Below, one piece after another: positions 1-52,712 of a stretch of 52,712 nucleotides of DNA (within the stretch, counting starts at the first letter, position 1; each line of letters opens with the position of its first letter). The notes under the pieces were generated by a model, which was not told the origin of the DNA, ran no database searches, and saw only the letters and a list, made by a program, of their open reading frames with translations. Source of the DNA: a bacterium. GTDB taxonomy: Bacteria; Zhuqueibacterota; QNDG01; JABMRT01. Position numbers and translations under genes: made by a program. The stretch is taken from NCBI GenBank assembly GCA_016931355.1, contig JAFGEX010000360.1:1-52712 (forward strand). The letters are read 5' to 3'.

Positions 1-2
1 AG

Positions 3-785
3 CAGGTGATGAATGTGGAAAAGCAGGCGAACGGCATTGTCCATGAAAACAGAACAGTGCGGATTCATGAAATGCAGGCCGGGGAGGCGGATTCGTTTCC
101 CCTGCGCAGGCGTCCGGTTTTGACCGGCAAGGTCCGGATCGTGGAGATTGACCAGTACGACTGGTCCCTGTGCTGCGGAACCCATGTCCGCCGGACCGGT
201 GACATCGGCCTGATCAAAGTCATCAAATGGGAGAAATACAAGGGGGGGACACGCGTCTATTTCATCTGCGGCGGCAGGGCGTTCAGGGATTATCAGATCA
301 AAACCCTGTTGATCCGGGAGCTGTCCAGGAAGCTGCCTGCAGGAGAGAATGAAATCCTGGAAAGGATCGAGCAATGGGGCCAGGAGCGCAAGGCCTCCGA
401 GAAAAGGATGGCGGAACTTCTGGACCGCGCGCTTGCATTCGAAGCGGACCGGCTGCTGCACTCCGCGAAAACGACAGGATCCCTGAGAAAGGTATCGGTT
501 TTATTCAAGGACAGGCCCCTTCCGGAAGTACAGGCTTTAGCGAAGAAACTGATAGAAACGGAAGGCGTTGTAGCCATTGTCGGGACGACAGGCGCAAGAA
601 CGACGATTTATTTCGCCCGTTCCCGGAATCTGGATCTTGACATGCGCAACCTGGCCGAGGCTGCAGGCCGCGAGATGAACGGCAAGGGCGGCGGAAACGC
701 AGGCTGGGCCCAGTGCAGCACAGCGGATGCGGAGCTGGCGGAAAAGGCCATGAACAAGGCATGCGAGGCGTGCATGCAGGCATGA
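3..785 (+). CDS. AlaX-type alanyl-tRNA editing protein (AlaRS editing domain plus DHHA1-like C-terminus), 5' end cut by the window edge
   Basis: The frame is open back to base 3. It carries the CCGTHV editing/zinc motif and the C-terminal GKGGGNAGWAQ motif typical of AlaRS/AlaX C-terminal domains. Stop TGA at 783-785. Confidence 0.7.
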   Translation, partial: QVMNVEKQANGIVHENRTVRIHEMQAGEADSFPLRRRPVLTGKVRIVEIDQYDWSLCCGTHVRRTGDIGLIKVIKWEKYKGGTRVYFICGGRAFRDYQIKTLLIRELSRKLPAGENEILERIEQWGQERKASEKRMAELLDRALAFEADRLLHSAKTTGSLRKVSVLFKDRPLPEVQALAKKLIETEGVVAIVGTTGARTTIYFARSRNLDLDMRNLAEAAGREMNGKGGGNAGWAQCSTADAELAEKAMNKACEACMQA

Positions 786-972
786 CGCGACCCCTGCCCT
801 CCGCCGCCTTTTTGCAGAGCCGTTCCGGGAAATCCGAATCATCATTTATTCCCTCCTCATTTCCACTTGATCTACTATACTGAGGCGCATTGCGCCGAAA
901 TCGAAAACGGTTGATAATGATATTCGATTGTATTAAATTAGTACGTTTCAAAACGGACAGTCGGGAGGAAAA

Positions 973-1941
973 TTGGACAAGGTCTCGGTTGGAGTCATCG
1001 GCACCGGGCATCTGGGCAGGTTCCATGCATTGAATTACGCGCAGATACCCGGAGTAGAATTGGTCGGCGTTACAGACAGCGATCCGGAGAAGGCCGGCAA
1101 GGTGGCGCAGGAGGCGCGATGCCGCGTTTTTGCGAATATGGATGACATGCTTGCACAAGTGGATGCAGTCAGCGTCGCAGTGCCCACGGACAGGCATTAT
1201 GGTATCGTTTCAGAGATTTTCAAGGCGAAGAAGCATTGTCTGGTCGAGAAGCCTGTAACCGCTACGCTTGATGAGGCGGACAGGCTCGTTCGCATGGCTG
1301 AAAACGCAAAACGGGTGTTTCATGTCGGACACATCGAAAGGTTCAATCCTGCCCTGCAGGCCCTGCAGGGGATGAGGCTCAATCCGAGATTCATTGAAGC
1401 GCACAGGCTCGCTCCCTTCAATCCGCGCGGGACGGAAGTGGCCGTGATCCTGGACCTGATGATACACGACATCGACATCGTACTCAGCCTGGCGGACAGC
1501 CCCATTGAGAACCTCGATGCAAGCGGGGTGGCTGTCGTTTCCGATTCCATAGACATTGCCAATGCGAGGTTGAAGTTCAAAAACGGCCTGACGGCGAATC
1601 TGACGGCAAGCCGTATTTCCCAGAAAAAAATGCGGAAGATGCGTCTTTTTCAAAAGGACGCCTATATCTCCGTTGATTTCGACGCAAAGTTTTCGGAAAT
1701 ATACGCACTGGACGACAGCGGGCCGGAACCGGACATGATTCTGGGAGAAATCGGAATCGGTGAAAGGAAACGCAGGATCGTTTACAGAAAGCCCGAGACA
1801 GGGGAGATGAATGCGCTTCAGACAGAGCTAAAGGCCTTTCTGAACGCGGTGAGGCATGAACCCAGCACAGGGGTGACTGGATCGCAGGGGAGAAACGCCC
1901 TTGCAGTCGCCCTGGACATCCTGAAGAATCTGGAGGCATGA
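973..1941 (+). CDS. Gfo/Idh/MocA family NAD(P)-dependent oxidoreductase (possible UDP-GlcNAc 3-dehydrogenase GnnA-like; function unproven)
   Basis: TTG start preceded by GGGAGG. N-terminal Rossmann motif VGVIGTGHLGRFH and the EKP motif (LVEKPV) of the Gfo/Idh/MocA family. Lies immediately upstream of lpxB/lpxK. Confidence 0.8.
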   Translation: MDKVSVGVIGTGHLGRFHALNYAQIPGVELVGVTDSDPEKAGKVAQEARCRVFANMDDMLAQVDAVSVAVPTDRHYGIVSEIFKAKKHCLVEKPVTATLDEADRLVRMAENAKRVFHVGHIERFNPALQALQGMRLNPRFIEAHRLAPFNPRGTEVAVILDLMIHDIDIVLSLADSPIENLDASGVAVVSDSIDIANARLKFKNGLTANLTASRISQKKMRKMRLFQKDAYISVDFDAKFSEIYALDDSGPEPDMILGEIGIGERKRRIVYRKPETGEMNALQTELKAFLNAVRHEPSTGVTGSQGRNALAVALDILKNLEA

Positions 1942-2514
1942 TTGGACATAGGGCGCTTTTTTTTCAAGTACAGGAGTTTCACTCCGATCCCTCTTATCCT
2001 GGCCGTACTGATTCTTTCCCGCCCCACCTGGATTTCATTCGCAGCTGGATGCGCGCTGGTCCTGCTCGGAGAAGGCATGCGGTTCTGGGGCGTTCTGTAT
2101 GCGGGAAGCGCGACGAGGACGACCGGGGAGGTCGGCGCAGGCCGCCTGGTCACGGATGGGCCTTTTGCGCATGTGCGGAATCCCCTCTACCTCGGCAATT
2201 TCCTTCTAAGCACCGGGCTTCTGGTCATGGCCTGGGCCTGGATGCCGTGGATGCTGCTCCTTTTCTGGACCCTTTTTTACCTGCAATATGCGTTCATCGT
2301 CCGAGATGAAGAGGCTTTCCTGAAACAGAAATTTCCGGATGATTTTGAAAAGTACATGTCGCATGTTCCGCGCTGGGTCCCGTCATGGAAGGGATTCACC
2401 TGTACGGAAAGGTCCAGTCCGGTTTTTAAAAAGGCGTTGCGGTCCGAGAAAAACACGCTGCAGGCCATCATCACCGTTCTCATCCTCATCCTGATCCGCT
2501 GGCATTTGCTATGA
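1942..2514 (+). CDS. ICMT/PEMT-family membrane methyltransferase (LmtA-like candidate)
   Basis: Multi-pass hydrophobic protein. Contains a VRNPLYLGN motif (RHPxYxG-like) and the EEAFL..KF..DF.KY...VPRWVP tail typical of isoprenylcysteine carboxyl methyltransferase-like enzymes. TTG start abuts the upstream stop, and its end overlaps the lpxB start by 4 nt. Confidence 0.75.
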   Translation: MDIGRFFFKYRSFTPIPLILAVLILSRPTWISFAAGCALVLLGEGMRFWGVLYAGSATRTTGEVGAGRLVTDGPFAHVRNPLYLGNFLLSTGLLVMAWAWMPWMLLLFWTLFYLQYAFIVRDEEAFLKQKFPDDFEKYMSHVPRWVPSWKGFTCTERSSPVFKKALRSEKNTLQAIITVLILILIRWHLL

Positions 2515-3725
2515 AGGCCACTGTTTCCGGTAAAATCATGATGATCGCCGGGGAGGCTTCCGGAGACACACACGGCGCCAATCTCATGGCTGCGCTGAAA
2601 AAGAAACGGCCCGGCCTCGTTTTTTTCGGAATCGGCGGGGACCGCATGATCTCCGAAGGCCTGGAGCCGGTTTACCATATCCGCCAGATGGCTTTTCTCG
2701 GCTTTTTCGAAGTGATCAGGCATTTCCCGTTTATCCGGAAGGTTTTCAAGACCATGCACCGGATTCTGGATGAACGGCTGCCGGATCTTGTCATCCTGAT
2801 CGATTACCCGGGTTTTAACCTCAAGTTTGCCGAACAGGCAAGGAAAAAGGGCTTCCGGATCATCTATTACATCAGTCCTCAGATATGGGCCTGGGGCCGC
2901 GGCCGCATCAAAAAGATCAGGGAAAACGTGGACTGCATACTCGTCATTTTCCCCTTTGAAGAAATCCTGTACCGGAAGGCCGGCGTCCCGGCAGTTTTTG
3001 TCGGGCATCCGCTGAAGGATTCCTTTGATCCGGGTGTTTCCAGGCGTGATTTTCTGAACCATTACGGGGTAGGCCCGGAAACGCGCATCCTGGGCCTGTT
3101 CCCAGGGTCCAGGAATCAGGAGGTCGAACGCCTTCTGCCTGTGATGGTTCAGGCTTTCGAGAGGCTCAGATCCGAAATGCCGGATCTGGAGGCCATGGTG
3201 GGCCAGGCAAACACGCTGCCGGATTCTTTGTACAGCGATATGCTGGGAGGACATGACCGCATCATCCGGCTGCGGGATCAAACCCATGCGCTCATGAAAT
3301 ACTGCGACGTTGCGCTTGTCGCATCAGGCACAGCCACCCTGGAGACTGCCATGGCAGGCACTCCAATGGTCGTGCTGTACAAGATGGCGCCCCTGTCCTT
3401 CTTTATCGGCAGGCTTCTGGTGCGCATCCCGGACATCGGGCTTGTGAATATTGTTGCAGGCAGGCGCATCGTACCGGAGCTTGTCCAGGGGGATGCGTCG
3501 CCTGACCGCATCTTTCATGCAGTCAAGCCCTTCCTGACCGATGAAGCGTACAACCGGCGGACGAGGAAGGAGCTTCTCCGGGTGAATCAAAAACTGGGCG
3601 GACGCGGCGCATCCGGCCGCGCGGCAGCCAGGATCCTGGATTTTCTCGACGAAGGGAAATTCCTGAACAGCAGGAAAGAGAAATGCACTGGCAGAACATC
3701 CCGACGATCGTCATCCTGTTCCTGA
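2511..3725 (+). CDS. lpxB: lipid-A-disaccharide synthase
   Basis: N-terminal IAGEASGD motif, YYISPQIWAWG, and FVGHPL; GT19-type LpxB over its full length. The last ~20 residues look like a non-conserved tail. Confidence 0.93.
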   Translation: MKATVSGKIMMIAGEASGDTHGANLMAALKKKRPGLVFFGIGGDRMISEGLEPVYHIRQMAFLGFFEVIRHFPFIRKVFKTMHRILDERLPDLVILIDYPGFNLKFAEQARKKGFRIIYYISPQIWAWGRGRIKKIRENVDCILVIFPFEEILYRKAGVPAVFVGHPLKDSFDPGVSRRDFLNHYGVGPETRILGLFPGSRNQEVERLLPVMVQAFERLRSEMPDLEAMVGQANTLPDSLYSDMLGGHDRIIRLRDQTHALMKYCDVALVASGTATLETAMAGTPMVVLYKMAPLSFFIGRLLVRIPDIGLVNIVAGRRIVPELVQGDASPDRIFHAVKPFLTDEAYNRRTRKELLRVNQKLGGRGASGRAAARILDFLDEGKFLNSRKEKCTGRTSRRSSSCS

Positions 3726-3880
3726 CACTGCTCGGATCTGTCGCAAACCTGATCGTGGCTGAAAGCGCGGAAAAACGCGGCATGCATTTATCCTTCAACG
3801 CCTATCTGAAGACCGGCATCCCGATCACCCTGCTTTCCCTGGCTGCCGGCGTATTGTGTATCCTGCTCATCAGGATTTAG
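3683..3880 (+). pseudogene. 65-aa two-helix ORF resembling the extreme C-terminus of an ArsB/NhaD-type anion permease; either a gene remnant or a small membrane protein
   Basis: Pattern GS.A.L....A.KRG..LS...YLKTGIPITLL matches my recollection of the last two helices of ArsB (GSLATLLWLHVL.QK...ISWGYYFRTGI..TLP). AGGAAAGAG lies upstream of the ATG. It overlaps the lpxB tail by 43 nt. Confidence 0.35.
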
Positions 3881-3889
3881 CCGGAGGCG

Positions 3890-4993
3890 TTGCCCATCGC
3901 TGTTCTGACCGACATCTGGAGAAAGCGGGATTTATCCGCAGTCTTATGGCCGTTGTCTTTGCTTTACGGAGCGGTCATACATCTGAGGAATGCCGCCTTT
4001 GACAGGGACCCTTCCAGAATCCGGAGACTGCCCGCATTCCTGATCGCCCTGGGAAATATCACAGTCGGCGGCACCGGCAAGACGCCTGCTGCGGTCATGA
4101 TCGGCTCGATGCTTCGCAGGCAGGGCCTGCGGGTTGGGATATTGAGCCGCGGATACGGGAGGACTGAAAAGGACACCCAAGCCGTGTCTGATGGATCACG
4201 GCTGCTGACAGGCCCGGAACAGGCCGGTGACGAACCTGTCCTTCTGTCCATGCTGCTCCCGGATGTCCCAGTACTCGTGGGTGCGGACAGGGTGGAATCC
4301 GGGCGTTTGGCGGTTGAAAGGTTCGGATGCAATGCCCTGATTCTCGATGATGCGTTCCAGCACAGGTGCATTGCCCGTGATTTGAACCTGGTCTTGATCG
4401 ATGCAGTCAACCCGTGGGGCAACGGCTGGATGCTGCCGGCCGGCCCTCTGCGAGAACCGGTTTCCTCGCTGAAGCGCGCTGACGCGGTTCTCCTGGCCAG
4501 GGCGGACCAGGCCGTATCCTGCGAGAGGACCAGAACCCTGATCAGGAAATGGACGCAGGCGCCGGTTTTCGAGGCCGTGCATCAGCCGGTTACATGGGTC
4601 CTGCCAGGGGGAATAGAGGAAAAACCGCTTGATTTTCTGGACGGCCGATCCGTTTTTGCGTTCGCCGGCATCGGCCATCCGGAGTCATTCCTCCGCACGC
4701 TGGAGGGAATCGGAGTTTCCTGCGCCGGATTTAAAAGATACGGGGATCATCATCCCTATTCGATGAATGATCTCAGGAAACTGGCAGGGAAGGCTTTTAA
4801 CTCAGGCGCGTCCTGCCTGGTGACGACTGAAAAGGACGGGATACGCCTGCCCCGGGTATGGAATCCGCCTGTACCTGTCTATTGCCTGCGCATCCGGTTC
4901 GAGATGCGGGGCGAAGACAGGGACCGGTTTCACGAATGGCTCGTGGAACGTCTTCAAAAGAAAACGGCGTATTCGGACGGAGAACAGCCATGA
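3890..4993 (+). CDS. lpxK: tetraacyldisaccharide 4'-kinase
   Basis: TTG start after GGAGG. P-loop GNITVGGTGKTP and ILSRGYGR motif. Length is typical of LpxK. Confidence 0.92.
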   Translation: MPIAVLTDIWRKRDLSAVLWPLSLLYGAVIHLRNAAFDRDPSRIRRLPAFLIALGNITVGGTGKTPAAVMIGSMLRRQGLRVGILSRGYGRTEKDTQAVSDGSRLLTGPEQAGDEPVLLSMLLPDVPVLVGADRVESGRLAVERFGCNALILDDAFQHRCIARDLNLVLIDAVNPWGNGWMLPAGPLREPVSSLKRADAVLLARADQAVSCERTRTLIRKWTQAPVFEAVHQPVTWVLPGGIEEKPLDFLDGRSVFAFAGIGHPESFLRTLEGIGVSCAGFKRYGDHHPYSMNDLRKLAGKAFNSGASCLVTTEKDGIRLPRVWNPPVPVYCLRIRFEMRGEDRDRFHEWLVERLQKKTAYSDGEQP

Positions 4994-6357
4994 ACAAAAA
5001 CCGGGTGCTGGTCGTTGACGATGAGAAGCATATCCGAAAGCTGGTCGAGGACATCCTGAGAGACCAGTATTCGGTTCATCAGGCTGTCAGCGGCGAATCC
5101 TGCATCAGAAAACTGTCCGACACGGGCGCGGACATCGTGCTTCTGGATCTTCAGCTTCAGGGTATGGACGGTCTAAGGACCCTGGAGAGAATCAAGGCGC
5201 TTTCCCCCCGCATGCCTGTGGTCATCATGACCGGACACGGCACCATTGAAAAGGCCGTTTCCTCCATGAAACTCGGCGCATACGATTTTCTGACAAAGCC
5301 TTTCAACGCCGAAAGGCTGCGCATCACCATCAAAAACGCGCTTGAGGCCAGCGCGCTGGAATCCGAGGTGCAGACGCTGCGCTCAGAGCTCAAGAACAAG
5401 TATGAACTCTCCAACATCATCGGACAGAGCGGCGTGATGCAGGAGGTGTTCCGGGCTGTGGAGAAGGTCGTGAACAGCGAGGTCACGGTTCTCATCCAGG
5501 GAGAGAGCGGGACCGGGAAGGAGCTCATCGCACGCGCCATTCACAACCAGAGCCGGGACAGAATGTCGAATCCCTTTGTGGCCGTAAACTGCACGGCGTT
5601 GCCGGAATCCCTGCTGGAGAGCGAGCTTTTCGGGCACGAGAAGGGCGCATTCACAGGAGCCGCTTCGAGGCGCATCGGCAAATTCGAACTGGCGGACAAC
5701 GGGACTGTTTTCCTGGATGAAATCGGAGAGATGAGCCAGCCGATTCAGGCCAAGATACTCCGGGTGCTTCAGGAGAGGGAATTCGAGCGGCTGGGGGGCA
5801 ATGCGCTCGTGCGGGTGAACATCCGGCTCATTTCGGCCACGAACAAGAATCTGTGGGAGATGGTGCGCAAAGGGCTGTTCCGGGAAGATCTGTTTTACAG
5901 GATCAGCGTGTTCCCGATCAGGCTTCCGCCCCTCAGGGACCGGAAATCCGATATTCCCCTGCTGTGCGGGCATTTCATCAAGCGTTACGCGGGCCGGGAG
6001 AAGAAAACGCTGAAAGGCATCATTCCGGAAGCCCTCCAGCTGCTGATGAAGTACCATTGGCCCGGAAATGTGCGCGAGCTGGAGAATACGATCGAGCGCG
6101 CGGTCGTCATCACGAACAGCGCCGAGATACACATCGAGGATCTTCAACCCCATATCGTGGCCATCGGCAGGGGGCTGGCGCTGGAGCCGTCGGATGAGAC
6201 GCTTCCTGAATGGATCGAGAAACTGGAGATCGACGTGCTGCGGAAAACACTTCTGGAGTATGAAGGCAATATCACAAAGGCTGCGAAAAAACTGGGCATC
6301 GGGAGGGCCACTATTTACCGGAAGGCCAGGAAATATAACCTGCCCATTTCCAGATAA
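4990..6357 (+). CDS. sigma54-dependent Fis-family response regulator (NtrC class)
   Basis: ATG at 4990 overlaps the lpxK stop (ATGA). Receiver domain ([16 protein letters not shown]), AAA+ Walker [15 protein letters not shown] motif, and a C-terminal Fis-type HTH ([14 protein letters not shown]). The ORF-track start at 4858 lies inside lpxK and was rejected. Confidence 0.92.
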
Positions 6358-6367
6358 GGAGAGCCCT

Positions 6368-8032
6368 GTGTTGCATCAAACGGATTTCCTGGTTGTCGGG
6401 AGCGGGATCGCAGGACTGAGTTTCGCTCTCAGGGCTTCTGAAAACGGGGCGGTGGTCATTCTGACGAAAAAAATGCGAGCGGACACGAACACCAACCGGG
6501 CGCAGGGCGGCATTGCTGCAGTGTCCGGCAAGGATGATTCATTTGAACTCCATATCCGGGATACAATGGCTGCTGGAGTGGGGCTCTGCCATGAGCGGGC
6601 GGTTCAGCAAATCGTTCGAGAAGGGCCTGCGAGCATCCGGGAACTGGAGGAATGGGGCGTTGCGTTCTCCAGAAACCAGGAGGGAGCCGCGGGCCTGGAA
6701 CTCGGCCGGGAGGGAGGCCACAGCAGGGACCGCATCATCCATGTTCAGGATAAAACCGGGATGGCCATGGAACAGGCCCTGCTTGAGAGGGTGCGCAGGC
6801 ACTCCAACATCCTGATACTGGAGAACCATTCCGCGGTTGAATTGATCACGGAGCATCATTACATCAGGGAAGGCAGGAGGAATCACAGCGGCATCCATTG
6901 CTGGGGGGCTTATGCCCTGAACGGCAATACCGGTGAAGTGGATATGTACATTGCGCCTGTGACGCTTCTCGCGAGCGGCGGCGCAGGGCAGGTGTACCTG
7001 CACACGACCAATCCGGCCATTGCCTGCGGAGACGGGGTGGCCATGGCTTTCAGGGCGGGCGCCGCTGTTTCGGATCTTGAATTCATGCAGTTTCATCCGA
7101 CCGCTCTTTTCCATCCGGATGGGGAGTCCTTCCTGATCTCAGAGGCTGTGCGCGGTTTCGGGGGGCTTCTGAGAAACCGCGACGGCGAACGCTTCATGAA
7201 GACGACCCATGAACAGGCGGAACTGGCTCCGAGGGATATTGTGGCGAGGGCCATAGACACGGAGATGAAAAAACGGGGCGATGAATGCATGTTTCTGGAT
7301 GTGACGCATCTGGATGCGGTTAAAATACGCCGGCGTTTTCCCACCATACATGAAAGGCTGATGTCCCTGAAAATCGACATGACAGCCGAGTGGATACCGG
7401 TCGTCCCGGCCGCTCATTACCTTTGCGGCGGCATCCGGACCGACTTGTCCGGCAGAAGCACGATACAGGGATTGTATGTCACCGGAGAAGCGGCTTGCAC
7501 GGGTGTTCACGGGGCGAACCGCCTGGCCTCCAATTCGCTTCTGGAAGCCGTGGTTTTTTCCAAAAAGGCCTTTCTGGATTCCACAGGCTATCTCTCCAGG
7601 ATGAAAACCAGGGGGATCAGGCCTCCGGACATCCCGGCATGGGATGATTCCGGGACGTATGACCAGGAGGAATGGGTGCTGATTTCGCATGATCTGCGGG
7701 AGGTCCGGCGGCTGATGTGGGATTATGTCGGAATCGTCCGTTCCACGGAAAGGCTGGAGAGGGCCGGGCGGCGCATTGATCTGATTGCCGGCCAGGTGGA
7801 ATCTTTTTATAAAAGGACCCGAGTAACCGCTCCGCTTCTGGAACTGCGGAACATATGCAGGATGGCATCCCTCATCATCCGTTGCGCGCTGTTTCGAAAG
7901 GAAAGCCGGGGCCTTCATTTCACAACGGATCATCCAGAACGGGACGACCGGCATTGGTTGGGCGATACCATCGTGATGGGGGACAGGACTTATCTGGAAC
8001 CGCTTTCGGATAATGAGCTGGAATGGGATTGA
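6368..8032 (+). CDS. nadB: L-aspartate oxidase
   Basis: GTG start 5 nt after AAGGAGAG. FAD motif VVGSGIAGLS, plus FMQFHPT and HGANRLASNSLLE motifs. The ORF-track start at 6068 lies inside the upstream gene. Confidence 0.92.
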   Translation: MLHQTDFLVVGSGIAGLSFALRASENGAVVILTKKMRADTNTNRAQGGIAAVSGKDDSFELHIRDTMAAGVGLCHERAVQQIVREGPASIRELEEWGVAFSRNQEGAAGLELGREGGHSRDRIIHVQDKTGMAMEQALLERVRRHSNILILENHSAVELITEHHYIREGRRNHSGIHCWGAYALNGNTGEVDMYIAPVTLLASGGAGQVYLHTTNPAIACGDGVAMAFRAGAAVSDLEFMQFHPTALFHPDGESFLISEAVRGFGGLLRNRDGERFMKTTHEQAELAPRDIVARAIDTEMKKRGDECMFLDVTHLDAVKIRRRFPTIHERLMSLKIDMTAEWIPVVPAAHYLCGGIRTDLSGRSTIQGLYVTGEAACTGVHGANRLASNSLLEAVVFSKKAFLDSTGYLSRMKTRGIRPPDIPAWDDSGTYDQEEWVLISHDLREVRRLMWDYVGIVRSTERLERAGRRIDLIAGQVESFYKRTRVTAPLLELRNICRMASLIIRCALFRKESRGLHFTTDHPERDDRHWLGDTIVMGDRTYLEPLSDNELEWD

Positions 8033-8070
8033 CGGGCTTCTGTTTTTTTTGTAATTATATTAAAAAATGC

Positions 8071-8099
8071 TTGCTTTTATAATAAACCTATTGTATATT
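8071..8099 (+). promoter_or_regulatory. sigma70-type promoter of cspA
   Basis: TTGCTT (8071-8076), a 17-nt spacer, and TATATT (8094-8099), preceded by an A/T-rich UP-like tract. It predicts a ~150-nt leader, as is typical for cold-shock genes. Confidence 0.55.
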
Positions 8100-8259
8100 T
8101 TCACAAATTAAGTCTCATCCGGGACGCCTTGCATAAAGGCTTTTTCTGTCTATAGGGGTTTAATCGACGCGGGACGTCGGAATCCGGCGGACGGAGCAGC
8201 ATTTTATAAAAGAAACGCACCGGATGGTCGAGGTACAATTCAATTGAAGAGGGTGAAGC

Positions 8260-8463
8260 ATGGAAAAAGGTAAGGTGAAGTGGTTCAACCGCACGAAGGG
8301 GTACGGATTCATCGAGCGCGAAACAGGTGACGACGTGTTCGTCCATTTCAGCGCGATCCAGGGCGATGGTTTCAAGACACTCAACGAGGGGGAAGTCGTT
8401 CAATTCGAAGTCGTGCAAGGCCCCAAGGGCCTGCAGGCTGCCAATGTGAACAAGGCAACATAA
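8260..8463 (+). CDS. cspA: cold-shock protein (CspA family)
   Basis: [15 protein letters not shown] (RNP1) and DVFVHFS (RNP2) motifs; 67 aa; GAGGGTGAAGC lies upstream of the ATG. Confidence 0.97.
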
Positions 8464-8482
8464 GAATAAAACAGTTTCATCG

Positions 8483-8516
8483 AAAAACCCCGGCTCCAAA
8501 GGCCGGGGTTTTTTTG
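8483..8516 (+). terminator. rho-independent terminator of cspA
   Basis: AAAAACCCCGGC-TCCAAAG-GCCGGGGTTTTTTT: a GC stem followed by a T-run. Confidence 0.85.
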
Positions 8517-8520
8517 TGGG

Positions 8521-8556
8521 GTCGAAGTTTGCCGGCAGTGGACTGCCGGCTCATCA
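8521..8556. repeat. degenerate copy of the ~42-bp palindromic element (copy A)
   Basis: TCGAAGTTTGCCGGCAGTGGACTGCCGGC. The inner 8-bp stem is perfect, but the right outer arm has been lost. Confidence 0.4.
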
Positions 8557-8599
8557 TACGAATCTGACAGCGAGCATGTACCCAATGCCTTTTTTGTTG

Positions 8600-8643
8600 C
8601 AGATCGAAGTTCCCCACCGCGAGCGGCCAAGGAGCTTCGATCC
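8600..8643. repeat. ~42-bp palindromic element (copy B)
   Basis: CAGATCGAAGTTCCCCACCGCGAGCGGCCAAGGAGCTTCGATCC shares the outer arms AGATCGAAG/CTTCGATC with the other copies. Confidence 0.65.
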
Positions 8644-8797
8644 CCTCCATAGGACTTTATCGTTTTAAATCTGTAAAAGCCATTGACTTGAAAAAAAGGT
8701 GGCCCCTTTTTTTCTATTTCAACTCAATCTCTGGTTGCTTTCATAACATGGTAACCGGAGGTGATCAAACGGTCCGGAAATGCCGCTTCCTCCAACT

Positions 8798-9889
8798 TCA
8801 GTCCCCCAGGCATATCCCCAGGTCCCGCGCGGTCCTGATCAAGGAATGCCCGGGATCCACCAGGCGCATTTTTCCCCCAACCTCCTGTAAGGGTACAGAA
8901 ACAATGTCATTGCCTTTCAATGCGACCATGACTCCTGCTTCCTCCGAGAGGCAGATTTCCGCGGCTTTCACGCCGAAACGGGTCGCCAGAACCCTGTCAA
9001 AGGGGGTGGGCACACCTCCGCGCTGCAGATGGCCGAGCACCGTGACCCGGCTTTCCATTTTGGTGGCGGATTCCAGATCTGACGCGAGTTTCTGTCCGAT
9101 GCCCCCCAAACGTACAGGATCGAAACTCTCCTTGACCATGCGCTGAACAACCATTTCCCCGCCCAGCGGTTTTGCGCCCTCGGATACCACCACAATGCTG
9201 AATTGCCTTCCTTTTTTACTGCGCTCCCCGACCAGGGCGCGGATTTTGTCGAGATCATAGGGAATTTCGGGCAGCAAGATCACATCGCCCCCTCCGGCAA
9301 GTCCGGATTCCAGGGCCAGCCATCCGGCGTAGCGTCCCATGACCTCTACGACCATGATGCGGTGATGGGACATGGCGGTTGTGTGCAGCTTGTCTATGGC
9401 CTCGGCTGCTGTGGTCATGGCCGAATTGAAGCCGAATGTGATGTCCGTGCCCCAGATGTCGTTGTCAATGGTTTTGGGGACGCCCACAATGGGCATCCCT
9501 TTCTGCATGAGTTTCGAGGAGATGGCCATGGTCCCGTCCCCTCCGATGCAGACCAGGATGTCGAGTTTCAATTCGTTGAAATAGGAGACCAGCCGGTCGG
9601 AAACATCCCGCTTGGTCATGCGGCCCTTCTCATCCGGTTCGGCGTAATGGAAAGGATCCACCTTATTGGTGGTGCCCAAAATGGTCCCGCCCTGGACCAG
9701 AATGCCGGACGCATTGTCCCAGGTGAGCGGCATGATGCGGCGCTTGATCAGGCCGTCGAATCCGTCCAGGATGCCGACGAGCTCGGCGCCGGCGCGGTGA
9801 ATGGATGCCTTGACAACGCCGCGAATGACGGCGTTGAGGCCCGGACAGTCGCCGCCCCCTGTCAGTACGCCGATCCGTTTCTTTTTCAT
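8798..9889 (-). CDS. pfkA: 6-phosphofructokinase (ATP- or PPi-dependent; PfkA family)
   Basis: GVLTGGGDCPGLNAVIRG, IGGDGT, PKTIDND and MGRYAG motifs; 363 aa. Confidence 0.9.
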   Translation of the reverse strand: MKKKRIGVLTGGGDCPGLNAVIRGVVKASIHRAGAELVGILDGFDGLIKRRIMPLTWDNASGILVQGGTILGTTNKVDPFHYAEPDEKGRMTKRDVSDRLVSYFNELKLDILVCIGGDGTMAISSKLMQKGMPIVGVPKTIDNDIWGTDITFGFNSAMTTAAEAIDKLHTTAMSHHRIMVVEVMGRYAGWLALESGLAGGGDVILLPEIPYDLDKIRALVGERSKKGRQFSIVVVSEGAKPLGGEMVVQRMVKESFDPVRLGGIGQKLASDLESATKMESRVTVLGHLQRGGVPTPFDRVLATRFGVKAAEICLSEEAGVMVALKGNDIVSVPLQEVGGKMRLVDPGHSLIRTARDLGICLGD

Positions 9890-9979
9890 GGAGGTCCCTT
9901 GCGTGAATCTGTGTGTAAGCTCATTCCCCTGAGGCTCGCCGCGGTGGATGCGAGCGAATGGAAATGCCGTTTTCCTTAG

Positions 9980-10025
9980 AAATCAAAGATTCTCCGGCAA
10001 GCTCGTTGGCGGGGAGCTTCAATCC
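9980..10025. repeat. ~42-bp palindromic element (copy C)
   Basis: AAATCAAAGATTCTCCGGCAAGCTCGTTGGCGGGGAGCTTCAATCC. Confidence 0.6.
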
Positions 10026-10027
10026 TT

Positions 10028-10066
10028 AAAAAACCCCGGGCCTTGTGATGCGGGCCCGGGGTTTTT
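10028..10066 (-). terminator. rho-independent (bidirectional-looking) terminator after the lipoprotein gene; it insulates pfk
   Basis: AAAAAA-CCCCGGGCC-loop-GGCCCGGGG-TTTTT: a 9-bp GC stem flanked by A- and T-runs, about 50 nt downstream of the minus-strand stop at 10114. Confidence 0.8.
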
Positions 10067-10113
10067 CATGCCGTGTCTGAGACTGATGGAAGCTGCCGGA
10101 GCCGGATGACGTC

Positions 10114-11760
10114 TTATTGCAGCTTGTTGCAGATGCTGGCCGGCAGGTCCACGTTGTAGTAGATGTGATCTCCTTCAATCCGCGCGGCGCTGATGTTGAT
10201 GGACGCTTCGGGGATGAAGACGGTGAAATCCGCGGAGAAATCGAATGTCGCCTGGTAATACCTGCCGCGATAGTAAGTCATGAACGTGTACCGTTTCGGC
10301 ACTTCGAAATTGCAGATTTTGAGCACGCCGTCCCTGATGAAACCGGCGTATCTCCAGCGGGCGGTCCCGGCAGGCTTGAACCATACGGGTACGGTCGGGC
10401 GTATCTCCAGTTTTTTGCCCGGGCAGTATCCGGTTACATGGAATATTCTTTCGCGGAATGCCGTGTCCTCGAAATTGACGGTCAGGACGATCTCGCCGCT
10501 GATGCAGAGATTCTGAACAAAAACCGAACCCACGCGTCTGTGGAAGCGGTCATAGGCGATGATGTCAACAGGCAGGCCGTCCGGCGCCAGGTAGAACCGC
10601 ATCCAGTTCTGGCATTCCCAGAGGCCGAAATAGAAGCCGTAGCCCCTGGGTTTGATTTCGATCCACAGGCAGCCTGCGCAGGAGCTCGTTCCTTCGATGC
10701 GTATTCTCACGCTCCAGATGCAGATGCGCCATTTCCAGTCCAGATTCCAGAAGGAGAGATGCGTCACCTGCCAGGTCAATTCAAAATTCCCGTTGGCCTT
10801 GGGTCCTGTGACAGTCCCGATGCCTTCATACGTCCATTCGCCCGTTTCGGAGTCATAACTCCAGATTTTGATCTGATCGCCCGCCTTAATCGGCTGTCCG
10901 GTTTCCGGGTTGTTGGTTTCCGGAGGGATCTCCATGGTGATCGTGATGGGAGTTGAAAAATTTTCAGCCTCGCGGCCGCTTTGATCCGTCACTTCAAGGG
11001 AAATGAAACCTGCTGTGATGAAAGCCGCTTCCTCATACTGTCCTTCCTCGTTCGATGCGATGCGCACCGAGAATCCGCCGGGGAAGCTGCGCAGGGCTTC
11101 GTCCGAGAGGTTGCTGAAATATCCGATCTCGACCTTCAAATTCCCGGTCAGGGGGGCTCCGCTTTCATCCGTGATGATGGTTCCCTGTGGGATGACCACA
11201 TTGGCGGATGCGCCGCCGACCTGATCCGGATCCGTTTGTACCTCTATGTCCGCATTGACCCGGCCCTGATTATCCGCAGAGCCTGAACTGTTTTCCTTGA
11301 ACATGACGCCGTTGGGCGGATTGTCTTTTTCGACCATGAACAGGGTGTAAGGATGCCCGCCTGTGGAATCCACGGTGACGCTCAGACTGGTCGGGAGATA
11401 TCCTTCCGCTTCGGCGATGATCTGGAATTTAACCGGCGAGTCCGGGGTGGGCTCCACCCCCCTCTTGATCCCGAATGAGACGAGGCCTTCTTCCACATCA
11501 AACACATTGGTGATGTTGTTGTTCAAATCCACAACGAGGGCCTTGTCCTCGCCTTCGATTTTCAGCGAGATGGGATCCTCTATGGTTTCGTTGGATTTCG
11601 AATTGACGAAATCCACGGCCACCTGGGTGTTCAGCGGATCGAAATTGATGATCAGCTTCAGGTCATCCGCCGGATTCTTCACGCTGCAGGTCAGGGTTAC
11701 CGCGAGAAGGGCTGCGAGCGGAATCATCCGCAGCAGGGGGGAACGGAAATTCAGTTTCAT
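10114..11760 (-). CDS. large predicted lipoprotein of unknown function with a Trp/Cys/Arg/Tyr-rich C-terminal domain
   Basis: Signal peptide with an LTC lipobox (AVTLTCSV). I recognise no family motif. It starts 15 nt downstream of the OM beta-barrel gene. Confidence 0.6.
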   Translation of the reverse strand: MKLNFRSPLLRMIPLAALLAVTLTCSVKNPADDLKLIINFDPLNTQVAVDFVNSKSNETIEDPISLKIEGEDKALVVDLNNNITNVFDVEEGLVSFGIKRGVEPTPDSPVKFQIIAEAEGYLPTSLSVTVDSTGGHPYTLFMVEKDNPPNGVMFKENSSGSADNQGRVNADIEVQTDPDQVGGASANVVIPQGTIITDESGAPLTGNLKVEIGYFSNLSDEALRSFPGGFSVRIASNEEGQYEEAAFITAGFISLEVTDQSGREAENFSTPITITMEIPPETNNPETGQPIKAGDQIKIWSYDSETGEWTYEGIGTVTGPKANGNFELTWQVTHLSFWNLDWKWRICIWSVRIRIEGTSSCAGCLWIEIKPRGYGFYFGLWECQNWMRFYLAPDGLPVDIIAYDRFHRRVGSVFVQNLCISGEIVLTVNFEDTAFRERIFHVTGYCPGKKLEIRPTVPVWFKPAGTARWRYAGFIRDGVLKICNFEVPKRYTFMTYYRGRYYQATFDFSADFTVFIPEASINISAARIEGDHIYYNVDLPASICNKLQ

Positions 11761-11775
11761 GGAAGACCTCCTTCC

Positions 11776-12408
11776 TTAAAAACCGATGACCAGACCCAGC
11801 GAAAACACCGGGTAGAGTTTCAGCCCCTTGAGGTCTTCCTCGACCTGAGGAGCCTGTTCGGCCGTGGGTTCGATCATGCCGGTAGCCTGCATGGCGACTT
11901 TTGGAGAATTCATGTACAGGGCGCCGAGGTTCATGGCAAAACCGATGGTCCCGGCGGAGCGAAATCCCAAACCCAGGTAGGGGGCGAACTTGCTGAAATC
12001 AACAGCCACAGAGAAGTCGCCGAGTTCTTCGGGTGTATAGGTCGAATTGTCGTATTCCCGGGGTATGGAGGACATGCCGGACGCCTCGATCTTGTTGTTG
12101 TTGATGAATGCGCCGCCGCTCAGATAAAAACCGCCTCCCAGGAAATAGTCGGCCAGTATGGAAAAGGATTGCAGCTTCAGGTCGCCGCTGTATTTGATCC
12201 CGTACTCGTCATTTTCGGAATCGATGGAATAGGAGAAGAAATTGCCCCCGATACGTGCGGCCCACTTGGGCGAGAACGCCTTTGCCACATCCAACCCGAT
12301 GCCCATGGTCCCGGCCTGCACCGCTACGCTGAGGCCTGATGCGGCCATGACTGAAGAAGCCAATATCAGGCCGGCGGCCGAAATGATGCCGATTGATTTG
12401 AGCTTCAT
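11776..12408 (-). CDS. small outer-membrane beta-barrel protein (OmpW/OmpA-beta-barrel-like)
   Basis: Signal peptide ending VMA-AS, alternating amphipathic strands, a Gly/aromatic-rich composition, and a terminal ...GLVIGF with C-terminal Phe. AAGGGGGG RBS. Confidence 0.7.
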   Translation of the reverse strand: MKLKSIGIISAAGLILASSVMAASGLSVAVQAGTMGIGLDVAKAFSPKWAARIGGNFFSYSIDSENDEYGIKYSGDLKLQSFSILADYFLGGGFYLSGGAFINNNKIEASGMSSIPREYDNSTYTPEELGDFSVAVDFSKFAPYLGLGFRSAGTIGFAMNLGALYMNSPKVAMQATGMIEPTAEQAPQVEEDLKGLKLYPVFSLGLVIGF

Positions 12409-12481
12409 GTTGCCCCCCTTTATGGGATATGGATAGAGAATAAAAGAAATATACCCCCTGCAGCCAAAAAAAGCAAAGGAT

Positions 12482-13675
12482 TTATTTTTTGATCACGCCG
12501 AGTTTTTCGCCCACCTTCGAGAAGGCTGCGACGGCCCTGTCCAGATGGTCCCGGTTGTGGGATGCGGAGATCTGAACCCTGATTCTGGCCTGGCCTTTCG
12601 GCACCACGGGATAGCTGAAACCAATGACATAGATGCCGTGTTCAAGCAGCGCATCAGCCATTTGATGGGCCAGGGCTTCATCCTGGAGCATGATCGGACA
12701 GATGGGATGAACGCCGGGCTTGATCTGGAAACCGGCCTTTTTCATGTTTTCCCGGAACCAGGACGTGTTGGTCTCGAGACTTTCCCTGAGAGTTGTGGTT
12801 CCGGAAAGCAGGTCCAGCACGGCCAGGGTTGTGCCTGCCACAACCGGGCAGAGCGAGTTTGAAAACAGATAGGGTCTGCTTCTCTGCCGGAGCAGAGAGA
12901 TGATTTCCGCTCTTCCGGACACGCAGCCTCCGGATGCGCCGCCGAGCGCTTTGCCGAATGTCGTGGTGATCAGATCCACCCGGCCCTCCACTCCGCAATG
13001 CTCCGGCGTCCCCCTTCCGCTTTTCCCGATGAATCCGGTGGCATGGCTGTCGTCCACCAGCACCAGGGCATCGTACCGGTCTGCCAGGCCGCAAATGGAT
13101 TTGAGATCCGCGATTTCGCCGTCCATGGAGAACACGCCGTCCGTGGCGATCAGGCGGCGTCTGGCGCCTGAGGCCTGCTTCAATTTTTCTTCAAGGTCCT
13201 GCATGTCGCCGTGGGCGTAAATCAATCTTTCGGCCTTGGTCAGCCGGATGCCGTCTATGAGAGAAGCGTGGTTGAGCGAGTCTGCGAGCACAGCGCATTC
13301 CTTGTCCAGAAGCGGTTCGAACACGCCGCCGTTCGCATCGAAACAGGCTGCATACAGAATGGTGTCCCCTGTCCCGAGAAATTCCGACAGTTTTTTCTCC
13401 AGATCCTTGTGAACGGTCTGAGTGCCGCAGATGAAACGAACGGATGAAAGCCCGAAACCCCAGCGGTCCAGGGCCTTGTGTGCGGCCTCTATCACCTTGG
13501 GATGGCTGCTCAAACCGAGGTAATTGTTCGCGCAGAAATTGAGTACGGTCCTGCCGCCGGGCAGCGTGATTTCCACTGCCTGCGGGCTGTTGATCACACG
13601 CTCCGTTTTATATAATCCGGCGCTGCGTATGGTCTCTATTTCATCCCGTATCTCCTTCAGGACCCGGTCACGCAT
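12482..13675 (-). CDS. kbl: glycine C-acetyltransferase (2-amino-3-ketobutyrate CoA ligase)
   Basis: Near-colinear with my recollection of E. coli Kbl: NFCANNYLGL, VRFICGTQ, CFDANGG, LNHASLIDG, DGVFSMDG, DDSHATGF, TFGKALGGASGG, RPYLFSNS. Confidence 0.92.
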   Translation of the reverse strand: MRDRVLKEIRDEIETIRSAGLYKTERVINSPQAVEITLPGGRTVLNFCANNYLGLSSHPKVIEAAHKALDRWGFGLSSVRFICGTQTVHKDLEKKLSEFLGTGDTILYAACFDANGGVFEPLLDKECAVLADSLNHASLIDGIRLTKAERLIYAHGDMQDLEEKLKQASGARRRLIATDGVFSMDGEIADLKSICGLADRYDALVLVDDSHATGFIGKSGRGTPEHCGVEGRVDLITTTFGKALGGASGGCVSGRAEIISLLRQRSRPYLFSNSLCPVVAGTTLAVLDLLSGTTTLRESLETNTSWFRENMKKAGFQIKPGVHPICPIMLQDEALAHQMADALLEHGIYVIGFSYPVVPKGQARIRVQISASHNRDHLDRAVAAFSKVGEKLGVIKK

Positions 13676-14657
13676 CTTTTCCGCCTCCTTTCGGTTTGAC
13701 GCTCAGCATGCAGGCTTTTTTGATCTTCAGGTCCTGTTCGGTCAGGTGCCGGAATGAAGGGGCAAGCCGGCCGGTCCTGATTCCGGATTCATCCATGACT
13801 TTCCTGTCCATCAGGGGGAGAAAACCGTTTTCCTTTGCAAGGCGCACATGCGTGGAGAAAGGCTCACGGTTGATGAGAAACGGCCTTTTCCCCCGGATGC
13901 ATTTCCAGAGAAACGGCGAATAGGACCAGTGTTCATTCCAGACATCGGTGAGGCGATGGCTGCTGAAGTCGATGACATGCGACATATGGCCGCCGGGCTT
14001 CAGCCACCGGAAAAGCGCCCGGTAGGTCATGGCCAAACCGTCCACATGCTCGAGAACGGCCTGGGAGATGATGAAGTCCACGGAGTTTTCAGGCAGCACG
14101 GCGGAATCTGTCCAGGGGACTGCGTAGGAGAGGCAGGAAGACGTTTCCGGTGAGCCGAGACTGCGTATGGCCTTGCGGATGCGGGTCAGCCTCTCTTTTT
14201 GAAGAGCGGTTTTGATTTGTCCAGCAGAGTACAAATCCGACGGGAATGAATAGGATTCGAGAGCAGGGAGCACCTCCGGAAATTCGGAGTCATCCGGAAC
14301 CGGCTCCCTGCGCGAAAAGAGTTGGATCAGTTCCTCGAATATCTTTTCGTTTCTCTCCGCATCCGCATATGCCACCACGTCCAGCGCATAACAGGTTTCG
14401 GATCCGGAGATCAGGCCTGCCAGGCCGATGCCGAGCGAATCCCCGGGCCCGAGTTCCGCGATCACCTGCGGCGCATCTGTGAATCCGCTTTTCCCGGCCA
14501 GGACGCGATGCCTGAGCCAGACGGAATAGCAGTACCTTGCTGAAACAGTCCCGCCCGTACCTTTCGAACGCAGCTTGTACACGCCGGGGATATAGGTGGC
14601 CAGGCCGAAAATCAGGGGTCCGGGACGCATGTCAGTGTTCCATTCCTTTCTTGGCAT
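13668..14657 (-). CDS. class I SAM-dependent methyltransferase
   Basis: Motif I ELGPGDSLG, plus VLEHV and LKPGG motifs. Its stop overlaps the kbl start (ATGCGTGA). An alternative ATG at 14630 lies 1 nt after the GH127 stop. Confidence 0.75.
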   Translation of the reverse strand: MPRKEWNTDMRPGPLIFGLATYIPGVYKLRSKGTGGTVSARYCYSVWLRHRVLAGKSGFTDAPQVIAELGPGDSLGIGLAGLISGSETCYALDVVAYADAERNEKIFEELIQLFSRREPVPDDSEFPEVLPALESYSFPSDLYSAGQIKTALQKERLTRIRKAIRSLGSPETSSCLSYAVPWTDSAVLPENSVDFIISQAVLEHVDGLAMTYRALFRWLKPGGHMSHVIDFSSHRLTDVWNEHWSYSPFLWKCIRGKRPFLINREPFSTHVRLAKENGFLPLMDRKVMDESGIRTGRLAPSFRHLTEQDLKIKKACMLSVKPKGGGKDA

Positions 14658-16677
14658 CCGTTATGATGATGGGGAAACAGGACAACCGCAGCCTGGCGCA
14701 TCCCATGGGTATGAGCCGTATTTTCTCAACCGGTTCTGCTGAATAAACAGGACTTGCTGGCAGTTCGCCGATCATGCGGCCGTCCCAGGTCCATTGGGGT
14801 ATTTTGCTTGCCTTCGCGGACAATTCGATGGGAGCCTGATTCGGCGTAAACGGCTGTCCGGAAACGGGCTTCTCCTCAGCGATGGATACGAAAGATTCAG
14901 GCTGTTCAGGGTCCAGAATCAGTCCGTAATTCCATGCGGAAGCAGGATGAATTTCCCATGCGGGCCATTCTTCGCTGCCGCCGTACCGTTTCCATTCCTC
15001 ATCGATTTTTAAGGAAAACCAGAGCGACCCGCGCCGCAAGGACACCGCGTTCTTCATTTTATCCCATTTTTTCACCTGAATGCTCATGGGCAATATCAGT
15101 CTGATCCTGTCGCCGTTTTCCCAGTTTCCGTCCAGGACCAGGTACTGTCCGGGCCTGCCTGTGATTCCGGTTTCCCTTCCGTTCACCAGGCATACAGAGC
15201 TGCCGGACCATTCCGGTATGCGCAGGTAAATGGGAAAACGAGCTGGATCTTCCAGGGTCAACTGCATTTCTACAGAATCGCTGAAAGGATAATCGGTTGC
15301 GACGTGCAGGGTCAGGGCCGCTCCATCTGCGACTTCGGCCTTTACCGTACAGGCGGAGTAAAACACTGCGGCCAGCCCATTGTCGAGCGTGGCCATCCAG
15401 AGATGCTCGGTGTAGTAAGGCCATCCGAATCCCGCATTGTGCTGGCAGCACCTGTAGGAACGCGGGTCATAGGATAAAAGCGTGCCGCGGTTTTCGAAAT
15501 CGTGCAGTCCGGAACTGTCGCAGCCGGCCAGGTTGGGGGCTGTCAGGTAATGAAGGGCCTTTAAATCCGGCGTCATGGACGCAGGCAGGGAATTGAATGC
15601 GATTTCCTCGCAGCGGTCCGCCCAATGGATGTCCCCCGTGATCTTGAGCAGCTCCTCATGGCTGTGCATGAACTCGACCATGGAGCAGGTCTCTGCTCCC
15701 TGCCTCGGATCCGCGTACCCTGGCCTTATGTTCTCGTCCGCAGCGAACATACCGCCCGGCTGCATGCCGTATGCATCCATGATCAGGCGGTAATTTTTTT
15801 CAGCGGCCTGTATATCCGCTGCATCTCCGGACTGCTGATAATAAACGGCAGGATAGCGGAATCCCATGGTGATGTTCACGCCGTGATAAAACCCGCTCGG
15901 TTCCCAGTTCCGGTCGCGTTCCGGAGTGAGTATCGGGGATGCCCAGTCATGCGTGCCTTTATACACGCGCTCCGCCAGGTTCAGCAGAAAGCCGTCTCCT
16001 GTCCTGTTGTACAGCCAGTAAATGCTTTCCAGGTTTTCGCCGCCGCGGTATTTCTGCCAGGACCCGGGAAGCAGGCTGTCCGCCGGGAGGGTTGTTTGAA
16101 ATTGGAAGTAGCGGGTCATGAAGGGGAGCACGCGTTTGTCGCCTGTCGCCTCATGCAGGCTGCGCAGGGCTTGCAGCATGACCATGTTCGGCCAGAGATC
16201 GCGGACTTTTTTGTTATAGGCAGGCCCGAAATAACCGTCCGCGTCCTGGCTGGACAATGCTGCATCCAGCCACATCCCTGCCTGATGAATGATCGAAGAA
16301 TCCCCGAGCACGTATCCGAGATCCCCGAATCCCTTGAGCCAGTAAGGCATTTCCTCCCACCCGCTCCCCTTTCCTCCAAGCCAGGCATTGTCAGGGCCGA
16401 GGAAACGGCTCAGTTCGGACAGCCTGCCCGTGAAACCGTCCCTCTCCAGTTCCAGTTGTTTCCGTAACCAGCCTTCAGGCCTGATGCTTCCGATGGGAAG
16501 CTTCACCAGCGGATTGGGGGCAAGCGGTTTGCGCGTGGACACATAATGGCGGTTTGTCCCTGTCTCCGGAGGAACCTGCACCCATTTGCATTTGATTTCA
16601 GCATCGTACCTGTTTGCACAGCGCAAAAGGCTCAGGCAAAGAGCCAGATGGAAGACAATCAGCAGTTTTCCTTTCAT
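14632..16677 (-). CDS. GH127-family (DUF1680) beta-L-arabinofuranosidase-like glycoside hydrolase, secreted
   Basis: N-terminal signal peptide. E-T-C (AETCSMV) and CCQHN motifs match the Glu/Cys3 zinc site and cysteine nucleophile known for GH127 HypBA1. Confidence 0.75.
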   Translation of the reverse strand: MKGKLLIVFHLALCLSLLRCANRYDAEIKCKWVQVPPETGTNRHYVSTRKPLAPNPLVKLPIGSIRPEGWLRKQLELERDGFTGRLSELSRFLGPDNAWLGGKGSGWEEMPYWLKGFGDLGYVLGDSSIIHQAGMWLDAALSSQDADGYFGPAYNKKVRDLWPNMVMLQALRSLHEATGDKRVLPFMTRYFQFQTTLPADSLLPGSWQKYRGGENLESIYWLYNRTGDGFLLNLAERVYKGTHDWASPILTPERDRNWEPSGFYHGVNITMGFRYPAVYYQQSGDAADIQAAEKNYRLIMDAYGMQPGGMFAADENIRPGYADPRQGAETCSMVEFMHSHEELLKITGDIHWADRCEEIAFNSLPASMTPDLKALHYLTAPNLAGCDSSGLHDFENRGTLLSYDPRSYRCCQHNAGFGWPYYTEHLWMATLDNGLAAVFYSACTVKAEVADGAALTLHVATDYPFSDSVEMQLTLEDPARFPIYLRIPEWSGSSVCLVNGRETGITGRPGQYLVLDGNWENGDRIRLILPMSIQVKKWDKMKNAVSLRRGSLWFSLKIDEEWKRYGGSEEWPAWEIHPASAWNYGLILDPEQPESFVSIAEEKPVSGQPFTPNQAPIELSAKASKIPQWTWDGRMIGELPASPVYSAEPVEKIRLIPMGCARLRLSCFPIIITDAKKGMEH

Positions 16678-16697
16678 GACCGGCCCTTTTCAGCGTG

Positions 16698-18815
16698 TCA
16701 ATAGAATATGGCGGGTATGCGCTCCGGCTGCTGATCGAACGGCTTCAGGACGCCGGAGGCCAAGCCGTACAGCCTGTCATGCGTGCGCTTCATGGCGCCG
16801 GTCAGATCCGTGTAAGGCATATTGCATATATCCACCAGGCCGATGTTGTAATTTTCTCCGTCGAAACGGCCCAGTACAGGCTGGTCGTTCAGCTGGAAAT
16901 AATGAATGCCCACCAGTCCGGGCAATACCGCGCCCTGCTCCACGTAATACCTGTACGCTGCGCCCCTGTCCGCCTGGTCGGGCACGCCCCGTATGCCTGT
17001 TGCAGGCAGCCCCATGTCCAGGGCTCCGAAATGGAATTCCCCGATCATGACCGGCCTGCCCGTGCGCCGGACGATTTCCGCGATCACCTTTTCGTCCGGC
17101 TTTTCCGAGTACGAATTGATCGAAAACACATCGAAGTATTTGCCGCCCCTGTAGCAGAGTTCCGAGCTGATCCAGGCGTAGCGGATGCCGAGGTTCAGAT
17201 GATTCCGGTCCACTTTTCGCAGGGCCTCGACTGGATGCTTCAGGTATTCATCCACCAGAACAGCTGAAAATTCCCGGAGATCCGCCTCCGCGTTCGCCGA
17301 AAGCGAGGCCGCGTCCAGAACGGCCAGGGTTTCAAGCGATTCAAAGGAATCGAAACCGCGTTTCCAGGATTTGGAAAAGGCTTCTATATCGTCCCTGTAT
17401 TTTTTCCTGAGCCACCCGGCGAGCTCCTTTCGCGAGGCAGAAGGCTGCGTGGTAGCCAGCATTTCCGATGCGATGATGTTGTCCCCGAATGCCCAGAGAG
17501 GTTCATTGGCCAGGAAATATCCGATCAGATAAGGATCATCTTTCAATTCCTCCATCTGCCCGGAAAATTCCAGGGATGCGGTCCTGTATTCAGGTGAAAA
17601 CACGTCCGGGAAGTCGCGGTAGAGTTTGACCTGCGTGGAAGGGAAGCCACGCAGAGGCAGCACCCACGGCAGCGCAGCGCTGCCGGCGAATCCCCTGTCA
17701 GACCAGTTTCCGACCGTGTTGAATCCGTTTTGCCTGAGAAGCCCGGAAGTCATCTCCAGCCATTTGTTCTCCCAATCGTCCGAAAAGGCCCGGATCAGGT
17801 TTGCGGTCAGATAACTGAATCCTCCTCTGCGGCCTTCGAAGGCTGAAGCGAAACCGCCCTTTTCCTCAGGCAGCCATTCCAGAAGGTCCTCCATGCCCTG
17901 AACCGGCCCTTCGGCCGAAGGCCTGCACACATCCACACCTGCGCTGAAAAAGGCGCATCCGTCCGGGTCCACGAGCCACCAGCGCCTGCCGTCATGCTCC
18001 GTGCGGAAAAAGCCGGTGGATTCGAAACGTTTCAGCTTCCATCCGCCGTATTGGCTCCAGGAATCCGGGAAAGACGCGTCTTTCACCTGCTGATGCAGGC
18101 CCTGTATTTTCTCCACCAGCTCCTTTTCATTGCTGATTTTGCCGGGCCAGTCGCGCGCTTTCCATTGCCCGAATGCATCCACAACCGGTTTTTCATCAGG
18201 CAGAGGGGACGGCTTTTCGAGGGTCAGGCGGAGGCTGGAGATCCAGAGGTCTGTTTTAAATCCCGCTTCATTCGGTTCGAGCCCGACTGTCACGGCAGAG
18301 AGAGAATCCAGGGGAAGACGCCTGCCCGGCATGGTGCCCTTGAGCTGCCTTGCGAATCGCTGCATGAAAAAGGTCTGGCCGTCCAGGTATTCCAGGGGGA
18401 GGATGATGCGCGTCCGGAGTTCGGGCAGCACTCCGATCTTGGATGATATCCTGGGAGCGGCCCCTTCGTTTTTGCGGAAAAAATGAAAATACAGGATTGC
18501 GCTGTGCCGGTTTTCATGCCGGACGTCGGCGACCAGGTATTTGGCCTGATTCCAGGGGATTTCGTCCGGGCCGGGCAGATGCAGTTCCAAGCCGGGCTGC
18601 GGCTTCAGATGCAGGGCCTTGACGCCGGATGCGGGATCAACCGACCACACGGCGCATTCCGCCTGCTGTTCAGCCATTGCCTGCAGGTCCGCGTTCCAGA
18701 GCGTGTTGGAGGCGGGTTCAATATCCGTTTTCGAACAGGAGAGCAGCATGACGATGAAGCAAAAAAACACGGCTGCAATCCGATGCATTCGAGCTCGGGA
18801 TGGATGATGGTTCAT
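16698..18815 (-). CDS. predicted lipoprotein glycoside hydrolase, (beta/alpha)8 clan GH-A-like; family not assignable by eye
   Basis: LLSC lipobox. FLANEPLW (NEP acid/base-like) and MIGEFHF (nucleophile-like) motifs. AAGGAG RBS. Confidence 0.55.
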   Translation of the reverse strand: MNHHPSRARMHRIAAVFFCFIVMLLSCSKTDIEPASNTLWNADLQAMAEQQAECAVWSVDPASGVKALHLKPQPGLELHLPGPDEIPWNQAKYLVADVRHENRHSAILYFHFFRKNEGAAPRISSKIGVLPELRTRIILPLEYLDGQTFFMQRFARQLKGTMPGRRLPLDSLSAVTVGLEPNEAGFKTDLWISSLRLTLEKPSPLPDEKPVVDAFGQWKARDWPGKISNEKELVEKIQGLHQQVKDASFPDSWSQYGGWKLKRFESTGFFRTEHDGRRWWLVDPDGCAFFSAGVDVCRPSAEGPVQGMEDLLEWLPEEKGGFASAFEGRRGGFSYLTANLIRAFSDDWENKWLEMTSGLLRQNGFNTVGNWSDRGFAGSAALPWVLPLRGFPSTQVKLYRDFPDVFSPEYRTASLEFSGQMEELKDDPYLIGYFLANEPLWAFGDNIIASEMLATTQPSASRKELAGWLRKKYRDDIEAFSKSWKRGFDSFESLETLAVLDAASLSANAEADLREFSAVLVDEYLKHPVEALRKVDRNHLNLGIRYAWISSELCYRGGKYFDVFSINSYSEKPDEKVIAEIVRRTGRPVMIGEFHFGALDMGLPATGIRGVPDQADRGAAYRYYVEQGAVLPGLVGIHYFQLNDQPVLGRFDGENYNIGLVDICNMPYTDLTGAMKRTHDRLYGLASGVLKPFDQQPERIPAIFY

Positions 18816-18990
18816 GTCTGTACTCCTTCGGTTTCTTTATCGGAAAATGTCAAAACGGAAGGTCAATGTCAAGGGAAAACAGGATGGAGGATCCCGGAAG
18901 AATCCGGCGGCGAGCGAATTCACTGCGTATTGCCGCCTCCCCGTATTTTTCGCCCAGCTGCGCGGGGCCCAGAATGACGTTTCTATTGTT

Positions 18991-19059
18991 GTCCTGAGGG
19001 TTTTTGCCGCTGAAACATCAGGAAAGAATGGATTCCCGCCAAAAGATTGCGGGAATGAC
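18991..19059. repeat. two head-to-head hairpin repeats of the GTCAT(C/T)CC...GGA(A/T)TCC class
   Basis: GTCCTGAGGG...CAGGAAAGAATGG is followed by GGATTCCCGCCAAAAGATTGCGGGAATGAC (7-bp stem TTCCCGC/GCGGGAA). Confidence 0.5.
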
Positions 19060-19113
19060 GTCGGGTTTGTGAATAACCGCGACGCTTTTTCAAGGTGTCA
19101 ACGAAAATGGAAT

Positions 19114-19141
19114 GTAGAGAGGCACGGCCGTGCGTCTCTAC
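19114..19141 (-). terminator. 28-nt near-perfect palindrome downstream of the CE15 gene (possible terminator)
   Basis: GTAGAGAGGCACGGCCGTGCGTCTCTAC. On the minus strand it is followed by ATTCCATTTTCGTT. Its right half recurs 60 nt away, overlapping the CE15 stop. Confidence 0.35.
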
Positions 19142-19197
19142 ATCGTTTGGGGTGTTGGTAATCATCAAAGAATGCGCATACGCGCGGCCGTTCGTCT

Positions 19198-20523
19198 CTA
19201 CTTCATCCACCGGTCCGCAAAATCCATGTACCGTTCCCAGTCGAAAAGGGTCACGTCATGCGCTCCTGTACGGATGTGATACCCGATTAGCCCGTCCATC
19301 ACGGGCTTGTTCAAATCCGGCATTTGTTCCGCCCCAAGTCCGGAACCGGCCAGAAGCCTGTATACCGGGTCTGCAAAAAGGGCGGAGAGGAATTCGCCCT
19401 TCGGATCAGCCCACCAGTCCTCCTCTGCGCTCGCCACATACAGAGGACGCGGCGCGATCAGCGCAAGCAGGAAATGCTGATCAAAGGGCAGCAGGTCCTC
19501 CCGGTCGTTGTACTGTCTGAAATTGCCGCAGAACCAGTGCGGGAAACGGTCATTGATCAGCGCGACCGTTTCCCCGAATATCCGTTTGGACAGGGCTGCG
19601 CCGCCGCATCCTGAATTGTTGGAAACGACCATGGCGAAACGTTTGTCCCGGGCTCCTGCCCACAAGGCCGCCTTTCCCAGCCTGGAATGCCCGATAACCG
19701 CAATCCTCTTTTCATCCACATCCGGATCTTTTTTAAGAAGGTCCAGGATCCGGCTCAGGCCCCAGGCCCATGCGCCTATGGAACCCCATTGGTCCGGGTC
19801 CGGCGTACTTTGACCTTTCCTATAAAACAGGGGGTGCAATCCGTTCTGAAAACCGTCGTCATAATCCGGGTCCATGTCTCCATAGTACGCTGTCACAACG
19901 CCGTATCCCCTCTCCAGGATACGCTCTACGGGCCATCGCGAGGATTCGGAGCCGCGCGAGGCTTCAGTGGCCCGGTTCTCCGTTATTTCCAGGGTTGAGT
20001 CGTTCGGCATCCAGGACCTGCAAAGGAAAATGCCTGTATCCGGATGTACCGCATGATTCCCCTCGAAATTGAGCCCCAGGAAGCACGGCGTCTTTCCCGC
20101 ATGCGGATTTGGAAGATACATCAATACATCAATGGTGACCTGCTTTCCGCCGCGCCGGACATGAACCGCTGCCTGTTTCCTCACCGCCTTTCCGCCGAGC
20201 GCCTGCCTGTCCGTATCCCGAATTTCGAACTTGACGGAGGCTTTTCCCGGAGGGATTCGTCCGAACATTTGCGTTTCGAGAAGCGCCAATATCTCTTTGC
20301 TTCGCTTTTTATTCCAGGTCCGCGCATGCCTGACCGGTTCGTTGTTGGAAAGAACCAACGGATCAGGCAGCCCATAGGACGGGACTCTGCCCTCGTCCCG
20401 GTTGGCTGGAAGAGGCTGCGAGGCCAGGGAGGAGAATCCGCAGGCCAGAAACAGGATGCAGGCGGGCCGCATCGCCATTCGGAGACCGGATTTGATTTGC
20501 AGGTTTATGGAGAGCATATTCAT
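19198..20523 (-). CDS. CE15-family glucuronoyl esterase-like carbohydrate esterase, secreted or lipoprotein
   Basis: GHSRLGK serine motif characteristic of bacterial CE15. Signal peptide with FLAC. GGAGG lies 7 nt upstream of the ATG. Confidence 0.7.
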   Translation of the reverse strand: MNMLSINLQIKSGLRMAMRPACILFLACGFSSLASQPLPANRDEGRVPSYGLPDPLVLSNNEPVRHARTWNKKRSKEILALLETQMFGRIPPGKASVKFEIRDTDRQALGGKAVRKQAAVHVRRGGKQVTIDVLMYLPNPHAGKTPCFLGLNFEGNHAVHPDTGIFLCRSWMPNDSTLEITENRATEASRGSESSRWPVERILERGYGVVTAYYGDMDPDYDDGFQNGLHPLFYRKGQSTPDPDQWGSIGAWAWGLSRILDLLKKDPDVDEKRIAVIGHSRLGKAALWAGARDKRFAMVVSNNSGCGGAALSKRIFGETVALINDRFPHWFCGNFRQYNDREDLLPFDQHFLLALIAPRPLYVASAEEDWWADPKGEFLSALFADPVYRLLAGSGLGAEQMPDLNKPVMDGLIGYHIRTGAHDVTLFDWERYMDFADRWMK

Positions 20524-20632
20524 GAATCAACCTCCGCAAGTCGATGAAGGGCTGCAATGAACCTGACAGTGAGCACATTTCCCTCAGGTCTGCCCCTGGG
20601 CAAGAGAACGAATCCAAACGTCTTCATCCTTA

Positions 20633-20676
20633 CAGATCGAAGATTCCCCGGCAGTGAGCTGCCGGGGAGCTTCAAT
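20633..20676. repeat. ~42-bp palindromic element (copy D, best-preserved)
   Basis: CAGATCGAAGATTCCCCGGCAGTGAGCTGCCGGGGAGCTTCAAT. It abuts the 90-nt element. Confidence 0.75.
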
Positions 20677-20764
20677 CACCTCCTGGAGGACTTTTTCCTT
20701 CGAAATCCGAAAAGGTGTCGACTAAAAAGAATGGACGGATGGAGATAGTCCTCCCGGAGGTGAT
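20675..20764 (-). mobile_element. 90-nt MITE-like inverted-repeat element (copy E1)
   Basis: ATCACCTCCTGGAGGACT...AGTCCTCCCGGAGGTGAT. Its reverse complement aligns along its whole length with copy E3. Confidence 0.7.
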
Positions 20765-20795
20765 ATGGAGGTGGCTTCCCGGACCCCGGGCACCT

Positions 20796-23408
20796 TCATT
20801 CAACCACCTCGAAACCGGCCTTCAGCCTGATGTCTTCGGACGAGGCTCCGATCAGCACTTCGAAAGCGCCGGGTTCTACAACCCATTTTTTCAGGTTGTT
20901 GATCATGGAGAGATCCTCGGGTGTCAGTTGGAAGGCAACAGTTTTTTTCTCCCCGGGCGCGAGGGGGATGCGCCTGAAACCCTTCAGGGATTTGATCGGG
21001 CGTTCTGTGGAGGCCTCAAGGTCAACCAGATAGAGCTGCACCACCTCGTCTCCGGCCAGGCTGCCCGTATTTTCAACATCGACCGTGAGCTCAAGGTTTT
21101 GATTCTTCTTGATCGCGTTCTTTTTGAACATGAGATTGCTGTAATCGAAAGAGGTGTAGCTCAGGCCGAAACCGAACGGGTAGCAGGGTTTGCCCTTGAA
21201 GTACCTGTACGTTCGGTCTTCCATGGAATAATCCTCGAAAGGCGGAAGCTGGTCCACTGAGGCGTAGAAGGTGACGGGGAGCCTCCCCGCAGGATTGTAG
21301 TCGCCGAATATCACGTCCGCAACCGCAGTGCCGCCTTCCTCTCCCGGATACCAGGCTTCCAGTATCGCCGGGATGTTCTCCTTTTCCCAGGGGAGCGCGA
21401 ACGCGCTTCCGCTGAGCAGGACCAGCACAACCGGCTTGCCTGTGGCCTGAAGGGCCTTTAGAAGGTCCGTCTGTACTTTGGGCAAAGAGATTTCCGTTCT
21501 GTCTCCTCCCAGGAAACCGGGTATTTCAACCGGCATTTCCTCGCCTTCCAGCCTGGGCGAAATGCCGCCCACCATGATCACCGCATCGGATTTGTGCGCC
21601 ATTTCCACGGCCTCTTTCATGGGATTGACATTCGGGAGGCTCCAGGACAGATGGATGACTGCGCCGTACCATTTGTCGAAATATTCGAGTCTGATCGGAT
21701 ACTCCCTGCCGGCCCTCATATAAATTGTCGCAGAACGGGTGGTCGGACCCTGTTCGCGCCAGTTGTCTATGAGCAATTTGTCGCCGATGAAAAGCCTGTA
21801 ACCGTCGTCTCCGGTGACAGCCATGATGTAATCGCCGGATTCCGGAGGGACCAGCCTGCCTGTCCACCTCACGGAGAATGTGTCCTGTCTGACTTCAGCT
21901 GCGGGTTTCGCCATGTCCCAGTTGAAGTCCACGCATTCATCCACACGCTTCAGTACAGGGCTTCCCTCGAGCAGCATGTTGTTGAAGTAACGGGCGGTCA
22001 GGCCTGTCTCTGCAAAGCCGCCTTCAGGCCTGAACGCCGACGAGGGGACGGGCGTAAAAACAGTGGCGTCCGTCCAGCCGCATCCCAGCGTGAAACGAAC
22101 CTGTGTTTTCCCGGACACTTTGTCCTTTATCCCTTCGAGCGGCGTCACGTACCTGGACGGCGTCCCGTTGTAATTGCCGAGCAGGGATTCCAGGAAATCC
22201 GCGTTGGGCCCGGTCACAAGCAGGTTTTTCAGGTCCTTTTTCAGAGGGAGCAGATTGTTTTCATTTTTGAGCAGAACGATGGATTCACGCGCAGCCTGCA
22301 AGGCAACGGCGCGGTTTGCATCGCTGTCGTTGACTTCAATGGGGATGCCTGTGTACGGCACCTTTTCCTGCGGATCGAACATGCCGAGCCTGAACCGGGC
22401 CTCGAACAGGCGCCTGGCCGACACGTCGATCTCCTTCTCTGTGATGAGTCCCCTCTCGACCGCCTGCATAAGGCTTCTGTATTCGTTTCCGCAGGTCAGG
22501 TCGCAGCCTTCCTTAACCGCCATGGCGGACGCTTCCGCCGCGTCTGCAGCCAGCTTGTGCCCCGCATAGATGTCCGTAATGGCTCCGCAGTCCGACACCA
22601 CGTATCCCTTGAATCCCCATTCGCCGCGCAGGATGCTTCCCAGAAGGCGCGGATGCGCGCAGCATGCCTCTCCGTTGGTGCGGTTGTACGCCCCCATGAT
22701 GGACCAGGCGCCTCCCTCTGTCATGCAGGCCTTGAATGCAGGCAGATAGGTTTCGTACAGGTCGCGGTCATTCGCGATTGCGTCGAACCTGTGCCTTTCC
22801 GGCTCCGGCCCGCTGTGAACCGCGTAATGCTTGGGGGTCGCGATGGTTTTGAAATAACGCGGGTGGTCCCCCTGCATGCCCTTGACGAACGCCACTCCCA
22901 GACGGCTGCTCAGATAGGGATCCTCGCCGTAGGTTTCCTGGCCGCGGCCCCATCTGGGATCCCTGAACAGATTGACGTTCGGAGACCAGAAAGTCAGGCC
23001 CATGTTCATGCCCCGGATGTTCTGTCTCACGAAATCATGATGCTTGGCCCTGGCCTCGTCAGAAATGATGGATGACAGCTGATGCATCAGGTCCGTGTTC
23101 CAGGTCGCGGCGAGTCCGATGGCCTGGGGGAAAACCGTGGCGATGCCTGCACGCGCCACTCCATGCAGGGCCTCGCTCCACCAGTCGTAGGAGGGGATGC
23201 CGAGGCGTTCGATGCCCGGAGCCCAGTTCTGCATCTCCAGCGCCTTTTCCTCAAGGGTCAGACGCGACACCAGGTCGTTCGCGCGTTTTTCCGGGGAGAG
23301 TTTCGGATTCTGAAACGGGTACTCATAGGATCCGCCGCCGCATTGGATCAGGCAGGCGACGGAAACGGCTGCGAGCATTCGGATCAGGAAAGAACAAAAG
23401 GATTTCAT
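20796..23408 (-). CDS. GH3-family beta-glucosidase/beta-xylosidase with an inserted PA14 domain
   Basis: RDPRWGRGQETYGEDP and GYVVSDCGA (nucleophile Asp) motifs. PA14-like segment LTARYFNN...FSVRWTG...GDDGYRLFI. Signal peptide. GGAGGG RBS. Confidence 0.9.
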   Translation of the reverse strand: MKSFCSFLIRMLAAVSVACLIQCGGGSYEYPFQNPKLSPEKRANDLVSRLTLEEKALEMQNWAPGIERLGIPSYDWWSEALHGVARAGIATVFPQAIGLAATWNTDLMHQLSSIISDEARAKHHDFVRQNIRGMNMGLTFWSPNVNLFRDPRWGRGQETYGEDPYLSSRLGVAFVKGMQGDHPRYFKTIATPKHYAVHSGPEPERHRFDAIANDRDLYETYLPAFKACMTEGGAWSIMGAYNRTNGEACCAHPRLLGSILRGEWGFKGYVVSDCGAITDIYAGHKLAADAAEASAMAVKEGCDLTCGNEYRSLMQAVERGLITEKEIDVSARRLFEARFRLGMFDPQEKVPYTGIPIEVNDSDANRAVALQAARESIVLLKNENNLLPLKKDLKNLLVTGPNADFLESLLGNYNGTPSRYVTPLEGIKDKVSGKTQVRFTLGCGWTDATVFTPVPSSAFRPEGGFAETGLTARYFNNMLLEGSPVLKRVDECVDFNWDMAKPAAEVRQDTFSVRWTGRLVPPESGDYIMAVTGDDGYRLFIGDKLLIDNWREQGPTTRSATIYMRAGREYPIRLEYFDKWYGAVIHLSWSLPNVNPMKEAVEMAHKSDAVIMVGGISPRLEGEEMPVEIPGFLGGDRTEISLPKVQTDLLKALQATGKPVVLVLLSGSAFALPWEKENIPAILEAWYPGEEGGTAVADVIFGDYNPAGRLPVTFYASVDQLPPFEDYSMEDRTYRYFKGKPCYPFGFGLSYTSFDYSNLMFKKNAIKKNQNLELTVDVENTGSLAGDEVVQLYLVDLEASTERPIKSLKGFRRIPLAPGEKKTVAFQLTPEDLSMINNLKKWVVEPGAFEVLIGASSEDIRLKAGFEVVE

Positions 23409-24208
23409 GGGGCCCTCCGGTTGGTCTCGGGTGATGTTTTCCCGGCCACGAATTCAATGTTGGTGGCCAGGTATTTCAGAGGCGTGAATTCCGTGCAGAA
23501 AAGATCCAGCGATTCGAATACATGGGGATGGGGATAGACTGCGCTGTTTTTCGGCAGAAGCTGTCTGTGCCACAGGTCCAGCAGTTCAAAATGCGCCCTG
23601 CGCAGAAGTCCCAGCACCTTGCTTTTGCTGAACAGAACAGGATGGTAATGATCCCCTCTCAGATGGGCCAGCCTCTGCGTCCAGGAGAAAGCATAGGGGA
23701 GGAACAGGCAGAAAAAGAGGCCGCCCGGCTTCAGGACGCGGTTGATTTCACGCAGCGATTCGGGTATGCACGGCACATGCTCCAGCACTCCGAAGCTGAG
23801 GACTGCATCCATGGATGCGGATGCATAGGGCAGTGCATACGCGTGTTTCAGCGGGTCCACGCGTATGCGAAAACGGTCAATGACCGGTGTATGCTGTCCG
23901 AAGGTGGAATCGTCGTCTCCCCTGTGAATGTCGCAGCAGCGTATGCGGACGCCCAGCCTGTTCAGAAAATAGGCGACGTGCCCTTTTCCTGCGCCCCAGT
24001 CGAGTACCTGCAGGTCGGACGGCTGCTTCCCGAGCACCGCTCTGCAGGTTTCCAATACGAACCGGGTCAGATACTGGTAGATGATCTGGCTTGCGGGATT
24101 CGCCAGGAAAAAATGGGTATCCACGTTTGCCACAGCATCCGACAGCGTCCCGTCCGGTTCGTATTTCCCGGTGAAAATTTTGTAGCGGATGCTGCGGAAT
24201 GCGTGCAT
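23405..24208 (-). CDS. class I SAM-dependent methyltransferase
   Basis: VLDWGAGKG motif I, plus GVLEHV and LKPGG motifs. Its stop overlaps the GH3 start (ATGA), and its start lies 3 nt after the folE2 stop. Confidence 0.75.
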   Translation of the reverse strand: MHAFRSIRYKIFTGKYEPDGTLSDAVANVDTHFFLANPASQIIYQYLTRFVLETCRAVLGKQPSDLQVLDWGAGKGHVAYFLNRLGVRIRCCDIHRGDDDSTFGQHTPVIDRFRIRVDPLKHAYALPYASASMDAVLSFGVLEHVPCIPESLREINRVLKPGGLFFCLFLPYAFSWTQRLAHLRGDHYHPVLFSKSKVLGLLRRAHFELLDLWHRQLLPKNSAVYPHPHVFESLDLFCTEFTPLKYLATNIEFVAGKTSPETNRRAP

Positions 24209-24211
24209 GGT

Positions 24212-25000
24212 TCAGCTCTTTCGGCCTGCGCCGGTCTTCCATCTTTCAATGGAGGCAAAAGCGTTGTGATTGTGAATGGATTCCATGTTTTCCGATTCCG
24301 CGCCGTACCAGAGGATGCGGGGATCCTGCTCCAGTTTCAGGGCAATGTCCCTCACCATGTCCTCCGCGAACATGGGCCGGCTGTATGCCGTTTCCGTGAC
24401 TGCCTTTTCATCCTCGCGCTTCAGGAGGGAATAGACCGGGCTGGACGCGCAGGCCTCCGCAGTTTCGATCAGATCTTCCAGCCAAACGAAGCTGCTGTAC
24501 CGAATCCGGATGCGCACGATGGAACGCTGGTTGTGAGCCCCGCTTTCGGAAATTTCTTTTGAGCAGGGGCACAGCGTTGTCACAGGGACTTCCACGCCGA
24601 GCATGAAATCCATCTTTCCGGAGAGGCTGCCTTCATACAAACCGGTGTATTCCACCAGGCCCATTGCGCCTGTTGCCGGAGCCGCCTTTTCGATGAAGTA
24701 GGGGAAGCGCAGGCGTATATGCGCTTCCTCGGCCTCGAGCCTGGATTTCATTTTTTCCAGCACATCGCCGATTTTGTCTATGTGAAGCTCCCGGTGATGC
24801 TCGTTCAGAATTTCGATGAAACGGCTCATATGCGTGCCGCGGAAATGATGAGGCAGGCTGACCGTCATCTCCAGGTCGCCTACCGTGTGCTGAATGCCGT
24901 TTTTCCGGTCCAGCACAGTGACCGGATACCGGAGCCGCGTGACGCCCACCCGGTCAATGCTCATTTTCCTGGCGTCAGGCTGGTTCTGCACGTCCTTCAC
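24212..25000 (-). CDS. folE2: GTP cyclohydrolase IB (FolE2/GCYH-IB)
   Basis: DVQ near the N-terminus, GTHMSRF, TLCPCSKEIS, and HNQRS motifs. The GTG start at 25000 overlaps the queF stop (GTGA). The longer ORF-track start at 25084 would lie inside queF. Confidence 0.88.
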   Translation of the reverse strand: MKDVQNQPDARKMSIDRVGVTRLRYPVTVLDRKNGIQHTVGDLEMTVSLPHHFRGTHMSRFIEILNEHHRELHIDKIGDVLEKMKSRLEAEEAHIRLRFPYFIEKAAPATGAMGLVEYTGLYEGSLSGKMDFMLGVEVPVTTLCPCSKEISESGAHNQRSIVRIRIRYSSFVWLEDLIETAEACASSPVYSLLKREDEKAVTETAYSRPMFAEDMVRDIALKLEQDPRILWYGAESENMESIHNHNAFASIERWKTGAGRKS

Positions 25001-25410
25001 TTTTTCCGCCCTGCCCTGTATTCGGTGCGCACGACTGTTTTCACGTTGCCCCGCGGATTGAAATCCCCGACCACCTCCATCCATCTCGGCCTGATGCAGG
25101 CTACCAGGTCGTCGATTATCCGGTTCACAATCGCTTCATGAAAATGGCTTTGATCCCTGAAACGGTTGATGTAGAGCTTCAGGGATTTGAGTTCAATGAT
25201 TTTCCTGCCCGGGATGTACCGGACATGGATGGTTGCGAAATCCGGGTATCCGGAGATCGGACACAGGCAGGTGAATTCAGGCAGGGTGATGGAAACCTCG
25301 TAGTCCCGGTCCGGGTATTGATTGGGCACTGCGGTGAGCCTTGAATTTCTGATTTCAAGCGTGCCTTTTTTGGGATTTTTATTCATGGTGTTTTCCTTGT
25401 GCATCGCCAT
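24997..25410 (-). CDS. queF: NADPH-dependent 7-cyano-7-deazaguanine reductase (unimodular QueF)
   Basis: EFTCLCPISGYPDFATI (catalytic Cys) and ELKSLKLY (QueF motif). Confidence 0.92.
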   Translation of the reverse strand: MAMHKENTMNKNPKKGTLEIRNSRLTAVPNQYPDRDYEVSITLPEFTCLCPISGYPDFATIHVRYIPGRKIIELKSLKLYINRFRDQSHFHEAIVNRIIDDLVACIRPRWMEVVGDFNPRGNVKTVVRTEYRAGRKK

Positions 25411-25466
25411 TCCCGGGTTGACATGAGAGAACGGACTTCCGATGGCCCCAGGGCTCAGCCCTTTTT

Positions 25467-25561
25467 ATCACCTCCGGGAGGACTATCCGTTTCAGTTCTT
25501 TCAATTCAGTCAGCAGCCTAATATAACAGAACACTAAGGGAAAAGTCCTCCCGGAGGTGAT
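25467..25561 (+). mobile_element. 95-nt MITE-like inverted-repeat element (copy E2)
   Basis: ATCACCTCCGGGAGGACTATCC...AAAAGTCCTCCCGGAGGTGAT. The interior has diverged from E1/E3. It contains the queC stop codon. Confidence 0.7.
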
Positions 25562-26235
25562 GGGACCGGATCCTCAATGCCCGCCTCCCTGAATCCCTTT
25601 TTCCTCAGCAGGCAGGAGTCGCAGGATCCGCAGGGTCTCCCCTTTTCATCCGGGTCGTAGCAGGAGAGCGTCATGCTGAAATCAACGCCCAGATCGAATC
25701 CTTTGCGAATGATTTCCGCCTTTGTCATCCGGATCAGGGGGGCGTGCACGGTCAAACGGCCGCCTGCCGCTCCTGCCGCGGTTGCGAGCCGGGCCATGGA
25801 CTCGAAAGCCCGGATGAACTCCGGCCTGCAGTCCGGGTAACCGGAATAATCCAGGCTGTTGACTCCGATGAAAATGTCCGAGGATCCGAGCACTTCGGCC
25901 CATGCAAGGGCCAATGAAAGCAATATGCTGTTGCGTGCAGGCACGTAGGTTGAAGGGATGCCCCGGCCGATTTCATCCCCTGTCCTGTTTTTCGGGACCG
26001 GCCTGTTTGAAGTCAGGGAGGATCCGCCTATGGCCGTCAAATCCTGCTTCAAAACCAGATGACGCTCCACGGACATCGCTCGCGCGATTTTTTTGGCAGA
26101 CTCCAACTCGATTTTATGCCTCTGACCGTAATCGATGCTCAGCGCATACAGGGAAAACCCCTGTTCCCGTGCAATGGCCAGTGTGGTGGAGGAGTCGATC
26201 CCTCCGCTGAGCAGTATGACGGCTTTTGGTGTCAT
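25534..26235 (-). CDS. queC: 7-cyano-7-deazaguanine synthase
   Basis: [11 protein letters not shown]-loop and a C-terminal Cys cluster [20 protein letters not shown]. The last ~9 codons and the TAG stop are encoded by repeat E2. Confidence 0.92.
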
Positions 26236-26236
26236 C

Positions 26237-26986
26237 CTATTTCGCCCTGTCCGAATCCGGCCAAAGTATTTTCTGAATCTGTAGCTGAAGCCGCACCGGA
26301 AGCCTGTCCCTCAGGATCCATGCCGCAAGATCCGCGGGATTGAAGCTCCCAGCCGCTTGCTGCGGGGAATCTTCGATCTGCAGGGAAGAAGGCTTTTGGA
26401 TCCGCTTGTTTTTTCCGCGGAAAGCAGCCGGGAATGCGCTCGCTCTCGGATCCAGCCTAACCTTTGCAGGAGAGAAAAGCACCTTGGCTCTCCCGGCCAG
26501 ACCGTATTTTTTCACGATTTCTCTTGCCCACAAATAATCCGCCTCTCCGCAAAGCACGAACTTGACCTCGTCGTTTGGCTGCAGCCTGCCCAAATTGTTC
26601 CAGTCCGTTTTTTCATGCTCACCGCTCCCCGGGCATTTGATGTCCATGATGCGGATGACCCCTGCAGGGAGAAGGCTGATGTCCCGGGTGCCGTTGGTCT
26701 CCACCAAAACGGCGAAGCCGCTGTCGAGCAGGGCCCCGGCCAGCTGCGGCGTTTCCTCCTGTTCCAGCGGTTCGCCTCCCGTGATTTCCACCAGCTGGAT
26801 TTCATGGATGGAAACAGCTTTCACGATGTCCCTGACGAGCCAGAACGTCCCCTCTTCGTATGCATAGGTTGTGTCGCAGTAAGCGCATCGCAGGTTACAG
26901 CCCGTGAGGCGGATGAAAACACAGGGAAGGCCCGCACAGGAGGATTCGCCCTGAATGGACATGAAGATTTCATTGACCTTGAGCAT
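26237..26986 (-). CDS. queE: 7-carboxy-7-deazaguanine synthase (radical SAM) carrying an in-frame repeat-derived insertion
   Basis: [10 protein letters not shown], a CNLRCAYCD cluster, and the C-terminal LAAWIL...[11 protein letters not shown] motif. Start MLKVNEIF lies 2 nt after the queD stop. Palindromic repeat copy F lies inside the ORF. Confidence 0.88.
26339..26380. repeat. ~42-bp palindromic element (copy F) inside the queE coding sequence
   Basis: ATTGAAGCTCCCAGCCGCTTGCTGCGGGGAATCTTCGATCTG. It is translated in frame as [15 protein letters not shown]. Confidence 0.75.
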
Positions 26987-26988
26987 GC

Positions 26989-27357
26989 TCAGGATTCCGT
27001 ATAGGTCACGGCGTACTGTTCCGATTCCCACACCGTGACGCCGGCCATGCGCACATGGGGCGGAAGCCGTTTACCCACCTCCCGGAATATGAAAATGGAG
27101 AGATTTTCCGCTGTCGGATTCGATTTGTCGAAAGGCGGGATCGTGTTGATATGCCCGTGGTCCAGCGCATCCGTGACGGATTCCGTTATCCTGCGCAGTT
27201 CCTTGAAGTCAATGCTGATGCCCAGAGCGTCCACGGAATCACATCTCACTTCGACGCGGAGCTTCCAGGTATGGCCGTGCAGTTTCCCGCATTGTCCCTG
27301 GTAGCCGTGGAGCTGATGCGCTGCGGAAAAGCGGGTTTCAATGAAGGTGTTGAACAT
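26989..27357 (-). CDS. queD: 6-carboxy-5,6,7,8-tetrahydropterin synthase
   Basis: CGKLHGHTW zinc/His motif, small PTPS fold size (122 aa), first gene of the que cluster. Confidence 0.92.
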   Translation of the reverse strand: MFNTFIETRFSAAHQLHGYQGQCGKLHGHTWKLRVEVRCDSVDALGISIDFKELRRITESVTDALDHGHINTIPPFDKSNPTAENLSIFIFREVGKRLPPHVRMAGVTVWESEQYAVTYTES

Positions 27358-27385
27358 GATTTCTCCGGCACCTTAAAAACAAAAG

Positions 27386-27414
27386 AAATATCCGTAAATC
27401 AGGTTGAAAAGTCA
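27386..27414 (-). promoter_or_regulatory. sigma70-type promoter for queD and the downstream genes
   Basis: On the minus strand: TTGACT (27414-27409), a 17-nt spacer, and GATATT (27391-27386), about 30 nt upstream of the queD ATG. Confidence 0.5.
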
Positions 27415-27577
27415 AGACTCAGCGGCGATGAACCCCAATAACACGGCGTCATTTCGAAGGCGACACCTTCTCACCTCCCCCTCGATCCCCCGGCAGAACA
27501 TCTCGGAGGCAGGCCCAGATTGAACATCTCGGGGATGAAACCACCCAGCCGATGTTAAATCGGACAGCCATAAAAGA

Positions 27578-29152
27578 TCAGCCGGAATATCTCCTCAGCC
27601 TGACCCTGACCCGGGTCCCTTCGCCCGGGGAGCTCTCTATTTCCATCCCGCCGCCGTGATCCTCCAGGATTTTTTCCACGATCGCCAGTCCCAGGCCTGT
27701 CCCTCCCGTCTTTGTGGTGAAATAGGCCTGCCTGCATCTCTCCAGTGTGGCGCTGTCCATGCCTTTGCCTGAATCCAAAATTTCCAGGAGCACGCGGCCT
27801 TCCTGTTTTGCGTCAAACGCTGTTTTGATCAGTATCTCTGAACCGGATGACGATGCTTCGACCGCATTCAGCAAGAGATTTCCGATCAAACGCCTGATCT
27901 GATCCTGATCCGCTTCCATTTCCACGGCTCCGGGTTGCAGTTTCAGATGGAACCTGCGGTCCGGATGAGCTGCGGTGAGCAGGCCTGCGGAGGATTGGAC
28001 GAGCGCGTTCAGATCCACCCTTTCGAAACGCGGGACCGGCATGCGCGCCAGTTCGGAAAATTCAGCAGCCAGCTTCTTCAGGCTCCTGAATTCAGCCTCG
28101 AGGGAATCGAGCGTGCGGCGCGTTTCCGGGCCCGCATGATCCTCGTCCATGCGGATGTGTATTTTCTGCAATGCAATGGAAAGAGGGGTCAGCGTGTTCT
28201 TGATTTCATGGGACACCCGGCGCGCCACCTGCTGCCAGGCTGCGATGCGTTCCGTGCGCACCAGCTGCTCCCGCGCCGTTTTCAGGTCATCGGCCATGGC
28301 ATTGAACGAATTGGCCATGTAGAGGAATTCACCCTTCACCGTGTCGTCGATCCGGGCGGACAGGTCTCCGGAGGAGATGCGCTTCATGCCTGCCACCAGG
28401 TTTTCGATCGGCTTGTTGAGCTGGGCGGAGAGCCGGTTTGCCAGCACGGCTGCAGCCAGAGCAGCGAGAAGCACCCAGGAAACGGCTGCAGCCATGATGA
28501 TCTTTTTCTCCAGGATGGACTGCTTCAGAATGGACAATGCGCTGCAGGTCCTCATGGTTTCGGAAATCTTTTCCTTTGTGTCTATGATCTCCGGCGGGAT
28601 TTCGTAGGCTGCTGCAACCACATGGTCCGGACCGGCCTTTCTGAAAACAGCTTGAAAACCGGGATCGCCCTTGAACAAGGCGCTGAACACGGAATCCTGA
28701 AGCGCCTTTCGTATCCACGTCTCATCCAGCACATTTTCCCTGAAAGGGAATGGGGATACGCTTTCGACCTGGGCGATTGTTTCCATGCGCTCCCCTGCCC
28801 TGAAAGAACCTGCCCAGGCCATCCCGCAATCTGAAAGAACCTGACTGTCCCAGGTATCCGGACTGTGCGACCTGAGAAATTCCAAGCCCGGTTTTTCGGA
28901 TTGGGATCTCAAGGTGTTCAGGGTCTGTTCAAGCACTGGCCCGATATCCGGGACCGCGAATTGCGCACTGCGGGTCAGAAGCGCTGCTGCCAGCAGGGCC
29001 AGGGGGATGGTGGACGCAAGCACAGTGAGTACGAGCAGGATATTCAGGTTTGCCCTGAACCTGGCGTGGCGGCGCAGGCGAAGCCAGGAAAGCAGGCATA
29101 CCGCCATGATGAGCGCAGCCAAAATTCCCAATATCATGAAATACCGGGACAT
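27578..29152 (-). CDS. membrane sensor histidine kinase (HAMP-HisKA-HATPase, NtrB/AtoS-like)
   Basis: Two TM segments, H-box SHEIKNTLTPL, N-box LLLNAVEA, and G-boxes DSGKGM and GGTGLGLAIV. The ATG at 29152 is preceded by GGAGG and lies 1 nt after the DUF58 stop. Confidence 0.88.
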   Translation of the reverse strand: MSRYFMILGILAALIMAVCLLSWLRLRRHARFRANLNILLVLTVLASTIPLALLAAALLTRSAQFAVPDIGPVLEQTLNTLRSQSEKPGLEFLRSHSPDTWDSQVLSDCGMAWAGSFRAGERMETIAQVESVSPFPFRENVLDETWIRKALQDSVFSALFKGDPGFQAVFRKAGPDHVVAAAYEIPPEIIDTKEKISETMRTCSALSILKQSILEKKIIMAAAVSWVLLAALAAAVLANRLSAQLNKPIENLVAGMKRISSGDLSARIDDTVKGEFLYMANSFNAMADDLKTAREQLVRTERIAAWQQVARRVSHEIKNTLTPLSIALQKIHIRMDEDHAGPETRRTLDSLEAEFRSLKKLAAEFSELARMPVPRFERVDLNALVQSSAGLLTAAHPDRRFHLKLQPGAVEMEADQDQIRRLIGNLLLNAVEASSSGSEILIKTAFDAKQEGRVLLEILDSGKGMDSATLERCRQAYFTTKTGGTGLGLAIVEKILEDHGGGMEIESSPGEGTRVRVRLRRYSG

Positions 29153-29153
29153 T

Positions 29154-30083
29154 TCAGCCTCCGAGCCTGCTTCTCTTGGACAGATAGCGGAAAAGAACAT
29201 TGCTGAAAGGCTGATCCGTGCTCACCGGCACGTAATCGATGCGATTCCTGAGGCATTCCCTCCTGTACCGGTCCATGAATGCCTGCATGAGATTCCGGTA
29301 CCCTTCCCGGACCTGCCAGGGCTCCGTCTGAACAGATGTCCCGGATTCCAGGTCGATGAACAGCGTGTCCCCCTTGAAGTCGAAGCGGATTTCCATGGGA
29401 TCGAGCACGTGGAAAACGATGACCTCATGTTTTTTATGGCGGAAATGTTTCAGCGCCCCGAGCAGGCGGTCCGGATCATCAAAAAGATCCGAAAACAGGA
29501 TGATGAGCCCGCGCCGCTTGATGCGCTCCGCCAGGCTGTGGCAGGTTTCCGACAGGTTCGTGTCGCCTGCGCCTGAGAGATTGTCCAATTCCTTTAGAAG
29601 AACGGACAGATAGCTCAAAACGGAGCGGGGGGGCAGGAATCTGCGTATCTGTGAATCGAAGGTCGCGAGCCCGACCGCGTCACGCTGCGTGAGCATCAGA
29701 TAGGACAGGGCTGCCGCAAGATACACGGCGTACTGCAGTTTCGTTGTTTTACCGGAGGCATATCCCATGGATCCGGACGCATCGACCAGCAGGTACGCCT
29801 TGAGATTGGTCTCTTCCTCGAAACGCTTGACATAGTACCGGTCCGAGCGGCCGTAAACCTTCCAGTCGATCAGCCGCGTGGGATCCCCGGGCATGTACGG
29901 CCTGTACTCGGAGAATTCCACGGAGAACCCGTGATAAGGGCTGCGATGCAGTCCTGTGATGAAGCCCTCGACCACGAGCCTGGCGATCAGGTCCAGCCTC
30001 GAAAGTCTGGATACGGTTTCGGGCTCCAGATATTTCCTGTAATCCCCGGCGAATGTCATGGCTTCAAAGTTGTCCGGATTCAT
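29154..30083 (-). CDS. DUF58 (vWA-like) protein, MoxR partner
   Basis: SVEFSEYRPYMPGDPTRLIDWK, RFEEETN and LVDASGSM motifs. The ATG at 30083 is preferred; the TTG at 30128 lies inside repeat E3. Confidence 0.85.
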   Translation of the reverse strand: MNPDNFEAMTFAGDYRKYLEPETVSRLSRLDLIARLVVEGFITGLHRSPYHGFSVEFSEYRPYMPGDPTRLIDWKVYGRSDRYYVKRFEEETNLKAYLLVDASGSMGYASGKTTKLQYAVYLAAALSYLMLTQRDAVGLATFDSQIRRFLPPRSVLSYLSVLLKELDNLSGAGDTNLSETCHSLAERIKRRGLIILFSDLFDDPDRLLGALKHFRHKKHEVIVFHVLDPMEIRFDFKGDTLFIDLESGTSVQTEPWQVREGYRNLMQAFMDRYRRECLRNRIDYVPVSTDQPFSNVLFRYLSKRSRLGG

Positions 30084-30171
30084 CACCTCCGGGAGGACTA
30101 TCCATTCCCGTCCATTTTCTTGAGTCAATACCTTTTACAGACTTCGAACAGGAAAGTCCTCCGGAGGTGAT
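30082..30171 (+). mobile_element. 90-nt MITE-like inverted-repeat element (copy E3)
   Basis: ATCACCTCCGGGAGGACTATCC...GAAAGTCCTCCGGAGGTGAT. Its left end overlaps the DUF58 start codon. Confidence 0.75.
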
Positions 30172-30238
30172 TCGAATTTTCATCAATGCTCACAATCCCG
30201 GATAAATGAAGGCCGGGCTGCCGGGTGGAAGAAAGATG

Positions 30239-31246
<1,008 letters not shown>

Positions 31247-31450
31247 TTTATCCTTCCCATACGAATCCTTTGGCGGCCATTCCGGCCAGCAAATTAACGA
31301 TTTTTACGCGGAGAAGCAAATCAAATCCCCCGGTTGATTTTACGCTGCAGCCAAGTCTGAAGTTCATGACAATTTTTTACTTGTTTTCAATGAAAAAAGG
31401 ATGAATATTATGAAGGAGATCAACAATATCATTAATCTGCAGGGGAAATC

Positions 31451-32077
31451 ATGAAGCGCGGCATACTCGTCATACTGGGATTTTGCATCGTTTTGGTCAT
31501 GTGCGACAGGAGCAAATCCGTCCTGGAAACAGGCGCATCCTTCTCCTCCCTGGATATCGCGTTGAAATTCAAGGGGCCTGTGTATCAGGGGACATTCTAC
31601 AATGTTTCCGTGAACACGGATTACGTCATCTGGATCGAAAACGCGGCCAGGCAGTACGTCAAAACCCTGCGCATCACGCCCACTGCCGTGACCGTCGGAA
31701 CGCACGGGTCCCATGTGGAGCATCTGCCAGCCTGGATGGCCAAAAGCGGAGTCACGTACGCGGGCCTGTCCGGCCTGACCACAGACGGCATTCCGGCCCC
31801 GTTCGACGCCATGACCTCAGCCAGCCCTGTTTTCGACGGGGACACGGTCATCACCGCGACCGTGAACTGGGATATGAAGGACCAGGACGGAAAGCCAGTG
31901 AACACGGGCGTCTATTATTGTTGCGCTGAAGCAGCGAATCTCATCAAGAACACGGATAACGACACGCAGATCATTGCTGAAAACACGGCGGCTTCGATAG
32001 ATCTGGAAAGCGGAGCAGTCACGGCTGCATCCCCGACTGCACATATTCTGGAAATAGCGATCCTGCCGAAGGAATAG
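31451..32077 (+). CDS. DUF2271-like periplasmic lipoprotein
   Basis: Lipobox LVMC. YVIWIEN...LPAWM..SG...DAMTSASP...GVYYCCAEAAN follows the DUF2271 pattern as I recall it (YVAVWIE...W..SG...DGVSGAT...EAARE). Confidence 0.5.
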   Translation: MKRGILVILGFCIVLVMCDRSKSVLETGASFSSLDIALKFKGPVYQGTFYNVSVNTDYVIWIENAARQYVKTLRITPTAVTVGTHGSHVEHLPAWMAKSGVTYAGLSGLTTDGIPAPFDAMTSASPVFDGDTVITATVNWDMKDQDGKPVNTGVYYCCAEAANLIKNTDNDTQIIAENTAASIDLESGAVTAASPTAHILEIAILPKE

Positions 32078-32179
32078 GGTTTTTTTAAGAAGGGATGTCG
32101 CTCCCCACATGTTTTGTCCGGGTCTGCCCCCGAAATGTTGTGTCGGGGGACCCATGAGTGGTTCTTTTCGAAATCAAAC

Positions 32180-32272
32180 CCCTCCCCGGATGCTTCTGCC
32201 GCAGGCTGTTTTCGGGACAATTGTACCTGTTGTCACCGAGTCCTGCACAAGGCATGAAGAATCCGGGGAGGG
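32180..32272. repeat. ~93-bp unit bounded by long inverted repeats (single copy in this window)
   Basis: CCCTCCCCGGATGCTTC ... GAAGAATCCGGGGAGGG: a 12-bp perfect stem that extends to ~17-21 bp with mismatches. Confidence 0.5.
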
Positions 32273-32457
32273 ATTTTCTTTTATACTGCCCAAAATATAC
32301 CCACCCCAGATCCTGCGGGCGAATGGCGCCCTCAGGAGGACGTTCAAGAATGGCATTCTGAGGACCGCGAAGCGGTACGAAAAATCTGTCGCAGGGTTTA
32401 ACGCCTTTCCTGTTTCTATGGAGTGTTGGGGTGAGGGCATAAAAATAAGCTCGTGAT

Positions 32458-32498
32458 CAGATTGAAGTTCCCCGCCTCTTGCTGCGGGGAGCTTCAAT
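32458..32498. repeat. ~42-bp palindromic element (copy E)
   Basis: CAGATTGAAGTTCCCCGCCTCTTGCTGCGGGGAGCTTCAAT. Confidence 0.75.
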
Positions 32499-32562
32499 TT
32501 CAATGTGCTTTTCAAGAGAGCCGCTGCATCACAAAAGGCTCTCAAGTCCAGGAGGAATCTCC

Positions 32563-32591
32563 TTGCTCTCCAGGAAAAATTTGGATAAATT
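32563..32591 (+). promoter_or_regulatory. possible sigma70-type promoter of the GT2 gene
   Basis: TTGCTC, a 17-nt spacer, and TAAATT, about 45 nt upstream of the ATG at 32637. Confidence 0.35.
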
Positions 32592-32636
32592 GAGCAGGCG
32601 TTCAGTTTTTCACCGTCATGGAAGAGGATACACAGC

Positions 32637-33512
32637 ATGGATCCGTTGACCGTTCTCATCCCCGCATACAACGAGGAAGAGTCCATTGCCGATGTCGTCC
32701 GGCAGGCACAGGCGGTCCTGAAGAAACGCAGGATAAGGCATGAAATCATCATCATCGACGACGGCTCATCGGACGGCACGTTCGAAAAGACGCGGCGGAT
32801 TTCAGGGGTCCGGGTCCTCAGGCACAGCAGGAACAGGGGGTACGGCGCTGCGCTCAAAACCGGGATCAATCACGCGAGGCATGAACTGATCTGCATCACG
32901 GACGCGGACGGGACGTATCCGCATGAAAAGATCCCCGCGCTCCTGAAGCGTTTTGATTCCGATTGCGACATGGCCGTGGGCGCGCGGACCGGCGGCAAGG
33001 TGGCAATCCCCCTGGCGCGGCGCCCGGCCAAATGGTTCATCGGAAAGCTGGCCAACATCGTGGCAGGGCAGACCATACCGGACATCAATTCGGGCCTGCG
33101 GATATTCCGGAAAAGCGTGGCGGAGAAATTCATCGCCATGATGCCGGACGGGTTTTCCTTCACCACCACGATCACGCTCGCCATGATCGCCAACGGCTAT
33201 CTCGTCGATTACATCCCCATTGATTATCACAACCGGCTGGGCAAATCGAAGATCAGGCCCGTCCACGACACCCTCAATTTCATACAGCTGATCGTCCGGA
33301 TCACGCTCTATTTCGCGCCCCTGAAAATATTCCTGTCTCTGGGCATGATGCTGTTTCTCCTCGGCATTGCCTGGGGCTTCTTCTCTTATTTCGTCCTGGG
33401 CAGGTTTGCGGATGCGAGCACCATCGTCATTCTCATGGCTTCCCTGCAGACGGCCATGGTGGGCCTTCTGGCCGAATTGATCAACCGCAGGCTTCCGAAT
33501 CATTACCGCTGA
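32637..33512 (+). CDS. GT2-family polyprenyl-phosphate glycosyltransferase (Dpm1/GtrB/ArnC-like) with C-terminal TM helices
   Basis: VLIPAYNEE, IIIIDDGSSDGT and ITDADGTY (DxD) motifs, plus two C-terminal hydrophobic helices. Confidence 0.88.
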   Translation: MDPLTVLIPAYNEEESIADVVRQAQAVLKKRRIRHEIIIIDDGSSDGTFEKTRRISGVRVLRHSRNRGYGAALKTGINHARHELICITDADGTYPHEKIPALLKRFDSDCDMAVGARTGGKVAIPLARRPAKWFIGKLANIVAGQTIPDINSGLRIFRKSVAEKFIAMMPDGFSFTTTITLAMIANGYLVDYIPIDYHNRLGKSKIRPVHDTLNFIQLIVRITLYFAPLKIFLSLGMMLFLLGIAWGFFSYFVLGRFADASTIVILMASLQTAMVGLLAELINRRLPNHYR

Positions 33513-33615
33513 TTCAGCAGTCGGGAAACTTCCATCTGAAAAGACCGGCAGGCAAAAACGTGGCTTGCAGCGGGGAGTCTCCGATTTTACGTGAAGCAAT
33601 TGAAAGAGGCTTGAT

Positions 33616-35310
33616 GTGTCAAAAACAATGAATTCCGCTCAAACCAGAAAATCCGTCGGTTCCTTGAGGGACATGTATGCTGAAAAGGCCCTGTCCCAGG
33701 TCCCCAGGCTGCTGGGGAATCAGGACCGGAATCCCTTTTCCCCGGCATACGGCTGCTTTCACCGGGATTACTGGCTGGACAAGACATCGGATTTTCCGGA
33801 CGCGGTGCGCCAATTCGGCGTGCATGCCCTTGCCCTGGTGTACCGGTATGATTTCCCGGGCAGCATGTACAGAGGACAGACCAAGATCAGGGACTGGGCC
33901 ATAGCAGGCCTGGATTTCTGGGCCCGCATACAGCACAGGGACGGCTCGTTCGACGAATTCTACCCCAATGAGCGCGGGTGGGTGGGCCCCACGGCATTCA
34001 CGACTTTTACCTCCATTGCAGCCTTCCGGCTGCTCAGGGACGAGATACCGGCGGATCAGGCGGGCCGCATCACAAATGCCATTCGCAAGGCAGCCTTTTT
34101 CATAGCCGCAGGTGAATCCGAGGAAGACCACCTGGCCAACCATCATGCCATGGCCTGCCTGGCGGTCTGGAAGGCGTATGAGCTGCTCGGGGATGATCAG
34201 CTGAAGAAAGGATTCGACCGGCTCTGGAGCGGATTCCTGGGATATCATCATGAGGAGGGGTGGTCGCGCGAGTACGACGGGGTTGATCCGGGCTATCTCT
34301 CAGCGACCGTATCCTTCCTGGCGAAAATATACCAATCAAATCCGGATCCGGCCGTTCTGGAGGTTTTGAGGCAGTCCGTCGAATTCTGCTCCTATTTCGT
34401 CTATCCCAACGGCTTCTATGCAGGCAGTCTGGGCAGCCGCAACACCCTGCATTTTTATCCGCATGGTTTCGAGATACTCGCAGGGAAAATCCCCCTGGCC
34501 ATGGCGGTTGCGGACAAAATGCTGCTCGGCCTGGCTGAGGGCAGGCTCGTGCCGCCGGAGATACAGTCGGACCGGTACGTGTTCTATCGTGTGCCGGAAT
34601 TTCTTCAGGCCTACCTGGACTTCACGGACCGGACGGAAAAACGACCGCCTCTGCCTTATGAACAGAAACCTTTCACCCGGTTTTTCCCCGGGGCCCGAAT
34701 TGCCGTGATCCGGAAACCCGCAGGCTATGTCATCGCCAATTTGGCCAAGGGCGGAGTTGTCAAGGCGTTCGACCGATCAGGCAGACTTGTCCTGAACGAC
34801 TGCGGCATGATCGGGCGGCTCAGAAGCGGCCTGGTCGCCACATCGCAGTGGATAGACCCGGGAAACCGGATCAGCGCCTCCGATGCGGGCTGGGAGGTGG
34901 AAGGCCGTTTTCACGTTGTGCCCTCCAACAAGCTTTTCACGCCTGTCAAATTGATCCTGTTCAGGACCGTGCTGATCCTGTTCTGCTGGATGCCTTTTTT
35001 CTCCCATATGCTCAAGGGCCGGATCCGTAAAATGCTCATCCTGGGGCAGAGGGGACTGCCCGTCACGTTCCGCCGTTCCCTGGCAGTGGATGATTCAGGC
35101 CTTGAATTGCGGGACGAAATCGAAATCAGGGGCAAGGCGGAATTCGTTTCCCTTTCACTGGGGGACGAATTTTTCGTGCGCTACGTGCCTCAGAGCCGGT
35201 ATTTTCAGTCCCAGGAACTCGGGATATCCGGTGAACAGTTGAGCGATGAAGAACTGAAGCAGCTCCATGCGTCCGGGAAGTATAACCGGACCAGGGTGTT
35301 GCGTCTTTAG
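33616..35310 (+). CDS. hypothetical 564-aa protein (possibly an alpha/alpha-toroid fold); function unknown
   Basis: GTG start after AAGAGG. Coding-like composition throughout. I recognise no family motif. One hydrophobic segment lies near residue ~450. Confidence 0.6.
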   Translation: MSKTMNSAQTRKSVGSLRDMYAEKALSQVPRLLGNQDRNPFSPAYGCFHRDYWLDKTSDFPDAVRQFGVHALALVYRYDFPGSMYRGQTKIRDWAIAGLDFWARIQHRDGSFDEFYPNERGWVGPTAFTTFTSIAAFRLLRDEIPADQAGRITNAIRKAAFFIAAGESEEDHLANHHAMACLAVWKAYELLGDDQLKKGFDRLWSGFLGYHHEEGWSREYDGVDPGYLSATVSFLAKIYQSNPDPAVLEVLRQSVEFCSYFVYPNGFYAGSLGSRNTLHFYPHGFEILAGKIPLAMAVADKMLLGLAEGRLVPPEIQSDRYVFYRVPEFLQAYLDFTDRTEKRPPLPYEQKPFTRFFPGARIAVIRKPAGYVIANLAKGGVVKAFDRSGRLVLNDCGMIGRLRSGLVATSQWIDPGNRISASDAGWEVEGRFHVVPSNKLFTPVKLILFRTVLILFCWMPFFSHMLKGRIRKMLILGQRGLPVTFRRSLAVDDSGLELRDEIEIRGKAEFVSLSLGDEFFVRYVPQSRYFQSQELGISGEQLSDEELKQLHASGKYNRTRVLRL

Positions 35311-35327
35311 CGAAAACGCATGTCCTG

Positions 35328-35555
35328 TTGCATGGGTCATTTCTCCTCCCGCTCCTCTCTCTGGACAAAGCCGGGGTGAGGATTTCGGGAACGGAATTTG
35401 CAGAAATCCCATATCTGTTTGCCAAATATACATCTGAGATCCTGGCGCTTGAGCAGGACATCCGGGTGGATGACATGATCCGGAAGATCAGGGACCTGGT
35501 GCCTGAATATCAATCAGTGGATGTGTTAAAGATGGGGGATGATGCCACGGCCTGA
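35328..35555 (+). CDS. small hypothetical ORF (possibly starting at an internal GTG); may be a gene remnant
   Basis: The C-terminal 59 aa have a protein-like amphipathic composition (EFAEIPYLFAKYTSEILALEQDIRVDDMIRKIRDLVPEY). No motif assignment. Confidence 0.25.
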   Translation: MHGSFLLPLLSLDKAGVRISGTEFAEIPYLFAKYTSEILALEQDIRVDDMIRKIRDLVPEYQSVDVLKMGDDATA

Positions 35556-35725
35556 GACACGGATTCGATTGTATGGTGTCCCGGCTTTGGATGATCGCAG
35601 ATTTCATCCGTAAATTGAAAGTTCTCTCTCTTCTCTCCCTGGGCTGTTCGCCGGGCCTGGTTCTGAAGGATCAGGCATTTCGCGGACAGCCCTTTTTATT
35701 TGCCTTCCCAATTTCCTACGTTCAA

Positions 35726-36589
35726 TCAGATCAGCCGGCTCTCCCTCAATATTCTGTTCAATCCCGCCCGCATTGAATATTTCGGCTGCCAGCCCAGCTC
35801 CGATTTGATTTTACCGATATCCGCAACGATATCCAGGATCTCGTTTTTCCGGTATTCATTCTTGAAATGAACGGCCAGTGGTTTTCCGTACAGCTCATTC
35901 AATAAATCAACGATTTCCTGAATGGAAACACTTTTACCATATCCCAGATTATAGATATTCATTCCTTCGCGTTTCATCCGTATTTCCAGGGCGATCGCGT
36001 CCACTACATCCTCCACATACACGAAATCCCTTTTCGGACGGGGATCCATGAGTTCCACGTGTCCGTCCTTCATCTGCCTGATGATCGAGGGAATCAGGAA
36101 GGCTTCATTCTGTCCGGGCCCGTAAATGTTGAACGGCCGGAATAGAGTGACCGGCACGTTGAAATCGCTTTGGTAGCAGCGGCAAAGCTGTTCGCCGGCC
36201 AGCTTGCTGGTGGCATAGGGATTGTGCGGCTTGAGGGGGTGTTCCTCGTCCACGGGGAGTTTATTCGGTTCTCCATACAGATAAGAACTCATGTATATCA
36301 CGCGGGCCTTATTTTTCCTGGCCAACTCCAGGACATGCAGTGTTGAGAGCATATTGTGATGGAGGAATTCCCTGGGATGATTGAAGGAGTCGGGCACGAA
36401 TGATTTCGACGCGAGATGGACGATGATGTCGAAACCGTCCAAATGACTCAGATTTTCCCAGGACAGAAGATCAATACCGGTCCTGATATCGATTTTCACA
36501 AGATCAATTTCAGGGCTGTCAAGCTTTTTGACCAGCCTTGATCCAACAAAACCCTCACTTCCTGTCACAGCGATGCACATGGAGCTCAT
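35726..36589 (-). CDS. NAD-dependent epimerase/dehydratase family (extended SDR) protein
   Basis: VTGSEGFVGSRL glycine-rich motif and YATSK catalytic motif. Overlaps the upstream gene by 4 nt. Confidence 0.85.
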   Translation of the reverse strand: MSSMCIAVTGSEGFVGSRLVKKLDSPEIDLVKIDIRTGIDLLSWENLSHLDGFDIIVHLASKSFVPDSFNHPREFLHHNMLSTLHVLELARKNKARVIYMSSYLYGEPNKLPVDEEHPLKPHNPYATSKLAGEQLCRCYQSDFNVPVTLFRPFNIYGPGQNEAFLIPSIIRQMKDGHVELMDPRPKRDFVYVEDVVDAIALEIRMKREGMNIYNLGYGKSVSIQEIVDLLNELYGKPLAVHFKNEYRKNEILDIVADIGKIKSELGWQPKYSMRAGLNRILRESRLI

Positions 36590-37284
36590 GTATTCGACCC
36601 GCCGAAATCCCTGACCGCCTTTTCATAATCATCCGGCCGCCCGATGTCCAGCCAGTATCCCCTGTGCGGATGCGTGGCCACCTTTTCCCCGCAGGCTAAG
36701 AGTTTCAGCATTAAATGATCGAAACCGAAGAATCTGCCGGCAGGTATGAAATTCAAAATCCTCCTGTTTGCCGCATAAATTCCCATACTGACTGTATATG
36801 GGATTTCAGGTTTTTCTTCGAACCCGGCCAGCCTGCCCTTCGAATCGGTTTCCAGCACGCCGTAGTCGATTTTTTGAATTCTCCGGTGTGTTGCAATGGT
36901 GAATAAACGCCTGTCACGGACATGCCTGGAGAAAAATGTCCTGAAATTCAAATTGGTCAGCACGTCTCCGTTCAGGATCAAAAAATTTTCTGGCAGGTCC
37001 TGTATCCGTTTCAGAGGGCCCATGGTGCCGAGAGGTTTGTCCTCCAGCGAGTACTCGACCTGTACGCCCCATTTACGGCCGTCTCCGAAGAAAGCCTGTA
37101 TGATTTCTGCCTGGTGATTCACGGTCATAATGATGCGGCCGAATCCTTCCTTTTTCAGTTTACGGATGACCATTTCCAGGATTGGGACTTCCCCCACCGG
37201 CACCAGAGGTTTTGGTATGGAAATCGTATAGGGCCGCAGCCTAGTCCCCCTGCCGCCCGCCAGTATCACCGCGCATTCAGACAT
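36586..37284 (-). CDS. sugar-1-phosphate nucleotidyltransferase
   Basis: ILAGGRGTRLRPYT signature. Start MSECAVIL (ATG 37284) overlaps the upstream stop by 8 nt (ATGTCTGA). Confidence 0.85.
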   Translation of the reverse strand: MSECAVILAGGRGTRLRPYTISIPKPLVPVGEVPILEMVIRKLKKEGFGRIIMTVNHQAEIIQAFFGDGRKWGVQVEYSLEDKPLGTMGPLKRIQDLPENFLILNGDVLTNLNFRTFFSRHVRDRRLFTIATHRRIQKIDYGVLETDSKGRLAGFEEKPEIPYTVSMGIYAANRRILNFIPAGRFFGFDHLMLKLLACGEKVATHPHRGYWLDIGRPDDYEKAVRDFGGSNT

Positions 37285-38248
37285 TGTATATTTCCGATTT
37301 GTACAATTCGAGGTTTTTCTTGATCCAGTCAATGGTTTCGGAAAGCCCTTTCTTCAGATCATATCTCGGCCGCCAGCCGGTTCTGGAGAGTATCTTCGTG
37401 TTGTCGCATCTGAGCCTCTGTACCTCGCTCGATTCCGGGCGGACGCGTGTCTTGTCCGTTTGGGCCGTTGCCTTGATCCCGGTTATGGAGGCGATCAGAC
37501 GGATGAGGTCTCCGACCGAAATCTCCTCGTTCATGCCGATGTTCGTCACCTGCCCAGCCAGATCCCCGGCCCCCGCTATAGCGATGAATCCTTCCACCGT
37601 GTCCTTCACGTATGTGAAATCCCGCGTAGGCCCGAGATTGCCGAGCTGAAGAGGCCGGCCGCTCAGGAGCTGTGTGATGATGGTGGGTATGACCGCACGG
37701 CCGGACTGCCTGGGCCCGTAGGTGTTGAAAGGCCTGGCTATTTTCACGGGAAGCTTGAAGGAGAGGTGATAGCTGAGCGAGAGCTGATCCGCGGAGATCT
37801 TGGTGGCGGAGTACGGTGATTGGCCGACTAAGGGGTGCGTTTCGCTGATGGGTACGGTCTGGGCCGTGCCGTAGGTCTCGGACGTGGACGTGATGACGAC
37901 GTTTTCCATTTCCAGATCCCTGGCGGTTTCGAGCACGTTGTAGGTCCCTTCGATGTTCGTGCGTATGTAGGCCAGGGGCGAGACATAGGAATAAGGGATG
38001 CCGATCAGGGCAGCAAGATGGAACACGCTGTCGCATCCTGCCATGGCCCTGCGCACGGAATCCAGGTCGCGGATGTCACCGGAAACGATCTCCATATCCT
38101 TTGCCTGTTCCGATGTTTCCAGCCAGCCCCAGTGATTTCTTGAATTGTACCGGGCGAAAGCCCTGACAGAGTGTCCCAGTTCCACCAGCCTTTCAGCCAG
38201 ATGGGATCCGATGAATCCGCCAGCCCCTGTCACCAGTATCTTTTTCAT
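37277..38248 (-). CDS. NDP-sugar 4,6-dehydratase-like extended SDR
   Basis: VTGAGGFIGSHL, TSTSETYG and YSATK motifs. The ATG at 38248 (MKKILVTG) is preferred over the TTG at 38260. Confidence 0.85.
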   Translation of the reverse strand: MKKILVTGAGGFIGSHLAERLVELGHSVRAFARYNSRNHWGWLETSEQAKDMEIVSGDIRDLDSVRRAMAGCDSVFHLAALIGIPYSYVSPLAYIRTNIEGTYNVLETARDLEMENVVITSTSETYGTAQTVPISETHPLVGQSPYSATKISADQLSLSYHLSFKLPVKIARPFNTYGPRQSGRAVIPTIITQLLSGRPLQLGNLGPTRDFTYVKDTVEGFIAIAGAGDLAGQVTNIGMNEEISVGDLIRLIASITGIKATAQTDKTRVRPESSEVQRLRCDNTKILSRTGWRPRYDLKKGLSETIDWIKKNLELYKSEIYNV

Positions 38249-38657
38249 GCCGCCCCGCAAATGATGAATCGTGGTTTTTGCTGCAATCCCTTTATCCGGA
38301 TGTTTCCGATTGGGATACCGGACCTGCCGGAGATTCGGGTATATTGATCAGAAGCACCTTGACATTTCATCATTTCAATGACCCAGAATCGGGATGGAAT
38401 TGAAAAGAAGACGTTACAATAAAAATAATCAAAATGTTACTAGAAATCAAGCCTGAAAAATGACCCTGCATGTCATCCGGGAACGGCATGGTATCGTGTT
38501 ACGAAATCGTTCGACGGGCCTGAAGCAGAACAACAATAGCCGTTGATCGATCGGGCAGCCGTTTTTTGCCTTTACCCCATTAAAAATAAACGCTTGATTT
38601 TGTCTTGGTTCAATCGTACTTTTTATTGGCGAAGTACGGGGAAATTTAAGGGAAATA

Positions 38658-39449
38658 TTGGGCGCGAAATCGGGAACGGATATGCCCTCGAACAAGACAT
38701 TGCAGCTCGAACAGCGCATCCTGAAGAACGGCAACATCCCGCGGCACATTGCCATCATCATGGATGGCAACGGGAGATGGGCGAAAAAGAGGGGATTGCC
38801 GCGGCTTGCCGGGCACCGCGAGGGGATACGCTCCGTGCGCGACATTGTGGAGGCATGCGGCAAGATCGGCGTACAGGCGCTGACCCTGTACACCTTTTCG
38901 ACGGAGAACTGGCGCAGGCCCAGGGACGAGGTGTCCGGGCTCATGACGCTGCTGGTCCGTACGCTGAAGCGGGAAATCAGGGACCTGATGAAGAACAATG
39001 TGCGCGTCATGGCCATAGGCGAGATGGAGGACATCCCGGAAAAGATCCGGAATGAATTTTTGGAAGGCATAGAGGCCACGAAGAACAACACGGGGCTTGT
39101 GCTGAATCTGGCCCTCAGTTACGGGAGCAGGGAGGAGATCCTTTCAGCAGTCAGGCGCATCGCTGCTGATGTCCGGGAAGGCAGGCTCGATCCTTCGGAA
39201 ATCAACGCTTCGGTTTTTTCAAACAGGCTGTACACATCCGCGCTGCCGGATCCGGACCTGATGATCAGGACCAGCGGCGAACTGCGAATTTCGAACTTCC
39301 TGCTCTGGCAGATCGCATACACGGAAATCTACATCACGGATGTGCTGTGGCCGGATTTCCGAAGGCAGAATCTCTACGAGGCCATAGACAATTTCCAGGG
39401 ACGGGAGAGGCGCTTCGGCAGGGTCAGCGAGCAGTTGAAGAAGAAGTGA
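38658..39449 (+). CDS. uppS: isoprenyl transferase (undecaprenyl-diphosphate synthase)
   Basis: HIAIIMDGNGRWA and RTSGELRISNFLLWQ motifs. TTG at 38658, or alternatively ATG at 38682. Confidence 0.92.
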   Translation: MGAKSGTDMPSNKTLQLEQRILKNGNIPRHIAIIMDGNGRWAKKRGLPRLAGHREGIRSVRDIVEACGKIGVQALTLYTFSTENWRRPRDEVSGLMTLLVRTLKREIRDLMKNNVRVMAIGEMEDIPEKIRNEFLEGIEATKNNTGLVLNLALSYGSREEILSAVRRIAADVREGRLDPSEINASVFSNRLYTSALPDPDLMIRTSGELRISNFLLWQIAYTEIYITDVLWPDFRRQNLYEAIDNFQGRERRFGRVSEQLKKK

Positions 39450-39478
39450 GGCGGGAGTTCATTTCAGCATTCCGCCCC

Positions 39479-39625
39479 AGATCCTTCGCTCCGTAAAGCA
39501 GTTCTCAGGAAGACATTCTATTGTCTTCCTGAGGATGCTAAGCGCCCGAAGGATCCGTGAAGGGGATGGTTGAAGTGTATGAGGGCTTGGATCCTTCGCT
39601 CCTGGAAAATGGAGCTCAGGATGAC
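39479..39625. repeat. three alternating-orientation copies of the (G)TCATCCTGAG...GCGAAGGATCC hairpin repeat
   Basis: Copies at 39479-39512 (-), 39525-39556 (+) and 39589-39625 (-). The first two form a perfect 12-bp hairpin, CTCAGGAAGACA/TGTCTTCCTGAG. Confidence 0.65.
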
Positions 39626-39720
39626 AATGAGCAGGGGATTTGATTAGAGCGCTTCCCGGGAACAATTCCCGGGCTGATTCGTCATAAGATTGAGATCGGA
39701 TTGCGTCCAAGCAAGGGCCG

Positions 39721-42700
39721 GTGTTCGGACAGAACCCTGCCCTCGTTTTTTTTGAAGGTGATCGTTTGCGCACAAGAAGATGGACATTGGTGACCACGCT
39801 CGTGACCACAGTCATCGTGGCTGCCTTTTTTTCGGCCTGGCGCCTGTCCAGGGCGAATGAGATGATACGGCTGTACCTCCTTGAGAAGATACGGCCGTTC
39901 GTGGACGAGAACACGGACATACGGGCCTTCAACCTCGACCTGGGCAGCGCCAGCCTGAACGGCGTCACTTTGGTCCCCAGGGACAGCTCCTTCACCCTTG
40001 AAATCGAAAGCGTCCGCATCGGATACAGGTTCTGGAACCTGATTTTGCATGGTTTTCAGCCTGAAAAAGCGGCGCATGAGGTGTTGTTCGTCAAGCCCTC
40101 TTTGATACTCAGAAGGCCGTCGGGCAGCCGGGATCCGGTCGAACCCTCCCGTGTATCAACCTCCTCGCTCGCAGGATTGTCCGAAACGATGCGGCGCATC
40201 ACCGTATCGGACGCCAGCCTTTCCATTGAGAACGCCTCAGGGCAAAGGGCGAGGCTCGCGTCTTTCCTGAACGGATGGATCAGGGTGCAATCTCCGGATT
40301 CCGCAGACATCCGGCTTGCAGGCAGACTCTTTGAATCCGATCAAAAAAACCTTTCCATTGAAGGCGTCCTGGATCCGGCATCCATGCGGCACAGCCGCAT
40401 GCATGTGCTGCTGGAATCCTCCAGGCCTTCGCCGGAAATGCCGCTGTTGTTGCCGGCATTCATACGCGTCAACGGCGGCACGATGTGGGGCGAGGCCCAT
40501 TACGACAGGAAGACAGGATCCAGAGGTTTTTTCAAACTGGAGGAAGGATCCTTTTCCGTCCCGAAGGCAGGTCTTGACATCACGGACATGCGCTTCTCTG
40601 CCGAAATCCGCGATGATACGCTGGATATTCACGGGTCTCTGGCCGGATTCGAGGGAACGCCGCTGCTTCTGGACGGCATCATGACCCGTTTTCTGGATCC
40701 CCATTTTCAAATTCGCGCGCATTGCGAAAGGCTCAACCTGCCTGCCCTGATCCGCAAGGCTTCTCCGGCAGCTGAAATTCCGGTCTCGGGACATGCCGCG
40801 CTGGACATACGCATGCAGGGCGGCATACAGAATCCCCAGATCGATGGAGACGTGGACATTCATGATTTCCGGATTTTCGGCTCTCCATTCGGCGACTTAA
40901 GAACGGATATTGTGCTGAAGGACAGCCTGTTGTACGCCACCGGTAAAGCGGACAGCGCTTTGAACCGCATTGACTTGAAGTTGAACATGGATTTTGCCCG
41001 CTTCGACAGGGGATTCAGTCTCGACCTTGGACTGGGCGGCGATTTCACCGAATCCTTTCCCGGATGGGTGCGGAACAAACTGGAAACCTGCAACGCCCGC
41101 ATGCAGGTGCACTGGGAAGGCTGGCTGACCCGTTTCCATGCTCGCGCAGGCGCAGTGATCGATCTGGCGTCCAAAAACGGAGCAGGCCTGCATATCCGGC
41201 CGTCCGTTGTATGCCATGAAGGTCTTTGCCGCATCGGCATGGTATCCGACGGCGCCCTGTCCGGCAGCGGCAATGTAAGCCGCCCAGCCACATCCGGCAT
41301 GAGTTGGTCCGTGGATCTGAAAGGACTCGAGGCTGCGGCCGGATTGTTCTATAGCGATATGGCGGCTGATGAAGCCGATGCGCTTTCGGTCAGCGGCAGG
41401 TTTTCGGGCAATCCGGCCAAATGGAATTTTTCCCTGGCCGGCAGGGGCATGGAAGACACGACGCGTGCGGCCGGTTTTCAGGCGGACCTTGTTTCCCAGA
41501 AACGCGGCAGAGTCTCAAGGGCATACAACCTGAATGCGGAATGGCGGGCTCCGGGCGGCCTGCGCCTGCCCGTAGAAGCTTCATGGACAGCCGGACCGGA
41601 GGCTTTTGAGGCGGTCTCCATGCGCATCGGAGATTTCATGGAGCTGCGGGGGAGAGTGCCGCTCACGGATGCGTCTCCATTGCGCGCGAACCTGCAGCTC
41701 GAGGATTTCAGGATGGAGCTGCTCCATCCTTTCATCCCGGATTCCCGCATGTTCAGCGGCGGCCTGACCGGGGATGCCGTCATTTCCGGCACAAGGCTGC
41801 ATCCGGACATTCAGTTTGCGGCCAGACTCAAGGAAGGCGTTTTTCACGACATCGGTTTATACGAAGGAGATGTCCGGGCGAGATGGGACGGGTACGGCCT
41901 GCAATTTCTGGGCTTCGACCTGTTCCAGGATGATGTCGCGCTGTGGACCGGTGAAATCGAAAAAACGGCTGGCGACAGCCTGAAAGGCCGGATTTATGGC
42001 GAAGACATTGATCTTCAAAAAATGATGGGCGCGGCAACCGGTGATACGGCTTTATTAAAAGGGCGCGGCGCATTCGATTTTTTCGTCAGCGGCGGCAATC
42101 AATCGCCCGTCATACGCGGTTCCCTGTCCCTGCAGGACGGTTTTGCGGGCGATTTCTCATTCCGGGAGATCAGGGCCCGCATCACCGATTCCCTGCTTGT
42201 GAACTCGAGTTTCCGGTCAGGAGCCCTGCTGGTGGAGCACGGGGAATGGCACCGGAGAGACGATATGAACGTGTTTTTCAAGTGCCGGATCCCGCACGAT
42301 CCGGGTGCGAGCGCGCGCATCGATTTGGAGGGCAAAGGAAACATTCTCGGCATCCTGCCCGAATGGACCTCCTTTTTCCGCAAGGCCGAAGGCTCCGGGT
42401 CTTTCCGCCTGGCATGGACCGGCCGGCCGGAGCTGCTCGCCCTGGAAAGCGGATCCTGCGACATCACAAGCGGGTTCATTGAACTGGAGGATGTGATCAG
42501 GAGGATAGATCACATCTCCGGCCAGGCTGTGCTCGTTCCGGAGTCCCGCTTTCTGCATGTCCTGCGCCTGGAGGGGGAAGCGGACGGAAAATTCAACATC
42601 ACAACCATCCCTGAAATGCCGGACCGGAAGCCCCCCCTGTTCTTTGAATCACTGGGATTTTCCCTCGGCCATGTCCGGCTTTTGACAGGCAATGAGGGCA

Positions 42701-43827
42701 TACTGGTTCATATCCCCGGCCTGATGGAAAAGGGCGATACCGGCTGGCTGGCCGCATCGGAAAAGCAAGGCGGCAAAGGGCTTTTCCTGTCAGGGCCTGT
42801 CTCAAATCCCGGGCTGGAGGGAAAGCTGAGGGTGAGGGACCTCCGGCTGACTTATCCTTTTCTGAAAGGGGACGGTGATGGAGGCGGTTCCTCCATGTCC
42901 TTTCTGGAAAAGGTGAACTGGGATCTCGACATCATACCGGAATCCGATGTGCATTACGTGCGCAGTATTCAGAGTCCGTTCGGCAACATAGACGTTGATC
43001 TGCAGCTCCGGGAAGGATACGGCATGTTCTCCCTTGACGGCATCATCGAAACCGACGATCTGGTGCCGTCCGGCAGGCTTGTTTCCTCGGCCGGTTCTCT
43101 GGAGCTGCTCGACCATCTGTTCCGTCCGGAACAGATCTTTTTTGAATATCCCATCGGTGCCTCCCAGCCAATCCTGTCCGGCAGGGCCTATACCACGGTG
43201 ATCGATTCCATGGGCGTGCCTTCCACCGTGTGGCTGACGATCATGTCCACGGACGCAGAAACCGGCGTGGAGGAAGCGTCCGGAAGCTGGGGGAACATCC
43301 AGTTCCGCTTTTCCACGGACAATCCTAATCTCGGCCGCACAGAGGCGGACCTGCTGGCAGCGCTCGGATATTCGGGAACCAGCATGAAGGACCGGGCGTA
43401 CGATGCCATAGGCATACAGGTGGAAAATCTGGTTTTCCGGCCTCTGATCCGGCCTCTTGAGAAGACCCTGCGCACGCATCTCGGACTGGATATCGTGCGT
43501 TTTTCCTCCATGTTCAGCAGGAATCTCTTCCAGTGGCAGTCCGGGGAGCGGGCGGAATGGGACCCGCGCATGTTGCTCCGCAGCACCCGGTGGACTGTGG
43601 GAAAATACCTGGCTCCGGGTTTCTTCATCACCTACGCCGGGCAGGTGCAAAACGACCCTTATTACTATTATCATGTGAACGGATTGAGCTTCAGGCATGC
43701 CCTGAACCTGGAGCTCACCCTGCAGCCGGATCTTTTTCTCGAAATGGAGTACACCTACGACAGCCATCTCATGCCGGACAGGCGCGTGAACAAGCGGATC
43801 TGGCTGAGGCATATGTTCAGTTTCTGA
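39721..43827 (+). CDS. tamB: TamB-like translocation and assembly module protein (N-terminal anchor, long beta-rich body, DUF490-like C-terminus)
   Basis: N-terminal TM segment WTLVTTLVTTVIVAAFF, ~1368 aa, repetitive beta-strand-like composition, C-terminus ...LRHMFSF ending in Phe, and a position directly upstream of bamA. An alternative TTG start at 39766 follows GAAGGTGA. Confidence 0.75.
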   Translation: MFGQNPALVFFEGDRLRTRRWTLVTTLVTTVIVAAFFSAWRLSRANEMIRLYLLEKIRPFVDENTDIRAFNLDLGSASLNGVTLVPRDSSFTLEIESVRIGYRFWNLILHGFQPEKAAHEVLFVKPSLILRRPSGSRDPVEPSRVSTSSLAGLSETMRRITVSDASLSIENASGQRARLASFLNGWIRVQSPDSADIRLAGRLFESDQKNLSIEGVLDPASMRHSRMHVLLESSRPSPEMPLLLPAFIRVNGGTMWGEAHYDRKTGSRGFFKLEEGSFSVPKAGLDITDMRFSAEIRDDTLDIHGSLAGFEGTPLLLDGIMTRFLDPHFQIRAHCERLNLPALIRKASPAAEIPVSGHAALDIRMQGGIQNPQIDGDVDIHDFRIFGSPFGDLRTDIVLKDSLLYATGKADSALNRIDLKLNMDFARFDRGFSLDLGLGGDFTESFPGWVRNKLETCNARMQVHWEGWLTRFHARAGAVIDLASKNGAGLHIRPSVVCHEGLCRIGMVSDGALSGSGNVSRPATSGMSWSVDLKGLEAAAGLFYSDMAADEADALSVSGRFSGNPAKWNFSLAGRGMEDTTRAAGFQADLVSQKRGRVSRAYNLNAEWRAPGGLRLPVEASWTAGPEAFEAVSMRIGDFMELRGRVPLTDASPLRANLQLEDFRMELLHPFIPDSRMFSGGLTGDAVISGTRLHPDIQFAARLKEGVFHDIGLYEGDVRARWDGYGLQFLGFDLFQDDVALWTGEIEKTAGDSLKGRIYGEDIDLQKMMGAATGDTALLKGRGAFDFFVSGGNQSPVIRGSLSLQDGFAGDFSFREIRARITDSLLVNSSFRSGALLVEHGEWHRRDDMNVFFKCRIPHDPGASARIDLEGKGNILGILPEWTSFFRKAEGSGSFRLAWTGRPELLALESGSCDITSGFIELEDVIRRIDHISGQAVLVPESRFLHVLRLEGEADGKFNITTIPEMPDRKPPLFFESLGFSLGHVRLLTGNEGILVHIPGLMEKGDTGWLAASEKQGGKGLFLSGPVSNPGLEGKLRVRDLRLTYPFLKGDGDGGGSSMSFLEKVNWDLDIIPESDVHYVRSIQSPFGNIDVDLQLREGYGMFSLDGIIETDDLVPSGRLVSSAGSLELLDHLFRPEQIFFEYPIGASQPILSGRAYTTVIDSMGVPSTVWLTIMSTDAETGVEEASGSWGNIQFRFSTDNPNLGRTEADLLAALGYSGTSMKDRAYDAIGIQVENLVFRPLIRPLEKTLRTHLGLDIVRFSSMFSRNLFQWQSGERAEWDPRMLLRSTRWTVGKYLAPGFFITYAGQVQNDPYYYYHVNGLSFRHALNLELTLQPDLFLEMEYTYDSHLMPDRRVNKRIWLRHMFSF

Positions 43828-43832
43828 CTTTC

Positions 43833-43865
43833 ATCACCTCCCGGAGGTGATTCCCTGGAGGTGAT
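43833..43865. repeat. collapsed terminal palindrome of the 90-nt element plus an extra GGAGGTGAT
   Basis: ATCACCTCCCGGAGGTGAT (43833-43851), then TCCCT and GGAGGTGAT (43857-43865). Confidence 0.65.
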
Positions 43866-43938
43866 TCGCAAACACTTTTTACTTTACAAAAAGTTTTATT
43901 TTTCGTATTTTAACAGGATAATTTTTTTGAGGTTCTCA

Positions 43939-46272
43939 ATGGGATTTACAGCCAGGCACACCCTATTCCGTTTTCTGCTCTTCACGGCGATTCTGGCATT
44001 CGCACAGGTCTGGAGCCAGCAGGCGCGCATCGGCAAACTGATGCAGCTCAAGATCGAGGGGGCCGGCTCCACATCCTCAGAGGACCTGATCCGCATGAGT
44101 TCGGACCTGAAGGAAGGCATGGACGTCATGCCTGAGGACGTGCAGAAGGCGGTCAAGAATCTCTGGGAGCTGGGCCTTTATTCCGATATTCAGATCATCC
44201 TCTCCGAGCAGACTCCGGAAGGGATTGTCCTTTCCATACGCGTGCAGGAATACCCGCGCATGGAGAAGATGGAAATATCCGGAAACAAAAAACTGAAAAA
44301 GGAAGACATCGAGAAGGATATCGGTTTTTTCAGGGCTCAGGTCATCAGCCCGGGTCAGCTGGCAAAAGCTAAAAGAAAACTGCTGAAATCCTATGCGGAA
44401 AAAGGCTTCACCCTGGCCCGGATCGAGTATGAAACAGAGCCGTCCGCCACGCCCGGCCGGGTCATCCTGAAGATCAAAATCGACGAGGGCGAAAAGGTAC
44501 AGATCAAACGGATCCAGTTTTTCGGCAACAACGCCTTCAAGGACGGCGAGCTTCGGAAAAAAATGAAGGACACCAAGGAAGACCGGTGGTGGAGGGGAGC
44601 CGATTTCAAGAAGGACAAATACGAGGAGGACCAGGAGAACATCCTGGCCTTTTACCGGAACCACGGTTACAGGGACGCCGAAATCTTAAGGGATTCCATC
44701 TATTACGACGCCACGAAAAAGGACATGTTCATCGACATCTGGGTCAGGGAAGGCAGGCCCTATTATCTCGGCAATGTGACCTGGGACGGCAACAGCCTTT
44801 TCTCCGAAGAATTCCTGGCCTCCCTTCTGGAGCTCAAGCCGGGCGACGCGCTGAGCGAGGAGAAATTCCAGAAATCCGTGCGCGAGAAAATCGGCGGGGC
44901 CTATTACGACCTGGGATACATCTATGCCCAGATCAACCCGGTTGAAACCCTGCGCGGCAGGGACACGCTGGACGTCAAGTTCCTGATCCGGGAGATGAAT
45001 CCGGTCAAGATCAGACGCATCCTGATCTCCGGGAACACGCGCACCAAGGACCGGGTCATCCGAAGGGAGATCCGCATCCGGCCCGGGGATGTCTTCAGCA
45101 AGGAGCTGCTCATGCGCAGCCACCGCGACCTCATGATGCTCAACTACTTCGCGGTCGTGGAACCGGACGTGGTCACGGTGCAGAACGAGGCCATGGACCA
45201 GATCGATCTGTCCTTCAAGGTTGAGGAGAAATCAACGGACACGGCCAATCTCTCGGCCGGATACAGCGAGCTCGACAAGTTCATCGGCAGCGTCGGGCTG
45301 GGCATGAACAATTTGTTCGGGAACGGTCAGCAGCTTTCCCTGGACTGGAATTTCGGGCGCTGGTACAGGGCCATGAACCTGGGATTCACGGAGCCCTGGT
45401 TCCTCAATACACCCACCCTGGTCGGCGCGTCCATCTATGACATCAAGCGGGACGCCTACTACATCGGCTACAGCCAGAGAAGCCGGGGGCTTTCCCTGCG
45501 TTTCGGCAGGCGGTTCCGCTGGCCGGACAACTATTTCCGAGGCGACTGGATCTACCGTTTCGACCACCGCGTTCTCGGGGATTTCAGCTCATCGATCATG
45601 GCCTACAATCCCAACAACATCGTGAACGAGGAATACCCGCAGATCACCAGCGGCATCACCCAGATCATATCGCGCAACAGCCTGGACCAGCCCGAATTCC
45701 CCACACGCGGCTCCCAGGTCAGCCTGACCACTGAGGTTGCGGCCACGCAGCTGGGCGGCAACATCGGGTACCACAAGCACATCTTCAGCGCGGAGTTCTT
45801 CTTCCCGACCATTCTGTACAAGCTGGTGCTGTTCACCCGGGCTCAGGCGGGCTTCATGGAAGGGCTGGTCAAGGGCAAAAATCCGCCTTATCTGGAGCAT
45901 TTCTTCATGGGGGGCAGCGGTCTTTCCCAGTCCACTCCCCTGAGGGGCTATGACGATCCGCTGGCCGGATACAGTTATTACTACGAAGGCGGAAAGACCA
46001 TGCTCAAGACCACGGTGGAGCTGAGATTCCCCATCATCCCCAATCCCACCATGTACGGCCTTCTGTTCGCAGAGGCGGGCAACACCTGGGCCAGGCTTTC
46101 GGAGACGGATCCGTTCGATCTCAGGCGCTCGGTTGGAATCGGAGCGCGCATCTACATGCCCATGATCGGCATGATCGGATTCGATTACGCCTATGGTTAC
46201 GATCATTACGACTCCACAGGCAGGCGCTACGGCCAGTGGAAACCCCATTTCGTGTTCGGCAGAAGCTTTTAA
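43939..46272 (+). CDS. bamA: outer membrane protein assembly factor BamA
   Basis: Signal peptide MGFTARHTLFRFLLFTAILAFAQ, POTRA-like repeats, a beta-barrel ending FVFGRSF, and an RGY motif (PLRGYD). The ATG at 43939 follows TGAGG. Confidence 0.92.
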   Translation: MGFTARHTLFRFLLFTAILAFAQVWSQQARIGKLMQLKIEGAGSTSSEDLIRMSSDLKEGMDVMPEDVQKAVKNLWELGLYSDIQIILSEQTPEGIVLSIRVQEYPRMEKMEISGNKKLKKEDIEKDIGFFRAQVISPGQLAKAKRKLLKSYAEKGFTLARIEYETEPSATPGRVILKIKIDEGEKVQIKRIQFFGNNAFKDGELRKKMKDTKEDRWWRGADFKKDKYEEDQENILAFYRNHGYRDAEILRDSIYYDATKKDMFIDIWVREGRPYYLGNVTWDGNSLFSEEFLASLLELKPGDALSEEKFQKSVREKIGGAYYDLGYIYAQINPVETLRGRDTLDVKFLIREMNPVKIRRILISGNTRTKDRVIRREIRIRPGDVFSKELLMRSHRDLMMLNYFAVVEPDVVTVQNEAMDQIDLSFKVEEKSTDTANLSAGYSELDKFIGSVGLGMNNLFGNGQQLSLDWNFGRWYRAMNLGFTEPWFLNTPTLVGASIYDIKRDAYYIGYSQRSRGLSLRFGRRFRWPDNYFRGDWIYRFDHRVLGDFSSSIMAYNPNNIVNEEYPQITSGITQIISRNSLDQPEFPTRGSQVSLTTEVAATQLGGNIGYHKHIFSAEFFFPTILYKLVLFTRAQAGFMEGLVKGKNPPYLEHFFMGGSGLSQSTPLRGYDDPLAGYSYYYEGGKTMLKTTVELRFPIIPNPTMYGLLFAEAGNTWARLSETDPFDLRRSVGIGARIYMPMIGMIGFDYAYGYDHYDSTGRRYGQWKPHFVFGRSF

Positions 46273-46302
46273 TCCCTTTCATTTCTCAAGGAGGATCCCT
46301 TC

Positions 46303-46824
46303 ATGTTCAAACGGACCAAATCGGTCGCAATTCTGGCCGCCATGATCCTGATCCCGGCAACAAGCCCGCTCATGGCCCAGCTCAAACTGGGTTACGTCAA
46401 TTCGCAGGCTGTGCTGGCCGCATACCCGCCGGCTGTGGAGGCGCGCAAGAAGCTGGAGGCCGAATCCGCAAAATGGACGCAGGAACTGCAGAAAATGAGC
46501 GAGGATTTCCAGGCCGCGCAGCAGGAGCTTGAGCAGCAGAGCCTCCTTCTCTCCGATGCGAAGAAGCAGGAGAAGGTGAAGGCGCTCGAACAGATGGCCC
46601 AGAGGGCCCAGCAGTATCAGGTCCAGAAATGGGGCGAGAACGGCGAGATGGCCCGCCGGGAGCAGGAATTGCTTCAGCCCGTGATCGACAAGGTCAATGC
46701 CGTGATCAAGAAGGTCGGAGACGACAACAAGTTCGATTTCATCTTCGATGCGGTTGCCGGGAACCTCCTCTATGCCAAGGAGGCCCATGACATGACGCAG
46801 ACCATCATCGATGCGTTGAAATAA
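46303..46824 (+). CDS. skp: OmpH/Skp periplasmic chaperone
   Basis: Signal peptide, LGYVNSQAVL start of the mature protein, a long Lys/Glu/Gln coiled-coil, and a position after bamA. Confidence 0.88.
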   Translation: MFKRTKSVAILAAMILIPATSPLMAQLKLGYVNSQAVLAAYPPAVEARKKLEAESAKWTQELQKMSEDFQAAQQELEQQSLLLSDAKKQEKVKALEQMAQRAQQYQVQKWGENGEMARREQELLQPVIDKVNAVIKKVGDDNKFDFIFDAVAGNLLYAKEAHDMTQTIIDALK

Positions 46825-46914
46825 ATCCGGCCGTGTTGTCCGCCGGCAAACGCATCCCCTGAAGCGGGCCGCGGGGCCTGCGGGCGTACTGCAATGCCGT
46901 TTCCCCTGTGGAGG

Positions 46915-46954
46915 GAAGCTCCCCGGCAACGCGCTTCAGGGGGCCATCGATCTG
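46915..46954. repeat. ~42-bp palindromic element (copy H, degenerate)
   Basis: GAAGCTCCCCGGCAACGCGCTTCAGGGGGCCATCGATCTG. Confidence 0.5.
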
Positions 46955-47020
46955 CAGGGCGTTGGAGCATCCCCGGAGGGCGGCCTTCGGGGCGCGTTTA
47001 TTTTTGCTCGGGAGGATCCC

Positions 47021-47578
47021 GTGATTTTCATGAAAAAGAAATCCTGCGCAGGTTGTGTCGCAGCGGTCGTCCTCATCCATTCCTGGATATTCGGCCAATC
47101 CAGGATCGGTTTCGTGGACTCCCAGAAAATCCTGACCGGCTACGAAGGCGCCCAGGACGCGATGAAGGAAATCGACACGGAGAACAACAACTGGGGCCAG
47201 GAACTTCAGAAGATGAACGACCATTACAACACCATGAAGGAGGAGATCGAGCAGCAGAGCCTGCTTCTCTCCGAAGCCAAGCGCAAGGAGAAGGCCCAGG
47301 AGCTTGAAAACCTGGCAAAAGAGATCCAGCAGTACAGGGATAAGAAATGGGGGGAAGGCGGGGACTATTTCAGGAAGCGTGAGGAGGCCTTGAGGCCCAT
47401 CTTTGACAAGATCAACCAGGCTGTCGCAACGGTCGCGGACGACAACAAGATCGACATCATCTTCGATTCCGTGAACGGAAACATCCTGTACGCGCTGCCC
47501 AAATACGACATGACGGAAGACGTGCTCGAGGAATTGACCAGCATGGACGCAGACTCCAAGAAAGCGCAGAAACCTTAA
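47021..47578 (+). CDS. skp: second OmpH/Skp paralogue
   Basis: IGFVDSQKIL followed by a coiled-coil. Same architecture as the upstream skp and the same AGGAGGATCCC RBS context. GTG at 47021, or alternatively ATG at 47030. Confidence 0.85.
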   Translation: MIFMKKKSCAGCVAAVVLIHSWIFGQSRIGFVDSQKILTGYEGAQDAMKEIDTENNNWGQELQKMNDHYNTMKEEIEQQSLLLSEAKRKEKAQELENLAKEIQQYRDKKWGEGGDYFRKREEALRPIFDKINQAVATVADDNKIDIIFDSVNGNILYALPKYDMTEDVLEELTSMDADSKKAQKP

Positions 47579-47588
47579 AGCCCGGCGG

Positions 47589-48635
47589 ATGAAACTGACC
47601 CTGGGTGAAATATGCCGCCTGGCCGGCGGCGATCTGGAGGGCGATCCGGACCTGCCCATCAGCGGAGTCGGCAAGATCGAGGAGGCGCGCGAAGGCGAGC
47701 TGACCTTCATCGCCAATCCGAAGTACCTGAAATATCTCGGCCGGACAAAAGCATCGGCTGTGATCGTGCCCAGGGATGCGCCCCCTGCGCCTTCCCATTC
47801 CCTCATCCGCAGCGACAATCCCTATTTCGTTTTCATGAAGGCGCTGATTCTTTTCAATCCGCCGGAGGCGCTTTACGGCAGGGGGATTCACCCGGCCGCA
47901 ATCGTGGGCCAGAATGCGAAGCTGGGGAAGGATCTATCCATCGGGCCCCATGCGGTCATCGGCGACGGATGCAGCATCGGGGACGGGACCGTGCTGGGTG
48001 CAGGCGTTTTCATCGGAAACGGCTCAAGCGTGGGCCGGGAATGCATCCTGCACCCGCATGTCAGCATCCGGGAGAAGGTGATCATCGGGGACAGGGTCAT
48101 CATACACAACGGAGCCGTGATCGGCAGCGACGGATTCGGTTTTGTGCCGGAAGAGGGCGTGTATCACAAGATCCCGCAGGTGGGGACTGTGGTCATAGAG
48201 GATGACGTGGAAATCGGCGCCAATGTGACGATTGACCGGGCCACCCTGGGGGAAACCCGAATCAAAAAAGGCGCAAAGCTGGACAATCTGATTCAGGTCG
48301 CCCATAACTGCAGCGTGGGGGAACACACGGTCATCGCGGCCCAGACCGGCATGGCGGGCAGCACCACGATCGGGAATCATGTGCGAATCGCCGGGCAGGC
48401 CGGATTCGCCGGGCACATGTCCGTGGGCGACGGAGCGGTGGTCGCGGCCCAGGCCGGCGTGGTCAAGGATGTGCCACCCGGAGAAATGGTTTCCGGTTAC
48501 CCGGCAAGGCCTCACCGAGAGGAACTTCGCAGGGAGGCTGCGGGCGCCAGGATGCCGGAAATGCTCAGGGAGATTCGCGCCTTAAAAAAGAGACTGGACG
48601 AACTGGAAGAGAGGATGAGGAAAAGCGGATGCTGA
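47589..48635 (+). CDS. lpxD: UDP-3-O-acylglucosamine N-acyltransferase
   Basis: N-terminal uridine-binding-type domain (LTFIANPKYL) followed by hexapeptide repeats and a C-terminal helix. Confidence 0.92.
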   Translation: MKLTLGEICRLAGGDLEGDPDLPISGVGKIEEAREGELTFIANPKYLKYLGRTKASAVIVPRDAPPAPSHSLIRSDNPYFVFMKALILFNPPEALYGRGIHPAAIVGQNAKLGKDLSIGPHAVIGDGCSIGDGTVLGAGVFIGNGSSVGRECILHPHVSIREKVIIGDRVIIHNGAVIGSDGFGFVPEEGVYHKIPQVGTVVIEDDVEIGANVTIDRATLGETRIKKGAKLDNLIQVAHNCSVGEHTVIAAQTGMAGSTTIGNHVRIAGQAGFAGHMSVGDGAVVAAQAGVVKDVPPGEMVSGYPARPHREELRREAAGARMPEMLREIRALKKRLDELEERMRKSGC

Positions 48636-50026
48636 AAAACCAGAGGACGATCGGGAAAACCGTGTCTATGTCCGGACGGGGCCTGCATACAGGGACCAAG
48701 ACCACGCTTCGATTCAAGCCTGCGGAGCCCAACACGGGCATCCGGTTCAGGCGCACGGATGTGGAGAATTGCCCGGAGATCCCGGCCGACATCGAGCATG
48801 TGGTGGATAATTTCCGCGACACGACCATCGGAAAGGGGAGCATCCACATCCGCCAGGTCGAGCATGTTCTGGCAGCGGTTTATGGCATGGAAATAGACAA
48901 TATCCTGGTCGAAGTGGACTCGAACGAGCCTCCGGTGGGCGACGGCAGCGCCATGCCTTTTGTCGAGATTCTGCAGAAGGCCGGGATCGTGGAACAGAAC
49001 TCGCCCAGGGATTATCTGGAAATCCAGGAGACGATCACGTATTCGGATCCTTCCAGGGGAGTCGATATGGTGGTTTTCCCCTCGGACGAATTCCGCATCA
49101 CCTTCATGGTGGACTACAAAAATCCGGCCCTGGGCACCCAGTACACGTCCATGTACTCCCTTCACGACGAATTCGTCAAGGAATTCGCCGGCGCCCGGAC
49201 GTTCTGCTTTTTGCACGAGGTGGAAGAGCTTCACAACCAGGGCCTGATTCAGGGCGGGAACCTGGAAAATGCGGTTGTCATCGTGGACAGGCAGCTTTCG
49301 GACGGGGAGCTGAAGACCCTGGCCGACAAATTCGGCCTGAAGGATGCGGTGATGCTCGGGAGCAACGGCATTCTGGGCGGCAAGACCCTGCGTATGTACA
49401 ATGAGCCGGTGCGGCACAAGACCCTGGACCTCATCGGCGACCTGGCGCTTCTCGGCGTGCCGCTCAAGGCGCATGTGCTGGCAGCCAGGTCCGGCCACGC
49501 AGCCCATGTGGAGCTCGTGAAGAAAATACGCCAGGTTTACAAGAAGAAACAGCTCACAACCAAGTTCCAGAAAAAACCGGCCCATCAGGGCGTCCTGCTC
49601 GACATCCGGGCCATTGAAAAGATACTCCCGCACCGGTACCCCTTCCTTCTGGTGGACAAGATCATCGATCTGGTGCCCAAGGCAAAGGTGGTCGGGATCA
49701 AGAACGTCACGTACAACGAGCCCTATTTCCCCGGGCATTTCCCGGGCCATCCGGTCATGCCGGGCGTTTTGATCCTGGAGGCCATGGCCCAGACCGGGGC
49801 CGTGCTCATGCTCGACGCCATAGAGAACAACGAGGAAAAGGTCGCGTATTTCATGAGTATAGACGGGGTCAAGTTCAGAAAGCCCGTTTTGCCCGGCGAC
49901 CAGATCCAGATCGAGGTGGACATGGTCCGGTTCAGGATGGGATCATGCAAGATGGCTGCGAAGGCGTTCGTTTCAGGCGAGCTGGTCTGCGAAGCGGAGC
50001 TCATGGCAGCGATTGTGGACCGGTAG
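48629..50026 (+). CDS. lpxC-fabZ: bifunctional UDP-3-O-acyl-GlcNAc deacetylase / 3-hydroxyacyl-ACP dehydratase
   Basis: LpxC motifs: GRGLHTG, VEHVLAA, HKTLDLIGDLAL. FabZ motifs: LPHRYPFLLVD, GHFPGHPVMPGVLILEAMAQ. Overlaps lpxD by 7 nt. Confidence 0.93.
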   Translation: MLKNQRTIGKTVSMSGRGLHTGTKTTLRFKPAEPNTGIRFRRTDVENCPEIPADIEHVVDNFRDTTIGKGSIHIRQVEHVLAAVYGMEIDNILVEVDSNEPPVGDGSAMPFVEILQKAGIVEQNSPRDYLEIQETITYSDPSRGVDMVVFPSDEFRITFMVDYKNPALGTQYTSMYSLHDEFVKEFAGARTFCFLHEVEELHNQGLIQGGNLENAVVIVDRQLSDGELKTLADKFGLKDAVMLGSNGILGGKTLRMYNEPVRHKTLDLIGDLALLGVPLKAHVLAARSGHAAHVELVKKIRQVYKKKQLTTKFQKKPAHQGVLLDIRAIEKILPHRYPFLLVDKIIDLVPKAKVVGIKNVTYNEPYFPGHFPGHPVMPGVLILEAMAQTGAVLMLDAIENNEEKVAYFMSIDGVKFRKPVLPGDQIQIEVDMVRFRMGSCKMAAKAFVSGELVCEAELMAAIVDR

Positions 50027-50066
50027 GAAACAGGTTTCAGGGGATTGTCAAAACGCCGCAAGGATT

Positions 50067-50197
50067 GTCAGCCTGAGCCCAGTCCTTGCTGTGTGAAGAG
50101 CAGACTGCCGCAAGCGGAGCGGATGGTTTTTTCCGCGGCCGATGAAAGCGCTCCTGTCATTGTCATCCTGAGCCCCGTCTTTCCGGGGCGAAGGATA
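50067..50197. repeat. two same-orientation copies of the GTCA(T/G)CCTGAGC... hairpin repeat in the lpxC/fabZ-lpxA spacer
   Basis: GTCAGCCTGAGCCCAGTCCTTGCTGTGTGAAGAGC (50067-50101) and GTCATCCTGAGCCCCGTCTTTCCGGGGCGAAGGATAC (50162-50197). Confidence 0.6.
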
Positions 50198-50330
50198 CGG
50201 GGCCGGTTGTTGATGAGGATCGGAAGCAGTCAATCCCATCACACGAGGTCATCCCCGGAATCTTTTACCGGGCATCCATTTTTTTGATGATCCTATAAGA
50301 TCGATCGTATTCTTTTTTGAGGACAAACCC

Positions 50331-51104
50331 TTGCCGGATATTCACCCCACAGCCATAGTCGATCCGAAGGCTGAGCTGGCCGATGATGTCCGGGTCGGGC
50401 CCTTTACCGTGATCGAGGGCGACGTTCAAATCGGTACGGGGAGCGAGATCCATTCCCATTGCCTGATCGCGGACGGAGCGCGCATCGGGAAGCAATGCAT
50501 CATCCATCATGCCGCTGTGATTTCCACCGCGCCCCAGGATCTGAAATTCGAAGGCGAAAAGACAACGCTCGAGATCGGCGACCATACCGTCATCCGGGAA
50601 TACTGCGATCTCAACCGCGGGACAAAGGAAAAAGGGAAGTCCGTGATCGGCGCACAGTCCTTCCTCATGGCCTACACGCATGTGGCGCATGACTGCGAGA
50701 TCGGGGAGCATGTGATACTTGCCAACGGCGTGCAGCTGGCCGGCCATGTCACGATCGAAGACTGGGTGATCATCGGCGGACTGACGCCGGTTCATCAGTT
50801 CTGCAGGATCGGGCAGCATGCCTTTGTCGGAGGCGGTTACAGGGTCACGCAGGATGTGCCCCCCTACATTCTGGCTGCCGGAGAACCCCTCGCATACAAG
50901 GGGCTGAACCGCATCGGCCTCAGCCGCAGGGGATTTTCAAAAGAGGCCATGGCAGCCCTGCATACCTGCTACAGGCTGCTTTACAACGCCAAACTCAATT
51001 TCCGGGATGCGCTCGAGCGCATACGGGCCGAGGTGCCGGACCTTCCTGAAAAGCAGATTGTCCTCCGTTTCGTGGAAACCCATGCGCGCGGCATCATCCG
51101 GTGA
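50331..51104 (+). CDS. lpxA: acyl-ACP--UDP-N-acetylglucosamine O-acyltransferase
   Basis: IHPTAIVDP start, hexapeptide repeats, and a C-terminal helical domain. TTG start after GAGGA. Confidence 0.92.
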   Translation: MPDIHPTAIVDPKAELADDVRVGPFTVIEGDVQIGTGSEIHSHCLIADGARIGKQCIIHHAAVISTAPQDLKFEGEKTTLEIGDHTVIREYCDLNRGTKEKGKSVIGAQSFLMAYTHVAHDCEIGEHVILANGVQLAGHVTIEDWVIIGGLTPVHQFCRIGQHAFVGGGYRVTQDVPPYILAAGEPLAYKGLNRIGLSRRGFSKEAMAALHTCYRLLYNAKLNFRDALERIRAEVPDLPEKQIVLRFVETHARGIIR

Positions 51105-51952
51105 CTGTCCCGGATGGCGGAAGCCCTTCAAGGGAGACCGGGATGACGGCCTTAAGATGCATTCTTTCCGGATCGCAAACCGGCGCCTGGCATATGGCTG
51201 CGGATGACTTTCTTCTCCGCTGCAGGGGGTCTTCCGGACCTGTTCTGCGTTTTTATGCATGGGATCCCGCATGCGTCTCCCTGGGTTTTCATCAGAAGGC
51301 GGATTGCCTGGACATGGAAAGAATCCGGGGCGATAAAAAAGACATCGTCAGAAGGCCGACCGGCGGCAGGGCTGTTCTGCATGATGGGGAAGTGACCTAT
51401 GCCGTTGTTGTCCCGCTGGAAGAGGAAAAGCCACGAAGCCTGGCGGACATCTATGAATGGATCAACCGCGGGCTGGCAGCAGGCCTTCAAAAACTCGGGG
51501 TTCCGGCAGAGCTTCAGAAAAGATCCCCGGACTTTCGTGCTCATTACAGAAATGCGCTTTCAGCGAGCTGTTTCTCGGCTGCGGCCCGATACGAGATCAT
51601 GGTGCACGGTAAAAAGCTGGTGGGCAGCGCGCAGAGAAAGCTCGGGGATGCTGTGCTGCAGCACGGGTCCATTCTGCTCGGGGACGGACATCTGGCGCTT
51701 GCGGATTATCTGGCTTCCCCGGAGGAGGAAAAGGCACGGTTTCGCGAAGCGATCAGGGAGAGGACCACATCCGTGTCAGGCTGTCTCGGAAGGGACGTGA
51801 CATGGGGACAGGCAGTGGAAAGTCTGCGACAGGGCTTTGAGCAAAGCCTCGGCGTGCATCTGGTGGATGACGAATTCACGGAAGAGGAAAATACGCTGAT
51901 TCACGGGAACGAAAAACAGTTTGCCGTTTTTTCCAGCGGGCAGCTTCAATAA
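51101..51952 (+). CDS. biotin/lipoate A/B protein ligase family protein (LplA/LipM-like octanoyl/lipoyl transferase)
   Basis: RRPTGGRAVLHDGEVTY and HGKKLVGSAQRK (conserved Lys) motifs. The GTG start overlaps the lpxA stop (GTGA), with an alternative ATG at 51143. Confidence 0.8.
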   Translation: MTVPDGGSPSRETGMTALRCILSGSQTGAWHMAADDFLLRCRGSSGPVLRFYAWDPACVSLGFHQKADCLDMERIRGDKKDIVRRPTGGRAVLHDGEVTYAVVVPLEEEKPRSLADIYEWINRGLAAGLQKLGVPAELQKRSPDFRAHYRNALSASCFSAAARYEIMVHGKKLVGSAQRKLGDAVLQHGSILLGDGHLALADYLASPEEEKARFREAIRERTTSVSGCLGRDVTWGQAVESLRQGFEQSLGVHLVDDEFTEEENTLIHGNEKQFAVFSSGQLQ

Positions 51953-51953
51953 C

Positions 51954-52712
51954 GTGAAGCGAAAGAAAAAAATCAGCATCTGGGGATCCACGGGATCCAT
52001 AGGCACGCAGACGCTCGACGTGATCAGCCGGTATCCGGACCGGTTCGAGATAGAAACCCTGACCGCGCATTCGAATATCCGCCTGCTCAAGGAGCAGGCG
52101 GAAAAATTCCGTCCGAAGCATGTCGTTTTGACCGGGCTGTCAGGTCCCGGCAATGTTAAAGACCCTTTCAAAGGAACCGGAGCTGATTGCGCCTTCGGCA
52201 TGGATTCGCTGAATGTTCTGGCCGGATCCGGGGGCGAAGACCTTGTGGTGAACGCGCTCGTGGGATCCGCGGGCCTGGAAGCCATGCTTTTTGCAATCAG
52301 AGCACAAAAGACGGTGGCTCTGGCAAACAAGGAAGTTCTGGTCATGGCAGGCGAGCTGGTCATGGCAGAGGCCGCCGGGGCAGGCGTGGAAATCCTTCCC
52401 ATTGACAGCGAGCACAGCGCCATTTTTCAATGTTTGCGCGGAGAACCCAAAGAATCCATCCGGCGTATCATACTGACCGCATCAGGCGGCCCCTTTCTGA
52501 ACAGGCCCGTATCAGAGCTGGGCGGGGTGACAGTCGAAGAGGCGCTTAAACATCCGAACTGGGTGATGGGGAAAAAGGTGACCATTGACTCGGCGACACT
52601 CATGAACAAGGGGCTGGAGATCATAGAGGCGCGATGGCTTTTCGGAATCGAGCCGGAACGGATCGATGTAGTCATACACCCGAAATCCATCATCCATTCC
52701 ATGGTCGAATTC
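51954..52712 (+). CDS. dxr: 1-deoxy-D-xylulose 5-phosphate reductoisomerase, 3' end cut by the window edge
   Basis: Not in the ORF track because there is no stop within the window. My own translation from the GTG at 51954 gives KKISIWGSTGSIGTQTLDV, LANKEVLVMAG, IDSEHSAIFQCL, LTASGGPF, HPNWVMGKKVTIDSATLMNKGLEIIEA and IHPKSIIHSMVEF. Confidence 0.93.
   Translation, partial: MKRKKKISIWGSTGSIGTQTLDVISRYPDRFEIETLTAHSNIRLLKEQAEKFRPKHVVLTGLSGPGNVKDPFKGTGADCAFGMDSLNVLAGSGGEDLVVNALVGSAGLEAMLFAIRAQKTVALANKEVLVMAGELVMAEAAGAGVEILPIDSEHSAIFQCLRGEPKESIRRIILTASGGPFLNRPVSELGGVTVEEALKHPNWVMGKKVTIDSATLMNKGLEIIEARWLFGIEPERIDVVIHPKSIIHSMVEF

Follow-up and report, generated by a model that had tools for sequence, protein, structure and literature searches.

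In-frame insertion of a putative IS200/IS605-type miniature element in the queuosine synthesis gene queE

Short mobile repeats that settle in frame inside bacterial genes have been described before. The Rickettsia palindromic elements (RPEs; Ogata et al. 2000, as summarized in PMC10969869) are, in that summary, palindromic mobile repeats of ~100-150 bp that lie in frame inside unrelated housekeeping genes, which they enter often, and the peptide that they add has been judged compatible with the fold of the host protein. Comparable cases involving ERIC, BOX and cyanobacterial MITEs appear in reviews (PMC10969869). Another well-described kind of mobility is that of the IS200/IS605 insertion sequences, which recognize a specific tetra- or pentanucleotide, insert on its 3' side and leave no duplication (PMC5027513, PMC10055086); subterminal hairpins and scarless excision are further hallmarks of these elements and of PATEs (PMC5027513, PMC3597680, PMC10055086). 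In IS608, the linkers are 19 and 10 nt long (PMC3597680). Concerning the enzyme QueE, the segment E45-W67 of the E. coli protein, which is helical, conserved in enterobacteria and located near the cluster-binding motif, can be deleted with queuosine (Q) synthesis intact, and the variable region also serves another function, one that does not depend on Q synthesis (PMC11142719).

The stretch of DNA analyzed here (52,712 nt, hereafter the window) carries a queE gene (Table 1) within an intact preQ0/preQ1 neighbourhood, queD-queE-queC-queF-folE2. The open reading frame extends over 26237..27031(-), with a called start at ATG 26986. The protein matches NCBIfam TIGR04349 (E 3.8e-76), and the match is broken into two stretches, the first covering residues 17-197 and ending at profile position 181/210; at 255.4 bits it falls below the curated cut-off of 300 bits because the 37-aa split breaks the match. 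Its insert-free homologues carry QueE names, and the top Foldseek matches of its fold are the QueE structures 5TH5, 6NHL and 4NJG (E 7e-9 to 4e-7). The three cysteines of the CX3CX2C motif (C30, C34 and C37) are all invariant, and the window protein (P0001) keeps 72 of the 74 columns that are conserved at >=90% in an alignment with 119 homologues. The two exceptions, H238Q and G248A, are both shared with the insert-free protein P0002 introduced below; apart from the insert, the gene looks intact. Residue 238 (26273-26275) is a near-invariant His (110/119 homologues) that is replaced by Gln in the window and in P0002, and nine homologues also have Gln there; since the change is present in insert-free P0002, it is independent of the insertion.

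The initial annotation, made from the sequence alone, had claimed that queE contains a 111-nt insertion that is in frame, free of stop codons and repeat-derived, and we found this to be borne out. The insert adds 37 aa, and in an alignment of 120 sequences its 37 columns are gaps in 119/119 homologues, which were the best 119 of thousands returned by a search over 5.8 billion proteins. Nearly all of these are 210-235 aa long (~212 aa), versus 249 aa for the window QueE, and the comparison with orthologues that had been proposed as a check thus shows none with a homologous 37-aa segment. The window protein clusters alone (cluster of 1), and the insert is seen in one population. The closest relative, P0002, is 86% identical outside the insert and lacks it; it is encoded on a 28-kb contig (L001) with the same order as in the window, histidine kinase-queD-queE-queC. 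This contig provides an exact empty site: L001 reads AGGTTGAAC directly joined to CCGGCGGAT, where the window reads AGGCTGGAT, the 111 nt and then CCCGCGGAT. At the level of codons, AGG TTG AAC is directly followed by CCG GCG GAT in L001, versus AGG CTG GAT, 111 nt and CCC GCG GAT in the window. Removal of the segment restores the canonical C-terminal region of QueE, as had been predicted, by both the homologue alignment and L001, and the translation, the GGATCC sites and TTTCCGCGGAAA are present in the insert region as described. A profile (nhmmer) built from 15 copies of the repeat in other genomes recognizes the insert (Table 1), and 0 matches to the palindrome of the queE copy are expected in shuffles. 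The repeat-derived in-frame insertion in queE is confirmed.

Table 1. Position of queE, its neighbours and the copies of the repeat in the window
Feature	Position	Strand	Description
queE (7-carboxy-7-deazaguanine synthase)	26237..26986	-	249 aa, 37-aa insert included; stop codon 26237-26239
queC	25534..26235	-	directly downstream of queE, same operon; TIGR00364 E 1.7e-58
queD	26989..27357	-	directly upstream of queE; TIGR03367 E 2e-26
Miniature element copy, 111 nt	26339..26449	-	translated as QueE residues 180-216; nhmmer profile positions 7-118, E 4.5e-19
Left-flank target motif in queE	26450..26454	-	TGGAT (family consensus TGAAT); host codons CTG GAT (Leu-Asp)
Left end of the queE copy	26415..26449	-	CCGAG-AGCGAGCG-CATT, then decayed hairpin 1 (CCCGGCTGCTTTCCGCGG)
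Right end of the queE copy ('palindrome copy F')	26339..26377	-	ATCGA-AGATT, hairpin 2 (CCCCGCAGCAAGCGGCTGGG), then AGCTTCAAT
Full-length intergenic copy	20563..20676	+	nhmmer E 2.8e-15; left flank TGAAC
Intergenic copy	9918..10023	+	profile positions 16-118; nhmmer E 1.1e-14
Partial intergenic copy, right-end half	32431..32498	+	nhmmer E 2.6e-7
Partial diverged intergenic copy	8568..8640	+	nhmmer E 4.5e-4

Other origins of the segment were considered and rejected. An ancestral segment lost elsewhere is ruled out by its presence in 0/119 homologues together with its homology to intergenic repeats. It is too small for an intein or intron and lacks their motifs, and an intrinsic terminator is ruled out by the absence of a T-run after the hairpin.

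The family to which the insert belongs is represented by ~220 copies that we collected from ~1 Mb of MAG and metagenome DNA of Desulfobacterota, Nitrospirota and Chloroflexota, with hosts from sediment and groundwater. Scanning with the exact pattern ATCGAAGATTCCCC-N10-16-GGGAGCTTCAAT returned 37 loci in GTDB representative genomes, including Syntrophales, other 'Deltaproteobacteria' and Nitrospirota contigs (440-760 kb), as well as a 4.2-Mb Chloroflexia contig and a Bacteroidales bin. The same pattern returned >120 metagenome loci. Viral contigs contained no copies. At gathering thresholds no Rfam family matches the window, three element-bearing loci gave no Rfam match at E up to 1, and a literature search with the literal end sequences retrieved only irrelevant matches; the family may be undescribed.

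The aligned unit is ~111-118 nt long, with a modal length of 111 nt (72 of 148 full copies). Inward from the flanking TGAAT, its left half consists of 5-6 nt, AGCGAGCG, CATT, a first hairpin (CCCCGCAGCTTGCTGCGGGG), TYA-AGCGAGCG-AAT and ~20 nt, and its right half of ATCGA-AGATT, a second hairpin with the same stem as the first, and AGCTTCAAT up to the boundary. Both subterminal hairpins lie on the same strand in the same (direct) orientation in all full copies, and terminal inverted repeats are absent, the left end (…AGCGAGCG) and the right end (GGGGAGCTTC) being unrelated. The linkers have fixed lengths, with 17 nt between the left boundary and the hairpin 1 foot in 103 copies and 9 nt between the hairpin 2 foot and the right boundary in 135 copies. 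Pairs 6-9 of the hairpin 2 stem show compensatory changes (pair 7 is AT in 16, CG in 14 and GC in 6), and the commonest perfect stem of this hairpin has a length of 9 (15/50 distinct sequences). The ends are near-identical across phyla. The right end TTCAAT is found in almost every copy, with unconserved sequence beyond it, and this invariance across the family fixes the queE copy at 26339-26449, while alignment to L001 alone leaves an ambiguity of ~5 nt because (G/A)ATCC stands at both junctions. Of the boundaries first given for the insertion, 26336-26446, the length of 111 nt stands and the position is 3 nt off. Likewise, the 'adjacent 60-odd nt' that had been taken for a separate repeat are the left half of what is, over its whole 111 nt, one element.

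In the queE copy both hairpins have decayed, the second retaining only 3 perfect foot pairs, and the flank is off-consensus, features that suggest that this copy is probably old and immobile. First hairpins are weak in the other copies of the window too. No empty site could be defined for the copy at 32431-32498, since its intergenic surroundings and those in L001 have diverged too far.

The five nucleotides to the left of the element are TGAAT in 112 of ~150 full copies, the remainder being one-off variants, and the 12 nt past the right end carry no information. In queE the flank motif consists of host codons that are matched in the orthologue, where L001 reads TTGAAC at the corresponding place, so that the motif belongs to the target site and not to the element. 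A second set of filled and empty sites is available in the MAG JACRET01, in a host repeat that reads …GCAGCCTGAAT directly joined to AAATTCCGGG… when empty (L004, L013) and …GCAGCCTGAAT, element, AAATTCCGGG… when filled (L027), with the element exactly between TGAAT and AAATTCC. Neither here nor in the comparison of queE with L001 is there an evident target duplication. The JACRET01 host repeat, CTGAAT-CTTTTTGAGCAGCCTGAAT-AAATTCCGGGTTTTTCAGCAACCTG, has the element in either of two TGAAT sites and so forms natural filled/empty pairs (L004 1069-1165, L013 6551-6665, L027 2170-2330 and L036 2753-2910). Shorter derivatives also occur in this MAG, one type of ~50 nt with one hairpin and one of ~72 nt.

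This anatomy has much in common with IS200/IS605 elements and PATEs, namely subterminal hairpins on the same strand, no terminal inverted repeats and a position 3' of a fixed pentanucleotide (PMC3597680, PMC5027513, PMC10055086, PMC7290912). As in IS608, a long left linker is paired with a short right one (17/9 nt in the element versus 19/10 nt), and the flank and terminal motifs, TGAAT and TCAAT, are related to each other as they are in IS200/IS605. These two motifs differ at position 2, and the 5 nt before the two hairpin feet, GCATT and AGATT, also differ at position 2, a parallel that would fit IS608-like 'guide' bases reading the cleavage sites, though as an analogy it is suggestive only.

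From these data we propose that a non-autonomous miniature element of ~111 nt inserted into queE directly 3' of TG(A/G)AT, at Leu-Asp/Asn codons, without evident target duplication. The element would be an end-only derivative of the IS200/IS605 type, mobilized as a single strand by an HUH/Y1 transposase ('peel and paste') as PATEs are, with the left hairpin 17 nt and the near-identical right hairpin 9 nt inside the boundary, TGAAT as flank and TCAAT at the terminus. Its length, a multiple of three, and its stop-free frame allow queE to be read through with a gain of 37 residues, placed between the strand 168-173 and the helix 217-227, and the enzyme would still work, with the insert as a tolerated surface loop. 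Taken whole, an IS200/IS605-type miniature element in queE that is read through as a tolerated loop is the best explanation of the locus, to which we assign a probability of about 0.7.

Structure prediction, which the initial annotation had also put forward as a check, agrees with a loop. An AlphaFold2 model from the 120-sequence alignment has a mean pLDDT of 85.6 and a pTM of 0.82, values to be read with the reservation that a conserved core is one that AlphaFold would model well regardless of whether folding succeeds in vivo. Residues 181-211 are modelled with pLDDT <50, between flanking blocks at 96-98, and the insert is probably a floppy loop. It precedes a conserved C-terminal helix (217-227), as had been expected; this helix is not the last, since a short helix at 237-241 follows. 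The peptide is low-complexity. The insertion point falls in the most variable stretch of the C-terminal third of the protein, where other homologues have a 1-aa indel. Sequence conservation and the model fit a tolerated loop, and it is plausible that QueE remains functional with the insert. A precedent is the E45-W67 segment of E. coli QueE, also an extra lineage-specific segment tolerated without loss of Q synthesis (PMC11142719), whereas the insert of the window is C-terminal, repeat-derived and unique to one population.

The insertion might instead have inactivated QueE. The gene would then be a young pseudogene, or encode a crippled enzyme, and its persistence would be due to the dispensability of queuosine or to salvage of preQ0/preQ1/queuine. 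We regard this as unlikely. The distance from the insert to the C-terminus is 33 residues, and the segment that follows it immediately is strongly conserved; in the B. multivorans QueE structure this segment reportedly contributes to the active site. No RNA coverage of queE was seen. The initial annotation spoke of an essential-pathway enzyme, a description that does not hold, as queuosine synthesis is dispensable in E. coli and delta-queE strains are viable and routinely grown (PMC11142719); retention of queE is thus by itself no proof of function. The score of 255 bits against the 300-bit cut-off of TIGR04349 might also be taken for a sign of decay; however, the split alone explains it. Against inactivation, the 750 nt of the gene contain no frameshift and no stop, the two lost conserved columns are common to the insert-free relative, and the operon queD-queE-queC-queF-folE2 is intact. 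Moreover, both hairpins of the element have decayed while the reading frame stayed open, which suggests that time has passed since the insertion. Compared with the L001 orthologue, queE has a dN/dS of 0.086 (212 codons, dS 0.87), similar to queC (0.15) and queD (0.095) in the same comparison, although this value averages over the whole divergence and has little bearing on the time since insertion. Taken together, these observations fit better with a tolerated loop in a working enzyme.

Concerning the nature of the element, it could also be a classical MITE, moved by a DDE transposase with a short duplication such as AAT, or a REP/RAYT-type repeat, as the description 'REP-like' in the initial annotation implied. 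AAT stands on both sides in 118/127 copies, a pattern that a 3-bp duplication with a strict target preference might also produce. In each of the 9 copies that depart from AAT in the flank or at the end, the two sides do not match, which makes such a duplication less likely, and the conserved TG would lie outside any putative duplication. A classical MITE would also have terminal inverted repeats, which the unrelated ends of the element do not form. With REP/BIME/REPIN sequences and their RAYT (TnpA-REP) the family shares abundance, mostly intergenic GC-rich hairpins and a short conserved motif 5' of the stem foot, and a Y1 HUH enzyme is thought to handle them, as we propose for the element (PMC3333891, PMC8266576). 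However, REPs in REPINs and BIMEs are inverted and have no fixed boundaries, whereas the element has two direct hairpins, exact ends with asymmetric linkers as in IS608, and a flanking target motif; it is not a strict REP.

The outcome of the search for a transposase also favours these alternatives. Across ~1 Mb of flanking DNA, no pair of left and right ends enclosed a tnpA or tnpB, and no such pair lay more than 250 nt apart. In looking for an autonomous parent we used tblastn with an IS608 TnpA sequence as probe, which gave no match in the 37 genome loci. In the metagenome loci it retrieved one IS200 tnpA (L042 8606-9109, minus strand; Pfam Y1_Tnp E 5e-40), whose hairpins differ from those of the family and which is the only Y1 transposase near any copy. 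Its position is ~540 nt upstream of a tandem pair of the miniature element, of which it is probably just a neighbour. Unlike IS200/IS605, the family thus has no cognate TnpA/TnpB and no autonomous copy in the ~1 Mb searched, and its membership of that type (PATE-like) is suggested by anatomy. It further differs from PATEs in that, at ~111 nt, it is smaller than most described ones and has ends near-identical across phyla. Transposases associated with REPs are also of the Y1 kind and single-copy, and would escape a search of the flanks. Overall, we consider a MITE or REP/RAYT-type repeat improbable, and the fixed asymmetric architecture is best accommodated by an end-only IS200/IS605-type derivative.

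In-frame survival of such an element is not surprising, since lengths are often a multiple of three (57% of copies) and frames are often open: 29% of copies have no stop in the frame that queE uses, and for three other frames the share is 30-63%, so that four of the six frames are open in 29-63% of copies. Genic copies exist but are rare. Only 2 of ~220 are clearly genic, the one in queE and one in an AraC-type regulator (L107 13288-13403), where an antisense copy splits the HTH_18 domain in frame and Pfam matches resume after a gap of ~37 aa. Most of the other 'spanning ORFs' over metagenome copies are not genes, the frame being open through a copy that lies ahead of a real gene start or next to further copies.

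The initial annotation also raised the possibility that the segment has been exapted, and one can imagine that QueE gained something new from the 37-aa loop, for example regulation or an interaction with a partner, given that the frame stayed open and that the variable region of E. coli QueE has a second role (PMC11142719). We find this very improbable: the insert is known once, from one population, so that there is no conservation to examine, its low-complexity peptide is modelled as disordered, and 29% of copies are free of stops in this frame in any case. Exaptation is unsupported, and the most that can be said is that the loop may be tolerated.

Support for the sequence itself comes from a second assembly of the same sediment metagenome sample (run X1, SRR13394437), at the level of contigs. 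In it, Logan contig L002 (5895 nt, depth 7.4) carries a gene identical to the queE of the window, and no empty-site contig was seen among the Logan contigs of the sample. The longest exact match between the queE copy and the other copies of the window is at most 14 nt (16 nt at 94% identity), which makes a repeat-induced mis-join very unlikely. The idea that an assembler spliced the repeat into queE, which could appeal to the metagenomic origin of the window, to its contig-level data and to other contigs of the sample that share parts of the repeat, is extremely improbable, since the two assemblies agree in this sequence, exact stretches of at most ~14-16 nt shared with the window copies create no k-mer ambiguity, and queE runs on in one frame on either side of the insert, which sits precisely at the target motif typical of the family. 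A joint that 'skips 111' nt at 26653-26765 was noticed among the Logan contigs and judged unrelated. It derives from a different 1685-nt contig with 90-95% likeness, which is probably a related gene of another organism whose alignment is confined to short conserved motifs; that the length is again 111 seems to be a coincidence.

The inserted element resembles RPEs in behaviour only: as far as the summary of these elements goes, sequences and host range are unrelated, and RPEs enter genes often, whereas here 2 of ~220 copies did so. In-frame insertion of this kind is already known, and neither the loop in queE nor the family of elements alters the current understanding of such elements or enzymes. 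The locus nonetheless shows cleanly how, in nature, selfish DNA can add a peptide loop to a conserved radical-SAM enzyme, and the exact empty site in a relative makes a simple comparison with and without the loop possible. The family is the more useful by-product, being compact (~111 nt) with strikingly conserved ends across anaerobic sediment and groundwater phyla, and its anatomy predicts a specific Y1 transposase together with the target motif TGAAT. The broader proposition, that a hitherto undescribed, cross-phylum IS200/IS605-like miniature element occasionally colonizes coding sequence as RPEs do, and that its queE copy forms a tolerated loop in a working enzyme, joins several claims, and we advance it in its entirety only tentatively.

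Two further repeats were observed in the window. The first is a second family built around ATCACCTCCnGGAGGACT, which contains GGAGGTGAT (Shine-Dalgarno-like) and its complement plus a common flank of ~35 nt. Its copies lie at 20675-20700, 20710-20765, 25464-25512, 25536-25561 and 30079-30136; one overlaps the last codons of queC (…SPPGGLFP*) and others precede genes. The family may represent a promoter/5'-UTR module common to several genes, or else a further small repeat. The second is an intergenic inverted repeat of ~110 nt at 32171-32281 (arms 32171-32196 and 32256-32281), between a DUF2271-like and an uppS-like gene. A comparison of 32080-32640 with Rfam gave nothing apart from noise, and the inverted repeat has no Rfam match. 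It is ~90% conserved with L001 in otherwise diverged intergenic DNA, and might represent either a regulatory site or a structured RNA.

Follow-up and report, generated by a model that had tools for sequence, protein, structure and literature searches.

The short inverted repeats described here are probably members of a lineage-restricted, non-coding and non-autonomous palindromic repeat family, similar to REPINs and small MITEs and able to form a hairpin when transcribed. The window, that is, the whole stretch of DNA analysed, is an entire contig of 52,712 nt from an uncultured bacterium, considered diderm because it encodes BamA, a TamB-like protein and an LpxC-FabZ fusion; its DUF58 protein is 63-72% identical to proteins labelled "bacterium", KSB1 or Calditrichaeota. 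In these 52.7 kb we found three intact copies, one degenerate copy and one bare palindrome, and the overall sample (~53 kb of this genome and ~75 kb of relatives) contains nine copies at six sites. No tRNA or rRNA gene was detected in the window, and Rfam gave no matches there at the gathering score and, below it, only generic hairpin (miRNA-precursor) models. The original prediction had not recognised any described repeat family in these sequences, and this agrees with the Rfam result and with a full-text literature search for a repeat family with Shine-Dalgarno (SD)/anti-SD ends, which found none. The family is therefore an undescribed one of a well-known kind, the REP and MITE repeats of bacteria, since no match was obtained in Rfam or the literature while repeats carrying ribosome-binding sites (RBS) are already known (PMC3184786).

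Three full copies had been placed at 20675-20764, 25467-25561 and 30082-30171, and both the coordinates and the sequences proved correct; the intact copies were recovered by a repeat finder and by an HMM built from the copies (E ~1e-25). Copy A (20675-20764, plus strand) is 90 nt long with intact termini (ATCACCTCCTGGAGGACT ... AGTCCTCCCGGAGGTGAT) and a profile match of E=2e-25. It lies in the spacer between a GH3 glycosidase gene (stop at 20796) and a glucuronyl-esterase-like gene (start at 20523), and a repeat of a second family, F2, adjoins its left end. Copy B (25467-25561, minus strand, 95 nt) is located between QueC and QueF and has perfect termini and a diverged interior, as described before (interior identities 35/59 and 38/64). 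Copy C, the one originally reported (30082-30171, minus strand, 90 nt, profile match E=5.5e-26), occupies the spacer separating moxR (stop at 30239) from its DUF58 partner (start at 30059). Copies A and C are inverted relative to each other and their interiors can be aligned, over 55 nt at 82%, again as claimed. The terminal inverted repeats (TIRs), predicted at ~18 nt, are 18 nt long and near-perfect across the three intact copies. With up to three mismatches, the 18-nt terminus ATCACCTCCNGGAGGACT has seven matches in the window against 0.11 expected from shuffles, and GGAGGTGAT occurs ten times (0.68 expected), always inside these repeats (10/10).

The repeat unit is an imperfect palindrome of 18 nt, AGTCCTCC-N-GGAGGTGAT, doubled in inverted orientation around an interior of 40-60 nt, with a total element size of 75-95 nt. 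CCTCC-N-GGAGG is present in each terminus, and pairing between the two extends over 18 bp. The interior is asymmetric, its consensus having ...GGAGGACTTTTCC-TTCGAAATC-GTAAAAGG at one end and ...GGATAGTCCTCCCGGAGGTGAT at the other. The central base of the termini follows inverted and not direct symmetry (G...C in copy B and in the copy of the relative L118), and for this reason they are considered true terminal inverted repeats; a different arrangement, in which the termini would be an 11-bp palindromic target duplicated around an inserted core, was ruled out by the same symmetry. The family has several traits of MITEs, namely TIRs bounding <300 bp of non-coding sequence, several dispersed copies and presence/absence polymorphism. 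All copies lie in spacers or over gene ends, as had been stated. The accompanying claim that none has coding capacity is true in general and fails for copy B, which contributes the final nine codons of QueC together with its stop (25561-25534), a gene end that follows a deletion of ~60 nt relative to the relatives.

Copy D (8640-8765, plus strand, 126 nt) is degenerate and lies between the convergent genes csp and PFK, with F2 adjoining its left end. It starts with the left terminus ATCCCCTCCATAGGACT and a family-type interior that extends to 8699, and this left part matches the family in the profile search (E=1.4e-5). The segment 8700-8754 (55 nt) is the remnant of a foreign IS-like end and is followed by the right half-terminus CCGGAGGTGAT. 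The isolated half-terminus that had been reported at 8755-8765 is indeed there, but it is really the right end of this fourth copy. Element E (43833-43851) consists solely of a perfect palindrome of 19 bp, ATCACCTCCCGGAGGTGAT, in which two outer half-termini are joined without any interior, in agreement with the collapsed, termini-only version proposed for this position; it is situated between the stop of the TamB-like gene (43827) and the upstream region of bamA. An extra GGAGGTGAT half-site (43857-43865, plus strand) is found 5 nt past this palindrome. It cannot be the RBS of bamA because it lies 69 nt upstream of the ATG (43939), and bamA has a GAGGT site of its own.

The F2 copy at site A (20543-20680, minus strand, E=9e-37) joins copy A at its outer end (junction GGAGGTGAT/TGAAGCTCCCC) and belongs to a mosaic rather than to the TIR element itself. 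Three sites show F2 joined to the outer GGAGGTGAT: A (in the window), B (in a relative) and D (in both). Beyond the F2 copy of site A, the esterase has a ribosome-binding site of its own, GGAGGTTGAT (20526-20535, minus strand), 7 nt upstream of the ATG at 20523. This sequence is a near-copy of the terminal motif and, together with the terminus of copy A, brackets F2 as a direct repeat of 9-10 nt. In relatives its place is taken by the TIR terminus. The fusion of F2 to the termini and the interruptions by IS-like sequences described below indicate that these intergenic spots are mosaics of small repeats, as in BIMEs.

Relatives were found by cluster and contig look-ups, as metagenome contigs that cover most of the window at 81-87% nucleotide identity (~85%), and their ~75 kb hold the family at five further sites. 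Sites A, B and D are occupied both in the window and in close relatives. At site A, the orthologous copy (L124, 80-163) lies right against the esterase start and its far terminus is decayed. At site B (L118, 5835-5910) the copy has 76 nt and the same orientation as in the window, with one mismatch per terminus, a shorter interior and then F2. Site D contains a full 92-nt copy (L132, 13629-13720) inverted with respect to the F2 and pfk flanks, the element scoring 71 vs 14 with the flanks matching in the opposite sense. Site C, on the other hand, is occupied in the window only, and the relatives have there a gene for a 237-aa membrane protein. Two copies are found only in the relatives (R1 and R2; L124, 3441-3515 and 5160-5237), where they flank an amine-oxidase gene missing from the window. 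Presence/absence at orthologous sites, suggested as a check by the original prediction, was thus variable (site C, R1 and R2) and accompanied by one inversion (site D). Wherever a copy has been gained, lost or inverted the surrounding sequence also differs, so these events were not precise insertions. At site E of the relatives, a GTAG-type REP hairpin replaces the palindrome. Hairpins of this GTAG type exist separately in the genome of the window and in the relatives.

No family copies were present in the ~12 kb past the right end of the window (in relatives) or in the 2.3 kb past its left end (in the same organism), and two more distant relatives (DUF58 67-69% identical, GC 39-45%) had no family member in ~21 kb each. 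From this site-by-site comparison with close and distant relatives we conclude that the family is restricted to a narrow lineage, at ~1 copy per 10-15 kb of sampled DNA, and that its copies are retained and turned over. A scan of genome contigs with a 17-18-nt terminus gave at least 112 single matches in unrelated taxa; among the matches listed, none had a second terminus or any likeness to the window, and they are chance matches. Metagenome scans with paired-termini patterns gave no matches, zeros that say little on distribution, since the second pattern matches the JGI contig L118 and yet did not return it, so that the sample of L118 was evidently outside the scanned collection.

Because three of the four window copies are at sites also occupied in a genome ~15% diverged, the family is old and stable in its sites and not recently mobile. 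The mobility of the MITE or Correia type that had been attributed to it found no backing, as neither a target-site duplication nor a clean empty site was found. A classical cut-and-paste (DDE-type) MITE, that is, an internally deleted IS derivative with a transposase recognising the 18-bp ends and generating an AT or TC duplication, is in our opinion unlikely. It would account for the 18-bp TIRs, the small size, the lack of an ORF and the several dispersed copies, some of them lineage-specific, and the AT...AT at the extreme ends might represent a 2-bp palindromic duplication, with TC present at both ends in three copies; terminal AT is self-complementary and hence ambiguous as a target duplication. 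However, the flanking dinucleotides are inconsistent (CA/AT at copy A, TT/GG at copy B, TC/CA at R2), no parent IS was seen in the ~53 kb of the genome and ~75 kb of relatives, and the copies at orthologous sites are old, with interiors 54-72% alike, unlike those of a recent burst. The adjacent IS-like element was also rejected as the parent of the family, its ends (CTATGATGAAAGTCAAC...) being unrelated to the TIRs.

Between most copies the termini are identical at 15-18 of the 18 positions (a likeness also given as 94-100%). The interiors, with the 54-72% identity already mentioned for copies in general, are no closer in orthologous pairs (63% for A and its L124 counterpart, 54% for B and that of L118) than in paralogous ones (71% for A and C). 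An alignment fold predicts the terminal stem, but nearly all of its 21 predicted pairs are invariant or broken, and decayed copies simply drop stem pairs. Compensatory covariation, proposed beforehand as the sign of a dedicated RNA, was looked for and was absent, the covariation term being unfavourable (+2.02). On this evidence the ends are constrained or homogenised, with no positive sign of a selected RNA structure. Unlike a dedicated cis-regulatory hairpin, the element has neither compensatory changes nor a fixed orientation. Hairpins are nevertheless predicted on both strands, with MFE from -35 to -50 kcal/mol and z from -4.4 to -8.7 (copy A, -42.4 kcal/mol and z -5.1; copy B, -49.6 and -8.0; copy C, -42.6 and -5.4). 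In the predicted folded RNA the SD would be buried in a stem of 18 bp or longer, and a single terminus cannot fold alone (1-nt loop). Two other candidate functions were discarded: the conserved TTGACT of the interior has no suitably spaced -10 and the promoter scan was empty for every copy, and no U-tract typical of an intrinsic terminator follows the hairpin in either orientation.

Under the reading that we prefer, a REPIN-like or small-MITE-like palindromic repeat, transposases or recombinases provided in trans would recognise the palindromes at the DNA level. Transcription of the surrounding operon would let the two arms pair into a hairpin of 18-25 bp (about -40 to -50 kcal/mol) that might act between cistrons as a 3'-exonuclease barrier or as an RNase III substrate, in the manner of REP or Correia elements. 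The hairpin would also mask the SD-like arm, leaving the element translationally silent as a rule, and where the masking arm decays the SD arm could occasionally become a real RBS, as apparently happened at the esterase of the relative. The absence of the family from the two more distant relatives supports this explanation. The copies are not near-identical, a point against recent copying, and some host function could account equally well for the termini being conserved in place.

The motif GGAGGTGAT is the exact complement of the conserved 3' tail of the 16S rRNA. GGAGG is located 4-10 nt before ~10 convincing starts in the window (for example those of the GH3 glycosidase, a histidine kinase and the esterase), and since it precedes so many real starts the host presumably has a 16S tail with CCUCC. 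It had been claimed that each insertion plants an outward-facing SD at both ends, and as a functional claim this is not sustained by the data, for none of the ten GGAGGTGAT motifs of the window (0/10) lies 5-10 nt before the start of a long ORF. The nearest termini are 26 nt from the start of DUF58 (copy C; annotated product of 301 aa, homologues of 299-303 aa) and ~80 nt from that of queF (copy B). A general SD function of the termini is not supported. The exception is L124, where the annotated GTG of the esterase follows a terminus at 6 nt and the anti-SD arm of the copy is decayed, and an occasional co-option as RBS is plausible. The SD/anti-SD likeness would be mostly a by-product of the CCTCC/GGAGG palindrome, although the match to the anti-SD complement (9/9) is longer than the GGAGG palindrome alone needs.

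These data also bear on the possibility that the family is a mobile translational module, selected to carry a maximal Shine-Dalgarno and a mimic of the 16S tail on one transcript, in which the hairpin would keep the SD masked as long as neither an upstream ribosome nor a nuclease opened the stem, neighbouring cistrons would be coupled or insulated and new ribosome-binding sites would be supplied. The exact complementarity to the 16S tail in a host that uses GGAGG sites speaks for it, as do the same-strand genes around seven of the nine copies (the exceptions are both site-D copies) and around palindrome E, the QueC frame, which traverses the 5' arm of copy B and stops within the element, the esterase start of L124, and the near-identity of GGAGGTTGAT, the esterase RBS of the window, to the terminal motif. 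We consider it improbable all the same, given the distances to starts already mentioned and the occurrence of both orientations relative to transcription (~4 vs 3), with one copy between convergent genes and another upstream of a promoter. Besides, the stem lacks compensatory changes and decayed copies just lose pairs, and a G+C-rich stem of 18 bp would not open by itself.

At two loci in the relatives an IS-like sequence cuts the right terminus at AGTCCTCCCG/CTATGATG. The cut point, AGTCCTCCCG followed by CTATGATGAAAGTC..., was seen at site B in L113-115, L121 and L123 and at site D in L133-135. The foreign IS-like sequence is identical over 130/130 nt between the two loci, and the contigs end within it. 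A complementary junction, ...CATAACATAGTAA (...TAGTAA) joined to CCGGAGGTGAT, is present upstream of the esterase in L125 and as a remnant in copy D, and the two junction types taken together imply that 3 bp (CCG) were duplicated. In using the palindrome as insertion target, the IS-like element resembles known REP-targeting IS elements (PMC1525189, PMC12288879). The palindrome is evidently recognised as DNA by at least one recombinase. The constancy of the insertion point would be explained by a recombinase of the IS110/IS1111 type whose guide loop is complementary to CCTCCCGGAGG; an Rfam search of the IS-like ends for bridge-RNA-like structures, with relaxed thresholds, gave nothing.

Both aspects could be combined in a mobile masked ribosome-binding site that spreads via operon spacers and is repeatedly domesticated, and whose palindrome would at the same time be where a site-specific IS, possibly one of the IS110 type, is programmed to land. 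The intact hairpin would then insulate cistrons or attract RNase III and, once an arm had decayed, would provide the RBS of the downstream gene, seemingly the case at the esterase of the sister species. We hold this combination to be quite unlikely. Finally, it is very unlikely that the palindromes are host protein-binding sites (operators, nucleoid-associated or structural sites) with the interior as an irrelevant spacer, a proposal that fits perfect double-stranded near-palindromes kept in place while the interiors drift, the bare palindrome at 43833-43851 and the evident recognition by at least one recombinase, but not the unrelated neighbour genes (queuosine synthesis, MoxR/DUF58, glycosidases, PFK, bamA), the location, which is in most cases between or downstream of cistrons and not at promoters, with no promoter-like sites in the elements, or the swap of the palindrome at site E for an unrelated REP hairpin in the relatives.

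Among the systems already described, the closest architecture is that of the REPINs and REP-BIME elements of Proteobacteria (PMC3116915, PMC3337134, PMC3333891, PMC2817692). As in REPINs, two short imperfect palindromes are inverted around a spacer to give one long hairpin, the elements are intergenic, leave singlet remnants and form mosaics with other small repeats, they persist vertically at the same sites in related genomes (here A, B and D at ~85% identity) and they are targets of IS insertion (PMC1525189). In contrast, the termini of our family lack the GTAG/CTAC head of classical REPs, its single units cannot fold alone (1-nt loop), the core of the palindrome is an SD/anti-SD pair and the host is an uncultured FCB-group-like diderm and not a proteobacterium. 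The comparison covers ~53 kb of the genome and ~75 kb of relatives.

The Correia elements (CREE) of Neisseria and similar bacterial MITEs are also non-coding elements of ~100 nt with terminal inverted repeats, found beside or between genes in both orientations; Correia elements are co-transcribed, yield long hairpins that serve RNase III as substrates in Neisseria and can alter the expression of neighbouring genes (PMC2649163, PMC10969869, PMC2229807). They differ in that their TIRs are 26 bp long and unrelated in sequence and that they have a TA duplication, an IHF site and promoters pointing outward. We found none of these features here (no WATCAANNNNTTR is common to the copies), and Correia elements are confined to Neisseria, a lineage different from that of our host. 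With none of the hallmarks of that class (TIR sequence, TA duplication, IHF site), the family cannot be classed as a Correia element and, on sequence grounds, it is not a classical GTAG REP either.

Neisseria REP2 and Borrelia IR repeats carry promoter, RBS and ATG (reviewed in PMC3184786). Like REP2, the family is a dispersed repeat with an RBS sequence that can land directly upstream of genes (the L124 esterase), but REP2 has no terminal inverted repeats, always sits upstream of ORFs in the same orientation and provides their start codon, whereas here the RBS-like sequence is found at both ends, masked and mostly away from starts. MIRUs, a name associated with Supply and colleagues (1997), are reportedly short repeats of operon spacers that may overlap the flanking stop and start codons, a situation reminiscent of copy B, which supplies the stop of QueC. 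They are, however, said to be direct, tandemly variable and in one orientation, with small coupled ORFs, and not inverted-repeat hairpins.

Small palindromic repeats have been well studied in Proteobacteria, Neisseria and streptococci and hardly at all in uncultured lineages of the FCB group. This family is a compact example in which site persistence, turnover, inversion, nesting with a second repeat and precise IS targeting are all visible across metagenome contigs. Its main import at present concerns annotation, since the element changes the C-terminus of QueC and, in the relatives, breaks assemblies, and gene callers driven by RBS could mistake the element for gene starts. The SD/anti-SD ends and the use of the palindrome as an IS landing site are the features that merit a follow-up. 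If these ends do affect translation, the family would provide a natural system of mobile DNA that creates or masks ribosome-binding sites.

A second repeat family, F2, was found in the window besides the TIR elements (the short non-coding repeats with palindromic terminal inverted repeats). The unit is about 125 nt long, contains two G+C hairpins and has the consensus (GAT)TGAAGCTCCCCGCC-loop-GGCGGGGAATCTTCGATCTGyAGGGAA...CCCCGCGG.AAGCCGCGGGGAATGCGCTCGCT.TCAGATTCA, with GAT located directly 5' of nearly every copy. Copies lie on the reverse strand at 8508-8645, 9896-10027 and 20543-20680 and on the forward strand at 26335-26466, partial ones were detected at 32458-32502 and 46840-46959, and another is present in contig L136 (30-111). 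The end of F2 is often just upstream of a gene start, as for pfk and the esterase, and queF in the relatives. No family matching F2 was found in Rfam.

The forward-strand copy is housed within the coding sequence of queE (26237-26986, reverse strand). The insertion, at 26342-26452, is in frame and adds 111 nt (37 codons), and the QueE of close relatives (212 aa) does not carry it. This arrangement resembles the Rickettsia palindromic elements.

The terminal palindrome of the TIR elements is itself occupied, at several loci in the relatives, by a multi-copy IS-like sequence, always at a single fixed base and in a single orientation (L113 14588-14720, L133 13712-13842 and L125 1-128). A remnant of it is found in the window at 8700-8754, and contigs of the relatives stop within it. 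Our guess would be a targeting of the IS110-like kind.

The same intergenic regions contain a third repeat class, REP-like hairpins with a GTAG head (for example GTAGAGACGCACGGCCGTGCCTCTCTAC and GTAGGGGCGAACGGCCGTTCGCCCC), located in the window at 19202-19174 and 19142-19115 (both reverse strand) and in the relatives at L118 5803-5828 and L115 about 1830-1860. A short hairpin repeat, GTCATTCCCGC...GCGGGAATCC, is found at 19059-19031 (reverse strand), and a further hairpin repeat, of the type GTCATCCTGAGC...GCGAAGGAT, forms a pair at 39591-39630 and 50157-50196 whose members are 85% complementary. Downstream of bamA, two OmpH/Skp paralogues lie side by side, and a direct repeat of 176 nt (46471-46646 and 47189-47364; 70% identity, spacing 718 nt) corresponds to this pair. 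Separately, 48629-50026 encodes a 465-aa protein in which LpxC is fused to FabZ; such fusions are typical of FCB-group bacteria, which helps to place the uncultured host.

Gene content also differs between the window and its relatives. A gene for a 237-aa His-rich membrane protein, between moxR and the DUF58 gene, is present in the relatives but not in the window (L115 9087-9992 versus 30068-30246), and the same holds for a GntR/DUF1648/amine-oxidase block (L124 1495-5285 versus 18815-19198), in which the amine-oxidase gene of the relatives is flanked by TIR copies. Furthermore, independent assemblies of the sister species break again and again exactly at the repeat-bearing spacers, with contigs ending after queC (L113-115 and L123), before the esterase gene (L124-129) and after pfk (L133-135). 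These recurrent breaks suggest that strain-level alternative alleles or multi-copy repeats are found at these spacers.
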